From: an uncultured Dehalococcoidia bacterium
GTDB lineage: Bacteria > Chloroflexota > Dehalococcoidia > Lucifugimonadales > GCA-2712585
Direction of reading: 5' to 3'
Assembly (NCBI GenBank): GCA_964418665.1
Contig: CAYQLZ010000010.1
Span: 14,723 to 78,722, forward strand
DNA length: 64,000 nucleotides
Shown here in pieces: positions 1 through 64,000 of the stretch (position 1 is the stretch's first letter; each line of letters begins with the position of its first letter). The notes below the pieces were generated by a model that saw only the letters and a program-made list of their open reading frames with translations, did no database searches and was not told where the DNA came from. The position numbers and the translations under genes are program-made.

Positions 1-478
1 ACTCCTGGACATCATAGATGTGCCGGTACTGGCTCATCAGCCAACGCACCACCAGAAAGAAAACTGGTTGATTGATGCTGAACGCCGGTGGGAGAAGACC
101 AGTCGGCTATCCTCCTCACATCTACCCATACTATCCGATGATTCGTCTTCCCTCTGGGTCAACGGTGACAGCAGTTCGGCAGGACTTAACGACAGGGTTT
201 CCTTGGACGCGGCGAAACACTTACAAGGATCTTTGTGCCTCATCAAGTCACAACTGGCGCTGAGAGTATTCGACCACTATTACCAGAGGCGCGTTCAGGG
301 GCAATTCTGGCACAATGGAGAGAACTATTGGCTCGCGGTAACCGACCCGGCCTTTCGACAGGAGTATTCGAATCGCGACGACGGCATCTATCAACTGGGA
401 GAACGCTATTTCACCTTGAGTCTCGGCGGAGCATTCAAGGATGGCAAATGCTATAAGCTGATCGCGGCCATATTCTAG
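1..478 (+). CDS. hypothetical protein, 3' part (gene starts off-window)
   Basis: Frame 2 has no stop from base 2 to TAG 476-478, so the GTG at 20 in the ORF track is probably internal. The C-terminus ...YQLGERYFTLSLGGAFKDGKCYKLIAAIF has no motif I can name. It lies 19 nt upstream of a DUF488 gene on the same strand. Confidence 0.5.
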   Translation, partial: LLDIIDVPVLAHQPTHHQKENWLIDAERRWEKTSRLSSSHLPILSDDSSSLWVNGDSSSAGLNDRVSLDAAKHLQGSLCLIKSQLALRVFDHYYQRRVQGQFWHNGENYWLAVTDPAFRQEYSNRDDGIYQLGERYFTLSLGGAFKDGKCYKLIAAIF

Positions 479-497
479 CCGTCGCCAAAAGGCCACC

Positions 498-1121
498 ATG
501 CACAATCCTCAGTTCTCAGTCTACACCATCGGGCACTCCAACCACTCCTTCGAGGCTTTCCTGGAATTGTTACGCTCGCATCATATCAGCGTTGTAATGG
601 ACGTTCGCTCGTCGCCGTACAGCCGCTACAACCCGCAATTCAACCACGATGCCCTTCACAGAATGCTCGAACACGAGGGAATCGGGTACAAGTTCCTCGG
701 CGGAGAACTTGGTGGCAGACCGCAGGACCGCTCATGCTACGACCAGCATGGACAGGTGCGGTTTGACAGGCTGGCAAACACCGACCTATTCGACGACGGT
801 ATCCGCCGCATCCTATGGGCGGCCGATGAAGGTCGCGTTGCCCTGATGTGCAGCGAGAAGGAACCCCTGAATTGCCACCGCACCCTCCTGGTTGCCAGAA
901 CTTTGGAAGAACGTAGCGTCCCCGTAGCCCATATACTCGCGGACGGCAGCTTGGAGACCCACGAGGATGCTATTAATAGATTGCTCGATGTATTCAAGCT
1001 GCCGCACCACGGAGACTTATTCCGTACCCGTGGAGAAGTCATCAACGACGCGATAAGCCGTCAGGTCAGCAAAGTCGCATACGTTGATGCTTCAGCGGCA
1101 AACGCCGATTGGAGTCACTGA
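498..1121 (+). CDS. DUF488 family protein
   Basis: 207-aa ORF. VYTIGHSNHS near the N-terminus, VMDVRSSP, and LMCSEKEPLNCHRTLL match DUF488 (PF04343) hallmarks. Confidence 0.85.
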   Translation: MHNPQFSVYTIGHSNHSFEAFLELLRSHHISVVMDVRSSPYSRYNPQFNHDALHRMLEHEGIGYKFLGGELGGRPQDRSCYDQHGQVRFDRLANTDLFDDGIRRILWAADEGRVALMCSEKEPLNCHRTLLVARTLEERSVPVAHILADGSLETHEDAINRLLDVFKLPHHGDLFRTRGEVINDAISRQVSKVAYVDASAANADWSH

Positions 1122-1123
1122 TT

Positions 1124-1582
1124 ATGAAAGTCTACACCATAGGCTTCACCAAGAAATCCGCCAGCGATTTCTTTGAGGCCCTTCGTCAATCCGGAGCAAA
1201 ACGGCTGGTGGACGTTCGCCTCAACAATGTCTCCCAGCTTGCGGGATTCGCCAAGAAAGACGACCTGGCCTATTTCCTGGAAAGGCTTTGCCGCATCCAG
1301 TACCTGCACATGCCGGAACTCGCCCCGACCCCGGAAATGCTGAAGGCTTACCGTCAAGGAGAGATGGACTGGGACGACTATGAGCGCAACTTTCTTTCTC
1401 TAATGGAACAGCGTCAGGTCAGCAAAATGGCGATCAAGCGCAAAATCGCCAATGCCTGCCTGCTCTGCAGCGAACACGAACCGGAGCGCTGCCACCGTAG
1501 GCTGGTTGCCGAGTATCTGAACGAGCATTGGGGCAACGTGGAAATAGTCCACCTCGGCAGTAACAGCACGGCCTCCGCCTAG
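1124..1582 (+). CDS. DUF488 family protein (second, tandem copy)
   Basis: MKVYTIGFTKKS..., VDVRLNN and LLCSEHEPERCHRRLV. ATG 1124 is preferred over track start 1109: TGGAG lies 9 nt upstream and the start is 3 nt after the stop of the previous gene. Confidence 0.85.
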   Translation: MKVYTIGFTKKSASDFFEALRQSGAKRLVDVRLNNVSQLAGFAKKDDLAYFLERLCRIQYLHMPELAPTPEMLKAYRQGEMDWDDYERNFLSLMEQRQVSKMAIKRKIANACLLCSEHEPERCHRRLVAEYLNEHWGNVEIVHLGSNSTASA

Positions 1583-1600
1583 CCCCACCCCGTCAAAAAA

Positions 1601-1638
1601 GAGGCCCCGCCGATTTGGGGGTAAAACGGCGGGGCCTC
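1601..1638. terminator. bidirectional intrinsic terminator hairpin
   Basis: GAGGCCCCGCCG (1601-1612) pairs perfectly with CGGCGGGGCCTC (1627-1638). It is flanked by AAAAAA upstream and TT downstream, and sits between convergent genes ending at 1582 and 1679. Confidence 0.7.
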
Positions 1639-1678
1639 TTATCGCACTGATGCGACAGTCCTGATTGTCTCTGCGAGC

Positions 1679-3517
1679 CTACTGATACACGGGCACCGTA
1701 TGCTCGTGATAGCGGTAGGTCCCGAAGTTGCTGAAGTTCACCGTATAGTCCTCAACCACGTCCGGGTTGTAGGCCACCTGGGAGAATACCCAGACCAGCG
1801 GAATCGTGAACGCCTTGTCATGCCAGGCATCGCCGAAAGCAATCGCCCCTGCGTCCCGCTCCTCTACACTCGTAGCCGAGCGGCAAACCTCTTGGAGAGT
1901 GTCTACCTCTTCGAACTCGCGGTATCCCACACCGCTATCGTGAGGGAAGCCGAATTGAATGCGGTTGCAAATTGGGCTGTACCCCGGCGACGCCCCATAC
2001 ATCCAGCTGGGGTCTTTGCCAGACTGCGCTTTGGCGCGGAATTCGCCAAAGTTCTGGTCAATCTCCAGTTCGGCAGTAACGCCAACCGCGGCAAAGTACT
2101 GGATAATCTGCTCGCACATGGATGGCCAGTCCGGGATCACCCGATGGGTGCGTAGGCAGTTGATGCGGGTCTCGAAGCCGTCAGGGAATCCGGCGTCGGC
2201 CAGCATCTCCTTCGCCGCTTCGGGGTCGTAGGGATAGGGCCATCCACCTTCCTTGCCGGTTCGACCGTCAGGGCCAGGGACGGGAGCCCACCGGTCCTGC
2301 CAGTCGGAGCGCCACGTCGGGTATTCGTCAACCAGCGGGAAGCCCTCCCCGTTATAGAACACCTCGTTGAGCTCGTTCCGGTCCACCGCGTAATTAAGGG
2401 CCAGGCGAACCTGGGGATTCCGCAGCGGGTCGTTCGGATCGTAGCCCTCGGGATCTCCCTTGGCACGCCCACCCGACGGTGGCTCACCGGTTTCAGGATC
2501 AACGTAATTCATCTCCCGGTAGTAGATGAACGCTATGGCCTGATTGACGCTCGGCAGCGTGGCCTTGCTTATCGAGTATCCAGCGCTCTGTATCTGCTCC
2601 CTCTGGTCTGCCACCAACGGGATGATGTCTGCCTCTCCACTGAACAGCATGGCTAGACGGGTGGCCGGTTCCTGAATCTGCAGGAATTGCAACTCGTGAA
2701 ACTCAGGCGTCTTCCTCCAGTGGCCTTCTACCCGCTCGTGCAGGTACGACTGGTCTACCTGGTGGCTTACGTAGGACCAGGGTCCGGTGCCTACCGGATC
2801 TGCCTGGTAGCCCTCCTCGCCGCCGACCGCGTCCCAGTGATCACGGCTCATTATGCCCGATTCCCACACGTCAGAAACGTTAAAGGGAAGCTCCAGGTTA
2901 ACATTGGGGGTATGGGCAATTACCTTGAATTCATTGACCACTTCCCAGTCCTCTGGATCGCCCAACAGGCCGTGCCACCGTCCCGGACTCCTGGTCAGCG
3001 TGGTTGGGAAATTGCCAATATCGCCAATCAGAAGGTCCCACGTCATGGTCAGGTCTTTGGCGCTGAAGGTGAAGTCGCCATAAGGCTCTCCGCCCTTGTA
3101 GAAGGGTACGCCCTCTCGCAGCTCGAAAGTCCAGGTCTTGCCATCGCCGCCGGAGTCCCACGCAAGGGCCAATTCCGGAAGCTCTTCGTTGCTGCGAATG
3201 TCGTGTCCTATCAGGTGCTCGTATTCCGGCATCTTGGCCCAGGACACCTGGCTGCCGGGATAGGGTATCGTGTATTGCTCTCCATCCACCGGGTTCGCGG
3301 TGATCAGGCGAGTCTTTACAGGCACGGGCTCAGCCTCGGTGGGTGCAGGCGTGGGGGCCGCTGTGGTTGGCGCCGCCGTTGCCGCGGGAGCCGGAGCGGA
3401 AGTCGCAGCAGGCGCGGCCGTTGCCGCGGGGGTTGCCTCTTCCTCTTCGTCGCCACCGCAGGCTGCAATTGTCATCACCAGTAGAACAAGCAATGACAAG
3501 GCAATTACGCCCCGCAT
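1679..3517 (-). CDS. ABC transporter substrate-binding lipoprotein, family 5 (peptide/nickel type)
   Basis: Long ORF with SBP_bac_5-like body. Start taken at ATG 3517 (MRGVIALSLLVLLVMTIAACGG lipobox) rather than track start 3601. An Ala/Pro/Thr-rich linker follows the Cys. Confidence 0.85.
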   Translation of the reverse strand: MRGVIALSLLVLLVMTIAACGGDEEEEATPAATAAPAATSAPAPAATAAPTTAAPTPAPTEAEPVPVKTRLITANPVDGEQYTIPYPGSQVSWAKMPEYEHLIGHDIRSNEELPELALAWDSGGDGKTWTFELREGVPFYKGGEPYGDFTFSAKDLTMTWDLLIGDIGNFPTTLTRSPGRWHGLLGDPEDWEVVNEFKVIAHTPNVNLELPFNVSDVWESGIMSRDHWDAVGGEEGYQADPVGTGPWSYVSHQVDQSYLHERVEGHWRKTPEFHELQFLQIQEPATRLAMLFSGEADIIPLVADQREQIQSAGYSISKATLPSVNQAIAFIYYREMNYVDPETGEPPSGGRAKGDPEGYDPNDPLRNPQVRLALNYAVDRNELNEVFYNGEGFPLVDEYPTWRSDWQDRWAPVPGPDGRTGKEGGWPYPYDPEAAKEMLADAGFPDGFETRINCLRTHRVIPDWPSMCEQIIQYFAAVGVTAELEIDQNFGEFRAKAQSGKDPSWMYGASPGYSPICNRIQFGFPHDSGVGYREFEEVDTLQEVCRSATSVEERDAGAIAFGDAWHDKAFTIPLVWVFSQVAYNPDVVEDYTVNFSNFGTYRYHEHTVPVYQ

Positions 3518-3656
3518 ATCCCACTGAATGGTTTTGATACGTCTCGTAAAGCTTCTCAAATTGATACATCCTTTTACCTGAAATAAATAGCCGTTTATCA
3601 ACGTTACCGTGTGATTTCCAGGCGATTTCGGGCTAGCTTAGGCTTGCGAAAACCCT

Positions 3657-3684
3657 TTGTCAAGCGTCAAACTTGCAATATACT
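3657..3684 (+). promoter_or_regulatory. candidate sigma70-type promoter
   Basis: TTGTCA (3657-3662), 16-nt spacer, TATACT (3679-3684), about 33 nt upstream of ATG 3717. Confidence 0.35.
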
Positions 3685-3716
3685 TGGGTGAAATCTCCAC
3701 GGGGGTTTGATGATCC

Positions 3717-4259
3717 ATGAAGGCTCACTCCGACTTTAATTTCTCCTCCACAAACGGTCAGCGCATCGTCCTGGTGGCAGCATTTGTCTCTGCTATTTTC
3801 GCCACCCTCCTGTTCTCCGCGTGTGGAGGAAGTGATTCAGACCAGGAGGCTGCCTCCACCCCAACTCGTTCCGATGGAACGGCGGCTGCCACCCGGCTCC
3901 CCGCCACTACGGCGCCCGCAGCCACCAGGGTTTCAACTTCCTCACAAGAGAAGCTGTTTCTCAGCGCCGACCAGTTCGACGAGGTTGACGTCGACCTCAC
4001 GGCGGGAGACCTCCTCCGTGTCGTCTACACGTCAGAAGTGACCATAAGCCCCGGCCTGGGTGGCACCGGGCACCAGGAACGGGGGGTGCTTATGGTAATC
4101 CTGGACCCCAACGAGGAACAGCACATCACTGTTGAAGAGTCGTCGGATCATTCCGTGGACATGACGGCCGCACTTACCGGTACGCACAAAATTGTCTTCA
4201 TCAATCCGAATCAGCTGGAAGGGCTCAATGTCAACTTGGAATACTTCATCAATCCATAG
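3717..4259 (+). CDS. hypothetical lipoprotein
   Basis: 180-aa ORF. The hydrophobic N-terminus ends in the lipobox LLFSACGG, followed by a Thr/Ala/Pro-rich linker. The C-terminal domain is unrecognised. Confidence 0.6.
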   Translation: MKAHSDFNFSSTNGQRIVLVAAFVSAIFATLLFSACGGSDSDQEAASTPTRSDGTAAATRLPATTAPAATRVSTSSQEKLFLSADQFDEVDVDLTAGDLLRVVYTSEVTISPGLGGTGHQERGVLMVILDPNEEQHITVEESSDHSVDMTAALTGTHKIVFINPNQLEGLNVNLEYFINP

Positions 4260-4318
4260 ACTTTGCGCCTCATTCATTTTCTCCAGATGACCTCCCTCAT
4301 CAACGCGCCGCCTGACTC

Positions 4319-5779
4319 ATGCCCCACACCACCCTCGTAACCGGCGCCACCGGGTATATTGGCGGCAGGCTTGTCCCTCGCCTCCTCGACGAAGGCCGCA
4401 AAGTCCGGGTGCTCGTCCGCAGCCGCGAGCGCACCCTCTCCCGCCCCTGGAGCGGCCGGGTGGAGATCGCCGTCGGCGACGCTCTCAAGCCGGAAACCCT
4501 CCCCGAAGCGATGGCGGGCGTCCACACCGCCTACTACCTCATCCACAGCATCGCCGGCCCCTCCGGCTTCGAAGAACTCGATCTGAAGGCCGCCCGCAAC
4601 TTTGGAGAAGCCGCGAAGGCGGCGGGCGTGCAGCACATCATCTACCTCGGCGGTCTCGGCGACCCCCGGGCCGACCTCTCCCCTCACCTCCGCTCCCGGC
4701 AGCAGACCGGCGACGCCCTCCGCGAAAGCGGCGTCGCCGTCACCGAATTCCGCGCCGCCGTCATAATCGGCTCCGGCAGCATCTCCTTCGAAATGATCCG
4801 TCACCTCGCGGAGCGACTCCCAATCATGGTCTGCCCCAGGTGGATCTACTCCCGCATCCAGCCCATCGACGTCGAAGACCTGCTGGACTATCTTGTCGCC
4901 GGCCTCGACAACCCGGAAAGCCAGGGGCGCACCATCGAAATCGGCGGTGACGACGTTACCACCTACCGCGGCCTCATGCTGGGATACGCCCGTGCCCGCG
5001 GCCTCCGCCGATTCATGATTCCCGTACCCGTCCTCTCTCCCCGATTATCCTCCTACTGGGTCCACTGGTTCACACCCATTCCCGCCAAGATCACTTCCGC
5101 CCTCGTCGAGGGTCTCCGAAACGACGTGGTAGTCACGAATGACGTGGCCAAGACCCTGTTTCCCAACATCAACCCGAAGGACTATTCCTCCGCTATCGGC
5201 AGCGTCATCCGGGACCTGGACGAAGGACGCATCGACACTTCATGGAGCGACACCGCCAACATTCCAGACGACGCAGAAAGCCGCGTGCGGATCGAATCCC
5301 GCCAGGGAGTGATAATCGAACGCCGCGTCAGACCGGTGGCGGCTTCCGGCGCTGACGTATTCAAGATCATCTCCGGCATCGGCGGCGACAGGGGCTGGTT
5401 CTTCGCCAACTGGACATGGCGAATCCGCGGAATGGTCGACCGTCTCCTTGGCGGCGCGGGCCTCCGTAGGGGACGCCGCCACCCGGAGGATCTGCGTGTC
5501 GGCGACGCCATCGACTTCTGGCGCGTCGAATCGATTCTGGAGCGACGCCTCATTCGCCTCAGAGCCGAAATGAAGCTGCCGGGCCGTGCCTGGCTTCAGT
5601 ACGAGATTCAGAAGACTCGCGGCGGCGCCTGCCAGCTGGTTCAGACTGCATTCTTCATACCCAGGGGACTGCCGGGCCTCCTGTACTGGTACGGCCTCTA
5701 TCCCATCCACTCCTGGATCTTCAGCGGCCTCATCAAGGCCATCGCCCGCCGCGCCGAAAATAACCAGGGGGCGGTTTGA
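4319..5779 (+). CDS. NAD(P)-binding SDR/NmrA-like protein with C-terminal DUF2867 domain
   Basis: N-terminal Rossmann motif TLVTGATGYIGGRL. The C-terminal region (GGDRGWFFANWTWRIRGMVDRLLGGAGLRRGRR...DFWRVE) resembles DUF2867. Confidence 0.8.
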   Translation: MPHTTLVTGATGYIGGRLVPRLLDEGRKVRVLVRSRERTLSRPWSGRVEIAVGDALKPETLPEAMAGVHTAYYLIHSIAGPSGFEELDLKAARNFGEAAKAAGVQHIIYLGGLGDPRADLSPHLRSRQQTGDALRESGVAVTEFRAAVIIGSGSISFEMIRHLAERLPIMVCPRWIYSRIQPIDVEDLLDYLVAGLDNPESQGRTIEIGGDDVTTYRGLMLGYARARGLRRFMIPVPVLSPRLSSYWVHWFTPIPAKITSALVEGLRNDVVVTNDVAKTLFPNINPKDYSSAIGSVIRDLDEGRIDTSWSDTANIPDDAESRVRIESRQGVIIERRVRPVAASGADVFKIISGIGGDRGWFFANWTWRIRGMVDRLLGGAGLRRGRRHPEDLRVGDAIDFWRVESILERRLIRLRAEMKLPGRAWLQYEIQKTRGGACQLVQTAFFIPRGLPGLLYWYGLYPIHSWIFSGLIKAIARRAENNQGAV

Positions 5780-5789
5780 TACCGCCCCC
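5767..5789. terminator. bidirectional terminator hairpin
   Basis: GGGGGCGGT (5767-5775) pairs with ACCGCCCCC (5781-5789). The TGA stop of the upstream gene lies in the loop. It sits between convergent genes. Confidence 0.55.
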
Positions 5790-5817
5790 CGTCAGATTCT
5801 GCCGGTAGCGCCACCCC

Positions 5818-8352
5818 TTACGACGGAGCTAGTCTGGTCGCCGTCACGTTGCCCGTCCGGAACCACACCCCCTCAGGCATCTCCTCCGGCAGGAACCTCA
5901 CCTTCGGCGAAGCCCCACGTCCGGTCACCGTGACGTAACCCACCTCGACTCTACCGTCCTCCAGCCTCCTGGACCGGATCTGACCTATAACTTCATCATC
6001 CACCAGAACGTCGCTGCTCAACACCCACTCGTCCACCTCCGCATCCGTTGCCAGGTGCCGCATTTCGGGGAAAATCTGCTCCCCATTCCTGAGCTCCACA
6101 CCATGCTCAATTCGGCCGTCGTCGCCCAGTCTGGAAAGCACTCTCAGCCTGAATGGCGGGGGCGTCGGACGGGGCGGGGGCGGCGCTATGTTGAACAGGT
6201 CCAGGAAGGCTCGGTCCTCGCCTATGAACAGGTTCTCGAAGAACTGCTCATTCTCATCGTCCGCACCGTTCCCGCATAGAACGGCATCCGCCGCGAGCTC
6301 ATACATCGGCAGCGCCACCCGCATCTCCGTGTCCGCCGTCAGAATCCAGGACAGGTCTCGTACGTCGGCGCGTCTCAGCGGCACCGCTATCGACGCCGGG
6401 TTGCTGCAGGAATAGGCGTCGTTGAACTTGTCCATCATCAGCTGCACCCCTTCGTCCTCCCAACCAGTCTCCGCAGCCCTCGCAGCTTCCACAATCTCTC
6501 CCGCCCCAATCAGCGGCGCCAGCACCTTCTCTCCGTAGAACAGCTGCGAATGCAGGCCGAAGGCGTCTGCGAAGCTTATAGGCGACGCGTCTCCGATGCG
6601 GGCCTGCAACCCCTTCCACGTCGAAACGAGGGACACCGCCCGGGCCGAAGCCTTCTCCGCCATGGCCAGCAGAAGCTCCTCCACCTTCACCGGGTTCACC
6701 GACTCCCCATCAAGCAGCGGCCTTCTCATTCCCGAGTCCTGAAGAGCGGTGGAATACTGATTCCCAAACAGCTTCATCAGGTCTATGGAGGAAGGACTCG
6801 GCACGCTGGTTGGCTCGCCTTCTCCGGTGGATGGCAAACTGGCAACCGCAGGTCTCTCGAACAACCCCTCCAGGCCTTGGGTCTGCACTCCTGCAGCGTA
6901 CAGCGCCTTCTCCCGCTGTTCTGCCGGCACCTCACTATCCGGCGTAATGGTACGCGTTACGGATGTAGTCACCTTCCCATCTTCGTCCGCCGTGGCAGAT
7001 ACCTGGTAGTCCAGGCCGTCAACACGGACATTCATGGGTCCGAAGGGGTAGCCTTCCAGGACCATCAGGTTTCGCCACAAACCGTGGAACCCAACCTCAT
7101 TATCCTCTTCGTCGTAGGTGATGATAGCCACAAACACCCAGGACGGGCCGGGCTTGTTCAACGTCAGCTCATAGGGCTTCACTTCTAAATCGGACGCACT
7201 TATCGCGCTTGCCGTCTCCTGTCCTGTGTGATAGGAAACTCCGGGTGCCCAGAAGCCATCTTCTGCTTCTATCGTATTGCCCACCTTATATGAACGTGGG
7301 AACGCAACGTACATGAAACCTCTGCCGCCAACTTCTGCAAGGTCCCCCAGCCCCAAGTTGCCCACGCGATAGTGAACGTTAAAGGGAACCCCGGCGTATA
7401 CTACGTCCGGGGCATGGGTCTCCTCTATCTTCAGCTGGTAGCTCTGCAACCGCTCCTCTTCATCCACCACACCCACGGTCAGGGTGAAGTCCGCGACAAG
7501 CGGCTGCAGGTCTCGCTGTAGATAGGTCGTCGCCTCTATCAGGTACACGCCGGCCTGCAGATACTGCTCGATGCGCGCATTCCGACGCTCGCCGGCATCG
7601 TCGTTGGCAGCTATTATGCCGGTGGCGGAGGCGAGGGAGAGCACGGCATCGCCATGCTCGGACTCCAGGTCTATGCGGACGCGAGCATCCTCGGGCAAAT
7701 TGAATGAGTACCGATACGCCGGGTGCTGCACCACAAAGGCGGAGCCACAGGTATCCAGAGACCAGGAACCCGATTCTGTCAGGGCAGCGTCTGTCCCAAG
7801 GGTGCCGAGGTGGATTGTGTCGCACCCGTCCACATAACCGATGGAAAGCATGAAGTCCGCCTGGCCTCGGTCTCTACCGCCTACGGTAGTCGCTTCAACC
7901 AGGTACACTCCGGGCGCCAGATCTCGCTCTACCCGCGCATCCAGGCCCGCCCCGCCGTCATCGTTGTCGATGATCCGCCTTCCATCCTCGGACATGAGAA
8001 TCAGGAACGAATCGCCCTCATCGGACTTCAGATCTATCCTGACGCGGCCTGCTTCCTGGACTTCGAAGCGAAATGTATGGGCATCGCTGCCCGCCCGGAA
8101 ACCGGACTCGCAGTCTTCCGTCGTCCAACTCCCCTCGGCTTCCAACAGGCCGTTGGACTCGGACCCAAGGGTCCCAAGGTCCGTCGTCTCGCAGTCAGCG
8201 TCAGCCTGCGCCGAAACCTCTCCAACACCCCGCAGGGTAAACGTGGCAGCCATCAGCGCGGCCATCGCAATCGCAAGAATAATTGCCCGCATACCAAGCC
8301 GTCTCAGCGACACGCGAGAAGTTCTTGAAACATTATCCCAATCGAAAGACAA
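5818..8352 (-). CDS. secreted protein with two N-terminal pre-peptidase C-terminal (PPC)-like repeats
   Basis: 844-aa ORF. The TTG start at 8352 has AGGGGG 5 nt upstream, and the signal-like N-terminus reads SLRRLGMRAIILAIAMAALMAA. Two ~115-aa repeats (about 7468-8190) share DLGTLG...GSW..D.C......H...YRF......RVRIDL.S..GD..L.L.....G.I...NDD.G....AR.E..L..GVYL.EATT. Confidence 0.75.
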   Translation of the reverse strand: MSFDWDNVSRTSRVSLRRLGMRAIILAIAMAALMAATFTLRGVGEVSAQADADCETTDLGTLGSESNGLLEAEGSWTTEDCESGFRAGSDAHTFRFEVQEAGRVRIDLKSDEGDSFLILMSEDGRRIIDNDDGGAGLDARVERDLAPGVYLVEATTVGGRDRGQADFMLSIGYVDGCDTIHLGTLGTDAALTESGSWSLDTCGSAFVVQHPAYRYSFNLPEDARVRIDLESEHGDAVLSLASATGIIAANDDAGERRNARIEQYLQAGVYLIEATTYLQRDLQPLVADFTLTVGVVDEEERLQSYQLKIEETHAPDVVYAGVPFNVHYRVGNLGLGDLAEVGGRGFMYVAFPRSYKVGNTIEAEDGFWAPGVSYHTGQETASAISASDLEVKPYELTLNKPGPSWVFVAIITYDEEDNEVGFHGLWRNLMVLEGYPFGPMNVRVDGLDYQVSATADEDGKVTTSVTRTITPDSEVPAEQREKALYAAGVQTQGLEGLFERPAVASLPSTGEGEPTSVPSPSSIDLMKLFGNQYSTALQDSGMRRPLLDGESVNPVKVEELLLAMAEKASARAVSLVSTWKGLQARIGDASPISFADAFGLHSQLFYGEKVLAPLIGAGEIVEAARAAETGWEDEGVQLMMDKFNDAYSCSNPASIAVPLRRADVRDLSWILTADTEMRVALPMYELAADAVLCGNGADDENEQFFENLFIGEDRAFLDLFNIAPPPPRPTPPPFRLRVLSRLGDDGRIEHGVELRNGEQIFPEMRHLATDAEVDEWVLSSDVLVDDEVIGQIRSRRLEDGRVEVGYVTVTGRGASPKVRFLPEEMPEGVWFRTGNVTATRLAPS

Positions 8353-8624
8353 GGCGGCCCCCTAACTCATTCATCGATAATTCTGTGAAACCATAGCCCC
8401 TTACTGGCTACAGTCCAGTCTCTATTCTCCGGATTGCCATCGAATCGATGGCTCTGTTTAGGAGTGGAATTATATCACCAGTCTCTTCTCCTCTTCTCCA
8501 AAATGTTAGTCTGCCTGTATACGACGTTTCCCTGAACACTGGATTCCTGTCGCAATCCAAGAGGGATTCGGACGAACTCCTCCCGAGTGATACCCGGCTG
8601 AGGTCACATGCCGTGGAACTCACG

Positions 8625-9764
8625 CTACGGGCTTTGCTCCAATTCGTCCTCAGGTGTCGTATTTGCCTCTTCCAAAGCCTCCACGGGCAGCCGACGCTGC
8701 TGGCGCAGCTCTTCAATCTTCCTCAACGGACGCTCCAAAGCGCGGCTCCGGGTCCCCCTCACCTGCTCGAAGGCCCTCTGCGTGGAATCCAGCCGCGTGC
8801 CCAGGGTCGTCACGCTCTGCTGGTACCTCTGCCACTGTTCGTTGAAGGCGCCCATCAGGGAGATTATCTCGTTGGAAGTCTGCTCCATGGCGAAGTTGTC
8901 CACCGCCTGCCTCACCACCGCCAGCACGCAATACAATGTGGAAGGCGAACACCAGATGACCTTGCTCTTCATCGCGTCGTCCAGCAGGCTGGGATCGTTC
9001 TCGTGAATGAAGGAATAAACGCTTTCGTTGGGTATGAACAGCAGCACGTAGTCCAGCGTCCCCTGGGAGGTGTCCACGTAACCCCGGCTGCTGACCTCCT
9101 TCACCTTCAGCCTCACGTCCCTGAGAAAAGCCGAGCGGTCCGAGTCGTCTTCCGATTCCAGGTATCGGACGTAATTGTCCAGGGGGAACTTCACGTCCAT
9201 GTTCAGCTTCTCGCCCCTCGGCAGCAGGAAGGTGAAGTCCGGCCGCGTTCCGTTTGCACCCATGGTTTCCTGCTTCCGATAGTTCACCCCTTCCCGCAAC
9301 CCCATCATCTGAAAGATATCCTCCGCCATCCGCTCGCCCCACTGACCCCGCGCCCGAGAACTCGCCAATGCCTCCCTAAGTGTTCCCGTCGACGCTGTAA
9401 GAGCCGCCGCCTGCTCCCCCACGTTTCTTATCTGTTCTGCAATCTGGCCGAATTTGGCCTCTCTGTCCTTCTCGATCCCCCTCACCAGGTCCGACACCCT
9501 GGTTAGCTCGGCCCTGATGTTATACAGCTGCTGATCTATCAGAGCTTTCTTGCCCTCCAGCTCCTGCGAACCTGCCGAAGAATGGCGGGCCAGCTCCCGC
9601 TCCAATTCTTCCCTCGACTCCCTCAAGGCCGTCTGCGCCAGGCTCTGAAACTCCAGCTTCAGCCGGTCATCCATCGCCTCCGACTTGTCGCGGCTGAGAA
9701 GCAGAAAAACCACTCCCACCAACGCCACAACCGCCACCCCAAGTACGATAGCCACAATCTCCAT
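8625..9764 (-). CDS. rmuC: DNA recombination protein RmuC
   Basis: N-terminal TM helix, long coiled coil, then the RmuC core (DFTFLLPRGEKLNMDVKFPLDNY...YVLLFIPNESVYSF...VIWCSPSTL). ATG 9764 is chosen because GAGGGGG lies 5 nt upstream; the track start GTG 9770 is also possible. Confidence 0.85.
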   Translation of the reverse strand: MEIVAIVLGVAVVALVGVVFLLLSRDKSEAMDDRLKLEFQSLAQTALRESREELERELARHSSAGSQELEGKKALIDQQLYNIRAELTRVSDLVRGIEKDREAKFGQIAEQIRNVGEQAAALTASTGTLREALASSRARGQWGERMAEDIFQMMGLREGVNYRKQETMGANGTRPDFTFLLPRGEKLNMDVKFPLDNYVRYLESEDDSDRSAFLRDVRLKVKEVSSRGYVDTSQGTLDYVLLFIPNESVYSFIHENDPSLLDDAMKSKVIWCSPSTLYCVLAVVRQAVDNFAMEQTSNEIISLMGAFNEQWQRYQQSVTTLGTRLDSTQRAFEQVRGTRSRALERPLRKIEELRQQRRLPVEALEEANTTPEDELEQSP

Positions 9765-9803
9765 TTGCACCCCCTCAGTTCATCGTCGACAACCCCATCC
9801 CCC

Positions 9804-11492
9804 TCACCCCGTCACCGCACCCTCCGACGCCGACGACACCAGTTTGGCGTACTTGGCCAGCGCTCCCGTCGGGTACTGCGTCTTCCGCGGCTTCCACGCC
9901 GCCCGCCGACGCTCCAACTCCTCCTCCGAAAGCTCCACGTCCAGCCGACGATTAGGCACGTCCACCACCACCGTGTCGCCGGTCTCCACCAGCGCGATAT
10001 TCCCGCCTACCATCGCCTCCGGCGCCACGTGTCCCACCATCAGCCCGTGAGTCGCGCCCGAAAATCTTCCATCCGTCATCAGCGCCACCTCTTCTCCCAA
10101 CCCCTGGCCCATCAGCGCCCCCGTCACCGTAAGCATCTCCCGCATCCCGGGACCTCCCTTCGGCCCCTCGTACCGGATGACCACCACGTCGCCGGCCTTG
10201 ATCTCCTGGGCCTGCACCGCCGCGAATGCGTCCTCTTCCCTGTCGAAGACCTTCGCAGGCCCCCGCTGGTACAGGTGCTGCTTGCCCGCGACTTTCACCA
10301 CCGCCCCCTCCGACGCCAGGTTGCCTTTCAAGATCGCCATGCCCCCAGTCATCCCCAGGGGAGACTCCACAGCGGCAACAATCTTCTGTTCCCCGCCACC
10401 GGCGTCTACTTCCTTCAGGTTCTCCTCCAGCGTCCGGCCCGTCGCCGTCAGCACGTCGCCGTGCAGCAGTCCCGCATCCAGCAGCCGTTTCATCACCAAC
10501 GACACCCCACCCACCCGGTGCAGGTCCGCCATCACATATTTGCCCCCCGGCTTCATGTCCGTGATGTACGGCGTCTTCTGGCTGATTTCGTCGAAGTCCT
10601 CGATGGACAACGGGACCTCCGCCTCCCGGGCGATTGCCAGCAGATGCAGCACCGCGTTGGTCGAACCGCCCATGGCCATCACCAACGTGATCGCGTTCTC
10701 GAAGGCCTCCTTCGTCATTATGTCCCGAGGGCGAATACCCTTCTCCATCAGGTTCAGAAGGGCCTCGCCCGCAGCCGCAGCCGCTTCATCCTTGCGCGGG
10801 TCCAGCGCCGGTATCGAAGCATCCCCAGGCAGGGCCATTCCCATCGCTTCAATTGCCGACGACATCGTATTGGCCGTGAACAAACCTGCGCAGGAACCCG
10901 CACCCGGACACGCCGAGCATTCCACGTCGTGAAGCTCATCCCGGCTGATACTGCCCTTGGAATAGGCACCCACAGCCTCAAACACGTCCTGAATGTTGAT
11001 GTCCCGACCCCTGTGCCTGCCGGGCATTATCGTGCCCCCGAATACGTGGATCGCCGGTATGTTCAGCCGCGCTGCCGCCATCATCGTTCCTGGCATATTC
11101 TTGTCGCAGCCCGCCACCACCACCAGTCCGTCGAATCCCTCGGCGAAGGACACAAGCTCGATGGAATCGGCGATGACCTCGCGGCTCACCAACGAAGCCT
11201 TCATCCCCTGGGTGCCCATCGAAACCGCGTCGCTGACCGTCAGCGTGCCGAACTCGAAGGGCGTACCCCCCGCCTCCGCGATTCCCCGACGCACTGCCTG
11301 CACCACCCGATACAGATGCACGTTGCAGGGCGTAACGTCGCTGGCCAGGTTGGACACCCCCACAAAGGGCTGCTCCAGCTCCTTGTCTCCAAGCCCAACC
11401 GCCCTCAGCATCGCCCGCGCGGGGGCCCTGTCCGGCCCGTCCATTATCACGCTGCTGCGTGCCCTTATGTTAACTTTGCCATTTCCACTCAT
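9804..11492 (-). CDS. ilvD: dihydroxy-acid dehydratase (IlvD/Edd family)
   Basis: 562 aa. Motifs: [75 protein letters not shown] before the ATG. Confidence 0.9.
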
Positions 11493-11618
11493 GCCTATCT
11501 CCTACACAATTACTAATCCAATTATAGGCGTACCCCAAATGCGAAACAACGACGCTTAACATACCCAATGCACACGCCTTCATATATAATGGCCCAAAAT
11601 TTGAGCCCAGGAGACGAT

Positions 11619-12602
11619 ATGTCCAGACCCAAAGTCTTCATCGCCCGCAGCATCTTCCAGGAAGCCATCGACATGATATCCGCCGAGGCCGACGTAGAAC
11701 TCTGGCCCGACGAACTCCCCCCTCCCTACGATACCCTCCTCGAAAAAGTCGCCAACGTCGACGGCCTCCTCTGCCTCCTGACCGACAAAGTCGACGCCCA
11801 ACTCATGGACGCCGCTCCCAATCTGCGTTCCATAAGCCAGATAGCCGTCGGCTTCGAGAACATCGACGTTGATGAAGCGACACGACGCGGCATCCCGGTC
11901 GGCTACACCCCGGGCGTCCTGACCGGCACCACCGCCGACATGGCCTTCGCCCTGCTCATGGCCGCCGCCCGCCGCCTCGTCGAGGGCGCCGAAGCCGTGA
12001 AGGCGGGCAAATGGAAGACATGGCATCCCCTCCACTACCTGGGGCCGGACGTTTTCGGCGGCACCCTCGGCATCCTCGGCATGGGCCGCATCGGCCTCGA
12101 AATGGCCAAGCGCGCCCAGGGCTTCGACATGCCCATCCTCTACCACGACGTGTACCGTCGTCCCGAGGAAGTCGAGAAGCAGTACAACATGACCTACGCC
12201 CCAATAGACACCGTCCTGAGGGAGTCCGACTTCGTGAGCGTCCACGTCAACCTCACCCCGGACACATACCACCTCATCGGCAACCACGAGCTTCACCTCA
12301 TGAAGTCCAACGCCGTCCTGGTAAACGCCGCTCGCGGCCCCGTCATCGACCCCACAGCCCTCTATGTCGCACTTAAAGAAGGCGAGATCGGGTTCGCAGC
12401 CCTCGACGTCACGGAACCCGAACCCATTACCATGGACGACCCCCTCCTCACCCTGGACAACTGCATCATCGTGCCACACATCGCCAGCGCCAGCGTGCCA
12501 ACACGGCTGCAGATGTCCACCATGGCCGCCGAGAACCTCCTGGCCGGCCTGAACGGCACCCCCATGCCCAACTGCGTCAATCCCAAAGTCTACAAGGGAT
12601 AA
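11619..12602 (+). CDS. D-2-hydroxyacid dehydrogenase (glyoxylate/hydroxypyruvate reductase-like)
   Basis: GILGMGRIGLEMAKRA NAD-binding motif, NAARGPVID, PHIASAS. Start at ATG 11619 with AGGAGA 5 nt upstream. Confidence 0.85.
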   Translation: MSRPKVFIARSIFQEAIDMISAEADVELWPDELPPPYDTLLEKVANVDGLLCLLTDKVDAQLMDAAPNLRSISQIAVGFENIDVDEATRRGIPVGYTPGVLTGTTADMAFALLMAAARRLVEGAEAVKAGKWKTWHPLHYLGPDVFGGTLGILGMGRIGLEMAKRAQGFDMPILYHDVYRRPEEVEKQYNMTYAPIDTVLRESDFVSVHVNLTPDTYHLIGNHELHLMKSNAVLVNAARGPVIDPTALYVALKEGEIGFAALDVTEPEPITMDDPLLTLDNCIIVPHIASASVPTRLQMSTMAAENLLAGLNGTPMPNCVNPKVYKG

Positions 12603-12624
12603 GCAGGCCCACGATTTCCACGCT

Positions 12625-13605
12625 ATGAATAAGCCAAAGGCCCTCGTCACCCGCGCCATCCCCCAGGAGGCCCTCGACCTCGTCGCCGCCCACGCCGTCA
12701 TGGAAGTGTGGCCCCACGACGCCCCCCCGGACCATGACACCCTCCGCCGTCTCTCCGTCAACGTCGACGGCATCCTTACCAACATCATGGACCGGATAGA
12801 CGCAGACCTCTTTGACGCTGCCCCCGAACTCAAAGTGGTTAGCCAGATGGCCGTAGGCTTGGATAACGTGGACGTGGCGGAAGCGACCCGCCGTCGCATT
12901 CCCGTGGGATATACGCCGGGCGTGGTCTCGAACGCCACCGCCGACCAGGCCTTCGCCCTCCTCCTTGCCGCCGCCCGCCGCCTCACCGAGGCCGAACGCT
13001 GGGTGCGAAAGGGCGACTGGAAGATCGCCTTTCATCCCCTCTTCTGGCTCGGTGCGGAAGTCCACCAGGCTACTATCGGCATCATCGGCATGGGGAGCAT
13101 CGGCTTGGAGATGGCCAAACGCGCCCGCGGTTTCGACATGCGCATCCTCTACTACAGCCGCACCCGCAAGCCGGAGGCAGAGGCACAGTACGAAATGCAA
13201 TTCGTGGATCTGCCTACCCTTCTGGCCCAGTCCGACTTCGTCAGCCTCCACGTCCCTCTCACCCCCGATACCCACCACCTCATAAGTTCCGATGAGTTGG
13301 CCCGAATGAAGCCGACGGCAATCCTCGTTAACGCCGCCCGCGGGCCTGTTGTCGACCCATTGGCCCTCTACGACGCCCTCAAGGGGAAGAAAATCGCGGC
13401 GGCCGCCCTAGACGTCACCTCCCCCGAACCCATCGACCCCGCCGATCCCCTCCTGACCCTCGAAAACCTGGTGGTCGCGCCCCATCTGGGAAGTTCCACC
13501 GTGGGCACGCGCACGCGGATGGCCGTCCTCGCCGCCCAAAACCTCATCGCCGGCCTTGAAGGTCGTCCCCTCCCCCGCTGCGCCAATCCGCAAATCTACA
13601 TCTAG
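12625..13605 (+). CDS. D-2-hydroxyacid dehydrogenase, tandem paralogue
   Basis: Same architecture as the upstream gene (GIIGMGSIGLEMAKRA, NAARGPVVD, PHLGSST), 22 nt downstream of it. Confidence 0.85.
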   Translation: MNKPKALVTRAIPQEALDLVAAHAVMEVWPHDAPPDHDTLRRLSVNVDGILTNIMDRIDADLFDAAPELKVVSQMAVGLDNVDVAEATRRRIPVGYTPGVVSNATADQAFALLLAAARRLTEAERWVRKGDWKIAFHPLFWLGAEVHQATIGIIGMGSIGLEMAKRARGFDMRILYYSRTRKPEAEAQYEMQFVDLPTLLAQSDFVSLHVPLTPDTHHLISSDELARMKPTAILVNAARGPVVDPLALYDALKGKKIAAAALDVTSPEPIDPADPLLTLENLVVAPHLGSSTVGTRTRMAVLAAQNLIAGLEGRPLPRCANPQIYI

Positions 13606-13651
13606 TTCTCCCCCTTCCAATACTCCCCCTGATGCTCTATCATCCCCCTGC

Positions 13652-14566
13652 ATGAACGACTACGTCATCCAGACCGAAGGGCTCACCAAACGCTACGGCA
13701 ACATCCTAGCCGTGGACAATCTCTCCATACAGGTCAAACGCGGCCACGTCTACGGCCTCCTCGGCCCCAACGGCTCTGGTAAGACCACCACCATGGGCAT
13801 GCTCCTCGGCCTCTTGACGCCCACCTCCGGCGCTTTCTCTCTATTTGGAGAAACCGACAACCTGGAAGCCTCCCTCCGTCGCATCGGGGCAGTCATCGAG
13901 ACCCCCTCCTTCTATCCCTACCTCTCCGGTCGTAGAAATCTCGCCTACTTCCAGGGCATTTCCCAGCGCGGCACCCCCGACGAACTGGACCGCCTTCTCG
14001 ACCAGGTGGGCCTCGCAGACCGCGCCGATTCCAAGTTCAACACCTACTCCATGGGTATGAGGCAGCGCCTCGGCCTTGCTTACTCCCTCCTCGGCGACCC
14101 CGACATCGTCATTCTCGACGAACCCACCAACGGCCTCGACCCCGAGGGCATGATCGAAGTCAGGGAGCTTATACGAAGCCTCGGCGACGGTCAGCGCACC
14201 GTGCTCCTCTCCAGCCACCTGCTCAACGAGGTCGAGCAGGTCTGCGACAGCGTCACCATCCTCTCCAAGGGCAAACTCATCGCCCAGGGTTCCGTTGCCG
14301 AACTCACCCATTCCATCGGTAAGGAACAGGTGCGAATGAAGACCACCGACAATGCCAAAGCACAGAGTATCCTCACCGGTCTGGAGTGGGTCGGGGAAGT
14401 CACCTGCAATGATGGCGCCCTTATCGTCACCGCTCCCGTGGAGCGCACCGCCGAACTCTCCGCCGCCCTTGCCCACGAAGAAGTCTACCTCGCCGAACTG
14501 GTACCCATCGCGACCTCCCTGGAAGAATACTTCCTCCAGGTCACAGGCGAAAACGAAGAGGCCTGA
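13652..14566 (+). CDS. ABC transporter ATP-binding protein
   Basis: Walker A GPNGSGKTT, signature YSMGMRQR, Walker B IVILDEPTNGLD. Start at ATG 13652 (MNDYVIQTEGLTKRYG); the track start 13556 overlaps the previous gene. Confidence 0.9.
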   Translation: MNDYVIQTEGLTKRYGNILAVDNLSIQVKRGHVYGLLGPNGSGKTTTMGMLLGLLTPTSGAFSLFGETDNLEASLRRIGAVIETPSFYPYLSGRRNLAYFQGISQRGTPDELDRLLDQVGLADRADSKFNTYSMGMRQRLGLAYSLLGDPDIVILDEPTNGLDPEGMIEVRELIRSLGDGQRTVLLSSHLLNEVEQVCDSVTILSKGKLIAQGSVAELTHSIGKEQVRMKTTDNAKAQSILTGLEWVGEVTCNDGALIVTAPVERTAELSAALAHEEVYLAELVPIATSLEEYFLQVTGENEEA

Positions 14567-15615
14567 TGCCAAACCAGATTCTCGGCATTGTCCGCTGGGA
14601 ATGGTTCAAAATCCGGAGACGCTGGCTTCCCTGGATCCTACTGGCCATTGCAGTCCTCCTGTCCCAAGCCCTTCTCTGGGGTTTCTATGCCGCGTTTCAC
14701 GTCACCGGTGGCGCCGTCGGCGACCTTATCCCCGCTTATCAGTATGCAAGCAATCAGGGGCCCATCGAAATAACCTGCGCCGACCTTCTTGAAGAAAGCG
14801 TCATGGAGCAGAAAGTCTCCGGACTCTCTGTCCCGGAACAGGACGAATTCTTCACCGGTCTTCAGGATTGGACTCCCTCATGCGAAGGCTACGCCACACC
14901 GGATGAAAGCCGCGGCTTTTTTACCCTGCCCGCCGGCGCTGTTTTGTCCCTCTTCTTCCTCTTCAACTTCGATGGCGGCGCCTTCGGCATAATCCTGCTG
15001 CTCATCCTTGCAGCCTCCATTACGGGCTCCGAGTACGGATGGGGTACCCTTAGGACCTCCATCTCCGGCGGAGTTGGGCGTGTTCCCTTCTTGGCCGGCA
15101 AAATGCTGACCATGGCCCTAATGGGCGTTGGTGCGATCCTCGTTATAGTACTGCTCGCCGCCGTTTCAAGCCTTTTGGCTCAGGTCATCCCTCCCGCCGA
15201 AAACGCCAGTATCGTATTCTCGGAAGGGTGGGGAGACTCTTTCATCTTCATTGGCAAGACCATCTACGCCATCCTGCCTTACCTGGCAATAGCTACATTT
15301 CTCACAATTCTTGTTCAGTCCAGCGCAGCTGGCATCGGCCTTTCCCTCGGATTCATCATAGTGGAATGGATCGTTTTGCCACTTATCCTCAATATCCACG
15401 AATCCCTCGATAAGATAAACGAAGGGCTGCTCAATCGGAACGTGATGGAATGGATGTTTGCTGGCAACACCCAGGCAGCGGAGAATCTGGGCTTGGGCCG
15501 CGAAGCCGACACTCTCCAGGGCTTCTTCGTTATACTGGCCTACATCGTCGTTTTCACCGCCGCCGCCTTCTGGCTCTTCCTCCGCCGGGACATCACTGGC
15601 GCCAAAGGCAGCTAG
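14566..15615 (+). CDS. ABC-2 type transporter permease
   Basis: The ATG overlaps the TGA of the ATPase gene (TGATG). Multi-TM hydrophobic protein with a large first external loop. Confidence 0.7.
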   Translation: MPNQILGIVRWEWFKIRRRWLPWILLAIAVLLSQALLWGFYAAFHVTGGAVGDLIPAYQYASNQGPIEITCADLLEESVMEQKVSGLSVPEQDEFFTGLQDWTPSCEGYATPDESRGFFTLPAGAVLSLFFLFNFDGGAFGIILLLILAASITGSEYGWGTLRTSISGGVGRVPFLAGKMLTMALMGVGAILVIVLLAAVSSLLAQVIPPAENASIVFSEGWGDSFIFIGKTIYAILPYLAIATFLTILVQSSAAGIGLSLGFIIVEWIVLPLILNIHESLDKINEGLLNRNVMEWMFAGNTQAAENLGLGREADTLQGFFVILAYIVVFTAAAFWLFLRRDITGAKGS

Positions 15616-15691
15616 CCGGGATCCTCCTCCGTTCACCTCCCTCCTTTCAGTTTGTAATCCCCTGGCCCGTTGTCCGCTGATTTCCTGTATC

Positions 15692-17428
15692 ATGGCCCCA
15701 CTCATGACATCATACCCTTCCGGAGACCCAAAGCCCTCCCTCAAGGATCTGCCTCGTTCCCAGCGGAGCATCGTCCGCGCATGGTGCATGTACGACTGGG
15801 CGAATTCAGCATTCGCCACCAGCGGCGTCGCAGCCATCATCCCCGTCTACTTCGTCTTCCTGTTCAAAGAGTCCCTCGGCGAAGAGGCCATGTTCCTTGG
15901 CGTCACCTTCACAGGCAGCTCTGTCTGGAGCCTGGCAATTACTGTCTCCGTCCTCACCGTCGCCCTCACCTCCCCCCTGCTGGGAGTAATCTCCGATCGC
16001 GTCCCCATCAAGAAGACCCTCCTCTGGGTCTTCACCATCGTAGGCAGCCTCTTCGTCATTCTGATGTTCTTCTCGGCCTACACCGGCCATCCCTGGGCCT
16101 GGCTCCTGGGCGCCTTCATACTCGCCACCGTCGGTTTCACCGGCAGCCTTGTCTTCTACAACGCCCTCCTCCCCCACGTAGCTCCCCGTCACCTCTGGGA
16201 CGACGTTAGCAGCCGGGGCTTTGCCTACGGGTACGCAGGCGGCGGCATCCTTCTCGTCGTCCACCTGGTCGTCATACTCATCGCCCAGGACACCTCCTAC
16301 GAGGATCTCGCCGCCCGCGCCGCCATCGCCTCCACCGGCGTATGGTGGTTCGGCTGGGCAATCTGGACATTCCTCGTCGTCCCCGAACCTCCCATCCTAA
16401 AGCCCGCCCACGGACTCAACCTGTTCTCCGCCGTCTCCCTATCCTTCAGAGAAATTCGAAACACCTTACGCCATCTGAGGCAGTTCAGGGTGGTAATCAA
16501 CTACCTGATGTCCTACCTTCTCTTCAACGACGGTATCCAGACCGTCCTCGTCATCGCCGGAGCCTTCGCCGCAGACACCCTCGGCATCGGTCTGGCCTTC
16601 AACATGGCCACCATCGCTATCATCCAGTTCGTCGCCGTACCGGGCGCCATGTTCTTCAGCAAACTCGCCTACCGCACCTCCACCAAGGCCGCCCTTGGCG
16701 TCTCCCTCATGGCCTGGATTGTCATCGTCCTGTTTGGCGTCGCCCTGGCCCCGTTGACCCCCACAGCCCACTCCGACCATGACTTCCAGCTTGAATTCGA
16801 CAGCGGCGCCAATCAATACCGGGTTGCGGCCGTCCCCGGAAGCTGGGACGAAGACGACACCCTGGAATGGCAGGGTAAACTCTGGGCGCTGCAGCAGGAT
16901 TCGACAATCGCGGCCCAAAACGCCAACGACCTACCTCAGGCCTTTGAGCAATCCGAAGACTTTCAATACAGCCTATCCCTCCAGGATGGCCCCCTCGAGG
17001 GTCGAACGGCCCTGGGCCCCGCCCATTCGTCCATCCTGGGCGACGGACCGCTGGACTGGTGGCCCTCCTTCATACGAAGCACCCTCTGGAAGCCCCTGGG
17101 CATCGACGTCGGCTACCAGTGGCTCATCCTGGGCACCCTGGTAGGACTGATCATCGGCGGCAGTCAGGCCCTTGCCCGCAGCCTCTTCGCCCAAATTACC
17201 CCACCCTCGCGCAGCGGCGAATTCTTCGCCTTCTTCGGCTTCGTCAGCCGCGCCTCCTCCGTCCTGGGCCCCATCCTCTACGTCCTCGGCACATCCCTCA
17301 TCGACACCCGGGCCGCCGTCACCGCCATCCTGCTGATTATCGTCGCCGGTGCCATCCTGCTTCGACGCGTCGACGTGGAAGAAGGCATCCGAACCGCCCA
17401 GGCCGTAGAGCCGGACCCGCCCCCCTAA
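15692..17428 (+). CDS. MFS transporter, UMF1/Atg22-like family
   Basis: RAWCMYDWANSAFATSG N-terminal signature and many TM helices. Start at ATG 15692; the track start 15458 overlaps the permease gene. A hydrophilic insert of ~110 aa sits between the two halves. Confidence 0.75.
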   Translation: MAPLMTSYPSGDPKPSLKDLPRSQRSIVRAWCMYDWANSAFATSGVAAIIPVYFVFLFKESLGEEAMFLGVTFTGSSVWSLAITVSVLTVALTSPLLGVISDRVPIKKTLLWVFTIVGSLFVILMFFSAYTGHPWAWLLGAFILATVGFTGSLVFYNALLPHVAPRHLWDDVSSRGFAYGYAGGGILLVVHLVVILIAQDTSYEDLAARAAIASTGVWWFGWAIWTFLVVPEPPILKPAHGLNLFSAVSLSFREIRNTLRHLRQFRVVINYLMSYLLFNDGIQTVLVIAGAFAADTLGIGLAFNMATIAIIQFVAVPGAMFFSKLAYRTSTKAALGVSLMAWIVIVLFGVALAPLTPTAHSDHDFQLEFDSGANQYRVAAVPGSWDEDDTLEWQGKLWALQQDSTIAAQNANDLPQAFEQSEDFQYSLSLQDGPLEGRTALGPAHSSILGDGPLDWWPSFIRSTLWKPLGIDVGYQWLILGTLVGLIIGGSQALARSLFAQITPPSRSGEFFAFFGFVSRASSVLGPILYVLGTSLIDTRAAVTAILLIIVAGAILLRRVDVEEGIRTAQAVEPDPPP

Positions 17429-19182
17429 GACCTCCGGTTCTTCTGGTGCCGGCCGATGTACCCCACCACCACCCGATTCGCTTCGTCATCCCAGTCGAAC
17501 GCTATCCGGATTGTGTTCTGCGGATCGAAACTCGTTCCCTTCCCCACGTGGGCGTCCAGCTCGTACACCCTGTCCCCAACCCTCGTTCGATACCACTCCG
17601 GGTACTGGTCCTTCGTCTCATCCGTCTGCTTCGGCTTGTAGAACCAGCCTGAGCACGCCTCCTTCAGCAGCTTGTCGAACCGCGGATCACGTCCGACTTC
17701 CCTCGTTCGCGCCCGGTGATACTCCGTTCCGAGCCACGCCAATACGTTATAGACCTCATCCGGCCTCTGGAACGGCGTCGCCAGGTCAGACTTGGAATTC
17801 AGCGCCACAACCAGCTGCTTCGAGAACGCCCTTCCCGCCCTCTCCACCGCGTCCCCCACGTCCCTGATCAGCTCTATCTCCTCATCTCTGTCATCCCCCA
17901 CCGACTTGCTGACCGAAACGAATTGCTCCCGCCACACCTTTTCGCTCTGCTGACTCTCGTAGAGATCCTGTCGAAGCCTGTCCACCACAACCTCCAAATC
18001 CGCCAGCTTCACCTCCAATCCCCGCCTCTCCGACTCCAGCGACTCCCTCTCCTCGCAAAGCCTCTGGTTGTCCCGTCGCGCTTGTTCCAGCTCCTCCAAA
18101 ACGGGCGCTGCCTCCGACGCGGCAACTGTCTCCTCGATTTCGGCCTCTACTCCAGAAGTGTCGCTTCCGGTGCCGCCCTCCTCATTCGCCTCCCTATCAG
18201 TCCGCTCGCGCAGTTCTTTCTCAAGAACATCGGCAGTTCTTACCAGTTCGTCCCATTCTTCCGAAAGTCCCAGCAGAAAGATCTCACATTGTTCCCGATC
18301 CACCCTCCGCTCTAATTCTTCCCTTCTCGTCTTGGCTATGGGCTTCAGCTTCATGTAGTCAAGAAGGCCGTCGTGCATGGCCTCCGCAACTATAACTGCC
18401 TTGGGGAACACGCCTGGATGCTCCTTTGCATCATCCTGCCAGCGGTTCAAGTCAATCTCGAGGTAATTCAGTTCATCCTCAAACTTTTCCTTCGATTCCT
18501 CCAGTACCATGTCCAGCCTTTCCGCCTCGTACACCACCCGTTCCACCATCTTCTCCCGTCCGATTAGTCCTGCTTCACGTAGAAAGGCGTCCAGTTCAAA
18601 CCATTCTTCGGCGTCAGGAGCCATCCCTCTCAACTGCTCCAGCCACCCATTCAGCAACTCGGACTCCAGGTCTTCGTCTTCCGGCAGGTCCGGAGCCATG
18701 CCGGAAACGCACGTCATCATCAGCTTCACGTCCGTCTCGTCTTCGCCGTTCGCCTCCGAGGCGACGATTCGCAGCTTTTCCAGCCAGTCCTCCTCATCCC
18801 AGACCTGAATGGCAACGTCATTCTTTCCCCTCAGCCCGTCTGTCGGGACACCAAGCCTGTCCAGGGCCATGGTCACCTGCGCCCGCAGCACCTCCCTCGA
18901 CTCCATCCACGTCCGCAGGATGGACCTGAGCAGCCTCTCGTTGCCGTCCGACAGCTGCTCGAATACGGGCCCCGAAAGCGTGTCAGCGTCCGCCTTGCTG
19001 GTGTCCCGAAATCCGGGCAATCTGAAGCCGCTGTTGTTGATGGCCGCATTCAGAGAGTCCCGCGCCCCCTGGGACACCTGCTCCCGGAATCGCAGGGCCT
19101 CGCCTACCACCTGTCTCATGTAACCGGGCGAAAACTGGTACATCACGTCCAGAACGGAAAGAACTTCTCTCACACTTTCCAT
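17425..19182 (-). CDS. large acidic coiled-coil protein of unknown function
   Basis: ATG 19182 has AGGAG 9 nt upstream. Long Glu/Arg/Leu heptad-like stretches, with a distinct C-terminal ~150-aa module ending IRIAFDWDDEANRVVVGYIGRHQKNRRS. Confidence 0.7.
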   Translation of the reverse strand: MESVREVLSVLDVMYQFSPGYMRQVVGEALRFREQVSQGARDSLNAAINNSGFRLPGFRDTSKADADTLSGPVFEQLSDGNERLLRSILRTWMESREVLRAQVTMALDRLGVPTDGLRGKNDVAIQVWDEEDWLEKLRIVASEANGEDETDVKLMMTCVSGMAPDLPEDEDLESELLNGWLEQLRGMAPDAEEWFELDAFLREAGLIGREKMVERVVYEAERLDMVLEESKEKFEDELNYLEIDLNRWQDDAKEHPGVFPKAVIVAEAMHDGLLDYMKLKPIAKTRREELERRVDREQCEIFLLGLSEEWDELVRTADVLEKELRERTDREANEEGGTGSDTSGVEAEIEETVAASEAAPVLEELEQARRDNQRLCEERESLESERRGLEVKLADLEVVVDRLRQDLYESQQSEKVWREQFVSVSKSVGDDRDEEIELIRDVGDAVERAGRAFSKQLVVALNSKSDLATPFQRPDEVYNVLAWLGTEYHRARTREVGRDPRFDKLLKEACSGWFYKPKQTDETKDQYPEWYRTRVGDRVYELDAHVGKGTSFDPQNTIRIAFDWDDEANRVVVGYIGRHQKNRRS

Positions 19183-19239
19183 GCTTGTAAGCTCCTGTCC
19201 AATCTTCCTGGTTCTGACACCGCAACCCACCCTATCCAG

Positions 19240-20886
19240 CTAGGTCAGATGCTCACCCCTGGCGGCAGAGAGCATATGCTCAAGCACGTCATGGCTCGTC
19301 ACGGTCCCGAGGAACTTTCCGCTCTGATTGTCAATGACCGGCGCCACCGTAATCCCCCGCTCGGTCATCCTCTGCAGCACGTCCTCGATGAAGTCATTCT
19401 TGTGCGCCACGAGAGGGTCGTGCCTCAGCACGTTTCTCACCGGCACCCTGTGCCATTCTCCTCTGGGCAGATACCTCAGCTTACTCAGGGATACGATGCC
19501 CACGAATTCGTCCTTATCCGTAACCACATAATCATCCTGGTACGAGTTTGCCCAAGTGTCAACAAATCGTCTCACCGTAATGTCAGGTTTCGGGTAGGAA
19601 CGCGAGGGGTCCAGTATGGACCCAACCTGCACCCCGTCCAGGGCGAAACTGGCCAGCGAAGCCGGGACAACCTTTGGCAGCTTGGCGTCCACAGGCTCCC
19701 GGCTCCTTCTGATGGTGAAGTCTAATATGGGCGGCACCACCAGTATGTAGATGAGCATTACCAGCACTATCAGGGAAAATACCTCGTCGGTGATATCCCC
19801 GTGCTGCAGCAACACCAGCAGCAGCGCAATTTCCGCCACACCTTTCGCCATCAGCCCCGCTGCCATCGGTAGCGGAATCTCCAGCCGGGCCAGATATGAC
19901 CCTATCAACGCTCCGGCAACCTTCGCCAACAGGGGAACTATAACCAGCGCGGCGATAGTCCAGGGTGGGAGATTGACGAAGTCCAGGCTGAAGTACAACC
20001 CTGCCGATGCGAAGAACAGCGGCACGAACAACCCACCGGCTACGCTCCGCATTCCCGGCATTATGTCAACTTTAAGCTCGTGAGGCAGGCCCGAGAGCAC
20101 CGCCCCGAAAAGCAGAGCCCCGATGGTGCCGTGCAGTCCCATCCTCTCCGCAAGTATCACCATCACAAACAGCCCGCCCAACAGCAGCCCGAAGGAAAGC
20201 TGGGGCACGTTGAAATACTTTTGCAGGAACATGATCACATGAGGCGCTACCTTCCGCGACAGGACCCACGTTACCACCGTGAAACCCGCAATCTGCCCCA
20301 AGAGCAGCCCCACCCTCCACACACTCGGCACAGCCGAATCACCCTCCCCGTGCTCACCTATGGTAAAGCCCACGATCAATAGTGCCAATAGTTCCGCAAT
20401 AACTACCGTGGAGAAGATCTGTATCCCCACGGGCTTGCTCAGGTGGCCCCCGTCCGAGAGCACTTTCGCTACCAGCCCCAGGCTCGACAGCGCCAGCACG
20501 CCGGACAACGCCAGTGCCGCGGTGAATGTCAATCCCAACTGGAAGTCGATCAGATAGTCCGTCGTTACCAATAGAGCCCCAAGCAGGGCGATTAACAGTG
20601 ACGCAATCGCCGCAACGAAGAAGCGTCCCTGGATCGAAGCTATGAAGGCGGATATATCAATCTCGTCCAATCCGATCAGGAAGAAAAACACGAATATCCC
20701 GATACCCAGCAGCACGCTAAGCTCCTGGCTCAGCTCCACCAGACCTAATACCGGCCCCAACACCACCCCGGTCGCCGCATAGGCAAGCACCGAGTTCAAC
20801 CCGAATCGGCGGCCCACTCCCTCGGCCAACTTAGCCACCACCACAAGGAGCCCTATCGATAGTATTGCTTCAGCTTCGTTTCCCAA
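19240..20886 (-). CDS. cation:proton antiporter with C-terminal CBS pair
   Basis: ~390-aa polytopic Na+/H+ exchanger-like body followed by two CBS-like repeats (VGIVSLSKLRYL..., LGTVTSHDVLEHM). TTG start; the exact start is uncertain. Confidence 0.8.
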   Translation of the reverse strand: MGNEAEAILSIGLLVVVAKLAEGVGRRFGLNSVLAYAATGVVLGPVLGLVELSQELSVLLGIGIFVFFFLIGLDEIDISAFIASIQGRFFVAAIASLLIALLGALLVTTDYLIDFQLGLTFTAALALSGVLALSSLGLVAKVLSDGGHLSKPVGIQIFSTVVIAELLALLIVGFTIGEHGEGDSAVPSVWRVGLLLGQIAGFTVVTWVLSRKVAPHVIMFLQKYFNVPQLSFGLLLGGLFVMVILAERMGLHGTIGALLFGAVLSGLPHELKVDIMPGMRSVAGGLFVPLFFASAGLYFSLDFVNLPPWTIAALVIVPLLAKVAGALIGSYLARLEIPLPMAAGLMAKGVAEIALLLVLLQHGDITDEVFSLIVLVMLIYILVVPPILDFTIRRSREPVDAKLPKVVPASLASFALDGVQVGSILDPSRSYPKPDITVRRFVDTWANSYQDDYVVTDKDEFVGIVSLSKLRYLPRGEWHRVPVRNVLRHDPLVAHKNDFIEDVLQRMTERGITVAPVIDNQSGKFLGTVTSHDVLEHMLSAARGEHLT

Positions 20887-20951
20887 TTGACGCCAATTTA
20901 CCCCCTTCCATGAAACTCAGTCCAATCGAGCCAGGAAACCCGTAACAGAAA

Positions 20952-21929
20952 CTACTCAACCTGGTCCAGCAGGCTCCGCAATTCCCGGACGCCCACGTTG
21001 CCTCCGCTGATGACACACGCCACCGTGGATCCCTTTGGCACGGAAACCCTCCCTGACAGCAGGGCGGCCACGCCCGCTGCTGCCGCAGGTTCCACCACCA
21101 GCTTGCATCTCTCCATCAGCACCACCATCGCCTCCAGTATCTCATTGTCCGGGAGTCTGACCACCTCGTCCACAAACTTCTGAACATGGGCCAGCGTATG
21201 CTCGCCCGCAAAGGGGGCAGCCAGCCCGTCCGCCACCGTCTCACGCTTTTCCAGCTTTTCCGGCGTTCCAGACTTCAGGCTCCGGCTGATGGCGTCCGCA
21301 CCCTCCGGTTCCACACCCACCACCCTCACCAAGGGCTTCTGCTGCTTGATAGCGGCCGCCACCCCGGAAATCAGCCCGCCACCGCCAATCCCCGACACCA
21401 CCACGTCCACCTCCGGCTCATCCTCCAGAATCTCCAACCCCACCGTTCCAGCTCCGGCAATTATCTTCAGATCATCGAAGGAATGCACCATCGTCAGGCC
21501 GCCTTCCCGCTGCACCGCCTCCGTCGCCTCCTGCAGGTCCCCTCCCGCCAGGTGCACCCTGCCGCCGTAGCCCTCGGTGGCTGCTATCTTGGTTTGGCTC
21601 GCCCCCTCCGGCATGACGATTAACGACTCTATGCCCTGCTGCGACGCGGCATAGGCCAGCGATTGGGCGTGATTCCCTGCCGAAAGCGAAACCACGCCCC
21701 TCTTCTTCTCCTCGTCAGTCAGCGCGTTCAGCTTGTTCAACACCCCACGCACCTTGAAGGACCCCGTCTTCTGAAACAGCTCCAGCTTCAGCACGATTCG
21801 TGCCCCAATCCGGTTGCTCAGATACTCGGAACCCACCATTGGTGTGCGGTGGACCAGGCCCTTGAGGAATTTCTGTGCCTCCCGTATCTCCTCCAGGGTG
21901 ACCATCTGAGTATTCCCTGACATCGCCAT
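20952..21929 (-). CDS. PLP-dependent threonine/serine dehydratase (short, catabolic type)
   Basis: KLELFQKTGSFKVRG (PLP lysine), SAGNHAQSLAYAA, GIGGGGLISG. The start overlaps the stop of the upstream dipeptidase gene by 1 nt. Confidence 0.85.
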   Translation of the reverse strand: MAMSGNTQMVTLEEIREAQKFLKGLVHRTPMVGSEYLSNRIGARIVLKLELFQKTGSFKVRGVLNKLNALTDEEKKRGVVSLSAGNHAQSLAYAASQQGIESLIVMPEGASQTKIAATEGYGGRVHLAGGDLQEATEAVQREGGLTMVHSFDDLKIIAGAGTVGLEILEDEPEVDVVVSGIGGGGLISGVAAAIKQQKPLVRVVGVEPEGADAISRSLKSGTPEKLEKRETVADGLAAPFAGEHTLAHVQKFVDEVVRLPDNEILEAMVVLMERCKLVVEPAAAAGVAALLSGRVSVPKGSTVACVISGGNVGVRELRSLLDQVE

Positions 21930-23134
21930 TAAAGACCTTCCTCCAACAGGGCTTCCGAAGGCCCTCGCTCTATGCGCTCTGATCCCGACTCCACGTCTCT
22001 CATGACCCGAAGCACGTTCTCACCCAGAATCTTGCGAATCTCCTCATCCTGGTACTCCCGCCGGAGCAGTTCCGCCGTCAGCAGGTGGTACCCGGAAACA
22101 TCCTCCAGCCCCTTGGGCAGCGAGACCGTACCATCGTAGTCTCCGCCTATTCCCACGTGGTCAATCCCAGCCACTTCTCGGATGTGGTCTATGTGGTCCG
22201 CCACGTCCGCCAGCGTCGCCTCCGGTTTCGGGTGCTCCTCCCGCCAGCGCTCCATTCCGACCTCAACCGCCTTCCCGTCACCCCCCATGTCCTCCAGCAT
22301 CAGCCGCTGCCGCTCCACTTCCATCGCCTTCTCATGCGCGAAGACCGTATCAGAAACGAACGCAGACACAAACGTCACCATCACAACCCCGCCGTTCTGC
22401 GGCATCCGCGATAGCACGTCGTCCGGCACGTTCCTGGGATGAGACGCAACGGCCCTGGACGACGAATGGCTGAATATCACCGGCACCTCCGACACATCCA
22501 ACGCGTCGTGCATCGTCGCCGCCGAAACGTGGGACAGGTCCACCATCATCCCCAGACGGTTCATCTCCCGCACCACCTCCCGGCCGAAGTCCGTCATCCC
22601 ATGCGCCGCCGGCGCGTCCGTGCAGGAGTCCGCCCACGGCACGTTCTTGTTATGCGTCAGCGTCATGTACCGTGCCCCAAGTCGATAGAACATCCGCAAA
22701 GCCCCCAAAGACCCACCGATGCAGTGTCCGCCCTCCATGCCGATTAACGACGCTATCTTACCGTCCCTGAAAGCCTCCTCCACCCCGTCTGCCGTCAACG
22801 CAAGACCCAGGTCCCCGGGATAAGCCCGGACCATGTTGTACACCACGTCAATCTGCTCCATCGTCGCCTGCACCGCTTCGCCACCCGACAGACCGGTGTC
22901 CATGTACACCGACCAGAACTGCCCGCCAACGCCGCCCTCCCGCAGACGAGGTATGTCCGTGTGAAGGCCCAACTCATCCTGGCGACTTCCAATATCGATC
23001 CGGGAAACCGCCCGCTGCGCCCTCAAACGGTACTGCCACGGCAAGTCGTTGTGCCCGTCGATTAGGGGCGTCCCACGATGCAGGGCCCTGGCCCTCTCCA
23101 GAAATCCTTCCAGTCCCGTGCTGCCTGAAGTCAT
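21929..23134 (-). CDS. membrane dipeptidase (peptidase M19)
   Basis: DGHNDLPWQYR, MTLTHNKNVPWADS, DLSHVS, FSHSS and GIGGDYDG motifs. ATG 23134 is chosen because GGAGG lies 5 nt upstream; the track start is TTG 23185. Confidence 0.85.
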   Translation of the reverse strand: MTSGSTGLEGFLERARALHRGTPLIDGHNDLPWQYRLRAQRAVSRIDIGSRQDELGLHTDIPRLREGGVGGQFWSVYMDTGLSGGEAVQATMEQIDVVYNMVRAYPGDLGLALTADGVEEAFRDGKIASLIGMEGGHCIGGSLGALRMFYRLGARYMTLTHNKNVPWADSCTDAPAAHGMTDFGREVVREMNRLGMMVDLSHVSAATMHDALDVSEVPVIFSHSSSRAVASHPRNVPDDVLSRMPQNGGVVMVTFVSAFVSDTVFAHEKAMEVERQRLMLEDMGGDGKAVEVGMERWREEHPKPEATLADVADHIDHIREVAGIDHVGIGGDYDGTVSLPKGLEDVSGYHLLTAELLRREYQDEEIRKILGENVLRVMRDVESGSERIERGPSEALLEEGL

Positions 23135-23274
23135 CGTCGCCTCCAAACCCAGTGATTCTGGCTGCTCCGCTGCCAGTATACTCAACTCACTACTCCCGTG
23201 CTACCAAGCCCCTCCATATAGCATACTGGCATCAGACCTTGTATAGTTGAGAATACACCTGATCGGGAGCGTAC

Positions 23275-23523
23275 GTGACCACAAACGAGAATCTCGGTGA
23301 ACGCGTCATCCGGCTGGAAGGCGTCTGCGAGCATCTCGCCACCAAGGCAGACCTCGCCAACGTAAAGGCCGAACTCAGGGCGGAAATCGCCGGAACGAAT
23401 GCAAAGACCGATTGGTTGACAGCGGAGATGGCTCGCCGGGAGACGCGAATGTTCCTACGCATGGGCGTCCTCGTCGTTGCCTCGGTCACTGCCGCCGTCG
23501 GCTTCTCCCGCCTCCTCGGCTGA
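23275..23523 (+). CDS. small coiled-coil protein with C-terminal TM anchor
   Basis: 82-aa ORF with GTG start. It has a heptad-like segment (LATKADLANVKAELRAEIAG) and then a hydrophobic tail (MGVLVVASVTAAVGF). Function unknown. Confidence 0.45.
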   Translation: MTTNENLGERVIRLEGVCEHLATKADLANVKAELRAEIAGTNAKTDWLTAEMARRETRMFLRMGVLVVASVTAAVGFSRLLG

Positions 23524-23549
23524 TACCAACCATCTAAGGAGTACACGCA

Positions 23550-24977
23550 ATGTCCAACGACGACCTTTCCTACTCCTCCGCATCCCTCCTCCTCCAACTC
23601 CTTTCCAACAGGCGAGTCTCCCCCGTGGAACTCACCAAGCTCTACCTGGAACGTATCGAGAGACTGGACCCGCAGTTGAATTCGTTCCTGCTCGTCACCC
23701 ACGAGCAGGCCCTCGCCGATGCAAAAGCCGCCGAGGACGCCATCATGCGCGGCGACGACCTCGGCCCCCTCCACGGCCTCCCAATCTCCATCAAGGACAC
23801 CCAGATGACCAGGGGCGTCCCCACCACCACCGGCTCACTCCTCTTCAAAGACCGCATCCCTGATAGGGACGCTGCCGTCGTCGAACGCGTCAAGAAGGCC
23901 GGCGCCATCATGCTCGGCAAGACAAACACCTCCGAATTCGCCCTCGTCGGCATGTGCGAAAACCGCCTCGGCGACCATGGCCGAAACCCCTGGAACACCG
24001 ACTACACCCCCGGCGGCTCAAGCGGCGGCGCTGCCGCGGCAGCCTCCGCCTTCCTGTGCCCCCTATCCACCGGCGGTGATGGCGGCGGTTCCATACGCAT
24101 CCCCGCCAGCCTCTGCGGCATCTACGGCATCAAACCCACCCAGGGCCGCGTTTCCGGCTACACCGGCGTCGAAGGCCCACCCGCCCCAAACTTCTTCGGA
24201 CAGCAGGGCCCCCTCACCCGCACCGTACGCGACTCCGCCCTCCTCCTGCAGGTCCTCGCAGGCCACGACCCCCGAGACCCCAACTCCCTCCGTCACAAAA
24301 CACCCAACTTCCTGGACGCCCTCGAGCGCGACATCAAGGGCCTGCGCATCGCTTGGAGCTCCGACTACGGCTTCGCATCCGTGGAACCGGAAGTCCTCAG
24401 AATCACCACCGACGCCGTCAAGACGTTCCAGGTGCTTGGCGCCTACATCGGCGACGCCAAGCTCAAGATGGACGACCCCTACCAGGCTTTCGGCCCAATC
24501 TACGAGTCTGCCGCCTACCTCAACTACGGCGACAAACGAGATACCCAGGGCCACATGATGACCCACTACGCCCGCGAATACCTGGAGATGGGTTCGAAGG
24601 TCACCCTGGCCGACTACTCCCGCGCCCTCGGCAGACGGGATCAGCTCAAGGCCCAGGTGGCCGACGTCTTTGAAGACTACGACCTCCTCATCTCTCCCAC
24701 CCTCGCCGTCCCCGGCGTCCCTGTCGGTCAGTTCCCGGAGCAGATAGCCGGCAAGCCTTCCTATCCCCACAAGTATTTCAGCTTCCACCCCTTCACCTAC
24801 CCCATCAACGTTGTCGGCCACCCCGCCGCCAGCATCCCTGCCGGATTCTCAGCCGACGGGCTCCCCATCGGCCTTCACATCGTTGGCCGCATGTACGACG
24901 AGGAAACCGTCATCGCCGCCTCCGCCGCCTTCGAAAAGGCCCGCCCCTGGATAGACAAACGCCCCCCCGTCTCCTGA
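23550..24977 (+). CDS. amidase (amidase-signature family)
   Basis: AAGGAG RBS. GGSSGGAAAAASAF...GGDGGGSIRIPASLCG is the amidase signature. Confidence 0.9.
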   Translation: MSNDDLSYSSASLLLQLLSNRRVSPVELTKLYLERIERLDPQLNSFLLVTHEQALADAKAAEDAIMRGDDLGPLHGLPISIKDTQMTRGVPTTTGSLLFKDRIPDRDAAVVERVKKAGAIMLGKTNTSEFALVGMCENRLGDHGRNPWNTDYTPGGSSGGAAAAASAFLCPLSTGGDGGGSIRIPASLCGIYGIKPTQGRVSGYTGVEGPPAPNFFGQQGPLTRTVRDSALLLQVLAGHDPRDPNSLRHKTPNFLDALERDIKGLRIAWSSDYGFASVEPEVLRITTDAVKTFQVLGAYIGDAKLKMDDPYQAFGPIYESAAYLNYGDKRDTQGHMMTHYAREYLEMGSKVTLADYSRALGRRDQLKAQVADVFEDYDLLISPTLAVPGVPVGQFPEQIAGKPSYPHKYFSFHPFTYPINVVGHPAASIPAGFSADGLPIGLHIVGRMYDEETVIAASAAFEKARPWIDKRPPVS

Positions 24978-25050
24978 CCCATCTCCGTCATTCCTGCGAA
25001 GGCATACCCCTTCATAACCTACACACTAGTCCCCCAAGACCTCTTCCCCC

Positions 25051-25092
25051 TCGATGGGGGAAGATTAATATGGGGGAGATTCGGGCGGTGAG
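25051..25092. repeat. hairpin repeat, copy A
   Basis: CTCTTCCCCC-TCGAT-GGGGGAAGA-TTAATATGGGGG. It is followed (25093-25175) by a second imperfect GC-rich inverted repeat (GAGGGGCGAGGCTTGC ... GCAAGAACCCACTCCCC). Confidence 0.6.
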
Positions 25093-25228
25093 AGGGGCGA
25101 GGCTTGCATTTACGCAAAGGTCTCCGAAAGCAAGAACCCACTCCCCACCCCTGTTTGACCCCCTCAACCCTCCCCTCCTATAATCCCAGCAAGTCCTGTT
25201 CGACCCACTCTCCACCCGCGGAGGCCCC

Positions 25229-26092
25229 ATGCCGTCCCACCTCGCCATGACCGTAGGCAACGTCCAGATCGTCGCCCTCACCGACATGAGCTTCCCCTTC
25301 CCCATGCCCCTCAACGAGCTCTGGCCCGAGGTCCCTGTCGACGCCTGGAATGAGTATCGACAACGGTATCCCGATACCTTCCACGATGACCTCATGCTCA
25401 TCGAAATCGGCTGCTACCTCCTCCGCACCCCACAGCAGACCATCCTCATCGACACCGGCTACGGCCCCGGCCCCATCGAGTCCGCCGGCGGCCTTGAAGG
25501 CGAGCTTATGGACCACCTCGCCGCCCAGAACGTCCCACTCCACGAAATCGACACCGTCTTCCTCTCCCACCTCCACAGCGACCACGTAGGCTGGAACACC
25601 GTCGAGCAGGACGGCGAATACGTCCCCGCCTTTCCCAACGCCCGCTACGTCGTTCACGAAGACGACCTGGCCCATTTTCGCAGACCCGACATCCAGGCCA
25701 CCCAGTCCATCACCTTCATGCAACCCTCCGTCGAGCGACTCGTCGAACTCGGCCTCCTCGACACCCTATCCGAAGACTCCGACCTCACCCCGGAGGTCCG
25801 CGCCATCCACACCCCCGGCCACACCCCGGGCCACATGAGCATCCTCGTCTCCTCCCAGGGCGAGCAGGCCCTCATCGAGGGTGACGTTTTCGTCCATCCC
25901 GCCCAGATCACCGAGGACGAATGGAACTGCCACTTCGACTACGACCGGCCCCTCTCCAACAAGACCCGCCGCGCCATGTTGCAAACCATCGAAGACGGAA
26001 ACATCACCGTCGTAGCCTGCCACTTCCCCCTCCCAGGCTACGGCTCCATAGTCCGGGAAAACGGCAAACGCTACTGGAAACCCTCCCCATAA
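25229..26092 (+). CDS. MBL-fold metallo-hydrolase
   Basis: LSHLHSDHVGW (HxHxDH) and TPGHTPGH motifs. GGAGG RBS. Confidence 0.85.
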   Translation: MPSHLAMTVGNVQIVALTDMSFPFPMPLNELWPEVPVDAWNEYRQRYPDTFHDDLMLIEIGCYLLRTPQQTILIDTGYGPGPIESAGGLEGELMDHLAAQNVPLHEIDTVFLSHLHSDHVGWNTVEQDGEYVPAFPNARYVVHEDDLAHFRRPDIQATQSITFMQPSVERLVELGLLDTLSEDSDLTPEVRAIHTPGHTPGHMSILVSSQGEQALIEGDVFVHPAQITEDEWNCHFDYDRPLSNKTRRAMLQTIEDGNITVVACHFPLPGYGSIVRENGKRYWKPSP

Positions 26093-26094
26093 GT

Positions 26095-26142
26095 CCCTTC
26101 CCCCTTGACGGGGGAAGGTTAGGATGGGGGTGATTCCCCCCC
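26095..26142. repeat. hairpin repeat, copy B
   Basis: CCCTTCCCCC-TTGAC-GGGGGAAGG-TTAGGATGGGGGTGATTCCCCCC, starting 3 nt after the MBL stop. Confidence 0.65.
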
Positions 26143-26163
26143 AATCCAGATAAAGGACACGCC

Positions 26164-27408
26164 ATGACCAACAACGACTCCATCACCCTCCTCAACGCAA
26201 TAGACACCAACGCCATGCTGGACCTCGCCCAGGACATGGTCCGAATCCCCAGCTTCAAGACGGAAGAGTCCGACCTCGCCCGCTTCCTCGCCGAATTCCT
26301 CGGCGACCGCGGCTACGACGTCGACCTTCAGGAAGTTGATGCAGGTCGCTTCCAGACCATCGCAACCCTCAAGGGCGCAGGCGGCGGCAAGTCCCTCATG
26401 CTGAACGGTCACATAGACATGGACCCCCTAGCCATGGGCTGGAACCGCGACCCCTGGACCCCCTCCGTCGAGGGCAACCGCATCTTCGGCGGAGGCATCC
26501 GCAACATGAAGGCCGGCGTAGCATCCATGATTACCGCCGCCGAGGCCGTCCGGCTCTCCGGCACTAAGCTCAAGGGCGACCTCATCCTAGCCTGCGTTGT
26601 TGGCGAACTTCAGGGAGGCGTCGGCACGTCGTATCTCGTCAAGAACGGCCCTCTCGCCGACATGGCAGTCGTCCCAGAACCCTTCGGCTCCGAAAACGTC
26701 GTCACCGTCCACGCCGGCGTCCTCGAAATGGCCGTCCACGTCCTCGGCAACTCCCGCCACATCAGCCGTAAGGAAGAAGCCGTCGACGCCATCGCGAATA
26801 TGTGCAAGGCAGTCCCCGCCATCGGCAACGTGGACTTCACATACGAGCCCCGCGCCGACCTCCCCGGTCTCCCCAGAATCAACGTCGGCGCCATCATCGG
26901 AGGGCGTGGACGCGACTACGACCTCAAGGGCCCCAACTTCGTCTCCGACTTCTGCACCGTCCTCGTCGACGTCCGCTACCTCCCTGGCATGACTTCACAG
27001 TCCGTGAAGGCCGACATCCGACGCGCCCTCGACAAGATAGCCGAATCCAACCCCGACTTCCGCTACGAAATAGAACTCCCCCCGGACCCCAGGCACAAGA
27101 TATTTCGCGTCATCATGGAACCCTTCGACCTCCCCCGCGACGAATACATCCTCCAGTCCGTCCTGCGCCACTACCGCACCGTCACCGGCGGAGAACCGGA
27201 GGGCCTCGGCGCCGTCCTACCCTACTCCTACACCGGCGACGACACCTGCCATCTGTGGCAGGCCGGCGTCCCCTGCCTCCTCTTCGGCCCCGGCGGCGGC
27301 TCCGAGTCCGACACCATCCCAGACGAATACATCCGCATCTCCGATATGGAGGAAGTCGCCAAAGTCCTCTCCCTCACCGCCCTCGACGTCTGCAACCTCC
27401 CCGCCTAA
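26164..27408 (+). CDS. M20 family metallopeptidase (ArgE/DapE-like)
   Basis: 414 aa. LMLNGHIDMDP and GGGIRNMKAG are motifs typical of the M20 family. Confidence 0.8.
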   Translation: MTNNDSITLLNAIDTNAMLDLAQDMVRIPSFKTEESDLARFLAEFLGDRGYDVDLQEVDAGRFQTIATLKGAGGGKSLMLNGHIDMDPLAMGWNRDPWTPSVEGNRIFGGGIRNMKAGVASMITAAEAVRLSGTKLKGDLILACVVGELQGGVGTSYLVKNGPLADMAVVPEPFGSENVVTVHAGVLEMAVHVLGNSRHISRKEEAVDAIANMCKAVPAIGNVDFTYEPRADLPGLPRINVGAIIGGRGRDYDLKGPNFVSDFCTVLVDVRYLPGMTSQSVKADIRRALDKIAESNPDFRYEIELPPDPRHKIFRVIMEPFDLPRDEYILQSVLRHYRTVTGGEPEGLGAVLPYSYTGDDTCHLWQAGVPCLLFGPGGGSESDTIPDEYIRISDMEEVAKVLSLTALDVCNLPA

Positions 27409-27411
27409 CCC

Positions 27412-27783
27412 CTATCCCCCCGCCTCAATAGCCACCCGTCCCCCTTCATCCACATCCACATACAACCCATGTCCCCTCAAGAGTTGCATCCCGACCAATG
27501 GCCTCTTCCCCGTCGCGTCAGCTGCAATATATCGCTCCCGACCGTCCCATTCCACCACGACTGCATGCAAACTAAATCGTACTTGAGACCCGTCGGCCAA
27601 GAATCCTAAGCCTTTCTTGAGAATGGGTAGGTCCAACTCTGCTGCAAGCGTCGGCGGCAACGTCAGGAAGCCGTTGAATCCCGTGTCGATGACCGCCTCT
27701 ATCTCCCGCGTCCTTACCGACGATCCCCGGATGACAAGCTTCACCACTGCCTCCATCCCGTCATTTACCTGTCCCTGAATCAA
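27412..27783 (-). CDS. retropepsin-like clan AA aspartic protease (DTGF type)
   Basis: 123 aa with AVIDTGFNGFLTLP, the DTGF signature of the AF_0612-like family (TIGR03698, from memory). The TTG start overlaps the upstream stop by 4 nt; an alternative ATG is at 27756. Confidence 0.7.
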   Translation of the reverse strand: MIQGQVNDGMEAVVKLVIRGSSVRTREIEAVIDTGFNGFLTLPPTLAAELDLPILKKGLGFLADGSQVRFSLHAVVVEWDGRERYIAADATGKRPLVGMQLLRGHGLYVDVDEGGRVAIEAGG

Positions 27784-28112
27784 TCAGTTCTCCTCAAGGA
27801 CCCAGCGCCAAAGCTGCGCAATCCCCAGTACCCGACTCGCTCACAGTAAATGTTCACCGCATCCGGCCTTTTCTTTCGAAGCAGGCCCACTGCGTCAGGC
27901 TTACCCGGGAAAATCTCTTCACCACCCAAAGCCCAACAACCACTATCGACGTCAATGGCGCAGATTTTCCCCACATAGTCTTTCTCCACCTTGTGACGGA
28001 TGTCCCGCTCGTATATCTCCCTGCCCAGGTCGACCGTCTCATCAAGGCCGCGTGTGGGCACAATAGGGTCAGGCCAAAGATCGTCGCCTGTCTTTTCAAT
28101 TATTTCCCTCAT
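27780..28112 (-). CDS. small protein, DUF5678-like
   Basis: The ATG has AGGAGGG 4 nt upstream. YVGKICAIDVDSGCWALGGE resembles the DUF5678 core. It is coupled to the protease gene downstream. Confidence 0.5.
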   Translation of the reverse strand: MREIIEKTGDDLWPDPIVPTRGLDETVDLGREIYERDIRHKVEKDYVGKICAIDVDSGCWALGGEEIFPGKPDAVGLLRKKRPDAVNIYCERVGYWGLRSFGAGSLRRTD

Positions 28113-28333
28113 CTCGCCCTCCTAACGCTCAAACATCCTCCCATCTCCGTTCATTCTATCACTCCGAAACAAGATGGCCAGTATTCCGAATGTGGATTTC
28201 CAGCTTGTTCCCGTCGCCCTCTCCCCTTCGAATCCCCCTACGCTCACCTTCATTCCTTCCACCCCAACCGAAAACAACAAATTCCCCAAAAATGTAGTAT
28301 ATTATGGCCATAATCCCTCCCACGGAGGCCCAC

Positions 28334-29530
28334 ATGAAGTACAACCTCGTTTCCGGAGACTCCCATGTCGACATGAGCTGGCTCCCCGGCGACCTCTTCA
28401 TCGACAACGCACCCCAGGCCCTCAAGGATCGCATGCCCCACGTAACCGACACCGACGAAGGTGAACGCTGGATTGTCGGTGACCAGGTCCTCGGCGTGGC
28501 CGGCGGCGCAGGCTTCAGCTTCCTCCCCACCCTCAAGAACCGCTTCCGCCGCATGGACCGCATGATTGAAATGGGCTTCCTCGACGGCATGGCCGAAGGC
28601 CGCTACCACCCCACCGACCCCGAGCTTCGCATCAAGGACATGGCCCTCGATGGCGTCGACGCCGAGATCCTCTATGGCATGACCTCTGCCGGCATCCGCA
28701 TCAAGGACCCGGAAATCGTCGAAGCCACATTCCGAGTCTACAACGACTGGGTCGCCGACTTCTGCAACCAGCGCCCCGGCCGGTGGTACGCTCTCGCCTG
28801 CGTTCCCGTCCACGACCCCGTCGTCGCGGGCGAAGAACTCCGCCGCGTCGCCGCCCTGGGCCTCCGCGGCTTCGATCTCTACGTCGGTGGCACCGTAAAG
28901 CCAATCTACGTCCGGGACGGCTACTGGGACCCCCTCTGGGAAGCCGCCGCCGAGACCCAAATGCCCATCTCCTTCCACATCGGTGGAGGCGGCGGCCTGA
29001 AGGTCCAGCCTCCTACGGACGAAGCTGGCTTTGAAGACGCCTATCTCTCCGGCGCCCCCTCCCAGAACCAGCTAGCCTTCCAGGGCACCAGCGCCCCCCT
29101 CGGCCAGCTCGCCGGCTCCGAATGGCTCGTCAGCATCATCATGAGCGGCGCCTGCCAGCGCTTCCCAAACTTCCAATTCGTCCTCGGCGAATGCGGCGCA
29201 GGCTGGGTTCCCTTCGTCATCGAGCGCATGGACATAAAATACACCGACGGCCTCCTCGACCAGAAATTCGACCCGCCCCTCGACCTCAAGCCCAGCGAAT
29301 ACTGGTACCGGCAGGGCGCCACCACCTTCCAGCAGGACCCCTGCGTCGGCCACATGGCCGAATACATCGGCGTAGATAACCTCATCTGGGGGTCCGACTA
29401 CCCCCACCCCGACGGCGTATGGCCCGACTCCAGGGAAGTCATCCAACGGACCATGGGCCAGCTCGACGACGACGTTATACGCAAGATTACCTGCCAGAAT
29501 GCCGTCGACAGATACCGCATGGGCCAGTAG
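28334..29530 (+). CDS. amidohydrolase_2 family protein (ACMSD/LigI-type metal hydrolase/decarboxylase)
   Basis: MKYNLVSGDSHVD N-terminus and WGSDYPHPDGVW near the C-terminus. ATG 28334 has GGAGG upstream. Confidence 0.85.
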   Translation: MKYNLVSGDSHVDMSWLPGDLFIDNAPQALKDRMPHVTDTDEGERWIVGDQVLGVAGGAGFSFLPTLKNRFRRMDRMIEMGFLDGMAEGRYHPTDPELRIKDMALDGVDAEILYGMTSAGIRIKDPEIVEATFRVYNDWVADFCNQRPGRWYALACVPVHDPVVAGEELRRVAALGLRGFDLYVGGTVKPIYVRDGYWDPLWEAAAETQMPISFHIGGGGGLKVQPPTDEAGFEDAYLSGAPSQNQLAFQGTSAPLGQLAGSEWLVSIIMSGACQRFPNFQFVLGECGAGWVPFVIERMDIKYTDGLLDQKFDPPLDLKPSEYWYRQGATTFQQDPCVGHMAEYIGVDNLIWGSDYPHPDGVWPDSREVIQRTMGQLDDDVIRKITCQNAVDRYRMGQ

Positions 29531-29570
29531 CCCGCCATTACCAACAGGAACTAAATCTAGGAGGTCAGCC

Positions 29571-30716
29571 ATGTATAACGGATACAAAGTCATCGACGGA
29601 GACGGCCATATGTATGAGCCCGTCGACATGTGGGACAGGTACGTGGAACCCGAATTTCACGCCGACCGGCCCATCATCGACCGGGTCTGGGAACGGGCAT
29701 TGCTAACCTACAAGGCCACCGAACACATCCCCGGCGACCAGTTCGCCGGCGCCCTCCGCGCCAAGACCCTCACCCAGGACATCCCCATCCGCTTCACCCA
29801 CGGCTACAACAACTGGTGGAGCGTCGAAAGCCGCATAGAAGACATGGACCGCGTGGGCTGGGACCTGCAGGTGTGCCTGGCCACAAACGCCCAGATTGCC
29901 ATGACAGTCTCCTTTAAGAACGCCCCCCTCGGCGCAGCCCTCTCGCGCGCCTACAACAACTGGGCCCACGATTTCTGCGCCACCAACCCCGACAGGCTGA
30001 AGTTCGTGTCCATCGTCCCTGGCGGCAACATCGACGAATTCGTAAAGGAAGCCCGCCGCTCCGTTGGCGAACTCGGCGCTGTTTCCCTCCAGATGCCCCG
30101 CCCCGTTCCCAACACCTGGTGGCACCTTCCCGAGTACGACCCCCTCTGGGAAGCCTGTGAAGAGCTGGACTTCCCCCTCTCCCTCCACGGCGGCGGCCCC
30201 GGCGGCCCCAGTTCCTCCGACCGCTACAACGAGCTCGATGGCGCCTTCCGCGCCCTCACCCAGGCCATCGGATTCCCCTTCGAGAATATGATCTCCATCG
30301 GCCACTTCATGTACGGCGGCATCCTGGACCGCTTCCCCAAGATGCGCATCTCCATCCTGGAGGGCAACGCCGGCTGGGTCCCCTTCTGGCTCAATCGCCT
30401 CGAAAAGTGCTGCGAGGGACGCCAGTCCGTCTTCTTCGACGAGAAGCCCCTCCAGGCCACTCCCCAGGAGTACTTCGCCCGCCAATGCTTCGTGGCCGCC
30501 GACGCCGACGAACCCTCCATAGGCTTCGTCATCAACTACATCGGCGACGAAAACATCATCTTCAACACCGACTATCCCCACCCCGACGCTCCCGCGCCGG
30601 AAGAACCCGTCCCCAACATGCTGGATCAGCCAATCTCCGAAGAGTCGAAGCGCAAGATACTCTGGGACAACTCGGTCAGCCTATACGGCCCCCGCCTCCT
30701 CAGCGGCAGAAACTAG
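29571..30716 (+). CDS. amidohydrolase_2 family protein, paralogue 2
   Basis: MYNGYKVIDGDGHMYEP and FNTDYPHPDAP. AGGAGG lies 7 nt before ATG 29571. Confidence 0.85.
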   Translation: MYNGYKVIDGDGHMYEPVDMWDRYVEPEFHADRPIIDRVWERALLTYKATEHIPGDQFAGALRAKTLTQDIPIRFTHGYNNWWSVESRIEDMDRVGWDLQVCLATNAQIAMTVSFKNAPLGAALSRAYNNWAHDFCATNPDRLKFVSIVPGGNIDEFVKEARRSVGELGAVSLQMPRPVPNTWWHLPEYDPLWEACEELDFPLSLHGGGPGGPSSSDRYNELDGAFRALTQAIGFPFENMISIGHFMYGGILDRFPKMRISILEGNAGWVPFWLNRLEKCCEGRQSVFFDEKPLQATPQEYFARQCFVAADADEPSIGFVINYIGDENIIFNTDYPHPDAPAPEEPVPNMLDQPISEESKRKILWDNSVSLYGPRLLSGRN

Positions 30717-30733
30717 CAATGCCCAACCCTCTC

Positions 30734-30780
30734 CTCCCTTCCCCCTTGATGGGGGAAGGTTAGAATGGGGGTGGTCCCCA
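30734..30780. repeat. hairpin repeat, copy C
   Basis: CTCCCTTCCCCC-TTGAT-GGGGGAAGG-TTAGAATGGGGGTGGTCCCC, 18 nt after the stop at 30716. Confidence 0.65.
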
Positions 30781-30821
30781 ACTAAAATTAAACACCTCGC
30801 AGCAAGAAAAAGGAGTAATCC

Positions 30822-31964
30822 ATGAAGAACGGACTCAAGGTCATCGATGGCGACGGCCATCTCCAGGAACCCATGGACATGTGGGAGAACTACATGCCCC
30901 AGGCCTACGCCCACCGTGCCCCCAACATCATCGGCCACACCGGAAAGATCATCCACACCTACGGCCCCTGCGAAATCTACCCTGAAGGCAAGGTCATCGC
31001 CTCCAACGACGAGACCTTCCGCCACATGGAGGACCGCTACGGGGATGCCTATAGGTCCTGGTGGGCCATGCCGGACCGGCTGAGGGACATGGACCAGGAG
31101 GGCATCGACGTTGCCATCGCCTTCCCCACCAACTGCCAGCTCCTCGGCTCCAACGTCTGGGCGAAAGACCCCGAACTTCACGCCGCCCTCGTCACCGCCT
31201 ACAACAACTGGGCCATCGACTACTGCAGCGATTCCGGCGGGCGCGTCCTGGCCATCGGCCACGCCACCTCCCGCGACGTGGAAGCCGGCGTGGCCGAGAT
31301 TCACCGTATGGCCGAATCTCCCAACATCGCCGGCATATTTCACCCCTCCATGGAGATCGACAACTCATGGGGCGACGAGGACTACGAACCCTTCTGGCAG
31401 GCCCTGGAGGAAACCGGCATCCCCGTCTGCTGGCACGGCAGCGCCTCCCACCCCCTAGCCCAGGCCTTCGATCCCATCCGGAAGAAGTACGGCGCCCTCA
31501 ACCACGCCCTCATGCACCCCGTCGGCGCCATGCTCGCCCTCGGTGGCATGATCTACGGCGGCGTACTCGACCGGCACCCCAACCTCAAGGCCGCTTTCTA
31601 CGAGTCCAACGCCGGTTGGCTCCCCTTCTGGCTCGCCCGCCTCGACGACCATACCGAAGGACGCCAGGGCGTCTTCCTCCGTGAGCACGCCGAATCCAAC
31701 GGCGGCGTCGGCCTGATGCCCTCTGAATACTTCAAGCGCCAGTGCTTCATAGCCTGCGACGCCGACGAGGGCGCCCTCAAGCAGGTCGTGGAGTACATGG
31801 ACGGGGAAAACATCATCTTCAACACCGACTATCCCCACCCGGACGCCCCCTTCCCCGGCGCCGTCGACGCATTCCTCGACCAGCCCATCTCCAGGGAGCA
31901 CATGCAGAAGATCCTCTGGGACAACTCCGTACGCCTCTACGGCGACAAGGTCCCCCAGCTGTAA
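30822..31964 (+). CDS. amidohydrolase_2 family protein, paralogue 3
   Basis: MKNGLKVIDGDGHLQEP and FNTDYPHPDAP. AAAAGGAG RBS. Confidence 0.85.
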   Translation: MKNGLKVIDGDGHLQEPMDMWENYMPQAYAHRAPNIIGHTGKIIHTYGPCEIYPEGKVIASNDETFRHMEDRYGDAYRSWWAMPDRLRDMDQEGIDVAIAFPTNCQLLGSNVWAKDPELHAALVTAYNNWAIDYCSDSGGRVLAIGHATSRDVEAGVAEIHRMAESPNIAGIFHPSMEIDNSWGDEDYEPFWQALEETGIPVCWHGSASHPLAQAFDPIRKKYGALNHALMHPVGAMLALGGMIYGGVLDRHPNLKAAFYESNAGWLPFWLARLDDHTEGRQGVFLREHAESNGGVGLMPSEYFKRQCFIACDADEGALKQVVEYMDGENIIFNTDYPHPDAPFPGAVDAFLDQPISREHMQKILWDNSVRLYGDKVPQL

Positions 31965-31985
31965 GCGCAGCCCCCATACGAAGCA

Positions 31986-32017
31986 AAAGAAGGGCGGTCG
32001 TCGGACCGCCCTTCTTT
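31986..32017. terminator. bidirectional intrinsic terminator
   Basis: Perfect 14-bp stem AAAGAAGGGCGGTC / GACCGCCCTTCTTT with a GTCG loop. A-run and T-run arms allow termination in both directions, and it sits between convergent genes. Confidence 0.75.
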
Positions 32018-32068
32018 AATGTTGAAACCCTCCGAATGCCACTTCAACAGCGGAGTCTGGCGTATTCC

Positions 32069-32431
32069 CTACGACTCCAGCATAGCCTCCAACTTCTCCA
32101 CAAACCGCTCGACCTTGTCTATGTATAGAGCAACCTTGTCTGCATCGTAGGTGTTCTCATAGAAATTGGAATGGAGCCCATTGGCGACAACAAAGAGAGT
32201 ATGCAATTCCGGGTCCTTGGCTTCGTTCGAAAGCTCCCTGGCCGCAATCCACAGGAACCGGTGCTGGTCGTGATCCCATCCTCGCAGCGTGGCGGCAGCC
32301 TTCACTATCTGCGCCGCAGCCCCCCACGCCTTCTCCGACGCCTGCTGCAGATCTCCGGCTTCAAATTCCACTCGTGCATGCGCCATTAGACGCCGGCTCG
32401 CCTCACGGTATGTCATATCCAAAGTAGTCAT
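32069..32431 (-). CDS. PaREP1-like helical protein
   Basis: AGDLQQASEKAWGAAAQIVKAAA ... LHSNFYEN resembles the archaeal PaREP1/PaREP8 family (PF05942, from memory). The start is uncertain: ATG 32431 or TTG 32440. Confidence 0.55.
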   Translation of the reverse strand: MTTLDMTYREASRRLMAHARVEFEAGDLQQASEKAWGAAAQIVKAAATLRGWDHDQHRFLWIAARELSNEAKDPELHTLFVVANGLHSNFYENTYDADKVALYIDKVERFVEKLEAMLES

Positions 32432-32503
32432 GATGGCCAAACCTCTTCAGACACTATAGCACATTTGAAACACGACTACCGCAGCCTATCTTGCCGAAAA
32501 GCA

Positions 32504-32538
32504 AAGGGGCCTCGTCCGGCTTACGGACGAAGCCCCTT
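32504..32538 (-). terminator. intrinsic terminator of the SBP gene
   Basis: 15-bp stem with one mismatch (AAGGGGCCTCGTCCG / CGGACGAAGCCCCTT). On the minus strand it is followed by TGCTTTTCGG, 21 nt after the stop at 32559. Confidence 0.65.
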
Positions 32539-32558
32539 CAGTTTCTCGAATCAACCGT

Positions 32559-34382
32559 CTAGCGGTACACGGGCACCGTGAACTCGTGATGCCTGCTCGG
32601 CCCGAAGTGGATCTGGTCCGACGTGTAGTCCGCGACCACTCCGGGATCAATTGCCACCTCGGCCCTCACCCAGAATAGCGGGATGGCCCAGTAGTAGTCG
32701 TAGAACCAGTCGCCGATGGCCTGGGTCGCCAGCTTGCGAGCGTCCGGGTCTACAATCATCTCCCACTCGTCCGTCAGCGCTCTCAGCTCCTCGTCCGCGG
32801 GCGCATTGATGAGTCCGTAAGGCTCGCCCTGAATGGCCCGAATCCACTGGAAGTCCGGCACCGCTGAGCCGCGGAACAGCAGAATCTTGTTCCTGGCATC
32901 TTTGTTGCGATAAGTGGCTGCCAGATTTCCGAAGTTCGTCTCCTGTAGGTGCGGACGCAGTCCAATTTCCCGGAAATAGGTGGCCATTGCCTCCCCAATC
33001 TCGGGGGCCTCCGGGATACCGGGCATCTTTGCCACTATGAATTCGAAGTCAAACCCGTCCGGGTAGCCGGCCTGCTCAAGCAGGATTCTGGCCCCGTCGG
33101 GGTCGTAGGGATATTCGGGCCACTTGAAGATGTCCTGGAAGGGCTTGATGCCCGGGACCGGCATAGGCAGCGACTTGCCTTCGTAGAAGACCTGGTTGAT
33201 CGTGGTCCGGTCTATTGCCTGGTTCAAGGCCTGGCGCACCAGAATGTTGGTCATGGGCTCGCTCAGGTCCCGCTCATCTTCATAGTAAAGTCCGCCAATG
33301 ATCGCCGTCAGTGCAAAGCTCGGGTTGGTGCTCGGGATCCTGGAGTAGCCCCGCTCAACCACCGTCGGCATCAAGGATTGTTGTACTGCGGCTATGTGCG
33401 CCTCGCCGGTCAGCAGCATCGCCATCCTGGTAGCGTCCTCAAGGACGTAGAAGATCTGCAATTCGGGGAACTCCGGCGTCTGCCTCCAGTGATTCTCTAC
33501 ACGCTCGTAAAGAATGTACTGGTTGGTCCTGAAGTCCACGAAGGTGAACGGCCCGGTGCCGATGGGATTCGCCTGGTATCCGTCATCTCCTACGGCGTCG
33601 TAGTGATCGCGACTGCTGATAAAGAAGATGTTCTGGCCGCTCAACTGGTAGTCGGTGGTTACGTCCACCTTGTTCTGGTTAAAGGTAATATCGTAGTCAC
33701 CAACGATATCAAAATCGTCCACCGTCATCTCTTTGCAGCAGGGAGAAGGCCATTCGTACTCGTCAGCCTGGTTCTTTTCGAAGGTGAACACCACGTCGTC
33801 CGCCGTCATGTTGTAAGCCGTTGCCTGCCTGTTCTGATAGAAGGGAACGCCCTCCCTCAGCTTGAAGCTCCAGGCCATGCCGTCTGGCGCCATGGACCAC
33901 TCTTCCGCCAGCATCGGATAGAATTCCTGGGTTCTCCGATCGCTGCCCAGAAGCGTCTCATACATGGGCGTCAACGGACCTCCGGAACTCTGGAAGCCCT
34001 TCCAGAAAACCGTCATCTGCTGGGCCGGCGGCGTCATGCTCACCTTCAGCCGGGATACCACCGGCTCCGTCGGGCCAACCTGCGTGGGAGGCATGGTCCG
34101 CGTCGGTCCCGGCGTAAACGGGATCCTGGTGATGGGTTCCGGCGTCGCCGTTGGCGTGCTCGGAGCCACCACCGTAGCTACCGCGGTTGGCCGGGGGGCC
34201 ATTGTAGCCACGGGCGTCGGTACTGCCGTGGCCGCCGGCGTCGGCGCAGGGGCGGCGGTGGGCGGCGGTGCAACAGGTGCAGGCGTGGGAGTTGCGGCCA
34301 CCTCCACGGGTTCGTCCCCGCCAGAACATATCGAACCTATGATGACAATTAACGCAACTATGCCAACCAGAATATGTAACAT
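32559..34382 (-). CDS. ABC transporter substrate-binding protein, family 5, membrane-tethered
   Basis: SBP_bac_5-like body. ATG 34382 follows AGGAGGG (MLHILVGIVALIVIIGSICSGG), then a ~90-aa Pro/Ala/Thr linker. Longer starts at 34436 and 34463 are possible. Confidence 0.85.
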   Translation of the reverse strand: MLHILVGIVALIVIIGSICSGGDEPVEVAATPTPAPVAPPPTAAPAPTPAATAVPTPVATMAPRPTAVATVVAPSTPTATPEPITRIPFTPGPTRTMPPTQVGPTEPVVSRLKVSMTPPAQQMTVFWKGFQSSGGPLTPMYETLLGSDRRTQEFYPMLAEEWSMAPDGMAWSFKLREGVPFYQNRQATAYNMTADDVVFTFEKNQADEYEWPSPCCKEMTVDDFDIVGDYDITFNQNKVDVTTDYQLSGQNIFFISSRDHYDAVGDDGYQANPIGTGPFTFVDFRTNQYILYERVENHWRQTPEFPELQIFYVLEDATRMAMLLTGEAHIAAVQQSLMPTVVERGYSRIPSTNPSFALTAIIGGLYYEDERDLSEPMTNILVRQALNQAIDRTTINQVFYEGKSLPMPVPGIKPFQDIFKWPEYPYDPDGARILLEQAGYPDGFDFEFIVAKMPGIPEAPEIGEAMATYFREIGLRPHLQETNFGNLAATYRNKDARNKILLFRGSAVPDFQWIRAIQGEPYGLINAPADEELRALTDEWEMIVDPDARKLATQAIGDWFYDYYWAIPLFWVRAEVAIDPGVVADYTSDQIHFGPSRHHEFTVPVYR

Positions 34383-34509
34383 GACCCTCCTAGACCTGCC
34401 CTTTCGTCTACGTTCAACATAGCCCTTGTCCCGCATCGCTTGCTCGCTGCGGGGCTTCCGCAACAGGGCATATCCTGCCCCGTCACGACCTGATCTTGGG
34501 CCTATTTCG

Positions 34510-34539
34510 ATTCTAGGTTTGGCCGTTTCAGACTGTCAA
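34510..34539 (-). promoter_or_regulatory. candidate sigma70-type promoter for the SBP gene
   Basis: The minus strand reads TTGACA (34539-34534), 18-nt spacer, TAGAAT (34515-34510). It lies about 120 nt upstream of ATG 34382. Confidence 0.45.
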
Positions 34540-34740
34540 TAAGTTATGTAACGTGGTTAACGCAAACAAACTACTCCGACAGGCCTTCAAATCGCAATTG
34601 GACCCGCCGAAATCACCTCGCCATGCCATCCGCGCGTCTAGGTGACCATCGGCCCCGGAGACCCGGCTACGTGTCCCATGCCGTGCAAGACGAAAAACCA
34701 TCTCGGCGAACCGCCCTGGCAAACCCGCAGAAACGGAAAA

Positions 34741-35499
34741 TCAACCCCGGCCCGTGTACGGCATCTTCGTCGCCATTATCGTCATGAAGAGTATGTTCGC
34801 GTCCAAAGGCAGGTTCGCCATGTGCACCACCGCCTCCGCCACGTGCTCCGTGTCCATCACCGGCTCCACCCGCACTGACCCGTCCGCCTGCTCAATCCCC
34901 TCCCTCATTCGCGACGCCATCCGGGTGGCGGCGTTCCCCACGTCAATCTGTCCGCAGGCGATGTTGTACTTCCTCCCGTCCAAAGCCGTCGACTTCGTCA
35001 GCCCCGTCATCGCGTGCTTTGTGGCCGTATACGGCGCCGAATTTGGACGGGGCGTCTGCGCCGAAATCGACCCGTTGTTGATGATCCGTCCACCCATCGG
35101 CTCCTGCGACTTCATGATCCGCATCGCCGCCCTGGTACACAGGAAGGCCCCATTCAGGTTTACGTCCACCACCTGCTTCCACTGCTGAAAGCTGAGTTCC
35201 TCCACCGACAGCGGCGGCGCGCCCATTCCCGCGTTGTTGAACAGCACGTCCACCCGCCCGAACCGCTCCAGCACCTGGGCGAACAGTGCATCCACGTCAT
35301 CAGGATTGCCAACGTCGGCCCGCACCGCCAGGGCCCTCGACGACGGCATGCCGGATTCCTCCACAACCGACTTGAGAATCTCAACTCGCCGGCCGCAAAT
35401 CGCCACCGCATACCCCGCCCGCCACAGCGCAAGCGCGCTCATTCTGCCAATTCCCGTCCCTCCCCCGGTAACTACTGCAACCTTCCCTTGCTCATTCAT
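34741..35499 (-). CDS. SDR family oxidoreductase
   Basis: [16 protein letters not shown] and YTATKHA (YxxxK) motifs. Start at ATG 35499. Confidence 0.85.
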
Positions 35500-35547
35500 C
35501 GGCTCACTCGTCTCCTTCAAAATCCGCAATTTTCCCGTTACGCCAGT

Positions 35548-36942
35548 TCACCCCGAAATTTCCGGCCACGCCGAAAGCCGCCCCACGTCCCCCTCCATGC
35601 CCGCGTCCTTTATCATCCCCGCCTGCGCCTCCCGTACCCTCGCCACCACCTCCGCTTCGTCAACAACCACCGCCCGTCCCTCCCTCAAGACCGCCCTGCC
35701 GCCAACCAGCACCGTGTCCGCCATGTTGTTCACCCCGGAAAACACCAGGTTGCTCACCAGCCTTGCTCCCGGCAGCAGGTGGGGCTGGTCGAGGCGGAAT
35801 ATTGCCACGTCCGCTTCTTTCCCCGGCTCCAGCGAACCCACCCGGCCCCCCATGTCCAGCACCGCCGCCGCCTTCACCGTCGCCATCTCCAGCGCTTCCT
35901 CCGCCGTTCCCAGGTATCTATCCGAGAACCTGACCCGCTGCATGTAGATTGCCATCTTCATCGCTTCCCACGGGTTCTGCCCGTTGTTCGTCGCCGAACC
36001 GCCCGTGCCCACTGCTACCTGCGCCCCCAGCTTGCCCATCTCCCAGATGGGCGGCACCCTGTTGCCACCCCTCATAACCGTTAGAGGACAGTGCGACACG
36101 TTCACCTGGTACTTCCCGAAAAGCTCCACCTCCTCGTCCAGCAGGCCGCTGCAATGAATCGCAAGCATCTCCGGCCCCAACACCCCCAACTTCTCGGCGT
36201 ACTGCACACTGCCCATTCCCACCTTGGCCATGGCCTCCGCCAGCTCGTCGCTCGTCTGCGCCAGATGTATGTGCCACATCTTCCCCCGCTTCAACGCCCA
36301 CTCCCGCATCGCCCGCACCGTGTCCGGCTTGCACCGGATAATCGTCGTTGGTTCCGAAGTTATCACTATCCGCTCTGAATCGAAGGCCGCCTCCAGCCGG
36401 TCCAGGTCCTCCAGCACGTCCTCCGTCCGCTCTATGAAATCCGGCGGCGTGAACTCCTCGTCGTCGCTGATGCCCCTTGACACCACACCCCTCATCCCGG
36501 ACTCCAGGATCGCCTCGCAGATCCCGTCCGTGGAGTCCTGGTGATAGTGGGTCCAGTGGTTCTCCTGCGTGGTCGTCACCCCATACTTCAATAGCTCCAA
36601 TAGGCTGGAGGCCGCGGCGGCCTTCGCCCGTTCCCTTGTCAGTCCCCGCGCCAGGTTGAGCAGGCTATCTCGCGACTCCCGCTTGTGGTCCAGCAAACTC
36701 CGGTACACCGACTGGTCCAGGTGGTCGTGGGCATTCACAATCCCCGGCATCACCGCCATGTCGCTGGCGTCTATCCGCTCCCTCCCCCGGTAAGAACCCT
36801 CCCTGGAAGGACCGACCCCCACAATCTTCCCCCCGTCCACCGCCACGTACCCGGGGTTGAAGACCCGACGCTCAGTGTCCATAGATATAACAATGCCGCC
36901 ATCTATTACGAGATCAACCTGTCCTCCATTGCCATCAACCAT
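35548..36942 (-). CDS. amidohydrolase (chlorohydrolase/aminohydrolase, TrzA/SsnA-like)
   Basis: AGGAGG RBS. MPGIVNAHDHL metal-binding motif, 464 aa. Confidence 0.8.
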   Translation of the reverse strand: MVDGNGGQVDLVIDGGIVISMDTERRVFNPGYVAVDGGKIVGVGPSREGSYRGRERIDASDMAVMPGIVNAHDHLDQSVYRSLLDHKRESRDSLLNLARGLTRERAKAAAASSLLELLKYGVTTTQENHWTHYHQDSTDGICEAILESGMRGVVSRGISDDEEFTPPDFIERTEDVLEDLDRLEAAFDSERIVITSEPTTIIRCKPDTVRAMREWALKRGKMWHIHLAQTSDELAEAMAKVGMGSVQYAEKLGVLGPEMLAIHCSGLLDEEVELFGKYQVNVSHCPLTVMRGGNRVPPIWEMGKLGAQVAVGTGGSATNNGQNPWEAMKMAIYMQRVRFSDRYLGTAEEALEMATVKAAAVLDMGGRVGSLEPGKEADVAIFRLDQPHLLPGARLVSNLVFSGVNNMADTVLVGGRAVLREGRAVVVDEAEVVARVREAQAGMIKDAGMEGDVGRLSAWPEISG

Positions 36943-37420
36943 CCGGATCCTCCTGCGCTTTGCACTTCAGACTCACGGCGAACCTTAACACCCAGCACCA
37001 GGAGCGGCAACCGGTCCGCCATCAACCCTCCCACCGGAGAATGTGCAGCTCCCGGCCGGCCCCATTTGTGACATCTGCCCATTGTCGTGACCGGACCTCC
37101 TCAACTATCATTGCCCCATGAAACCTCTCAACAGGCCACAACAGATATCCCGTATCAGTATGTACGGCTGTTTCCGCCGATTTTTTGACGAAACGAATCC
37201 TCACGCCTGAACTCAATGCTCTCAGGCACAAACTGATACCTGTTCGATTCTCAAATCGAATCCCTTCCACGCCTGGCAAAACCTAAACGAATAGATTCGA
37301 TCTGCAGACTTCCTCTCACAAACCGGATCGGCCACTCCGACTGCGCCCCCATCCCCCAACAAGTTTCCCATCCCTACACCAAGTTGATATCATTGCCTCA
37401 CCAACCAGGAGGTAGCCCCC

Positions 37421-38572
37421 ATGCTCAACGGATTCAAGGTTATAGACGCCGACGCACACATGCAGGAACCCCCGGATATCTGGGACAACTACGTGGAGGC
37501 CGAGTTCTACGACCGCCGCCCCGTAGTTGAGCACGTCCAGAATCGCATCATCTTCCGCTACGAGCCCGGCGAACTCTTCCCCGGCGATTCCGAAGGTCTG
37601 CCCACCTCCGTGTGGAAGAAGCGACCCGGCCAGCTCTACAAGGACCTCCGCAAGAAGTACGGACAGGCCTACGACCACTGGTGGAGCGCCGAAAGCCGCC
37701 TCGTCGACATGGACCGCTTCGGCTGGGACAAGATGATCTGCATCCCCGGCCACGGCTCCGCGCCCCTCCGACAGACGGATAAAGACCCTGACCTGATGTG
37801 GGCGCTGGCCCGCGCCTACCACAACTGGTCCCACGACTTCTGCTCCGCCAACCCCGAACGCCTCAAGATGGTCGTCGAGCTGCCTCCCTACGACATCGAA
37901 CGGGCCGTCATAGAGACCCGCCGCGCCGTCGTAGAACTGGGCGCCGTCAACGTCATGGTACCAAGACCCCAGGAAGGCCAGTTCTGGCACAACCCCGAGT
38001 ACGAACCATTCTGGGACCTGGTTACCGAGCTGGACGTGCCCGTCTGCTTCCACGGCGCCGGCAGCGGCTCCCCCCACGCCGGACATCGTTACCGCGGCCA
38101 CACCGGCGCTCTGTTCGCCCTCAACCACGCAATCGGCTTCCCCATGGAGAACATGATCTCCCTGGGCCACCTCATTTACACCGGCATCCTCCAGAAGTAC
38201 CCCACCCTCCGCGCCAGCTTCCTGGAAGGCAATGCCGGCTGGCTTCCCTTCTGGCTCGGTCGTCTCGACGACCACTCCGTCGGTCGGCAGTCCGTCTTCT
38301 GGGACGACAACAACCTGGAATTGACCCCCACCGAGTTCTTCAAGCGCCAGATCTTCGTGGCCGCCGACGCCGACGAAGAAGCCCTCCCCTCCGTCATCAA
38401 CCTACTCGGCGACGGCAATCTCATCTGGAACACCGACTATCCCCACACCGACGCTCCCGCCCCCAACGCAGCCCTCCCCGAACTCCTCCACCAACCCATC
38501 TCCGACGAGAGCAAACGCAGAATCCTCTGGGACAACCCCGTCCGCCTCTACGGCCCCCGCATCCTCACCTAG
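37421..38572 (+). CDS. amidohydrolase_2 family protein, paralogue 4
   Basis: MLNGFKVIDADAHMQEP and WNTDYPHTDAP. CAGGAGG RBS. Confidence 0.85.
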   Translation: MLNGFKVIDADAHMQEPPDIWDNYVEAEFYDRRPVVEHVQNRIIFRYEPGELFPGDSEGLPTSVWKKRPGQLYKDLRKKYGQAYDHWWSAESRLVDMDRFGWDKMICIPGHGSAPLRQTDKDPDLMWALARAYHNWSHDFCSANPERLKMVVELPPYDIERAVIETRRAVVELGAVNVMVPRPQEGQFWHNPEYEPFWDLVTELDVPVCFHGAGSGSPHAGHRYRGHTGALFALNHAIGFPMENMISLGHLIYTGILQKYPTLRASFLEGNAGWLPFWLGRLDDHSVGRQSVFWDDNNLELTPTEFFKRQIFVAADADEEALPSVINLLGDGNLIWNTDYPHTDAPAPNAALPELLHQPISDESKRRILWDNPVRLYGPRILT

Positions 38573-38579
38573 CCCACCA

Positions 38580-39134
38580 ATGTCGTTGAAGAAGAAACTC
38601 ATTCCCAACAGCTACTGGGTGAGACCAGGTAGAATTGCGGCAGGGGAATATCCTGGTGCTGCCAAATACTATGAAGCTGCTCAAAAGTTGAGCGACCTGC
38701 TTATGGCGGGAGTAAATCACTTCGTTGATCTAACTCATCCAGAGGACGGCTTGGAACCCTACGACCAAATTGCTAAGGAGGAAGCTATCCGCCTTGGCAA
38801 AACCGTCCATCATGAACAACATTCCATCATCGACCTGTCGGTTCCACAAGGCCCCCATGATATGACGAGAATCCTTGACGCAATAGACTGCGCATTGAAT
38901 ATTGGTCGGACCCTTTACGTCCATTGCTGGGGCGGAGTAGGGCGTACTGGAACCGTGATCGGCTGTTGGCTGGTACGACATGGGCTGACAGGAGAGCAGG
39001 CTCTACTACAGATAGACCGGTGGTGGAAGGATGTGGAGAAGGCCTGGCGCTTCCCATCTTCGCCCGAAACCATGGAGCAGAGAAGTTTCGTCCGTCAGTG
39101 GAGAGATACACATAATTGGAGCCAAGTAACATGA
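38580..39134 (+). CDS. dual-specificity/tyrosine phosphatase-like protein (Cys-based)
   Basis: P-loop VHCWGGVGRTGT (C-x5-R-T), 184 aa. Visibly AT-richer than the flanks. Confidence 0.7.
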   Translation: MSLKKKLIPNSYWVRPGRIAAGEYPGAAKYYEAAQKLSDLLMAGVNHFVDLTHPEDGLEPYDQIAKEEAIRLGKTVHHEQHSIIDLSVPQGPHDMTRILDAIDCALNIGRTLYVHCWGGVGRTGTVIGCWLVRHGLTGEQALLQIDRWWKDVEKAWRFPSSPETMEQRSFVRQWRDTHNWSQVT

Positions 39135-40084
39135 GTCGGATTACCGAAAATGACCGCTATAGGGGTTGCCTCCTGGGTTTGGCCGCCGGCGACGCCTTGG
39201 GCACCACCCTGGAATTCAAACACCCAGGTTCTTTCGAATGTATCGACGACATGGTCGGCGGAGGGCCGTTCCATCTGGAACCGGGCCAGTGGACCGATGA
39301 CACGTCCATGGCACTATGCCTCGCCGCCAGTCTTATTGAAGAAGATCGATTTGACCCAAGAGACCAGATGCAACGCTTCGTCAGATGGTGGAGAGAAGGC
39401 TACATGTCTCCTACTGGGGAGTGTTTCGATATCGGTATCACCGTGAGCGAAGCCCTATCAAGGTTTGAATACACTGGTGACCCCTATGCCGGGTCCACTG
39501 ATCCTTTCTCCGCCGGCAACGGCTCGCTGATGCGCTTGGCCCCTGTGCCGATGTACTATGCTATCGATGACGAGGAAGCCATCAAGAAAAGCGCGGATAG
39601 CTCCCGCACAACCCATGGCGCCACGGAGGCTGTCGATGCATGTCGTTACTTCGGCGGATTGCTTGTTGCAGCGCTGAAAGGGGTGGACAAAGAGACCCTT
39701 CTGTCCCCACTGTTTTGTCCAGTGCAAGGACTTTGGGAAAAAGAACCTTTGGCAGAGAAAATTGCAGAGGTCGCGAGCGGTTCATTCAAGCGTCGCAAAC
39801 CGCCGGAGATCATTGGCACTGGATACGTTGTCAAATCGTTAGAGGCAGCTCTTTGGGTCTTTCACAACTCCAATGACTTCCGTGGAGGTGCCCTTATGGC
39901 CGCTAACCTTGGGAACGACGCCGACACGACCGCCGCAATTTATGGACAAATTGCAGGTGCCTACTACGGAGCTGGCGCCATTCCTGACAAATGGCTCCAA
40001 CTCCTCGCAATGTCATCAGAAATTACGTCCATGGCCAACAGCCTGTTTGACCATTACAAACGGTCACTCCTTCCCGTCCCCTAA
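39131..40084 (+). CDS. ADP-ribosylglycohydrolase family protein
   Basis: RYRGCLLGLAAGDALGTTLEF near the N-terminus and NLGNDADTTAAIYGQIAGAYYG near the C-terminus. ATG 39131 overlaps the phosphatase stop (ATGA). Confidence 0.85.
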   Translation: MSRITENDRYRGCLLGLAAGDALGTTLEFKHPGSFECIDDMVGGGPFHLEPGQWTDDTSMALCLAASLIEEDRFDPRDQMQRFVRWWREGYMSPTGECFDIGITVSEALSRFEYTGDPYAGSTDPFSAGNGSLMRLAPVPMYYAIDDEEAIKKSADSSRTTHGATEAVDACRYFGGLLVAALKGVDKETLLSPLFCPVQGLWEKEPLAEKIAEVASGSFKRRKPPEIIGTGYVVKSLEAALWVFHNSNDFRGGALMAANLGNDADTTAAIYGQIAGAYYGAGAIPDKWLQLLAMSSEITSMANSLFDHYKRSLLPVP

Positions 40085-40579
40085 CAGACCCCCTTCAATC
40101 CTTCCCACCGCCTCCCGCGCCTCCTCCCCCAACCCGCCTGGAACCTCCTCATTTATCCACCGAAGCACCTTCAACGCCCTCTCCTCCCGAAACTCCCCCA
40201 GCTGCCGGATGACCGCCTCACCAATTCCCGGCCCGATGGGGTACCGGTCCCGCGACACCGTCGTAAAGAACTCCTCCAATAACCCCAACAGGTGCAGCCG
40301 TATCTCCTCCGTGTCCGGCGACTTCACCCACACCTTCCGGTCGTTGCTCATGCCGTCGCCGGCATAGCGAAGAATCGGCCCTATAGGAATCCTGTCCCTG
40401 TCCGGCCTCCTGTGCGGATGGTTCGCGCAATACGTATAGAAGGGGTTCTCAATCGCCTGGCCTCGAATGTCGCAAAACGGCTCCACCGACTCGTCTCGAT
40501 GTCTCTGCCAGTCCCTCTCCCCCTGGTTGGTGCGATTGAACCAGCACGTACCGCAGCAGTCCGACCCTCCGTTAGGCAT
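40064..40579 (-). CDS. Cys-rich hypothetical protein
   Basis: 171 aa. N-terminus GGSDCCGTCWFN...FCDIRG...YCANHPH carries 5 Cys plus His. The C-terminal half is helical. The ATG overlaps the upstream stop by 8 nt. Confidence 0.6.
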   Translation of the reverse strand: MPNGGSDCCGTCWFNRTNQGERDWQRHRDESVEPFCDIRGQAIENPFYTYCANHPHRRPDRDRIPIGPILRYAGDGMSNDRKVWVKSPDTEEIRLHLLGLLEEFFTTVSRDRYPIGPGIGEAVIRQLGEFREERALKVLRWINEEVPGGLGEEAREAVGRIEGGLLGDGKE

Positions 40580-40781
40580 GAATCAACTCGTAGGACTGAG
40601 GCTCCGGTACGGGGAGGCCATCCTCCTCAAGCGCCTCAATGTAAAGTTGAATCGCCTCGCCTATTAGCGCGCACACCTCTTCCCTGGTCTCAGCTGCGGC
40701 GACGCATCCGGGCAAGTCCGGCACGTGGGCGCCGTAGCTGGTTGGCCCCTTCTCAATGACCACAGCGTACTTCAGAATCAA
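40572..40781 (-). CDS. HicB-like (UPF0150) small protein
   Basis: 69 aa. YAVVIEKGPTSYGAHVPDLPGCVAAAETREE...AIQLYIEAL matches the HicB N-terminal fold signature. There is no DNA-binding tail. The TTG start lies 3 nt after the TPP-enzyme stop. Confidence 0.65.
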   Translation of the reverse strand: MILKYAVVIEKGPTSYGAHVPDLPGCVAAAETREEVCALIGEAIQLYIEALEEDGLPVPEPQSYELIHA

Positions 40782-40784
40782 CTC

Positions 40785-42422
40785 CTAATATCTCGACAGT
40801 GCATTCTCTTCCTTCGTCATGAACTCCAAAAGCGCTGGGCGACCCTTGGCCATCTCTCCCTGCGCCCTGCCCAAAGCCGGAATTATCTCCGACGGGTCAC
40901 TAACGCGTTCCCCGTAGCCCCCCAAGGCCTGCGCAAGATCGGCGTAATTCCCATACAGGTTCGTAAACCCGAACCGCTCCGTTGCAACCGGGTAGTTCAC
41001 CGAGTACCCGCTCAAGACGTGGTTGTTGAACACCACAAGCAGAATCGGAATCTCCAGCCGCGCCGCCGTCTCTATGTCCATGCCCGCCATCCCGATAGCC
41101 GCATCCCCCATAATCGTCACCACCGTCTTCTCCGGCGCCGCCAGCTTCGCCCCCATGCTCAGCCCCACTGAATACCCAAGCTGACTCGAATTCCCCCACC
41201 CGAGATACCCCCGCGGCACAATCGCCTCATAAAACGGGATAGTCTGGTCCCGCGGATGCCCCGAGTCATGCGTCACAATCGTCTGCGTCCTGTCCAAAGT
41301 GTGCATCAGGTCCCAGATTATCCGATAAGGATTGATTGGGACTTCGTCGGATGTCAAGCGCGGCATCCACTCCTCCAGCCACTCCCCCTTCACCTGGGCG
41401 ATCTCCGCCATTGGCTCCGACTCACCCCGACGGCCATCCTCTCCGGTAAGCCTCTTGACTTCTTCTATCAGCTGACCGAGAACCAGCTTAGCGTCTCCGA
41501 TTACGGCATGGTCTATCCGGTGCTCCTTGTTGATGTCCCGTGCATCTACCGTGCACTGCACCATGGTCTTGCCCGGCGGCACACCGATGGACGCCAGGTT
41601 CGTGGTGAAACTGCAACCGACGCCGAAAACCAGGTCCGCCCGGTCCAGAAAGTGTCTCACCTGCTTTGTAAGCGTGTTGGCCCCTGTCCCCAGCGCCAGC
41701 GGGTGGTTCTCCGGGAACGCGCTCTTCCCGATGTTCGTCGTCATCACCGGCGTGTTTGCCAACTCCGCAAGCTCAACCAACTCCGATGAAGCCTCCGCCC
41801 ACAACACCCCCTGTCCGGCGTAGATGACTGGCCTCTTGGCGTTCAACAACGCCCGAGCCGCCGCCCGCACGTCCGCCGGGTCACCCGCACTCCGAATGTG
41901 CCCCACCTGACGATAGTCGAATGCCTCCTCGGAAATCTCTTCATCCCCCACGTCGGCGGGCACCTCCACCATCACCGGCCCCGGTCGTCCCGACCTCAGC
42001 GACGTATACGCCCGGCGCATCATCTCCGGAATTCGCGCTGCCTGGTTCGCCTGCGCCCCCCACTTCAGCACCTTGTCGTATGCCTCCACCGCCGGAAAGT
42101 TGGGCAGCTGCTGCGTCCTGTCCCGCGGCGGCCCACCCGGGATCACCAGAATTGGAACGGACTCGGCGAAGGCGTGGGCCACGCCGCCATAGGCATTCTC
42201 GATCCCCGGCCCCGACTGCGTCACCACCACCCCTGTCCGACGGCCGTTGGACACCCGGGTAAACCCGTCGGCCATGTTCACCGTCGTCCGCTCGGTGCGC
42301 GACATGATGGGCCGTATGCCAGCAATCGCCGCCGCTTCAATCAGTGGATTAGCCGGATAGCAGAAGAGGAGATCAGTCCCCTCCATCTTTAGCACGTTGG
42401 CCAATGCAGTATTCCCTCGCAT
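40785..42422 (-). CDS. thiamine-diphosphate-dependent enzyme (acetolactate synthase-like)
   Basis: 545 aa. PYR domain (RTERTTVNMADGFTRVS...VVVTQSGPGIENA) and PP domain (TIMGDAAIGMAGMDIETAARLEIPILLVVFNN). AGGAGG RBS. Confidence 0.85.
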   Translation of the reverse strand: MRGNTALANVLKMEGTDLLFCYPANPLIEAAAIAGIRPIMSRTERTTVNMADGFTRVSNGRRTGVVVTQSGPGIENAYGGVAHAFAESVPILVIPGGPPRDRTQQLPNFPAVEAYDKVLKWGAQANQAARIPEMMRRAYTSLRSGRPGPVMVEVPADVGDEEISEEAFDYRQVGHIRSAGDPADVRAAARALLNAKRPVIYAGQGVLWAEASSELVELAELANTPVMTTNIGKSAFPENHPLALGTGANTLTKQVRHFLDRADLVFGVGCSFTTNLASIGVPPGKTMVQCTVDARDINKEHRIDHAVIGDAKLVLGQLIEEVKRLTGEDGRRGESEPMAEIAQVKGEWLEEWMPRLTSDEVPINPYRIIWDLMHTLDRTQTIVTHDSGHPRDQTIPFYEAIVPRGYLGWGNSSQLGYSVGLSMGAKLAAPEKTVVTIMGDAAIGMAGMDIETAARLEIPILLVVFNNHVLSGYSVNYPVATERFGFTNLYGNYADLAQALGGYGERVSDPSEIIPALGRAQGEMAKGRPALLEFMTKEENALSRY

Positions 42423-42542
42423 AATTCGCCTCCTAAGCCGATGTGACGCCTTCGCCTAGTGTAAGCTCATCCCTCTCCTTCGGCAAACACCTACCCCTCA
42501 CCGCCATCCACGCATTCTTTTCCCGAATAGCCCCCTGTTACG

Positions 42543-43706
42543 CTACCGCCCCACAAACTCAGGCATCACATCATCCGCAAACCACTCCAGCTGCTCCAGA
42601 ATCACCGCTTCAGGCGTGCCGACGGGTTGACTCATGCTCACCCTTTCCAGCCCCGGCAGACGCTTCTCCAACCCCTTCAGCTGGTCGATGACCCTGCTAG
42701 GAGGACCGCACAGCACCGCCCCGGCCTCAATCGCCTGCGCCATGGTCGGAAGACCCGCATTCGGCGCAGTCTCCGGGTTCCCCATCTGCTCTATCTGTTC
42801 ATCCGAAAGGGCGCGAACCAGCCGCAGCGGCCCGAACATCTTGATGTTCTCCTCGTAGAATTTGGAGTAGCGTTCAATCCCCTCCTCCACCGTGTCCGCA
42901 AGAAAGAAGTGGAACCCTATGCTCAGGTCCTCGCCTGGCGCCTTCCGGCTGCCCGCCCTTTCGTGAGCCTGCTGCCACGCCGTGATGGTATTGTCCATCG
43001 CGCCCCCTTCCGCCACCCCTCCGCCAATCAGGCCCTTAATGCCGTGCTTCACCATGAAATCCAACCCTCGCGGCGTAGCGCTCTGGATGGGCTGCCAGCA
43101 CTCCAGTGGACGATATATGGGACGCGGCACCAACGTCAGGTCCCTCAGGTCATACCCGCGGTAGGGCACAACCGGAGGCAGCTCATAGTGTCTTCCCTCG
43201 TGCGAAAACGGCCTCTGCGTCAACGCCTTGAAGATGACGTCCACCTGCTCCTCGAACAGGTCCCGGTTCGCCTCCTGGTCCAGCAGGGGCGCTCCAAAGC
43301 TCTCAACCTCCCGGGTGTGATACCCCCGTCCCACGCCGAAAATCACCCGACCCTTGGTGAAGATGTCGGCCTGCGCGTAGTCCTCCGCCAGCCGCAGGGG
43401 ATGCCACATCGGAGTAATGTTGAACCCACAGCCGAAGTTTATCCGTTCAGTCTGGTGTGCCAGGTGTACGCTCAACATCAGCGCGTTGGGTATGCACTCG
43501 AAACCCTCCGGCTGGAAGTGGTGCTCGGCCAGCCATAGCGTGTCGTACCCCTTCCGGTCCATCAACTGCGCGATGGCCAGCGCCTTGTCAAAAGCCGTCG
43601 CCAGGTATTCATCCGAGTAGTCGCGATCGTTCACCGGCGTACCCCCGTACCCCACGTTGTCCACGTCCACGTGTCCGGCAAACAGGCTGTCGAAGCGAGT
43701 AATCAT
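42543..43706 (-). CDS. LLM-class (luciferase-like) flavin-dependent oxidoreductase
   Basis: GYDTLWLAEHHF, and GRVIFGVGRGY motifs, 387 aa. Confidence 0.85.
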   Translation of the reverse strand: MITRFDSLFAGHVDVDNVGYGGTPVNDRDYSDEYLATAFDKALAIAQLMDRKGYDTLWLAEHHFQPEGFECIPNALMLSVHLAHQTERINFGCGFNITPMWHPLRLAEDYAQADIFTKGRVIFGVGRGYHTREVESFGAPLLDQEANRDLFEEQVDVIFKALTQRPFSHEGRHYELPPVVPYRGYDLRDLTLVPRPIYRPLECWQPIQSATPRGLDFMVKHGIKGLIGGGVAEGGAMDNTITAWQQAHERAGSRKAPGEDLSIGFHFFLADTVEEGIERYSKFYEENIKMFGPLRLVRALSDEQIEQMGNPETAPNAGLPTMAQAIEAGAVLCGPPSRVIDQLKGLEKRLPGLERVSMSQPVGTPEAVILEQLEWFADDVMPEFVGR

Positions 43707-43940
43707 TGGAAACCTCTCTTCCTAACTGATCTGGCCCATCCCATGTCCACAAAGCTGTTTGTCCTGAGCCCTACACCTCTCCCCCGAGAGAGAAGATTGC
43801 AGTGGGACGCCAATTGCAGCCAACGTCCCTTTGGTTGAGCCGGTCCCTTGGGAAAAACCCGCCTCCCTAAGTAGTGGACATCGGCCCCCCAATCTCCGCT
43901 ATAGTAGTATGTAGTCTCACCAATTACAAAGGAGGTATCA

Positions 43941-44384
43941 ATGAGAGCCTTAAGAAGGGCGGAAGCAACGTGGGAAGGCAATCTCATTCGGGGCGGAGGA
44001 TCGGTTGATGCGAGCACCAGCAAAGCATTCACCAGTCTCCCAGTCACCTGGGCCTCTAGGACCCAAAGATCCGATGGACGCACCAGCCCGGAGGAACTGA
44101 TAGCGGCAGCCCACGCCAGCTGCTACGCCATGGCATTCTCCCACGGCCTCAACCAGGGCGGCGCGACCACCAACAAGCTCGAAGTGACCGCCTCCGTCGT
44201 ATTTAGTGACGCCGGCGGAAGTCCGAAGGTCGTCTCCAGTTCCCTCAGGGTGAAGGGTTGGGTGGATGGTATCGACGCCGAAGGCTTCGTCGAGGCTGCG
44301 GAAGCCGCCAAGGACGGCTGCCCTGTCTCCCAGGCCCTGATGGGCAACGTGGAACTGAGCGTGGAGGCAACCCTCGCCGGTTAG
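43941..44384 (+). CDS. osmC: OsmC family peroxiredoxin
   Basis: AAAGGAGG RBS. SPEELIAAAHASCYAMAF and a second Cys in DGCPVSQAL, 147 aa. Confidence 0.85.
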   Translation: MRALRRAEATWEGNLIRGGGSVDASTSKAFTSLPVTWASRTQRSDGRTSPEELIAAAHASCYAMAFSHGLNQGGATTNKLEVTASVVFSDAGGSPKVVSSSLRVKGWVDGIDAEGFVEAAEAAKDGCPVSQALMGNVELSVEATLAG

Positions 44385-44405
44385 CCAACCACCTCCGGGA
44401 ATGAT

Positions 44406-44429
44406 TCCTTCCCCCCGATGGGGGAAGGC
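44406..44429. repeat. hairpin repeat, copy D (hairpin core only)
   Basis: TTCCTTCCCCC-CGAT-GGGGGAAGG, 22 nt after the osmC stop, between convergent genes. Confidence 0.55.
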
Positions 44430-44448
44430 AGTCGACAGGGTTTGACCC

Positions 44449-45033
44449 CTACCTTCCCGCCAGACTGCCCTGCAAGTCCGACACTGCCTCCCGTATGGTT
44501 CGTCGCCGGCCCGACATCTCCTGCGGGCGCTGGCCGGGTAACCGCGGATTAGGCGTCGTCTTGACGCATATCAGCGCCGGCCCCTCAGCTTTCAGCACAT
44601 CATCGATTCCGCCGTCAAACTCCTCCAGGTCGTTGAAGTCGTAGACGTTTGCATACCCGGAGTCCTTCGCCAGCCCGGAAAAGGAGATCTCGTTCTGCCC
44701 GGGGATGGGTTGCCCTCCCGTCGTCGCGTACATGCCGTTCTCCAGCACAAAGTGGTACAGATTCTTGGGCTTCATGTTGCCCACCGTGGCTAGAGTTCCC
44801 AGGTTCATCAGGAGACTGCCGTCACCGTCGAAGACTATGACCTTGGTGTCCGGTTGCGCCAGGCACACCCCAAGTGCGAACGAGGACCCCTTGCCCATCA
44901 CCGTTGGGGAAATGTCCCGCGCGGGCATGGTGCTGATTTTCGGCCAGGCAACGCTGGCCCGCTCCACCGTCACGATTACCGCGTCTCCTCGACGCTTCTG
45001 AATTATCTCCATCATCTGTTCCTGGCTAAACAT
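44449..45033 (-). CDS. TPP-binding (PP-domain only) protein, sulfopyruvate/phosphonopyruvate decarboxylase beta-like
   Basis: GDGSLLMNLGTLATVGNMKPKNLYHFVLENGMYATTGGQ is the TPP GDG-x(25-30)-N motif. ATG 45033 has GGAAGGGAG upstream; the track start 45243 adds 70 aa of doubtful sequence. Confidence 0.7.
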   Translation of the reverse strand: MFSQEQMMEIIQKRRGDAVIVTVERASVAWPKISTMPARDISPTVMGKGSSFALGVCLAQPDTKVIVFDGDGSLLMNLGTLATVGNMKPKNLYHFVLENGMYATTGGQPIPGQNEISFSGLAKDSGYANVYDFNDLEEFDGGIDDVLKAEGPALICVKTTPNPRLPGQRPQEMSGRRRTIREAVSDLQGSLAGR

Positions 45034-45718
45034 TGCGTCTCCCTTCCATACCGCATATCGACGGTTCACCATTTCGCAGCGTCGAATCACCGCGTCTCTT
45101 GCTGGCAGTGTAGAGACGAACCAATCCCCCGTCAAGAGAAATCCGGATGCAGGCCGGAACTGAGGCCCCCGTCCCCTTATTCCTGCGAATCCCCGTGACA
45201 CCGACTTTTGACACAGTCCCATGGCCTGTGATAACTTATCCACAGAGCGGAATTGATGCTAGAACAAATACATAGGATTCAACGTCGGGCGCACACTCTG
45301 GGGTGGAGCGCCCCTTCTTTATGGCCCGACTACCCGCCATTACAACACTCCGGAGGCCCTTTCCATTCTTCAACCAGTAATTCGCAAGTTCACCACCCTC
45401 TTCGGTAGAGAAAAACCAAAGTCTCACCCTCCTAGAACCGACCCCTCGGAAGACTCCCCAACCCCAGCCGTCCCAGATCCCGAAGCTACCGTCGCCACCC
45501 GAACCCGCCCCAGCGCCCGTCCCCCAACCCACAGCGCCAACGGTTCGAATGCCCAAACCAACGGACACAGCCCTCGCAGACGCAGGCGTCGACGCCGCAG
45601 ACGAAAGTCAAATGCCCAGGCTACCACGCCTCTCACATCCACCAACGGGGTCGTCAAGCACGAAGTTGCCGATCGAGACATTTCCCTGGATTTCGGCGAT
45701 ATCACCGTTTCCGCCCCC

Positions 45719-46795
45719 GTGGCCCGTTCCCTCGCAGCCATGGGCTACAAAGCTCCGACTCCCATTCAGGCAGAGGTAATTCCCCTGGTACAATCCGGTC
45801 AGGACGTCGTAGGCCAGGCCCAGACGGGCACCGGCAAGACCGCTTCCTTCGGCATCCCCCTCGTGGAGATGGTAGACACCCGATCATCCCACATCCAGGC
45901 CCTGATTCTCGCCCCGACGCGTGAACTAGCCATGCAGGTGCGGGACGAACTGCTCCGCCTGGGCGAGTACCGGGGCGTCAAAACCGTGGCCATCTACGGC
46001 GGACAGTCCATGAATAAGCAACTGACCGCCCTCAGCCGGCCTTCCCACATCATCGTTGCCACTCCCGGCCGTCTCATGGACCACATGGAACGGGGAACCA
46101 TCCAACTGGACCAGATTAAGGCTGCCGTCCTCGACGAAGCTGACCAGATGCTGGATATCGGATTCGCACCTGACATCGCCTACATACTCCGGCGCACCCC
46201 TCGTTCACGTCAGACACTGCTGTTTTCCGCCACCATGCCCGGGCCCATCCGCACCCTCGCCTATCGATACCTGCGCAGTCCCGAGTGGATCAGAGTCGGA
46301 GGAGAAGCGGAACCGGTGAAGGAGGTGCGTCAGGTCTACTATGAAGTCGCTGAACGAGACCGCACCAGGCTTCTCCACTCTCTCCTCAAGGGTTCGGAGA
46401 CCATTACCCAGGCCCTCATCTTCCGTCGCACCAAGGCTGGCGTGGACTGGCTGGAACGCGATCTACGTCGGAGCGGGTTCGACGCCCAGGCCATACACGG
46501 CGATATGACTCAGTCCCAGCGAAACAGCGTCATCAAGCGCTTCCGCGCAAAGGACCTGCGCATTCTCGTAGCGACCAACGTGGCATCGCGCGGCCTCGAT
46601 ATCCCAGCCGTCTCCCACGTCATCAACTACGACATGCCGGACAACCTGGAAGAGTACGTCCACCGCATTGGCCGCACTGCCCGCATGGGCCGTCCCGGCA
46701 CCGCAATAATCTTTGCCTCCGAATGGGACTTCGACACCCTAGACCTCATCCAGAACCATGTCGGCGATCAGCTGGAGCTGGCAGTTCCTGTCTAA
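45719..46795 (+). CDS. DEAD-box ATP-dependent RNA helicase (N-terminus unresolved)
   Basis: PTPIQ, AQTGTGKT, DEAD, SAT and HRIGRTAR motifs. The GTG at 45719 truncates the Q-motif region; see findings. Confidence 0.85.
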   Translation: MARSLAAMGYKAPTPIQAEVIPLVQSGQDVVGQAQTGTGKTASFGIPLVEMVDTRSSHIQALILAPTRELAMQVRDELLRLGEYRGVKTVAIYGGQSMNKQLTALSRPSHIIVATPGRLMDHMERGTIQLDQIKAAVLDEADQMLDIGFAPDIAYILRRTPRSRQTLLFSATMPGPIRTLAYRYLRSPEWIRVGGEAEPVKEVRQVYYEVAERDRTRLLHSLLKGSETITQALIFRRTKAGVDWLERDLRRSGFDAQAIHGDMTQSQRNSVIKRFRAKDLRILVATNVASRGLDIPAVSHVINYDMPDNLEEYVHRIGRTARMGRPGTAIIFASEWDFDTLDLIQNHVGDQLELAVPV

Positions 46796-46801
46796 CCTCT
46801 C

Positions 46802-48160
46802 CTACTTCACCGCCATCAGGTCGTAGGCCAACGCCAGCATAATCTTCGTCCCGCTTACTAGGCTCTTAATCCCGATGGACTCGTTAGTCCCGTGAATGTG
46901 GTCCAGCAACGGATCATCCTCGGGATGAGACCCGCTGAAGCCGTAGGTAGTCGTTCCCAATGGCCGCAGAAACCGCGAATCCGTAAAGCCCGTCGATACC
47001 GAAGGTATCCAGTTCAGGTCCTGCCTTTCAAGACTCAGATTCGTCGCTTCCCTGATCCGCCGGGCGAAGTCCGTCTCGTAGTCGGAACTGTTCGGTACCG
47101 CCATATAGTCTATCTCCACGTCCACCCCCTCGATGCCCTCCAGAATTCCCTCCAGTTCCTTCCTGGTATAAGCGTCGTCCTGGTGTGGAAGCGTCCGAAC
47201 GTCGCAAGTAATCCGGCACATCTCGGGCACGCTGTTGGACTTGATGCCGCCTTCAATCATCGTAGGCGTCAATGTCATCCGAGACAGCGCTCTCAGAATA
47301 GAACCCAGCTGCCTGTTCCGGCTCCCCACCTCCTCGATAATGGCGTCCACGTTTTCTGGAGTAGCTACGTCTTCAATGGCCATGCTGGAAAGGTAGTTGA
47401 AGATGGATGAGGAAGTATCCCGCTCAGCCTCGTAGGCCTCCAGCCGCTTCAGAATCTCCGCCACCTTGAAATTCGCGTTGTCCCCAAACCACGGAGTGGA
47501 AGCGTGGGCGCTGGTACCCCTCACATCCAGCTTTACCTCCAGGCGACCCTTCTCTCCCACTCCCAACAGATACGTGGTCGTTCCAGCCACGTTCAGGTGC
47601 GTTCCGCCACCCTCATTCACTGCCAGGGGCGCACGGATCTTCTCCGGATGGTGCTCAGCCAGCCAGCCGAACCCGTATCGTCCACCGCTCTCCTCGTCGG
47701 CCCCGGAAGCCAGCACCAGATTATCCGAGAGCTTCACCCCGTTCCTCTGCAGCAAGGTCATCGCCATCATCTGGCAGGCCAACAGACCCTTGCAGTCCGA
47801 GGCTCCGCGCCCGTACACCCTGCCGTCATCCACCTCCGCGCCAAAGGGGTCGTAGTCCCACTTCGCCGCGTCCTCCACCGGCACCACGTCCAGATGCGAC
47901 ATCAGCAGCAGCTTGTTCTCTCCGGACTCTCCCGGCATCTGGGCAATCAGGTTCCCCCTATCCTTGTCCGATTCCAGAATCTCGGACGAAATTCCCCGCT
48001 GCGCCAGCCACTGCCGGGCGTACTCCGCCGCTTCCGTCTCGTTGCCGGTTGGCATAAACCCCGTGTTCACAGAAGGTACCCGGACCAGCTCCCTGTGGAG
48101 ATTCAAAAGCTCGTCGAAATTCTGGTCAACCTGTGCCAACATTGCATTCAACTGGGACAT
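46802..48160 (-). CDS. M20/M25/M40 family metallohydrolase
   Basis: AAGGAGG RBS. LLLMSHLDVVPV and RVYGRGASDCKG motifs, 452 aa. Confidence 0.85.
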   Translation of the reverse strand: MSQLNAMLAQVDQNFDELLNLHRELVRVPSVNTGFMPTGNETEAAEYARQWLAQRGISSEILESDKDRGNLIAQMPGESGENKLLLMSHLDVVPVEDAAKWDYDPFGAEVDDGRVYGRGASDCKGLLACQMMAMTLLQRNGVKLSDNLVLASGADEESGGRYGFGWLAEHHPEKIRAPLAVNEGGGTHLNVAGTTTYLLGVGEKGRLEVKLDVRGTSAHASTPWFGDNANFKVAEILKRLEAYEAERDTSSSIFNYLSSMAIEDVATPENVDAIIEEVGSRNRQLGSILRALSRMTLTPTMIEGGIKSNSVPEMCRITCDVRTLPHQDDAYTRKELEGILEGIEGVDVEIDYMAVPNSSDYETDFARRIREATNLSLERQDLNWIPSVSTGFTDSRFLRPLGTTTYGFSGSHPEDDPLLDHIHGTNESIGIKSLVSGTKIMLALAYDLMAVK

Positions 48161-48219
48161 GGGATGCCTCCTTGCGAATTTGTGTGATTCCCCAAGCCTA
48201 CCGAGAGTTTGAATTGTCT

Positions 48220-48939
48220 CTAGGACAACCCTCGCACGGCTCCATTGGGGGATTCCGTTGTGAAGACTTCACCGCGACAGTACCGACTCCACCCGCCGTT
48301 GCGATACAGGGTAACGTTCCCCTCGCCCAATACCTCCCAACCCCTCTCGCTCAGCAGGCACCCGCTCTGGGCATCGATCCCCAACACACTGACGCCCTCG
48401 GGCAGCGCACCATCTAGGCTGGCCGAAACCGCCGCAGGATCCCGTCCCTCGTGGTGGGGAAGCACCGCAATACCGGGACAGATTCCCAACCCTTCAACCC
48501 ACCGACCACTCCTCGGAGATCGCATGAACTGCCCCATAACCATGGCCCCAGCGCTGGAACCCGCCAGAATTCCACCCTTCCTTCTCCATGCCAACACCCG
48601 CTCCCAAAGCAGGGAATCCCTCAGCGCCTCCAGTAGATATTCCGGGCTCCCACCGCTGAAATAAACGTGGGAAAACCCATCCAATGCCACCGCAAGTTCG
48701 GGCACGTTCGCGTCCTCCGCATTGAGCGCCATCAGTGGCAGCGCCCGCGCCCCCAGGCTCTTGAAGTAGGAAACGCCGTTGGCCGCGGCCAATTCCGGCT
48801 TCCCTTCGGCAGCCGCGGCTGTGGGAATAACCAACACCGACGGACTCTCGGAACGAGATTGTTCCAACAAAGCCATGTCCATACTTCTGCAGCCAGGGCG
48901 AAACTCGTCGCCCCCAACAAGCGCAATCTGCCCAAACAT
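48220..48939 (-). CDS. peptidase S51-like (cyanophycinase/dipeptidase E family)
   Basis: VYFSGGSPEYLLEAL and ILAGSSAGAMVMG (nucleophile Ser context), 239 aa. Confidence 0.65.
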   Translation of the reverse strand: MFGQIALVGGDEFRPGCRSMDMALLEQSRSESPSVLVIPTAAAAEGKPELAAANGVSYFKSLGARALPLMALNAEDANVPELAVALDGFSHVYFSGGSPEYLLEALRDSLLWERVLAWRRKGGILAGSSAGAMVMGQFMRSPRSGRWVEGLGICPGIAVLPHHEGRDPAAVSASLDGALPEGVSVLGIDAQSGCLLSERGWEVLGEGNVTLYRNGGWSRYCRGEVFTTESPNGAVRGLS

Positions 48940-49029
48940 GGCACTATCCTACCAAAATACATCCAGGTTGACGATGATATCGCCTTCGCCCTATCCTTGA
49001 ACTACCACTCTGCACATAGAGGAGATTCC

Positions 49030-49929
49030 TTGAACGAAGAACTCTCCCATATCCTTGAAGTCACCTATCCGGAGATGGCCTGCACGGGCTTTCGCTTTAC
49101 GGAAGGACCCCTCTGGGGCCCCGACGGGTTCATCTACTTTGTTGATATCCGCCGCGATCTCCAGCTGCGTTGGAGCCGCGCCACCGGCACCCAGATTGTC
49201 CGCAGAGACTCCGGCGAGGGCAACGGCACCACCTTCGACAAGGACGGCCGCATGATTATGTGCGAAGGCAGTCTCCGCCGGGTCACGCAAATGCAGGAGG
49301 ACGGCACCTGGGTCGACATTGCCAGCAGATACGAAGGCAAGCGCATCAACCGTCCCAACGACGTGGTCTGCCGCTCCGACGGTACAATCTACTTCACCGA
49401 CCCCGCAGGTCGCCTTCCCCCGGAGGAGCGGGACCTGGACTTCGCCGGCGTCATGATGATCTCCACCGACGGCTCCCTATCCGTGGCCACCGATGAATGC
49501 GAATATCCAAACGGCCTCGCCTTCTCTCCCGACGAGAAGACCATGTATGTGGCCATCAGCCGCCTCGACGAGTCCTGCATCGCCACAAAGGAGCGCGGCG
49601 AAGTCTGCCCCCACCAGTACATCCGCGCATTCGACGTTCAACCCGACGGGTCCCTGACCAACAACCGCATCTTTGCCGACATGTCCTCTGCCGTCGACGG
49701 GGTCCCTGACGGGATGAAGGTAGATGTGGAGGGACGCGTCTTCTGCACAGGTGCCGGCGGATGCTGGATCTTCGACTCAAACGGAAATCACCTCGGCACA
49801 ATCCGGCTGCCGGAGGTGCCAGCCAACCTCGCTTTCGGCGGCCCCGACCGCCAAGACCTCTTCCTCACCGCCCGCACTTCCGTCTATCTGCTGCGGACAC
49901 ACCGGCCCGGCCTGCCAGGCCATCCCTAA
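49030..49929 (+). CDS. SMP-30/gluconolactonase/LRE-like protein
   Basis: FRFTEGPLWGPDG, GNGTTFDKDGR, NRPNDVVCRSDGTIYFTDP, PNGLAFSPDEK and DGMKVD. TTG 49030 is chosen because GGAGA lies just upstream; the track start 48667 runs antisense through the S51 gene. Confidence 0.8.
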   Translation: MNEELSHILEVTYPEMACTGFRFTEGPLWGPDGFIYFVDIRRDLQLRWSRATGTQIVRRDSGEGNGTTFDKDGRMIMCEGSLRRVTQMQEDGTWVDIASRYEGKRINRPNDVVCRSDGTIYFTDPAGRLPPEERDLDFAGVMMISTDGSLSVATDECEYPNGLAFSPDEKTMYVAISRLDESCIATKERGEVCPHQYIRAFDVQPDGSLTNNRIFADMSSAVDGVPDGMKVDVEGRVFCTGAGGCWIFDSNGNHLGTIRLPEVPANLAFGGPDRQDLFLTARTSVYLLRTHRPGLPGHP

Positions 49930-50003
49930 CCTATCCCATGTGACCCTGTCCTCCCCAAAGGAGAAAGGCAGATATGGGAATAAACCCACCAAAGGAGACA
50001 ATC

Positions 50004-50729
50004 ATGACCACCATTGCTCCCAGCTATCCTGAAGTTGGAGATATCTCTCCGAATTTCACCCTGCCATCCCTCCACGGCAACCTCATCTCCATCTCCTCCT
50101 ACAGGGGCAGGAAGGTCATCGTATTCATGTGGGCCTCCTGGTGAGGATGCCGCGGTCAGCTGCCGGTCTGGCAGCAGTTCTACCGTGAACACGCCGGGAA
50201 GGATGTGGTCATCCTATCCGTCGCCGTGGACGCCCAGGGCGCAGAGAAGGCCCTCCCCTTCGTCGAGAGCGCAGGCGCCACCTTCTCAACCGTAGTGGAC
50301 AGGAACAACCTGCTCAGCCGCATATTCGGCTTCAAGGCTATCCCCAACGCGATATTCATTGACGAAGACGGCGTCATCCAGTATCTGAAGTACTCCGGCT
50401 TCGATATCATCAAGGCCGAATACAGGCAAATCGCCGAAGCATGGGTGTCCACCGGAGAAATGCCCGAACTCGACTCGCCGCAAGACGCCAATGTTACCGA
50501 TTCTGAAAGCAGCCACTCGGAGGCCGTCCGACTCTTCGACGAAGGCATGAGCCTCTATAACGCCGGGCAGGTAGAAAAGGCGCTTGTCCTCTGGAGAAAA
50601 GGCGTAGCCCTGGAACCTGACAACTACGTCATCAGAAAGCAGATATGGGCCGTGGAAAACCCGGACAGGTTCTACGAAGGCGACGTGGACTACGATTGGC
50701 AGAAGGGCCAGCTGGCCCGGGGGCTCTAA
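50004..50729 (+). CDS. TlpA/redoxin-like thiol:disulfide oxidoreductase, probable selenoprotein (Sec at TGA 50142-50144)
   Basis: ATG 50004 has AAAGGAGA 5 nt upstream. The same frame runs through the TGA at 50142 into track ORF 50205..50729. It reads ...GRKVIVFMWASW-U-GCRGQLP...VVILSVAVD, the redoxin signature, and a SECIS-like hairpin lies downstream. Confidence 0.65.
50151..50187 (+). promoter_or_regulatory. candidate bacterial SECIS element
   Basis: Upper stem GCTGCC/GGCAGC (50159-50164 / 50170-50175) with a GGTCT loop. Lower stem 50151-50156 / 50182-50187 (one G-U pair). It starts 7 nt after the TGA. Confidence 0.55.
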
Positions 50730-51968
50730 CCCACCAACGCCCCTTTTACCACTTGCCCTGACTGAATCACAACCTGCACGTTGGACTTATCCTGCAATAG
50801 CCGGATATCCTCCAGCGGGTCTCCGTCCACGATAATCACGTCCGCCAGCTTCCCAGCCTGCAGCGTGCCCACCTCATCGACTATTCCAAACAGCTCGGCA
50901 TTGTTTCGGGTGGCGCAAATCAGGCTCTCCATCGGACCAAGCACGTTTGCCTGCAACTCCAGCGATAGCGCCCTCCCTTCGGCGTAAGGCCCGAAGACGT
51001 CCGAACCGGACCCTATCTTGAGGCCCACGGACTGCGCTATCTCCAGGCTCTGCCCACCCACGTCCCGCACCGTGTTTATCTTCTCCAACATGGACTCCGG
51101 CGCTCCGTTCGCCCTTCCATATCTGCTAGACATTTCGAAGATTGCCAGCGTAGGCACCAGAAAAACGTCGCTCTCCTTCATCAACGACGCTGATTCTTCG
51201 TCCATAAAATTGCCATGCTCGATGGATCGGATCCCAGCCTCCACGCAATTCTTGATGCCCTGTGGGACGTAAACATGAGCACAGACGTATTTCCTCACCG
51301 CCCGCGCCTCATACACCGCCGCCGCCAGCTCCTCCACGGTGTACTGCGGGTCTTCCACCGCGTCCGTGGGCGAGGCCGCTCCACCGCCCGCCATAATCTT
51401 GATCTGGTCGGCGCCCGTTCGCAGCTGCCACCGGGTGGCGTAACGCACCTGGTCCGCGCCGTCCGCGATGGCCGAACCGGCCATCAGCGGATGATCGTGA
51501 TGCTCGCTGCGACGGTCGTGGCGTAGCCGGTGGTCCCCATGTCCCCCCGTTTGAGAAATAGGTCCGTTGCTCACGAACATGCGGGGGGCCCGGGATAAGT
51601 CCCCGCTCCACCGACTCCTTGAAGCTCCAGTCACATCCGCCCGTGTCCCGAATGGTCGTATAGCCCTGCATCAGCGTATTTTCGATGTTCCGCGCCACCG
51701 AATAGGCAAAGACGACCCCGGGATGCTTGTCCTCGTATTCGGCAATCTTCGCTTCCAGCAGCGCCATGTGGGCGTGGGCGTCCATCAGGCCCGGCATCAC
51801 GGTTCGCCCTCCCACGTCAACCATCCTGGCGTCACGAGGAATTGAAACGCTTTCGGCCGCCCCCACGTCCTGAATCCGGTCCCCGTTGATCACCAGCGTT
51901 CCCCCCACAATGGGGTCCCGGCCGGTGCAGTCTATGATATTAGCGTTGCAAAGCGCATACGTATCCAT
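50726..51968 (-). pseudogene. amidohydrolase (COG1228-like), interrupted by a +1 frameshift in a C6/G6 run
   Basis: Two overlapping track ORFs (51309..51983 and 50726..51634) together read ...MPGLMDAHAHM...ERGLIPGP | RMFVSNGPISQTGGHGD.... Removing one G from GGGGGG at 51583-51588 joins them. Confidence 0.75.
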
Positions 51969-52078
51969 GCTCACCCCCAACATTCGCTTTAGGATAACCA
52001 GCCCCGCCCTTCATTCCGATGAACCCGAATTCCAGGGCCTGAAAAGCGTCACACTGAATAGGCGCCGGCCCCCAATGC

Positions 52079-52645
52079 TTAATTCCTCGCGGACGCATCC
52101 TCGAAAGTACCCGCATCCAGGTCGAAGATATGCTCCCGCGCCCCATCGCCACCCATAAGCAATGCCAGGCAGACGGGCTTGTCTCCCTGCGCCCACTGGC
52201 GATGCACGTTCTTTGGCGGATCGTACCACGCCCGAACGTCTCCCCTGGTCATCCTGCCGTCCGACACCACCTTCAGGTCCGAATGCCCCGGCCTTTGGTC
52301 ATCGTCCTGCCGCTCCCACACCGTGAATCGTTCTTCGCCGTGAATGACGCACTCTACACCCCAGCGATAGTGGCTGTGGACCGGAGTCGGCTCGTCTGGC
52401 GGGAAATAGGTGACTGAAAGCTGGAAGTCTCCTCCTTCCTTCTTGTGGAGCCACCGCCCCGTCAGCCCCCCCGGATTCTCCGCTGGCACGCCTTGCGACG
52501 TAAGGTCGCCGCCCTCCATTACCAGCCGCCTGAGATTCGCGCCGATGGCCTCTAGAACCTCGGGCCCTGTCCCGTCCCTCTGGATAGTCTCATTCACAAA
52601 CCCCACAAAGTCCTCCACCGAATAGGTAACTGCTTCAGAATCCAT
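52079..52645 (-). CDS. cupin-fold protein, cysteine dioxygenase type I-like
   Basis: 188 aa. PVHSHYRWGVECVIHGEE cupin motif 1 and a beta-rich C-terminus. The family call is tentative. Confidence 0.5.
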   Translation of the reverse strand: MDSEAVTYSVEDFVGFVNETIQRDGTGPEVLEAIGANLRRLVMEGGDLTSQGVPAENPGGLTGRWLHKKEGGDFQLSVTYFPPDEPTPVHSHYRWGVECVIHGEERFTVWERQDDDQRPGHSDLKVVSDGRMTRGDVRAWYDPPKNVHRQWAQGDKPVCLALLMGGDGAREHIFDLDAGTFEDASARN

Positions 52646-52706
52646 TGCCGTTAAAGCCTCCTGTTTTGTTCGCTCCGGCTGACACCGAAAGCGTTCCCGG
52701 CGCTCC

Positions 52707-54245
52707 CTAAATCGCCTGGTTATACCGAATGTGGGCCTCTCCCTCGCCCAGGTGCCATTGTCCGTAAAATCTCTGCACGTGGGGCAGCAATTCCTGTGCC
52801 ACCGCTATCCGCTCCAATTCCGCTTCGCTTAGTTCCCGGGAAAGAGAATCTCTCAGGGCTTTCCACACCTCTGCCTTGTTTACTCTTGTCATCTCTCGGT
52901 CCTTCATCAGTACCTCCCCCTCCACAATCACCGTAGCCACGTCCAGACCTCGTCCTCTGTACAACAGTGCGTCCACTGCGTTGGTTCCTGCATCCAGGTA
53001 GGGTTCGTTGATGTGCTTCATATCCACCAGCACCGCGTCCGCCCGCTTTCCCACCTCCAGCGTTCCTACGTTGTCGCCAAAGAAGGTTGCCTTCGCCCCG
53101 TTGGCGGTGGCGAGCCGTAGCACCTGGTGCGACGTCGGTGCGGGACTGTACACCCCCGGTTCGCGATGAATCTTGTGGACAAGACGCATCTCCTGGATCA
53201 TGTCGTTGTCGTCGTTAAGGCCCGCTTCATCGATCCCGAGGGCAACGCCCACGCCGTTTGCCAGCATCTTGTTCAGGGGGGCGATGCCGCTCTTCAGCCG
53301 CAGGTTGGAGCTGGCGTTATGACAGACCATGGTGCCCGTCTCAGCAAGGGTGCGAATGTCGGAGTCGGTAATCCAGACGCCGTGGGCGCAGGACACCTCC
53401 GGCCCCGTGAATCCCAGGTCCCGCAGGTGCGCAAGGGGCGTCTTGCCCCAGGTCCGGATGCCGTACAGCTTCTGATAGAAGCTCTCCTGCAAGTGAATGT
53501 GGATTCCCGTACCATGACGTGCCGCCGCTTCCTTCACCGACTCCATGAAGCTGTCGTTGCACCACTGCACGTTGCCCGGACTGAGGAAGATACGGATGCG
53601 AGAATCGTCCCCGAAGTCACAACTCAGTCCCTCGAAGAGATCCACGTACTCTTCCGTAGACATCTGAGTCTCCACCAAGCGCTGGTTGATCCGGTTTGCC
53701 AAGTCCCGGGGTAGCCTGGCCAGAAATCGCTCATCCTCCTCGTATGCCACCCGGTTCTGGTCGCGGTGGGAGAAGGAAAACGCCACCCGCATCCCCGCGT
53801 CCTGGTACGCCTTGAGCACCTCGGAGCCCGAATCGTGGAATCCGCTGCCTTCCGTCTTTCGCCACGTGGCGTGATTGTGCATCACCGTGGTGATTCCCGC
53901 CTCGATCATCTGAATGGCGCAATAGAGCGTGTCCAGATAATTGTCCACGTCGCGGTTCATCGTTCGGACCACAATCCACGGCTCCAGGGCCAGGTCCGGG
54001 CTGCCCAATTGGAAGGGGGTGAGGCCAACGTGGTGATGGGCGTTCACAAGTCCCGGAATCACCATCTGGCTGCCGTCTCCCACGACCTCATCGGGCGAAA
54101 AGCGCGACATCAGTTCGTCGAACTTGCCCACCTCTACAATGGCGCCGTTCTCCTGATAAATGGCGCCGTCGCCGATAATCTCGCTGGAGTTGTCGTCGAT
54201 GACCCGGGTCACGACATGCTTGCCCCTGATGATGGAAGAGGCCAT
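52707..54245 (-). CDS. amidohydrolase (aminohydrolase/deaminase-like, SsnA/TrzA-type)
   Basis: IPGLVNAHHHVG metal motif, GIHIHLQES, HGVW, 512 aa. GAGGGA RBS. Confidence 0.8.
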   Translation of the reverse strand: MASSIIRGKHVVTRVIDDNSSEIIGDGAIYQENGAIVEVGKFDELMSRFSPDEVVGDGSQMVIPGLVNAHHHVGLTPFQLGSPDLALEPWIVVRTMNRDVDNYLDTLYCAIQMIEAGITTVMHNHATWRKTEGSGFHDSGSEVLKAYQDAGMRVAFSFSHRDQNRVAYEEDERFLARLPRDLANRINQRLVETQMSTEEYVDLFEGLSCDFGDDSRIRIFLSPGNVQWCNDSFMESVKEAAARHGTGIHIHLQESFYQKLYGIRTWGKTPLAHLRDLGFTGPEVSCAHGVWITDSDIRTLAETGTMVCHNASSNLRLKSGIAPLNKMLANGVGVALGIDEAGLNDDNDMIQEMRLVHKIHREPGVYSPAPTSHQVLRLATANGAKATFFGDNVGTLEVGKRADAVLVDMKHINEPYLDAGTNAVDALLYRGRGLDVATVIVEGEVLMKDREMTRVNKAEVWKALRDSLSRELSEAELERIAVAQELLPHVQRFYGQWHLGEGEAHIRYNQAI

Positions 54246-54311
54246 AGTTTCCCTCGGCGTTCAAGAATTGACAGCCCCAGTATATCCCCAACCATCCACA
54301 CTGTCACTCAA

Positions 54312-54342
54312 ACCCACCCCACCTCCCATCACAGGGGTGGGT
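54312..54342 (-). terminator. possible terminator after rnpB
   Basis: 9-bp perfect stem ACCCACCCC / GGGGTGGGT with a 13-nt loop, about 30 nt 3' of the RNase P RNA end on the minus strand. The T-tract is weak. Confidence 0.4.
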
Positions 54343-54369
54343 CCTTGCATTGGACCATACTTCGATAAA

Positions 54370-54778
54370 GAGGAAGAAAGAAGGGCCTGTAAGCCGGGTT
54401 CTGTATCCCTAATCGGGGTGGCGACCATCTATCTAGCCCTTCCACCTCCGTGGGGGTGGAATCACCGGTGCGCCGGTGACGACGTTGCCGCCGGGGTCGT
54501 GCGGCCTACCCGGGGAAGGGCCGGGCGCCCTGCTCCCCCTATTTGGCCTTGCTCCGAGTGGGGTTTGACTGCCGATGCGTCACCACAGCCGGCCGTGAGC
54601 TCTTACCTCACGATTTCAACCTTATCCCACTGCGTGGGACGGTGTGTTTCTGTGTCACTTTCCGTGACCGCCGCCCATTGGACCGCGGCCCCTGGGCGTT
54701 ACCCAGCACCCTGCCCGGTGGAGCCCGGACTTTCCTCTCCGCCGAAGCGCAGCGGCCGCCCGGCCCTTCTAATCTTCC
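54370..54778 (-). ncRNA. rnpB: RNase P RNA, bacterial type A
   Basis: The minus strand contains GGAGAGGAAAGTCCGGGCTCCACCGGGCAGGGTGCTGGGTAACGCCCAGGGG (rc of about 54690-54740), GGAGCAAGGCCAAATAGGGGG, and ACAGAACCCGGCTTACAGG (rc of 54386-54404). P1 pairs GAAGATTAGAAGGGCC with GGCCCTTCTTTCTTC. Ends are accurate to about +/-5 nt. Confidence 0.92.
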
Positions 54779-54905
54779 ATTTCAAATGTACCACGCCCAC
54801 CGTCCGGATAACCACTGTCAATTCAATACGTAGGCTTCGATTAGGCAAGGTTAGGACTAGAGCGGATTTCCCACTCGCAGAGTCCCGAGTCAGTGGAGAG
54901 GCGAA

Positions 54906-55607
54906 TCAACTCGCGTATAAGATGCTGCCACAGCTGCCGCACTGGACCGCCTCGGACCCCGTCCGGGCACGCTGGATCGAATGGGTTGGGAGCGTCACTC
55001 CGCAGGCCCGGCACAACCCCCGCTCAATTGTCGACACAGCTTTGCCCGCGCGAGACACTCTCACCCGCTCGTACGTCTGCAAAGTCCGTGCGTCCAGCCC
55101 CGTGGTCGCCTGCCTGCGCTGCTTCTCCAAGCCTTCGATTCGGACAGAAAGCTCCTCCCATTCCACCTCCATTGACTGCTGGTTCTCCGACCACCTCTTC
55201 TCTTCCGTGACCAGCGCCGCCTCCCCTTCCGACACCCTCTGCTCCATCTCCTCCAGGCTGACCAGATTCTCCAGCGCCTGCTCGTCCACCTCGTTCAGGT
55301 TTTTCTTCACATTCTGGAGTTCCTTACCCAGGTCTTGCAGCTCCCTGGGGCTGGCCACCGCACCGCTGTAGAGTTTGGTTTCTATGCTCTCCAGACGGTC
55401 CTTTGTGGACTTGGAGGTCAGGTCCAGACTGCGTTGCTTCCTATCCAGGTCTCTCATCCGGTCGCGAAGCCCCTCCAGATACCCCTCCCAGCTCTCCAGT
55501 TCGCTCCTGTCGCCCAGGGTCTTTTCGATAAACGCTACCCGATCTCTGGTCTCGCCCAGCATCTGGTCCAGATTCTGCAGGTCGTACAATATCCTGGATA
55601 CGGCCAT
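54906..55607 (-). CDS. C4-type zinc-ribbon coiled-coil protein (COG1579/DUF164-like)
   Basis: Coiled-coil body and C-terminal CRACGVTLP...VQCGSCGSILY zinc ribbon. ATG 55607 has GGGAGAG upstream. Confidence 0.8.
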   Translation of the reverse strand: MAVSRILYDLQNLDQMLGETRDRVAFIEKTLGDRSELESWEGYLEGLRDRMRDLDRKQRSLDLTSKSTKDRLESIETKLYSGAVASPRELQDLGKELQNVKKNLNEVDEQALENLVSLEEMEQRVSEGEAALVTEEKRWSENQQSMEVEWEELSVRIEGLEKQRRQATTGLDARTLQTYERVRVSRAGKAVSTIERGLCRACGVTLPTHSIQRARTGSEAVQCGSCGSILYAS

Positions 55608-55733
55608 AGCTCTCCCATGCCCAAGTGTAATCGGATTGTAGATACCCCCCAAATGCGTGTCAACATAGCCATCTTGCAAGCATGAACCGAGCTAAGGTGT
55701 TACAATTTCAAGGTATCGCCAAGAGGAATTCCG

Positions 55734-57929
55734 TTGCTGCGAATATACAACACCCTCAACAAACGGGTCGAAACCCTCTCCACCGTTGACCCCGGTGTAG
55801 CTCGTATATACACCTGCGGCCCCACTGTCTATCGCTACGCCCACGTGGGCAATCTTCGTTCCTATCTGATGGCAGACTGGATCAGGCGCGCCCTTGCGGA
55901 ACGGGACATTAAGGTCGTCCACATCAAGAACATCACCGACGTCGGCCACATGCGACAGGAACAGTTGGAGAGAGGAGGCGACAAGGTCATACTCGCCGCC
56001 CTCGCCGAGGGCAAGACTCCTAGAGAGATTGCTGACTTCTACACCGAGGCCTTTCATTCCGACGAAGCGAAGGTGAACATCCTCCCCGCCGACGAGTTTC
56101 CTCGCGCCACGGACCACATACCCGAAATGCTGGACGTTATCCGCCGCCTCATGGAGAATGGCTACGCCTACGAAGCCGAGGGCAACGTATACTTTGACGT
56201 GGCCAGATACGGACCCTACGGCCAGCTTTCAGGCAACCTGGGGCAGGATCTCATGGAAGGCGTCCGCGTGGAGGCGGACCCCCTCAAACGCGATCCGCGC
56301 GACTTCACCCTTTGGAAGTCAGCCGAGCCGGGGCGGGACGTGAAGTGGGACTCCCCCTGGGGCGAGGGATTCCCCGGCTGGCATATCGAATGCTCCGCCA
56401 TGTCCACCCGCTACCTGGGACGGGAGCAGGACCTGCACACCGGGGGCGTGGACAATATATTCCCCCATCACGAGGGAGAGATCGCCCAGAGTGAGGCCGC
56501 CTTCGGCAGCCGCTATGTCCGACACTGGGTCCACGGCCAGCACCTGCTGGCCGACGGGGTCAAGATGTCCAAGTCCGCCGGAAACGAATTCATCCTCGCG
56601 GACCTGGAGCAGCGGGGCTTCGAACCCCTAGCGTTCCGCTATCTCTGCCTCACCGTCAAGTACCGCCGCCGGCTGAACTTTACCTTCTCGGCCCTCAAGG
56701 CCGCCCAACGGGGGCTCACCCGCCTCCGGGACAGGGTATGGGCTTGGCAGCGATCAGCCGGCCGCTCCAACGGCGCGGACGGCTCCGAAGGCAATCGCTG
56801 GCTCGCCGACTTCCAGGCAGCCGTCGAGGACGACCTGAACATGCCCCGCGCGCTCTCCGTTGCCTGGGGCTTGGCCCAGTCGGACCTGCCCGAGGGGAGC
56901 AAGCTGGAACTGCTGCTGGAGATGGACCGAATCCTCGGCCTAGATCTGGCCCGCGTACCCAACTCCTATCCCCTGTCCCAGGAGACACTAAACACCCTGA
57001 TGGATCGGGAGAGCTACCGTGCCCGATCCAGCTATGATCGCTCGGACAGCATCCGCGAGCACTTGGGCCGCCAGGGCATCCATGTACGGGACACCCGCAG
57101 TGGCCCCATCGCCCGCCCCAAGACTTCCTTCGAACTGGTGGCGGAACGCTGGCCGTCGGTCTCATCCCCCCGGGAAGCACCATCATATCTGGATTCCCCT
57201 TCAACCAGGGATTTCTCCGTGGTAATCACCGCCAACGACTACCTGGAAGACGTGAAACGCTGTGTCAACAGCGTCCTGCGGTGGAGTTCGGACGCCGACG
57301 CAGAGATAGTTGTCGTGGACAATGGGTCCACCGATGGCGCGGCAGAGTGGCTGGAGGAGATGCAAGACAGCCACGAAAACGTCACCGTCCTGCACTGCGA
57401 CCACCAGTTGGGAGAGGCGCAGGCCAAGAACATCGGCCTTTCTCTCAGCCTGGGCCGCATCATCGTAATGATGGACACCTCCGTGGAAGCTGTGGGCGAC
57501 TTTCTACCCGGAATTGGGGAGAGTCTGTCCGACGAAAGAGTGGGCGTAACCGGGCCATGGGGAATTATTTCCGAAAATCTCCACCACTTTCACGAAGAAG
57601 TGACCGAAGGCGATGCCGACGCCATGCAGGGCTACTGCTTCGCCTTCCGAAGGGAACTGCTGCGAGAAGTAGGCCTCCTTCGGGAGTGTTTCCGATTTTA
57701 CCGGAACCTGGACCTGGACTTCAGCTTCCAGTTTCTCAACCTGGGATACCGCATTCTGGCCTCCGGAGACCTGCCCCTCATTCGCCATGAGCACCGGCAG
57801 TGGGCCAGCCTGGGCGAAGAAGAGCGGGATCAACTCAGCCGCAGGAACTTCCGACACTTCTTGAAGCGGTGGGGCAACCGAAAAGACTTATTGGTTTCCA
57901 ACGCCGGCGATCAAGCCGAGGCAAACTGA
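55734..57929 (+). CDS. cysS: cysteine--tRNA ligase fused to a C-terminal GT2 glycosyltransferase domain
   Basis: TTG start with AAGAGGA 6 nt upstream. CysRS elements: CGPTVYRYAHVGNLRSY (HIGH), KMSKSAGN, DDLNMPRAL, and C-terminal SDSIREHLGRQGIHVRD. From about residue 500 the sequence is GT2-like: FSVVITANDY...EIVVVDNGSTDG...AKNIGLSLSLGRIIVMMDTS...NLDLDFSFQFLNLGYRI. Confidence 0.85.
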   Translation: MLRIYNTLNKRVETLSTVDPGVARIYTCGPTVYRYAHVGNLRSYLMADWIRRALAERDIKVVHIKNITDVGHMRQEQLERGGDKVILAALAEGKTPREIADFYTEAFHSDEAKVNILPADEFPRATDHIPEMLDVIRRLMENGYAYEAEGNVYFDVARYGPYGQLSGNLGQDLMEGVRVEADPLKRDPRDFTLWKSAEPGRDVKWDSPWGEGFPGWHIECSAMSTRYLGREQDLHTGGVDNIFPHHEGEIAQSEAAFGSRYVRHWVHGQHLLADGVKMSKSAGNEFILADLEQRGFEPLAFRYLCLTVKYRRRLNFTFSALKAAQRGLTRLRDRVWAWQRSAGRSNGADGSEGNRWLADFQAAVEDDLNMPRALSVAWGLAQSDLPEGSKLELLLEMDRILGLDLARVPNSYPLSQETLNTLMDRESYRARSSYDRSDSIREHLGRQGIHVRDTRSGPIARPKTSFELVAERWPSVSSPREAPSYLDSPSTRDFSVVITANDYLEDVKRCVNSVLRWSSDADAEIVVVDNGSTDGAAEWLEEMQDSHENVTVLHCDHQLGEAQAKNIGLSLSLGRIIVMMDTSVEAVGDFLPGIGESLSDERVGVTGPWGIISENLHHFHEEVTEGDADAMQGYCFAFRRELLREVGLLRECFRFYRNLDLDFSFQFLNLGYRILASGDLPLIRHEHRQWASLGEEERDQLSRRNFRHFLKRWGNRKDLLVSNAGDQAEAN

Positions 57930-57937
57930 GGTGAAGA

Positions 57938-58201
57938 ATGGCTCAGGAGGGTAAAAAGAAGAAAGACTGGAGCAAGGAGGAGGTGCGCGCCCTGCGCGAG
58001 CACCTCTGCCTTACCCAGGTCCAGCTGGCCAAGGAGCTTGGCACCCGCCAGCAAACAATCAGCGAGTGGGAACGGGGCCTGTACAAACCTAGAGGCGTGT
58101 CAAATACGGTACTGCATATCGTCGCCGAACGAACCGGCTTCAAGTACGACGTCTCTCCCGAGACTTCCTCGAAGGATGAAGAGGACTCCGAATCCAATTA
58201 A
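57938..58201 (+). CDS. XRE-family helix-turn-helix protein
   Basis: LCLTQVQLAKELGTRQQTISEWERG is an HTH_3 signature. 87 aa with an acidic tail. GAGGTGA RBS; 8 nt after the cysS stop. Confidence 0.75.
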   Translation: MAQEGKKKKDWSKEEVRALREHLCLTQVQLAKELGTRQQTISEWERGLYKPRGVSNTVLHIVAERTGFKYDVSPETSSKDEEDSESN

Positions 58202-58316
58202 GCATCGGACGCCGCCACACCCGGAGTCCTGACAGCACGAACCAATCTCCCAATTTCCTCCGCTTGTGGCACCCTCTTTCCTGGCCTTGTTACGCTAAAC
58301 CGTGTAACATGGGTCA

Positions 58317-59582
58317 ATGCCTTCCACACGAAACCTCTTAACGAGCCAGAGGAGAAGGGATCTGAAGCGCCAGATACCTGAAGCGCTCCTGGCCAAGCTG
58401 TGGCGTGAGCGGGCAACCCGCCAGCAAGACCTTAGGACCACGGAAGGACGCCGCGTAAGGGTGCTCTATCCCGGGCGAAGGGGGACCGAGGCCGGTCCGG
58501 ACTTCCGGGACGCGCTTATCTACTCCGAGACTACCGGTCTGGTGCGAGGTGATGTGGAGCTGCATCTGCATCCAAAGGACTGGGACCGCCATGGCCACGC
58601 CACCGACCACCGCTACAACGGAGTCGTCCTCCACGGTGTACTGGCACCTCCCAAATCCCACCAACCGCTTCCCGGCGGCGGTTCGGCCCCGGCAGTGGAA
58701 CTCAGTTCCCTCATGGAACCCGCCTCCTCCCCCGGCTCTCAGTCCGCAAACCACCACACCGTCCTATGGCCCCTGTTCAAGTCTCACGGATACCTCAAGC
58801 CAGTAGACAGGAAGGAGGCTCTTTCTCTCCTCGAACAGGCAGGAAGGGCACGGTTTCTTCAAAAGTCCGACTACCTCGCAACACTAATTGAGGAGTTTGG
58901 ACCTGAAGAGGCCCTGTATCAATCTCTCATGGAGTCCCTGGGCTACAGCGAAAACCGGAGCGGTTTCCTCGAACTGTCCCAGCATCTGCCCTACCATACC
59001 CTGCTGGAGGCCGCCTCCACAGTTCCTCAATCCAGGCGCGCAAACCGCATCGAAGAGCTGCTACTCCAAGCCGCAGGTTTCGGTAATGCGGACGAGGAAC
59101 CTCTCATGGCGGGTCCCGTTATGGACCGGAGCCGGTGGCGTCTATTCCGCATCCGTCCCGCGAACCATCCCCGCCGTCGCATGGCTGGCGCGGCCGAACT
59201 ACTTCACCGGACGGCTTCGCTGGGGCTTTTGGCGTCTACAGTCCGAGGGGTCGGCGCCGGCTCTCTCAAGGCAATTCTGCTGGACCTAACCGTGCCCTCC
59301 CCCTCCGGCGGTCCCGCCCTCATAGGCCGGGCCCGCGCACTGGACATCGTCGTCAACATCCTCTTGCCCTTTGTTCACGCCCACGCCGGTCGCGAGCGGG
59401 ATGCAGCCCTGTCAAGGGAGTCTCTGAATCTCTTCATGACAGCTCCCAAGCTGCAACCGAACAGAATAACCAGGGAAATGGAGGAGGTCCTCTTCCCCAA
59501 GCCCTGGCGTCCCCTGGGAAACGCCGCCGTTCGCCAGCAGGGACTCATCCACCTTCACCGCCTGATGCGGGGAGAGGGTTAG
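58317..59582 (+). CDS. DUF2851 family protein
   Basis: LWRER....L.T..GRRVRVLYPGRRGTEAGPDFRDALI......GDVELHLHPKDWDRHGH....YNGVVLHGVL matches the DUF2851 N-terminal signature (from memory). Confidence 0.7.
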   Translation: MPSTRNLLTSQRRRDLKRQIPEALLAKLWRERATRQQDLRTTEGRRVRVLYPGRRGTEAGPDFRDALIYSETTGLVRGDVELHLHPKDWDRHGHATDHRYNGVVLHGVLAPPKSHQPLPGGGSAPAVELSSLMEPASSPGSQSANHHTVLWPLFKSHGYLKPVDRKEALSLLEQAGRARFLQKSDYLATLIEEFGPEEALYQSLMESLGYSENRSGFLELSQHLPYHTLLEAASTVPQSRRANRIEELLLQAAGFGNADEEPLMAGPVMDRSRWRLFRIRPANHPRRRMAGAAELLHRTASLGLLASTVRGVGAGSLKAILLDLTVPSPSGGPALIGRARALDIVVNILLPFVHAHAGRERDAALSRESLNLFMTAPKLQPNRITREMEEVLFPKPWRPLGNAAVRQQGLIHLHRLMRGEG

Positions 59583-59606
59583 CCCCTTTGTGATACCATA
59601 GACACC

Positions 59607-60569
59607 ATGGACCAAGGGCTCACCAACAAGGCACAAAACACCCTGTCCGGAGACGGGAGAATCAGAGACGTACACCTATTGCAGGACGAGCGGGTGGTCG
59701 CCCTGCTAGACGGCACATCCGGCCTCGCCGAAGTTCCCACCCGCAGCGGAGCCCTGCTCGCGCTGACGGACCGGCGCGTATTATCGTTCATCGACGCCGA
59801 AGAGAGGCATGAGACCCACGTAGCATCTATCGACAAGGTCCAGGGAGTCTCCATCCGCGCCCATCGAAGGCCCCAGAAACCCCTGGTCCAAGGCGTAGTC
59901 CTCATACTAGCCGGCATCCTGGTGTACCTGCTGGTTGGCACATTCAGCACCGGCATACCCGTCAACGCCGGCATCACCATAGGAGCCATCCTCGGCGGCG
60001 CCGTCGCCCTCTTGGGAGTCCTCTTCATCATAAAATATCTCTTCTGGGAACAGGGGGGAGAACTCGTATTTCAAACCGGGGGTCTTGAGCTCAATTTTCT
60101 CTACAACTCGGGAAAGGCTACTATCGATGTTCAGCAGCTATTGCACCGCTTTTTCCAGATCCAGTCCGGCACGGAGGTGCGGCCCCTCTACTCCAGCACC
60201 ATCGCCATAGGCTGGTCGCCCCTATTCAGGACCGAGGCGGAGGACATTCCGGCTTCCCAGGAGCCGATTCAAGCCGCTGCTACAACTATACAGTCGCCGA
60301 CCACTGGCACAGTAGCACGCGGGCGGAAACGTCACCTCCGACCCATAATGCGCGGTGCCTTTGCCTCGCGCCGCAGCCGCCATTCCCGAATCCAGCGCCT
60401 GGCTCAGATACGTAACGGGCGCAACGGCAAGGTGCGAAACTACCGGAAGAAGCTGCGACATCCGAAGCCATTACAACTCCGCAATCTGTCGGCAAACGTT
60501 CGGAACGGGGCCCGTCGAGATGGCTCTCGGTCATCCCGCAGGCGGCTGGTAAGGACGAAGGCAAGCTAA
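59607..60569 (+). CDS. membrane protein with N-terminal PH/GRAM-like domain and Arg-rich tail
   Basis: The N-terminal ~90 aa are soluble, followed by two hydrophobic helices (GVVLILAGILVYLLVG, GAILGGAVALLGVLFII). The C-terminal ~90 aa are very basic. No family recognised. Confidence 0.5.
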   Translation: MDQGLTNKAQNTLSGDGRIRDVHLLQDERVVALLDGTSGLAEVPTRSGALLALTDRRVLSFIDAEERHETHVASIDKVQGVSIRAHRRPQKPLVQGVVLILAGILVYLLVGTFSTGIPVNAGITIGAILGGAVALLGVLFIIKYLFWEQGGELVFQTGGLELNFLYNSGKATIDVQQLLHRFFQIQSGTEVRPLYSSTIAIGWSPLFRTEAEDIPASQEPIQAAATTIQSPTTGTVARGRKRHLRPIMRGAFASRRSRHSRIQRLAQIRNGRNGKVRNYRKKLRHPKPLQLRNLSANVRNGARRDGSRSSRRRLVRTKAS

Positions 60570-60579
60570 GCCGACGCGC

Positions 60580-61605
60580 TTACCCCAACCCCAGCGACGG
60601 GTCCACTTCCATGGCGAAATCCCCCCCTGCGCCCCGGCTCAACTGGTAGTAGGCGCAGGCAGCCACCATCGCCCCGTTGTCGGTGCACAGAATGGGTGCG
60701 GGAATCAGCACCGGCAGTTCCGCTCTGGCACGAATCTTCTCTCGCAGCAACCGGTTCGCCGTAACCCCACCTCCCAGGATGACCCCCCTGGCGCCGTAGT
60801 CCAATGCCGCCTTCAACGTCTTCGTAATCAACACGTCAACAACCGATTCCTGAAAGGCAGCCGCCAACTCCCTGATCATCTCCTCCGCCTCGTCCTCCTC
60901 CAAGTCGCCGGGCGGATAGATCCTCTCCGCCTGGGCCCTGTGGAGAAGCGCCGTCTTCAAGCCGCTGAAGCTGAAGTCCAACGTGCCCCGTAGCCACGCT
61001 CTGGGCAGCTTTTCGATGCCTGCCGCGTTTTCCGAAATCCGTTGTATCTCCGGCCCTCCCGGGAATCCCAGACCCAGTACCCGGGCCGCCTTGTCGAAGG
61101 CTTCCCCAGCAGCGTCGTCCCTTGTCCGGCCCAGCAGCCGGTATTCTCCGTGACCCGACATCAGCACCAGGTCCGTGTGGCCGCCGGAGGCTATCAGGCA
61201 AAGCAAGGGAAAGCCCAACTTCTCGTGCGGAGGCTCCTCCTCCAACCAGGCGGCGTATACGTGCCCCTCCAGGTGGTTGACCCCAACCAGAGGAAGGTCA
61301 AGAGTCAGGGCCAAAGCTTTCGCTGCATTCACTCCCACCACCAGCGCCCCTGCCAGGCCCGGGCCGTGAGTCACAGACACCGCTTCTACATCATCCCAGC
61401 TTACGTCCGCCTCCTCCATAGCCTGGTCCACGATGGTCCCGATGGTCACCACGTGATGACGAGACGCCAACTCCGGCACCACTCCGCCATAGGGTCTATG
61501 GATTGCAACCTGGGACGATATGACGTTGGAAAGCAGCTTCCGGCCATCCTCAACCACTGCCACCGCAGTTTCGTCACAGGAGGTTTCTATTCCCAGAATC
61601 TTCAC
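60580..61605 (-). CDS. tsaD: tRNA N6-adenosine threonylcarbamoyltransferase TsaD
   Basis: KILGIETSCDETAVAVV, HLEGHV and GGVTAN motifs. GTG 61605 is chosen as start; the track TTG 61683 adds 26 non-conserved residues. Confidence 0.9.
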   Translation of the reverse strand: MKILGIETSCDETAVAVVEDGRKLLSNVISSQVAIHRPYGGVVPELASRHHVVTIGTIVDQAMEEADVSWDDVEAVSVTHGPGLAGALVVGVNAAKALALTLDLPLVGVNHLEGHVYAAWLEEEPPHEKLGFPLLCLIASGGHTDLVLMSGHGEYRLLGRTRDDAAGEAFDKAARVLGLGFPGGPEIQRISENAAGIEKLPRAWLRGTLDFSFSGLKTALLHRAQAERIYPPGDLEEDEAEEMIRELAAAFQESVVDVLITKTLKAALDYGARGVILGGGVTANRLLREKIRARAELPVLIPAPILCTDNGAMVAACAYYQLSRGAGGDFAMEVDPSLGLG

Positions 61606-61751
61606 TCCAACAGTATAGCGTCCCAAGCAGGCTGCAGAAAAGCCATCTTCAAGAGTCCGCGGCCAACCGCCTTTACAGCCCAATTTCTACTCTGCTATCA
61701 TCACAGCACAGTGGAACGCACGACTGAACCCTCCCTTTTGGCGTGACATAG

Positions 61752-63038
61752 ATGCTCGAGGGTGACGATTATCTAAAGCTCGGCCTTCTGGTCCTCTTCC
61801 TGGGCATTTCCGCCTTCTTCTCAGGATCGGAGACAGCCTTCCTTGCTCTCCAGCGGGTCCGCTTGATGCACCTCGTCCGCTCGGGTGTACCCAGGGCCCA
61901 ACGGGTATTCCGACTGGCGGAAAACCCGGAGCGGTTTCTCTCCACCGTCCTTCTCGGGAACAATCTGGTCAATACTGCAGCCGCCGCCATCGGTACCGCC
62001 ATCGTCATCTCCCTCCTCGGCAACGTGGGATCTTCCATCATCATCGCCACCGGCGGCGTTACTATACTACTCCTCATCTTCGGGGAGATTCTTCCCAAGA
62101 CCTTTGCAGCGCGCCACGCCGAGGGCTTTGCCCTTACCGTGGTGCGTCCCTTGCAGTTCGTCGAATGGGCCCTCTGGCCCCTCGTTCAGGCGCTTCGACT
62201 CCTCACCACCCTGGTCAGCAAGCTCACCGGGGCCACAAACAACCCCTCGCTCGTGACGGAGCAGGAGATACGCAGCCTCATCTCCATCGGCAAGGAGGCC
62301 GGTGCCGTAGAGTCCTCCGAGGCCGAGATGCTGGAAAAGGTATTCCACTTCGGTGACAACCCTGTGTCGGAGATCATGACTCCCAGGCCGGAGATAGTGT
62401 CCATCGAGCAGCAGACCACCCTGCGCCAGTTTCTGAACATCTACGCCCGCAACTACCACACCCGCTTCCCGGTATTCTCAGACAGTATTGACAACGTGGT
62501 CGGCATTCTCTCAGTTAAGGACGTGCTCAAGGCCCAGGGCGAAGATGTCCTCCAGATGGGTGACGACGTTACAAACCTGCTGCGACCGGCCCACTTTGTA
62601 CCGGAGACCAAGACCGTGGGCAGCCTCTTTTCGGAACTGCAGGCCCAGGGTCAGTCCATGGCCATGATTGTAGACGAATTCGGGGGGATCGCCGGCCTCG
62701 CCACCCTCAAGCAGCTTCTCTCCGTCATCGTCGGACCTGTGGGCGAAGAGGGGCAGCCCCTTGAGACGCCCTTCTCCTCCGTGGATGAAAACACCTTCAT
62801 CCTGGACGCCGGCATGACCATAACCCAGCTCAACGGCCAGCTTGGCCTCGACCTCCCATTGGGGGAATATCAGACCCTGGCAGGATTCCTGCTGGAACGG
62901 CTGGGCCACGTGCCGGAGACGGGGGAGTATATGAACTACAACTCGCTGCGTTTCACCGTCCAACGCATGGAAGGCGTCAAGATCGAAGAGGTGGAGGTGC
63001 TGCGGCTCGCCCCAGTGCAAGAGCGAGATCACAGGTGA
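61752..63038 (+). CDS. hemolysin-family/CNNM protein (DUF21 + CBS pair + CorC_HlyC)
   Basis: FFSGSETAFLAL DUF21 start, two CBS repeats, and a C-terminal transporter-associated domain (GFLLERLGHVPETGE). Confidence 0.85.
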   Translation: MLEGDDYLKLGLLVLFLGISAFFSGSETAFLALQRVRLMHLVRSGVPRAQRVFRLAENPERFLSTVLLGNNLVNTAAAAIGTAIVISLLGNVGSSIIIATGGVTILLLIFGEILPKTFAARHAEGFALTVVRPLQFVEWALWPLVQALRLLTTLVSKLTGATNNPSLVTEQEIRSLISIGKEAGAVESSEAEMLEKVFHFGDNPVSEIMTPRPEIVSIEQQTTLRQFLNIYARNYHTRFPVFSDSIDNVVGILSVKDVLKAQGEDVLQMGDDVTNLLRPAHFVPETKTVGSLFSELQAQGQSMAMIVDEFGGIAGLATLKQLLSVIVGPVGEEGQPLETPFSSVDENTFILDAGMTITQLNGQLGLDLPLGEYQTLAGFLLERLGHVPETGEYMNYNSLRFTVQRMEGVKIEEVEVLRLAPVQERDHR

Positions 63039-63643
63039 AACTGATCCTGGTGCGTCACGGCGAGACCGGATGGAATCGGGAAGGTCGCAATCAGGGACAG
63101 ACCCAAACGGGACTCAACTCCGAGGGCATTCGACAGGCACACAACCTGGGGCAGGCCCTACGTCACTTCCCCCTTTATGCCCTGTATTCCAGTCCTCTTC
63201 CACGCGCAGTTCAGACTGCCGAGACAATTGGAAGCGCCCTATCCCTACCCATCATATCCCTTCCCGGGCTAATGGAGATGGATCTCGGTATGCTGGACGG
63301 TTTGACCAACGAAGAAATGCGGGAACAATTTCCAGAACTCCTGGATCTTTGGCGCAATGATCCTTCCAGCGTACAGATGCCAGACGGGGAGTCCCTTCAG
63401 CAGGTCCTTATTCGTGCCCGGCGGACCGTCGAAAAGATCCGGCAGGAATCCGCGGACAAAAATGCCGCGGCAGTCACCCACAACTTCGTCATCGGAGTAC
63501 TCGTCCTCCACGTCTTGGGGCTGCCCCTTTCAAACTTCCAGAGCCTGCGGATCGAGTTAGGCTCTATAAGCATCATTGAACACCACCGGGGCCGGTGGCG
63601 CCTTCTCTCGCTCAACGAGACCCTACATCAGCGCGGCCCGTAG
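63035..63643 (+). CDS. histidine phosphatase family protein (phosphoglycerate mutase-like)
   Basis: LILVRHGETGWN (RHG motif). The GTG start overlaps the upstream TGA (GTGA). Confidence 0.85.
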   Translation: MKLILVRHGETGWNREGRNQGQTQTGLNSEGIRQAHNLGQALRHFPLYALYSSPLPRAVQTAETIGSALSLPIISLPGLMEMDLGMLDGLTNEEMREQFPELLDLWRNDPSSVQMPDGESLQQVLIRARRTVEKIRQESADKNAAAVTHNFVIGVLVLHVLGLPLSNFQSLRIELGSISIIEHHRGRWRLLSLNETLHQRGP

Positions 63644-63650
63644 CGATGTC

Positions 63651-64000
63651 ATGAAGGCGCGTCGCAAACTGGAAGCGGTCTTAAGCTATGCCGTTCGCGG
63701 TACGGACATCCAACCCGGCTCAACCCTGGTTGTCGCCTGTTCCGGAGGCCCCGATTCCACTGCCCTGCTGCGCGCCCTCCTGGCGATTCAACCAACAACC
63801 CAGATGCGCCTGCACGTCGCCCACCTCAACCACGACTTCCGAGGCCAAGAGGCGGAGGACGACGCTGAATTTGTGTCCGCCATGGCGGAAGACTTGGGTC
63901 TACCCTCCACCGTAGACGAGGCAGATCCCATGGCGTATCAGCGGGAACGGGCCATTTCCTCCTTCGAAGAGGCGGCCCGAGAAGTTCGTTACCGCTTTCT
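63651..64000 (+). CDS. tilS: tRNA lysidine(34) synthetase TilS, 5' part (runs off window)
   Basis: The frame from ATG 63651 reads MKARRKLEAVLSYAV...LVVACSGGPDSTALLRAL...HVAHLNHDFRGQEAEDD (SGGxDS PP-loop). It is not in the ORF track because no stop is reached. Track ORF 63688..63915 is in a different frame. Confidence 0.85.
   Translation, partial: MKARRKLEAVLSYAVRGTDIQPGSTLVVACSGGPDSTALLRALLAIQPTTQMRLHVAHLNHDFRGQEAEDDAEFVSAMAEDLGLPSTVDEADPMAYQRERAISSFEEAAREVRYRF

Follow-up and report, generated by a model that had tools for sequence, protein, structure and literature searches.

The window analyzed here is a 64-kb stretch of DNA from an uncultured member of Dehalococcoidia (Chloroflexota), and the gene in question occupies positions 50004-50729 of its forward strand. 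A Shine-Dalgarno-like AAAGGAGA (49991..49998, + strand) lies 5 nt upstream of an ATG start codon (50004-50006), from which the frame reads MTTIAPSYPEVGDISPNFTLPSLHGNLISISSYRGRKVIVFMWASW, meets a TGA triplet at 50142-50144, continues as GCRGQLPVWQQ... and ends at a TAA codon (50727-50729). With the TGA (50142..50144, + strand) read as selenocysteine (Sec), the complete coding sequence (50004..50729, + strand) comprises 241 residues, and Sec is residue 47. The mechanical ORF list contains only 49974..50144 (56 aa) and 50205..50729 (174 aa). The first-pass annotation had proposed that this split represents one selenoprotein gene in which the TGA stands for the first redox Cys, and direct reading of the sequence reproduces its positions for the Shine-Dalgarno-like element, the ATG, the in-frame TGA, the TAA and the upper hairpin. 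In related contigs and independent assemblies, gene callers begin a 46-aa N-terminal fragment at the same Met, and tblastn matches from other genomes pass through the TGA in one frame, covering query residues 1-241. A scan of the window for further ORF pairs joined by one TGA yielded no other credible candidate.

The proposal of one gene with Sec at the first redox position was substantiated by comparison with homologous loci. TGA is present at the Sec column in 83 of 83 loci (the window plus approximately 80 Chloroflexota/Dehalococcoidia genomes and metagenome contigs) and TGC or TGT in none, and the species carrying it are only ~50% identical in the protein. Homologues split into two genes or ending naturally at the TGA, which the first-pass annotation would have taken as evidence against its reading, were not found. 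Relatives are encoded in 279 genomes of the collection searched, and the proteins of the closest MAGs (OX638324.1 and CBDBNU010000003.1) are 88-89% identical to that of the window. In a protein search, 119 of the best 120 matches are N-truncated ORFs, and the only apparently full-length match (P0010) also has TGA in its DNA, which its source translated as Trp. Codon-position diversity (positions 1/2/3) is 0.27/0.22/0.51 upstream of the TGA and 0.39/0.36/0.57 downstream, third positions being about twice as variable as first and second positions on both sides; at the level of sequence comparison, this shows purifying selection on a single frame flanking a universally conserved TGA. Because the identical gene, including the TGA, is present in four independent Logan assemblies, the triplet is not a sequencing error. 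Moreover, TGA terminates 13 of the 54 other predicted ORFs in the window, and thus the genetic code is not reassigned. Judged from these loci, the TGA is a conserved sense codon. Alignment with Cys-containing homologues, which had been suggested as a check, places Cys at the TGA column in more distant homologues, with the one-residue spacing kept (CIC, CQC, CHC, CYC, CSC, CTC and CRC).

The redox centre is encoded at 50130-50150 as W-A-S-W-TGA-G-C. Cys49 (50148..50150, + strand), which lies two residues after Sec and is the presumed resolving partner, is specified by TGC in 66 and by TGT in 7 of 73 distinct sequences; in one genome (L076, positions 3109-3117), TGA is also found at the Cys49 codon, which would encode U-G-U from two TGA codons served by a single hairpin. 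Across the 73 sequences of the Dehalococcoidia subfamily, the middle residue of U-x-C is Gly in 38, Ala in 30, Val in two, and Asp, Arg and Ser once each. That the spacing is U-x-C instead of UxxC, as pointed out in the first-pass annotation, is confirmed by PDB alignments to ResA/TlpA-type proteins, which gap one residue inside CxxC. Its description of the centre as unusual did not hold: U-x-C is genuine, but U-G-C is the hallmark by which a selenoprotein family already in the literature is defined. Redox residues one residue apart on a thioredoxin-like fold are also known from Sep15/SELENOF-type CxU selenoproteins and from CxC motifs. The order in Sep15/SELENOF is C-x-U, in contrast to U-x-C in the bacterial window protein, and no homology is claimed.

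The protein consists of a ResA/TlpA-like thioredoxin-fold domain (residues 11-133; 50034..50402, + strand) and a C-terminal helical, TPR-like domain (50511..50726, + strand). With Cys placed at the TGA, Pfam reports AhpC-TSA (3.6e-19) and Redoxin (3.2e-18), and sequence matches in PDB include ResA, DsbE and TlpA (up to E 2e-16). An AF2 model of homologue P0010 (pLDDT 83) has helix alpha-1 starting from residues 46-47 and further helices at 164-233, and finds its best PDB matches among ResA/DsbE structures (4nmu, 3gl3 and 1su9, at target-normalised TM of 0.81-0.85); this model carries Trp at the Sec column, and active-site geometry is unreadable from it. The TPR-like C-terminal extension noted in the first-pass annotation is likewise recovered, by a sub-threshold TPR_2 match at residues 177-207 in Pfam, by multi-TPR proteins that match residues ~169-203, and by the helices of the P0010 model. 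It ends in the motif that is best conserved across the family, EPDNYVIRKQIWAVENPDRFYxGDVDYDWQK, and the invariant columns of the alignment are found mainly in this C-terminal region. On reading of the sequence, the N-terminus (MTTIAPSYPEVGDISPNFTLPSL...) contains no hydrophobic run, and the fold begins at residue 11. The protein is therefore probably cytoplasmic.

Immediately downstream of the TGA, the transcript would form a SECIS hairpin (50159..50175, + strand), in which GCUGCC (50159-50164) pairs with GGCAGC (50170-50175) to give a 6-bp stem closed by a 5-nt apical loop, GGUCU (50165-50169), that begins at +24 when the U of UGA is counted as +1. The codons involved encode Q-L-P-V-W-Q. All 73 sequences form the inner five stem pairs, pair 19-33 occurs as CG (63), UG (6) or UA (4), and the hairpin including its outer C16-G36 pair is 90.4% paired. 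G25 of the loop is invariant (73/73), U (50 sequences) or G (23) follows at position 26, and the loop consensus is N-G-[U/G]-N-U. None of 500 shuffles attained the observed pairing or covariation score. Every TGA carrier keeps the hairpin, an outcome favourable to the first-pass annotation, which had named its loss from such orthologues as grounds for rejection. The second, lower 6-bp stem of the first-pass annotation (50151-50156 / 50182-50187) had to be rejected as part of the element: although it can be drawn in the window with one G-U pair, it is absent from the MFE structure and is paired in only 27.9% of cells across the 73 sequences. At gathering thresholds, Rfam detected only RNase P and no SECIS family match.

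The consensus bacterial SECIS model, as quoted in PMC13188914 (section 5), specifies an upper stem of 4-16 bp capped by an apical loop of 3-9 nt, a G among the first two loop nucleotides with G or U after it, 16-37 nt between the UGA and the apical loop, and an MFE of no more than -7.5 kcal/mol. The window has a 5-nt loop on 6 bp, the loop G is the invariant one, and 20 nt (50145-50164) separate UGA and loop, a distance shared by all 73 sequences with no indels. The 28-nt segment of the window folds at -11.6 kcal/mol, and the family mean is -11.7 kcal/mol, with 72 of 73 members at or below the threshold. The hairpin is thus within all four constraints of the model, which supports the SECIS-like hairpin proposed in the first-pass annotation, and SelB binding is predicted. 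The comparison with E. coli fdhF, whose GGUC loop had been placed at about +22, also proved accurate (+22..+25); the fdhF sequence compared has 100% matches in 5419 E. coli genomes. Both elements are hairpins in the coding sequence directly after UGA, in the form of a 17-nt mini-hairpin with a GGUC(U) apical loop. They differ in the spacing from UGA to the hairpin (14 nt in the window versus 11 nt in fdhF) and in the position of the loop G-U dinucleotide (+25/+26 versus +23/+24). Unlike the fdhF element, the window hairpin has no bulged U and no conserved lower helix, and the loop U is replaced by G in 23 of the 73 family members.

As regards family membership, 'Prx-like (UGC-containing)' selenoproteins were catalogued in Zhang & Gladyshev 2008 and also appear in a 2026 review (PMC13188914). 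The window protein shares with them the AhpC-TSA/redoxin fold (pfam00578 / cd02966), Sec in W-[AS]-S-[WY]-U-G-C at an in-frame TGA, the subsequent L-P-[VG]-W-Q, and a helical C-terminal region. Aligned over 233 residues (E 8e-62), it shows 39% identity with the published GOS member JCVI_READ_1095901167516 (supplementary file 3 of Zhang & Gladyshev 2008), which shares the tail motif IRKQLWAIETPEAFYDGNVDYGWQK. The gene is consequently an annotation fix and not a discovery, the UGC family having been catalogued in 2008. Two differences are apparent: the published GOS members mostly carry an N-terminal domain, ~85-130 residues long, with KPEGxCxxxxC[IV]P, whereas the window protein lacks it and starts at the thioredoxin fold, and the published family has U-G-C, whereas the middle residue in the Dehalococcoidia subfamily is not always Gly. 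The best NCBIfam match is NF041054 ('WAxxUGC_long', ResA-like WAxxUGC motif-containing protein; E 1.8e-45), with which it has in common the WAxxUGC motif (here W-A-S-W-U-G-C) and the thioredoxin domain, residues 15-125 corresponding to profile positions 84-194. The score is 155.8 bits against a curated equivalog cut-off of 300 bits, and the first 83 of the 354 positions of this long architecture have no counterpart in a protein that begins 10 residues before the fold; it is therefore a relative of NF041054 rather than an equivalog member. Similarly, ResA, TlpA and DsbE (CcmG) share the fold and the W-x-x-W-C...C-R...P context, but have C-x-x-C where the window protein has U-x-C, one position closer and with Sec in place of the first Cys (the HMMER gap falls inside the motif against 3kcm, 3hdc, 3gl3 and 4nmu). 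In contrast to these proteins, it has an extra C-terminal helical domain, and its residues 1-30, when inspected, show no apparent signal peptide or membrane anchor. A full-text literature search found no paper using 'WAxxUGC', and the main text of Peng et al. 2016 contains no mention of UGC.

We also examined the genomic context for components of Sec biosynthesis and insertion. No tRNA-Sec was detected in the 64-kb window (by ARAGORN) or in 618 kb of fetched loci. Pfam, applied to the ten ORFs of the window whose size would suit SelA, SelB or SelD, recognised transporters, amidases and the like but no sel gene, and a search of the flanks of 90 fetched loci likewise yielded no selA, selB, selD or tRNA-Sec. 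Indirect support for the use of Sec in this lineage is provided by the locus of a relative, in which an adjoining PrdB/GrdB-like gene has an in-frame TGA within T-S-T-U-P-V-C (UxxC), and by BSepDB, which lists Dehalococcoidia MAGs with 46-49 selenoproteins. The gene neighbourhood has no partner conserved across distant members and offers no functional clue.

Several alternatives to a SECIS-directed selenoprotein were considered. One is that the hairpin is a by-product of the conserved Q-L-P-V/G-W-Q without RNA function, Sec being inserted via some other element. Four of the six stem pairs never vary and are fixed by the amino acids, and QLP and W are common in Cys-form homologues, one of which (L091) keeps the hairpin. 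Because the conserved QLPxWQ, which is partly conserved in Cys forms too, fixes most stem positions, the covariation rests on few synonymous sites. The stability of the single sequence is unremarkable as well, the window hairpin not exceeding chance expectation when set against dinucleotide shuffles (z = -0.27), and hence the evidence for the hairpin beyond chance comes only from comparison with other genomes. However, the synonymous sites are constrained as pairing predicts. The Leu codon in the hairpin ends in G in 73 of 73 sequences, compared with 51% elsewhere in the same genes, and the only pair free on both sides co-varies, CTG always occurring with CAG and CAA only with TTG (Fisher p = 1.9e-4). 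In none of 16 cases is a G at column 18 opposed by a G at column 34, although CAG accounts for 82% of Gln codons elsewhere, and a marine homologue with 32% GC keeps the TGA and the hairpin via the TTG/CAA pair. Furthermore, Cys-form homologue L092, with the same peptide (QLPSWQ), uses CTA for Leu and loses the stem; L091 and L092 are the only two Cys-form loci readable for this control, and they disagree. No alternative conserved structure was found, RNAalifold keeping only the 5-bp upper stem. In these alignments, the hairpin shows the signature of RNA-level selection at synonymous sites, and an accidental hairpin is improbable.

The same comparisons bear on the decoding of the TGA itself. 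That it is read as Trp, Gly or Cys, by a reassigned code, a suppressor tRNA or near-cognate read-through, is very unlikely, even though two public sources give Trp at the homologous codon (P0010 and P0127) and the Sec machinery is able to insert Cys at UGA under selenium limitation. The 'Trp' reflects the translation table chosen by the source for short contigs whose DNA reads TGA, and TGA serves as an ordinary stop elsewhere in the window. In addition, homologues have their catalytic Cys in the TGA column, a conserved SECIS-type hairpin follows at the appropriate spacing, and the gene that adjoins a homologue is a classic UxxC selenoprotein gene. A pseudogene or a pair of genes, in which a nonsense mutation or natural stop limits the first product to 46 residues while the 174-residue ORF beginning with GTG at 50205 is translated independently or not at all, would agree with every gene caller (46-aa and 167-196-aa calls in related contigs) and with the lack of visible Sec machinery in the window, but it is scarcely credible: the stop is invariably TGA across such divergent species, purifying selection acts on both sides in one frame, the split would cut the thioredoxin fold exactly at its catalytic residue, and the callers' internal starts differ (MPVWQ, MCRE, MAVD and MSVAVD), with none conserved. 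We therefore favor, with a probability of about 0.9, the reading of 50004-50729 as a single gene for a putative 241-residue selenoprotein of the UGC-containing Prx-like / TlpA-like family.

If this single-gene reading is correct, a ribosome reaching the UGA at 50142 would encounter, 14 nt downstream, the 17-nt hairpin with its N-G-U/G-N-U loop (50159-50175), which would recruit SelB-GTP-Sec-tRNASec, and Sec would then be inserted at 50142-50144 instead of termination. Sec47 would sit at the N-terminus of helix alpha-1 of the ResA/TlpA-type thioredoxin fold, in the place taken by the attacking Cys in CxxC motifs, with Cys49, one residue away, as its likely resolving partner. Together they would close a tight U-x-C selenenylsulfide ring, as opposed to a ring of the CxxC type. 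The C-terminal TPR-like domain, with a tail motif that hardly varies, is probably a binding site for a partner or substrate. Sec insertion itself, the selenenylsulfide chemistry, the localisation and the physiological substrate are inferred.

The family and its motif are already known, and the practical value of the present result is in annotation. Public protein collections contain N-truncated versions of 119 of the 120 closest relatives, from which the catalytic residue is missing, and a few entries carry Trp through mistranslation; thus, the family is systematically mis-annotated in Chloroflexota MAGs. The gene may also serve as a clean marker of UGA-as-Sec decoding in the Dehalococcoidia lineage. 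No Cys forms occur among the 80 closest species, and a more speculative proposal, which we regard as doubtful at present, is that the short, apparently cytoplasmic form dominant in Dehalococcoidia is a functionally distinct, obligately selenium-dependent subfamily. If the tight U-x-C ring, or a U-x-U diselenide ring, performs together with the invariant tail a chemistry beyond the reach of CxxC proteins, it would represent a new redox activity in a bacterial lineage that ranks among the richest in selenoproteins.

The redoxin gene at 50004-50729 (+) opens with an ATG at 50004 (+), preceded by a Shine-Dalgarno-like AAAGGAGA at 49991-49998 (+), and its frame runs through ...FMWASW directly into a TGA at 50142-50144 (+), beyond which it continues as GCRGQLPVWQQ... 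up to a TAA at 50727-50729 (+). In the mechanical ORF list, this frame is broken into two pieces, 49974..50144 (56 aa) and 50205..50729 (174 aa), which the first-pass annotation had joined into one probable selenoprotein; reading of 49800-50900 and translation of 50004-50729 bore out all of its coordinates. With Cys put at the TGA, residues 11-133 of the protein match AhpC-TSA (3.6e-19) and Redoxin (3.2e-18), and residues 177-207 weakly match TPR_2; its N-terminus lacks a hydrophobic segment. The convergent amidohydrolase gene at 50726-51983 (-) falls into two overlapping ORFs of 302 and 224 aa whose frames differ, with an indel near 51545-51590 and a frame switch in blastx; in an 85% identical relative (L001) it is a single 413-aa gene. 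Independent assemblies give the same 302-aa call, and the split therefore appears to be a genuine frameshift or a pseudogene of this population. A full-length match to bacterial class A RNase P RNA (233.5 bits) was found at 54374-54771 (-).

Among the best 120 of the 366 relatives obtained by protein search, 119 have 160-196 residues and start 3' of the TGA column (for example, 'MCREQLPVWQQ...' or 'MPVWQQF...'). The only full-length entry among them, P0010, has Trp at this column but TGA in its DNA; its source had therefore applied another translation table. When one genome was scanned for each species, 279 genomes proved to encode a relative, and the best 80 loci come nearly all from Dehalococcoidia/Chloroflexota MAGs. 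The reading of the TGA as a natural stop, or as the boundary between two genes, is contradicted by these homologous loci: tblastn matches in other genomes cover query residues 1-241 in one frame, and the codon aligned to the window TGA is TGA in 83/83 loci and TGC/TGT in none, within the pattern [FY]-x-W-[AG]-S-W-U-x-C-R-x-Q-L-P-[VG]-W-Q. Over the 35 codons 5' of the TGA, nucleotide diversity at the three codon positions is 0.27/0.22/0.51, and 3' of the hairpin it is 0.39/0.36/0.57; thus both sides are translated in this frame. The identical gene, TGA included, occurs in four independent Logan assemblies, which argues against an assembly error, and the genetic code is a standard one, given that 13 of the window's 54 predicted ORFs end in TGA. 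In one MAG (L039), the homologue keeps the Sec TGA, but its frame meets a TAG about 53 codons further on (~position 3271, ...TVVD*ENLL...), which reflects a pseudogene or a misassembly. This UGC selenoprotein family is systematically mis-annotated in public MAG protein sets.

The hairpin begins 14 nt 3' of the UGA and consists of the stem GCUGCC/GGCAGC (50159-50164/50170-50175, +) closed by the apical loop GGUCU (50165-50169, +). According to a 2026 review (PMC13188914), the bacterial SECIS consensus is a stem of 4-16 bp carrying a loop of 3-9 nt, with the loop beginning with G followed by G or U, a UGA-to-loop distance of 16-37 nt and an MFE of -7.5 kcal/mol or lower. The family hairpin has a 5-nt loop starting G-U or G-G on a 5-6-bp stem, 20 nt from the UGA, and its MFE is -11.6 kcal/mol in the window and -11.7 on average, with 72/73 sequences within the threshold. 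The E. coli fdhF SECIS, with which the first-pass annotation had compared the hairpin, indeed has its GGUC loop at +22..+25; the segment used (TGACACGGCCCATCGGTTGCAGGTCTGCACC...) matched fdhF at 100% in 5419 genomes. The RNA fold of the window sequence on its own is unremarkable (-21.1 kcal/mol versus -20.35 +/- 2.79 for shuffles, z = -0.27). A second, lower stem had also been proposed, and it was rejected as part of the SECIS element, because its columns (10-15 with 41-46) are paired in only 27.9% of cells across 73 sequences; it is also missing from the MFE structure of the window RNA.

Conservation of the hairpin was assessed in a gap-free alignment of 73 distinct sequences, each comprising the TGA and the next 51 nt. 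All 73 TGA-bearing sequences form the inner five stem pairs (columns 19-23 with 29-33), and 52 of them have G-C as the outer pair (18-34). Counting an extra C16-G36 pair, pairing of the helix amounts to 90.4%; the observed pairing, double-change count or covariation score was not matched by any of 500 column shuffles. Since the encoded peptide fixes most stem positions, synonymous sites were examined. The Leu codon in the stem is CTG in 63 and TTG in 10 sequences, ending in G in 73/73, compared with just 51% of the remaining Leu codons of the same genes. The second Gln codon is CAA in 4/10 sequences with TTG and 0/63 with CTG (Fisher p = 1.9e-4), and the TTG/CAA combination replaces a C-G with a U-A pair. 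When column 34 is G (Glu/Asp codon after W-Q), column 18 is A in 16/16, the first Gln codon always being CAA and never CAG, the codon for 82% of Gln elsewhere. At the hairpin base (columns 18/34, window 50159/50175), these 16 thus place A, and in no case G, across from the G of column 34, which amounts to a synonymous-site preference. The loop reads N-G-[U 50/G 23]-N-U, with the G invariant. A distant homologue (L093:140-829), from a marine (Tara) contig with 32% GC, has a TGA (U-V-C), rendered as Trp by its source, and forms the hairpin via TTG...CAA; the family therefore extends well beyond high-GC Chloroflexota. Of two Cys-form loci compared, L092 (C-I-C, peptide QLPSWQ) uses CTA for Leu, which breaks the stem, whereas L091 (C-T-C) keeps the hairpin.

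PDB sequence matches of the window protein are thiol-disulfide oxidoreductases of the ResA, DsbE, TlpA and StoA types. Unlike in these canonical CxxC proteins, the redox residues are separated by a single residue, HMMER placing a one-residue gap inside CxxC (WCg-CR versus WCpPCR). AlphaFold2 modelling of homologue P0010 (pLDDT 83, pTM 0.80) gave a thioredoxin fold, whose helix alpha-1 begins at residues 46-47 (the Sec position), followed by a five-helix C-terminal domain (164-233). Its best structural matches, ResA and DsbE (target-normalised TM 0.83-0.85), reach the N-terminal 140-150 residues only, and conservation across the family is highest in the C-terminal tail, EPDN[YW][VI]IRKQIWAVENPDRFYxGDVDYDWQ. 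An exhaustive HMMER search showed that in more distant relatives Cys takes the place of Sec and the spacing is unchanged (CIC, CQC, CHC, CYC, CSC, CTC, CRC), making the one-residue spacing a family trait; the Dehalococcoidia clade has Sec at the first redox position. Some relatives have neither redox residue (SGS, SPS, SDS). Four full-length proteins with the same C-terminal motif (P0122, P0216, P0224 and P0234) carry S-G-S, S-P-S, S-D-S or D-V-S and look like redox-inactive paralogues. In a Dehalococcoidia MAG (CBDCXW010000001.1, L076:3109-3117), the Cys codon of the motif is likewise TGA, and the resulting TGA GGG TGA (U-G-U) precedes a single downstream hairpin, which could represent a di-selenocysteine variant or a sequencing error.

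No tRNA was found in the 64-kb window, no sel gene among its ten ORFs of suitable size, and no tRNA-Sec in the flanks of the fetched loci. Indirect support for Sec use by the lineage comes from a PrdB/GrdB-family (PF07355) ORF directly downstream of a homologous redoxin gene (L088:5588-6580), which runs 219 codons to a TGA within T-S-T-U-P-V-C and about 105 more codons in frame, making it a further selenoprotein gene, of the classical type, whose annotation is truncated, and from the BSepDB paper, where Dehalococcoidia MAGs with 46 and 49 selenoproteins are among the richest bacteria. A conserved gene neighbourhood was not found among distant members. In about 20 fetched loci (including L030, L031, L032, L036, L044, L047, L050, L051, L053 and L054), tRNA-Asp(GTC) lies directly downstream, ~30-200 nt after the selenoprotein gene, whereas the window's own lineage has the convergent amidohydrolase gene at that place. 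On a 5.6-Mb contig, a 68-residue glutaredoxin-like ORF (L089:4600-4806) is directly upstream of the homologous gene.

At the sequence level, the gene has a single reading frame, a conserved UGA and a conserved SECIS-type hairpin downstream; its product has a ResA-like fold in which the UGA codon occupies the place of the nucleophile and Cys lies two residues on. From established bacterial Sec decoding and thioredoxin-fold chemistry, we infer that the hairpin would bind SelB-GTP-Sec-tRNASec and deliver Sec at the UGA, that Sec47 would attack a substrate disulfide, peroxide or other electrophile, and that Cys49 would resolve the intermediate as a selenenylsulfide spanning a single residue. The C-terminal helical domain may recognize a partner or substrate, and the protein is probably cytoplasmic.

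The best NCBIfam match is NF041054 ('WAxxUGC_long', 'ResA-like WAxxUGC motif-containing protein', E 1.8e-45). At 155.8 bits it stays below the 300-bit cut-off, and the match begins at profile position 84/354; the protein is not an equivalog of this 'long' model. The review refers to Zhang & Gladyshev 2008 and Peng et al. 2016; the former described 'Prx-like (UGC-containing)' proteins (pfam00578, motif UGC, 46 Sec sequences) in the GOS data. In its supplementary file, most members have an N-terminal domain containing KPEGxCxxxxCIP before W[AS]S[WY]UGC...LP[VG]WQ, whereas the window protein is a short form without such a domain. One member, JCVI_READ_1095901167516 (...YMWASWUGCRGQLPGWQ..., ending ...DPENWLIRKQLWAIETPEAFYDGNVDYGWQK), shares 39% identity with the window protein over 233 residues (E 8e-62), and therefore the window gene belongs to this published selenoprotein family. 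Apart from the lower stem, the first-pass interpretation is supported; the U-G-C centre, which it had called unusual, is real and defines this published family. The feature is genuine, and its family has been catalogued since 2008. What is new here is only another member, a short form with U-[G/A]-C, and the systematic mis-annotation of the family in public MAG protein sets.
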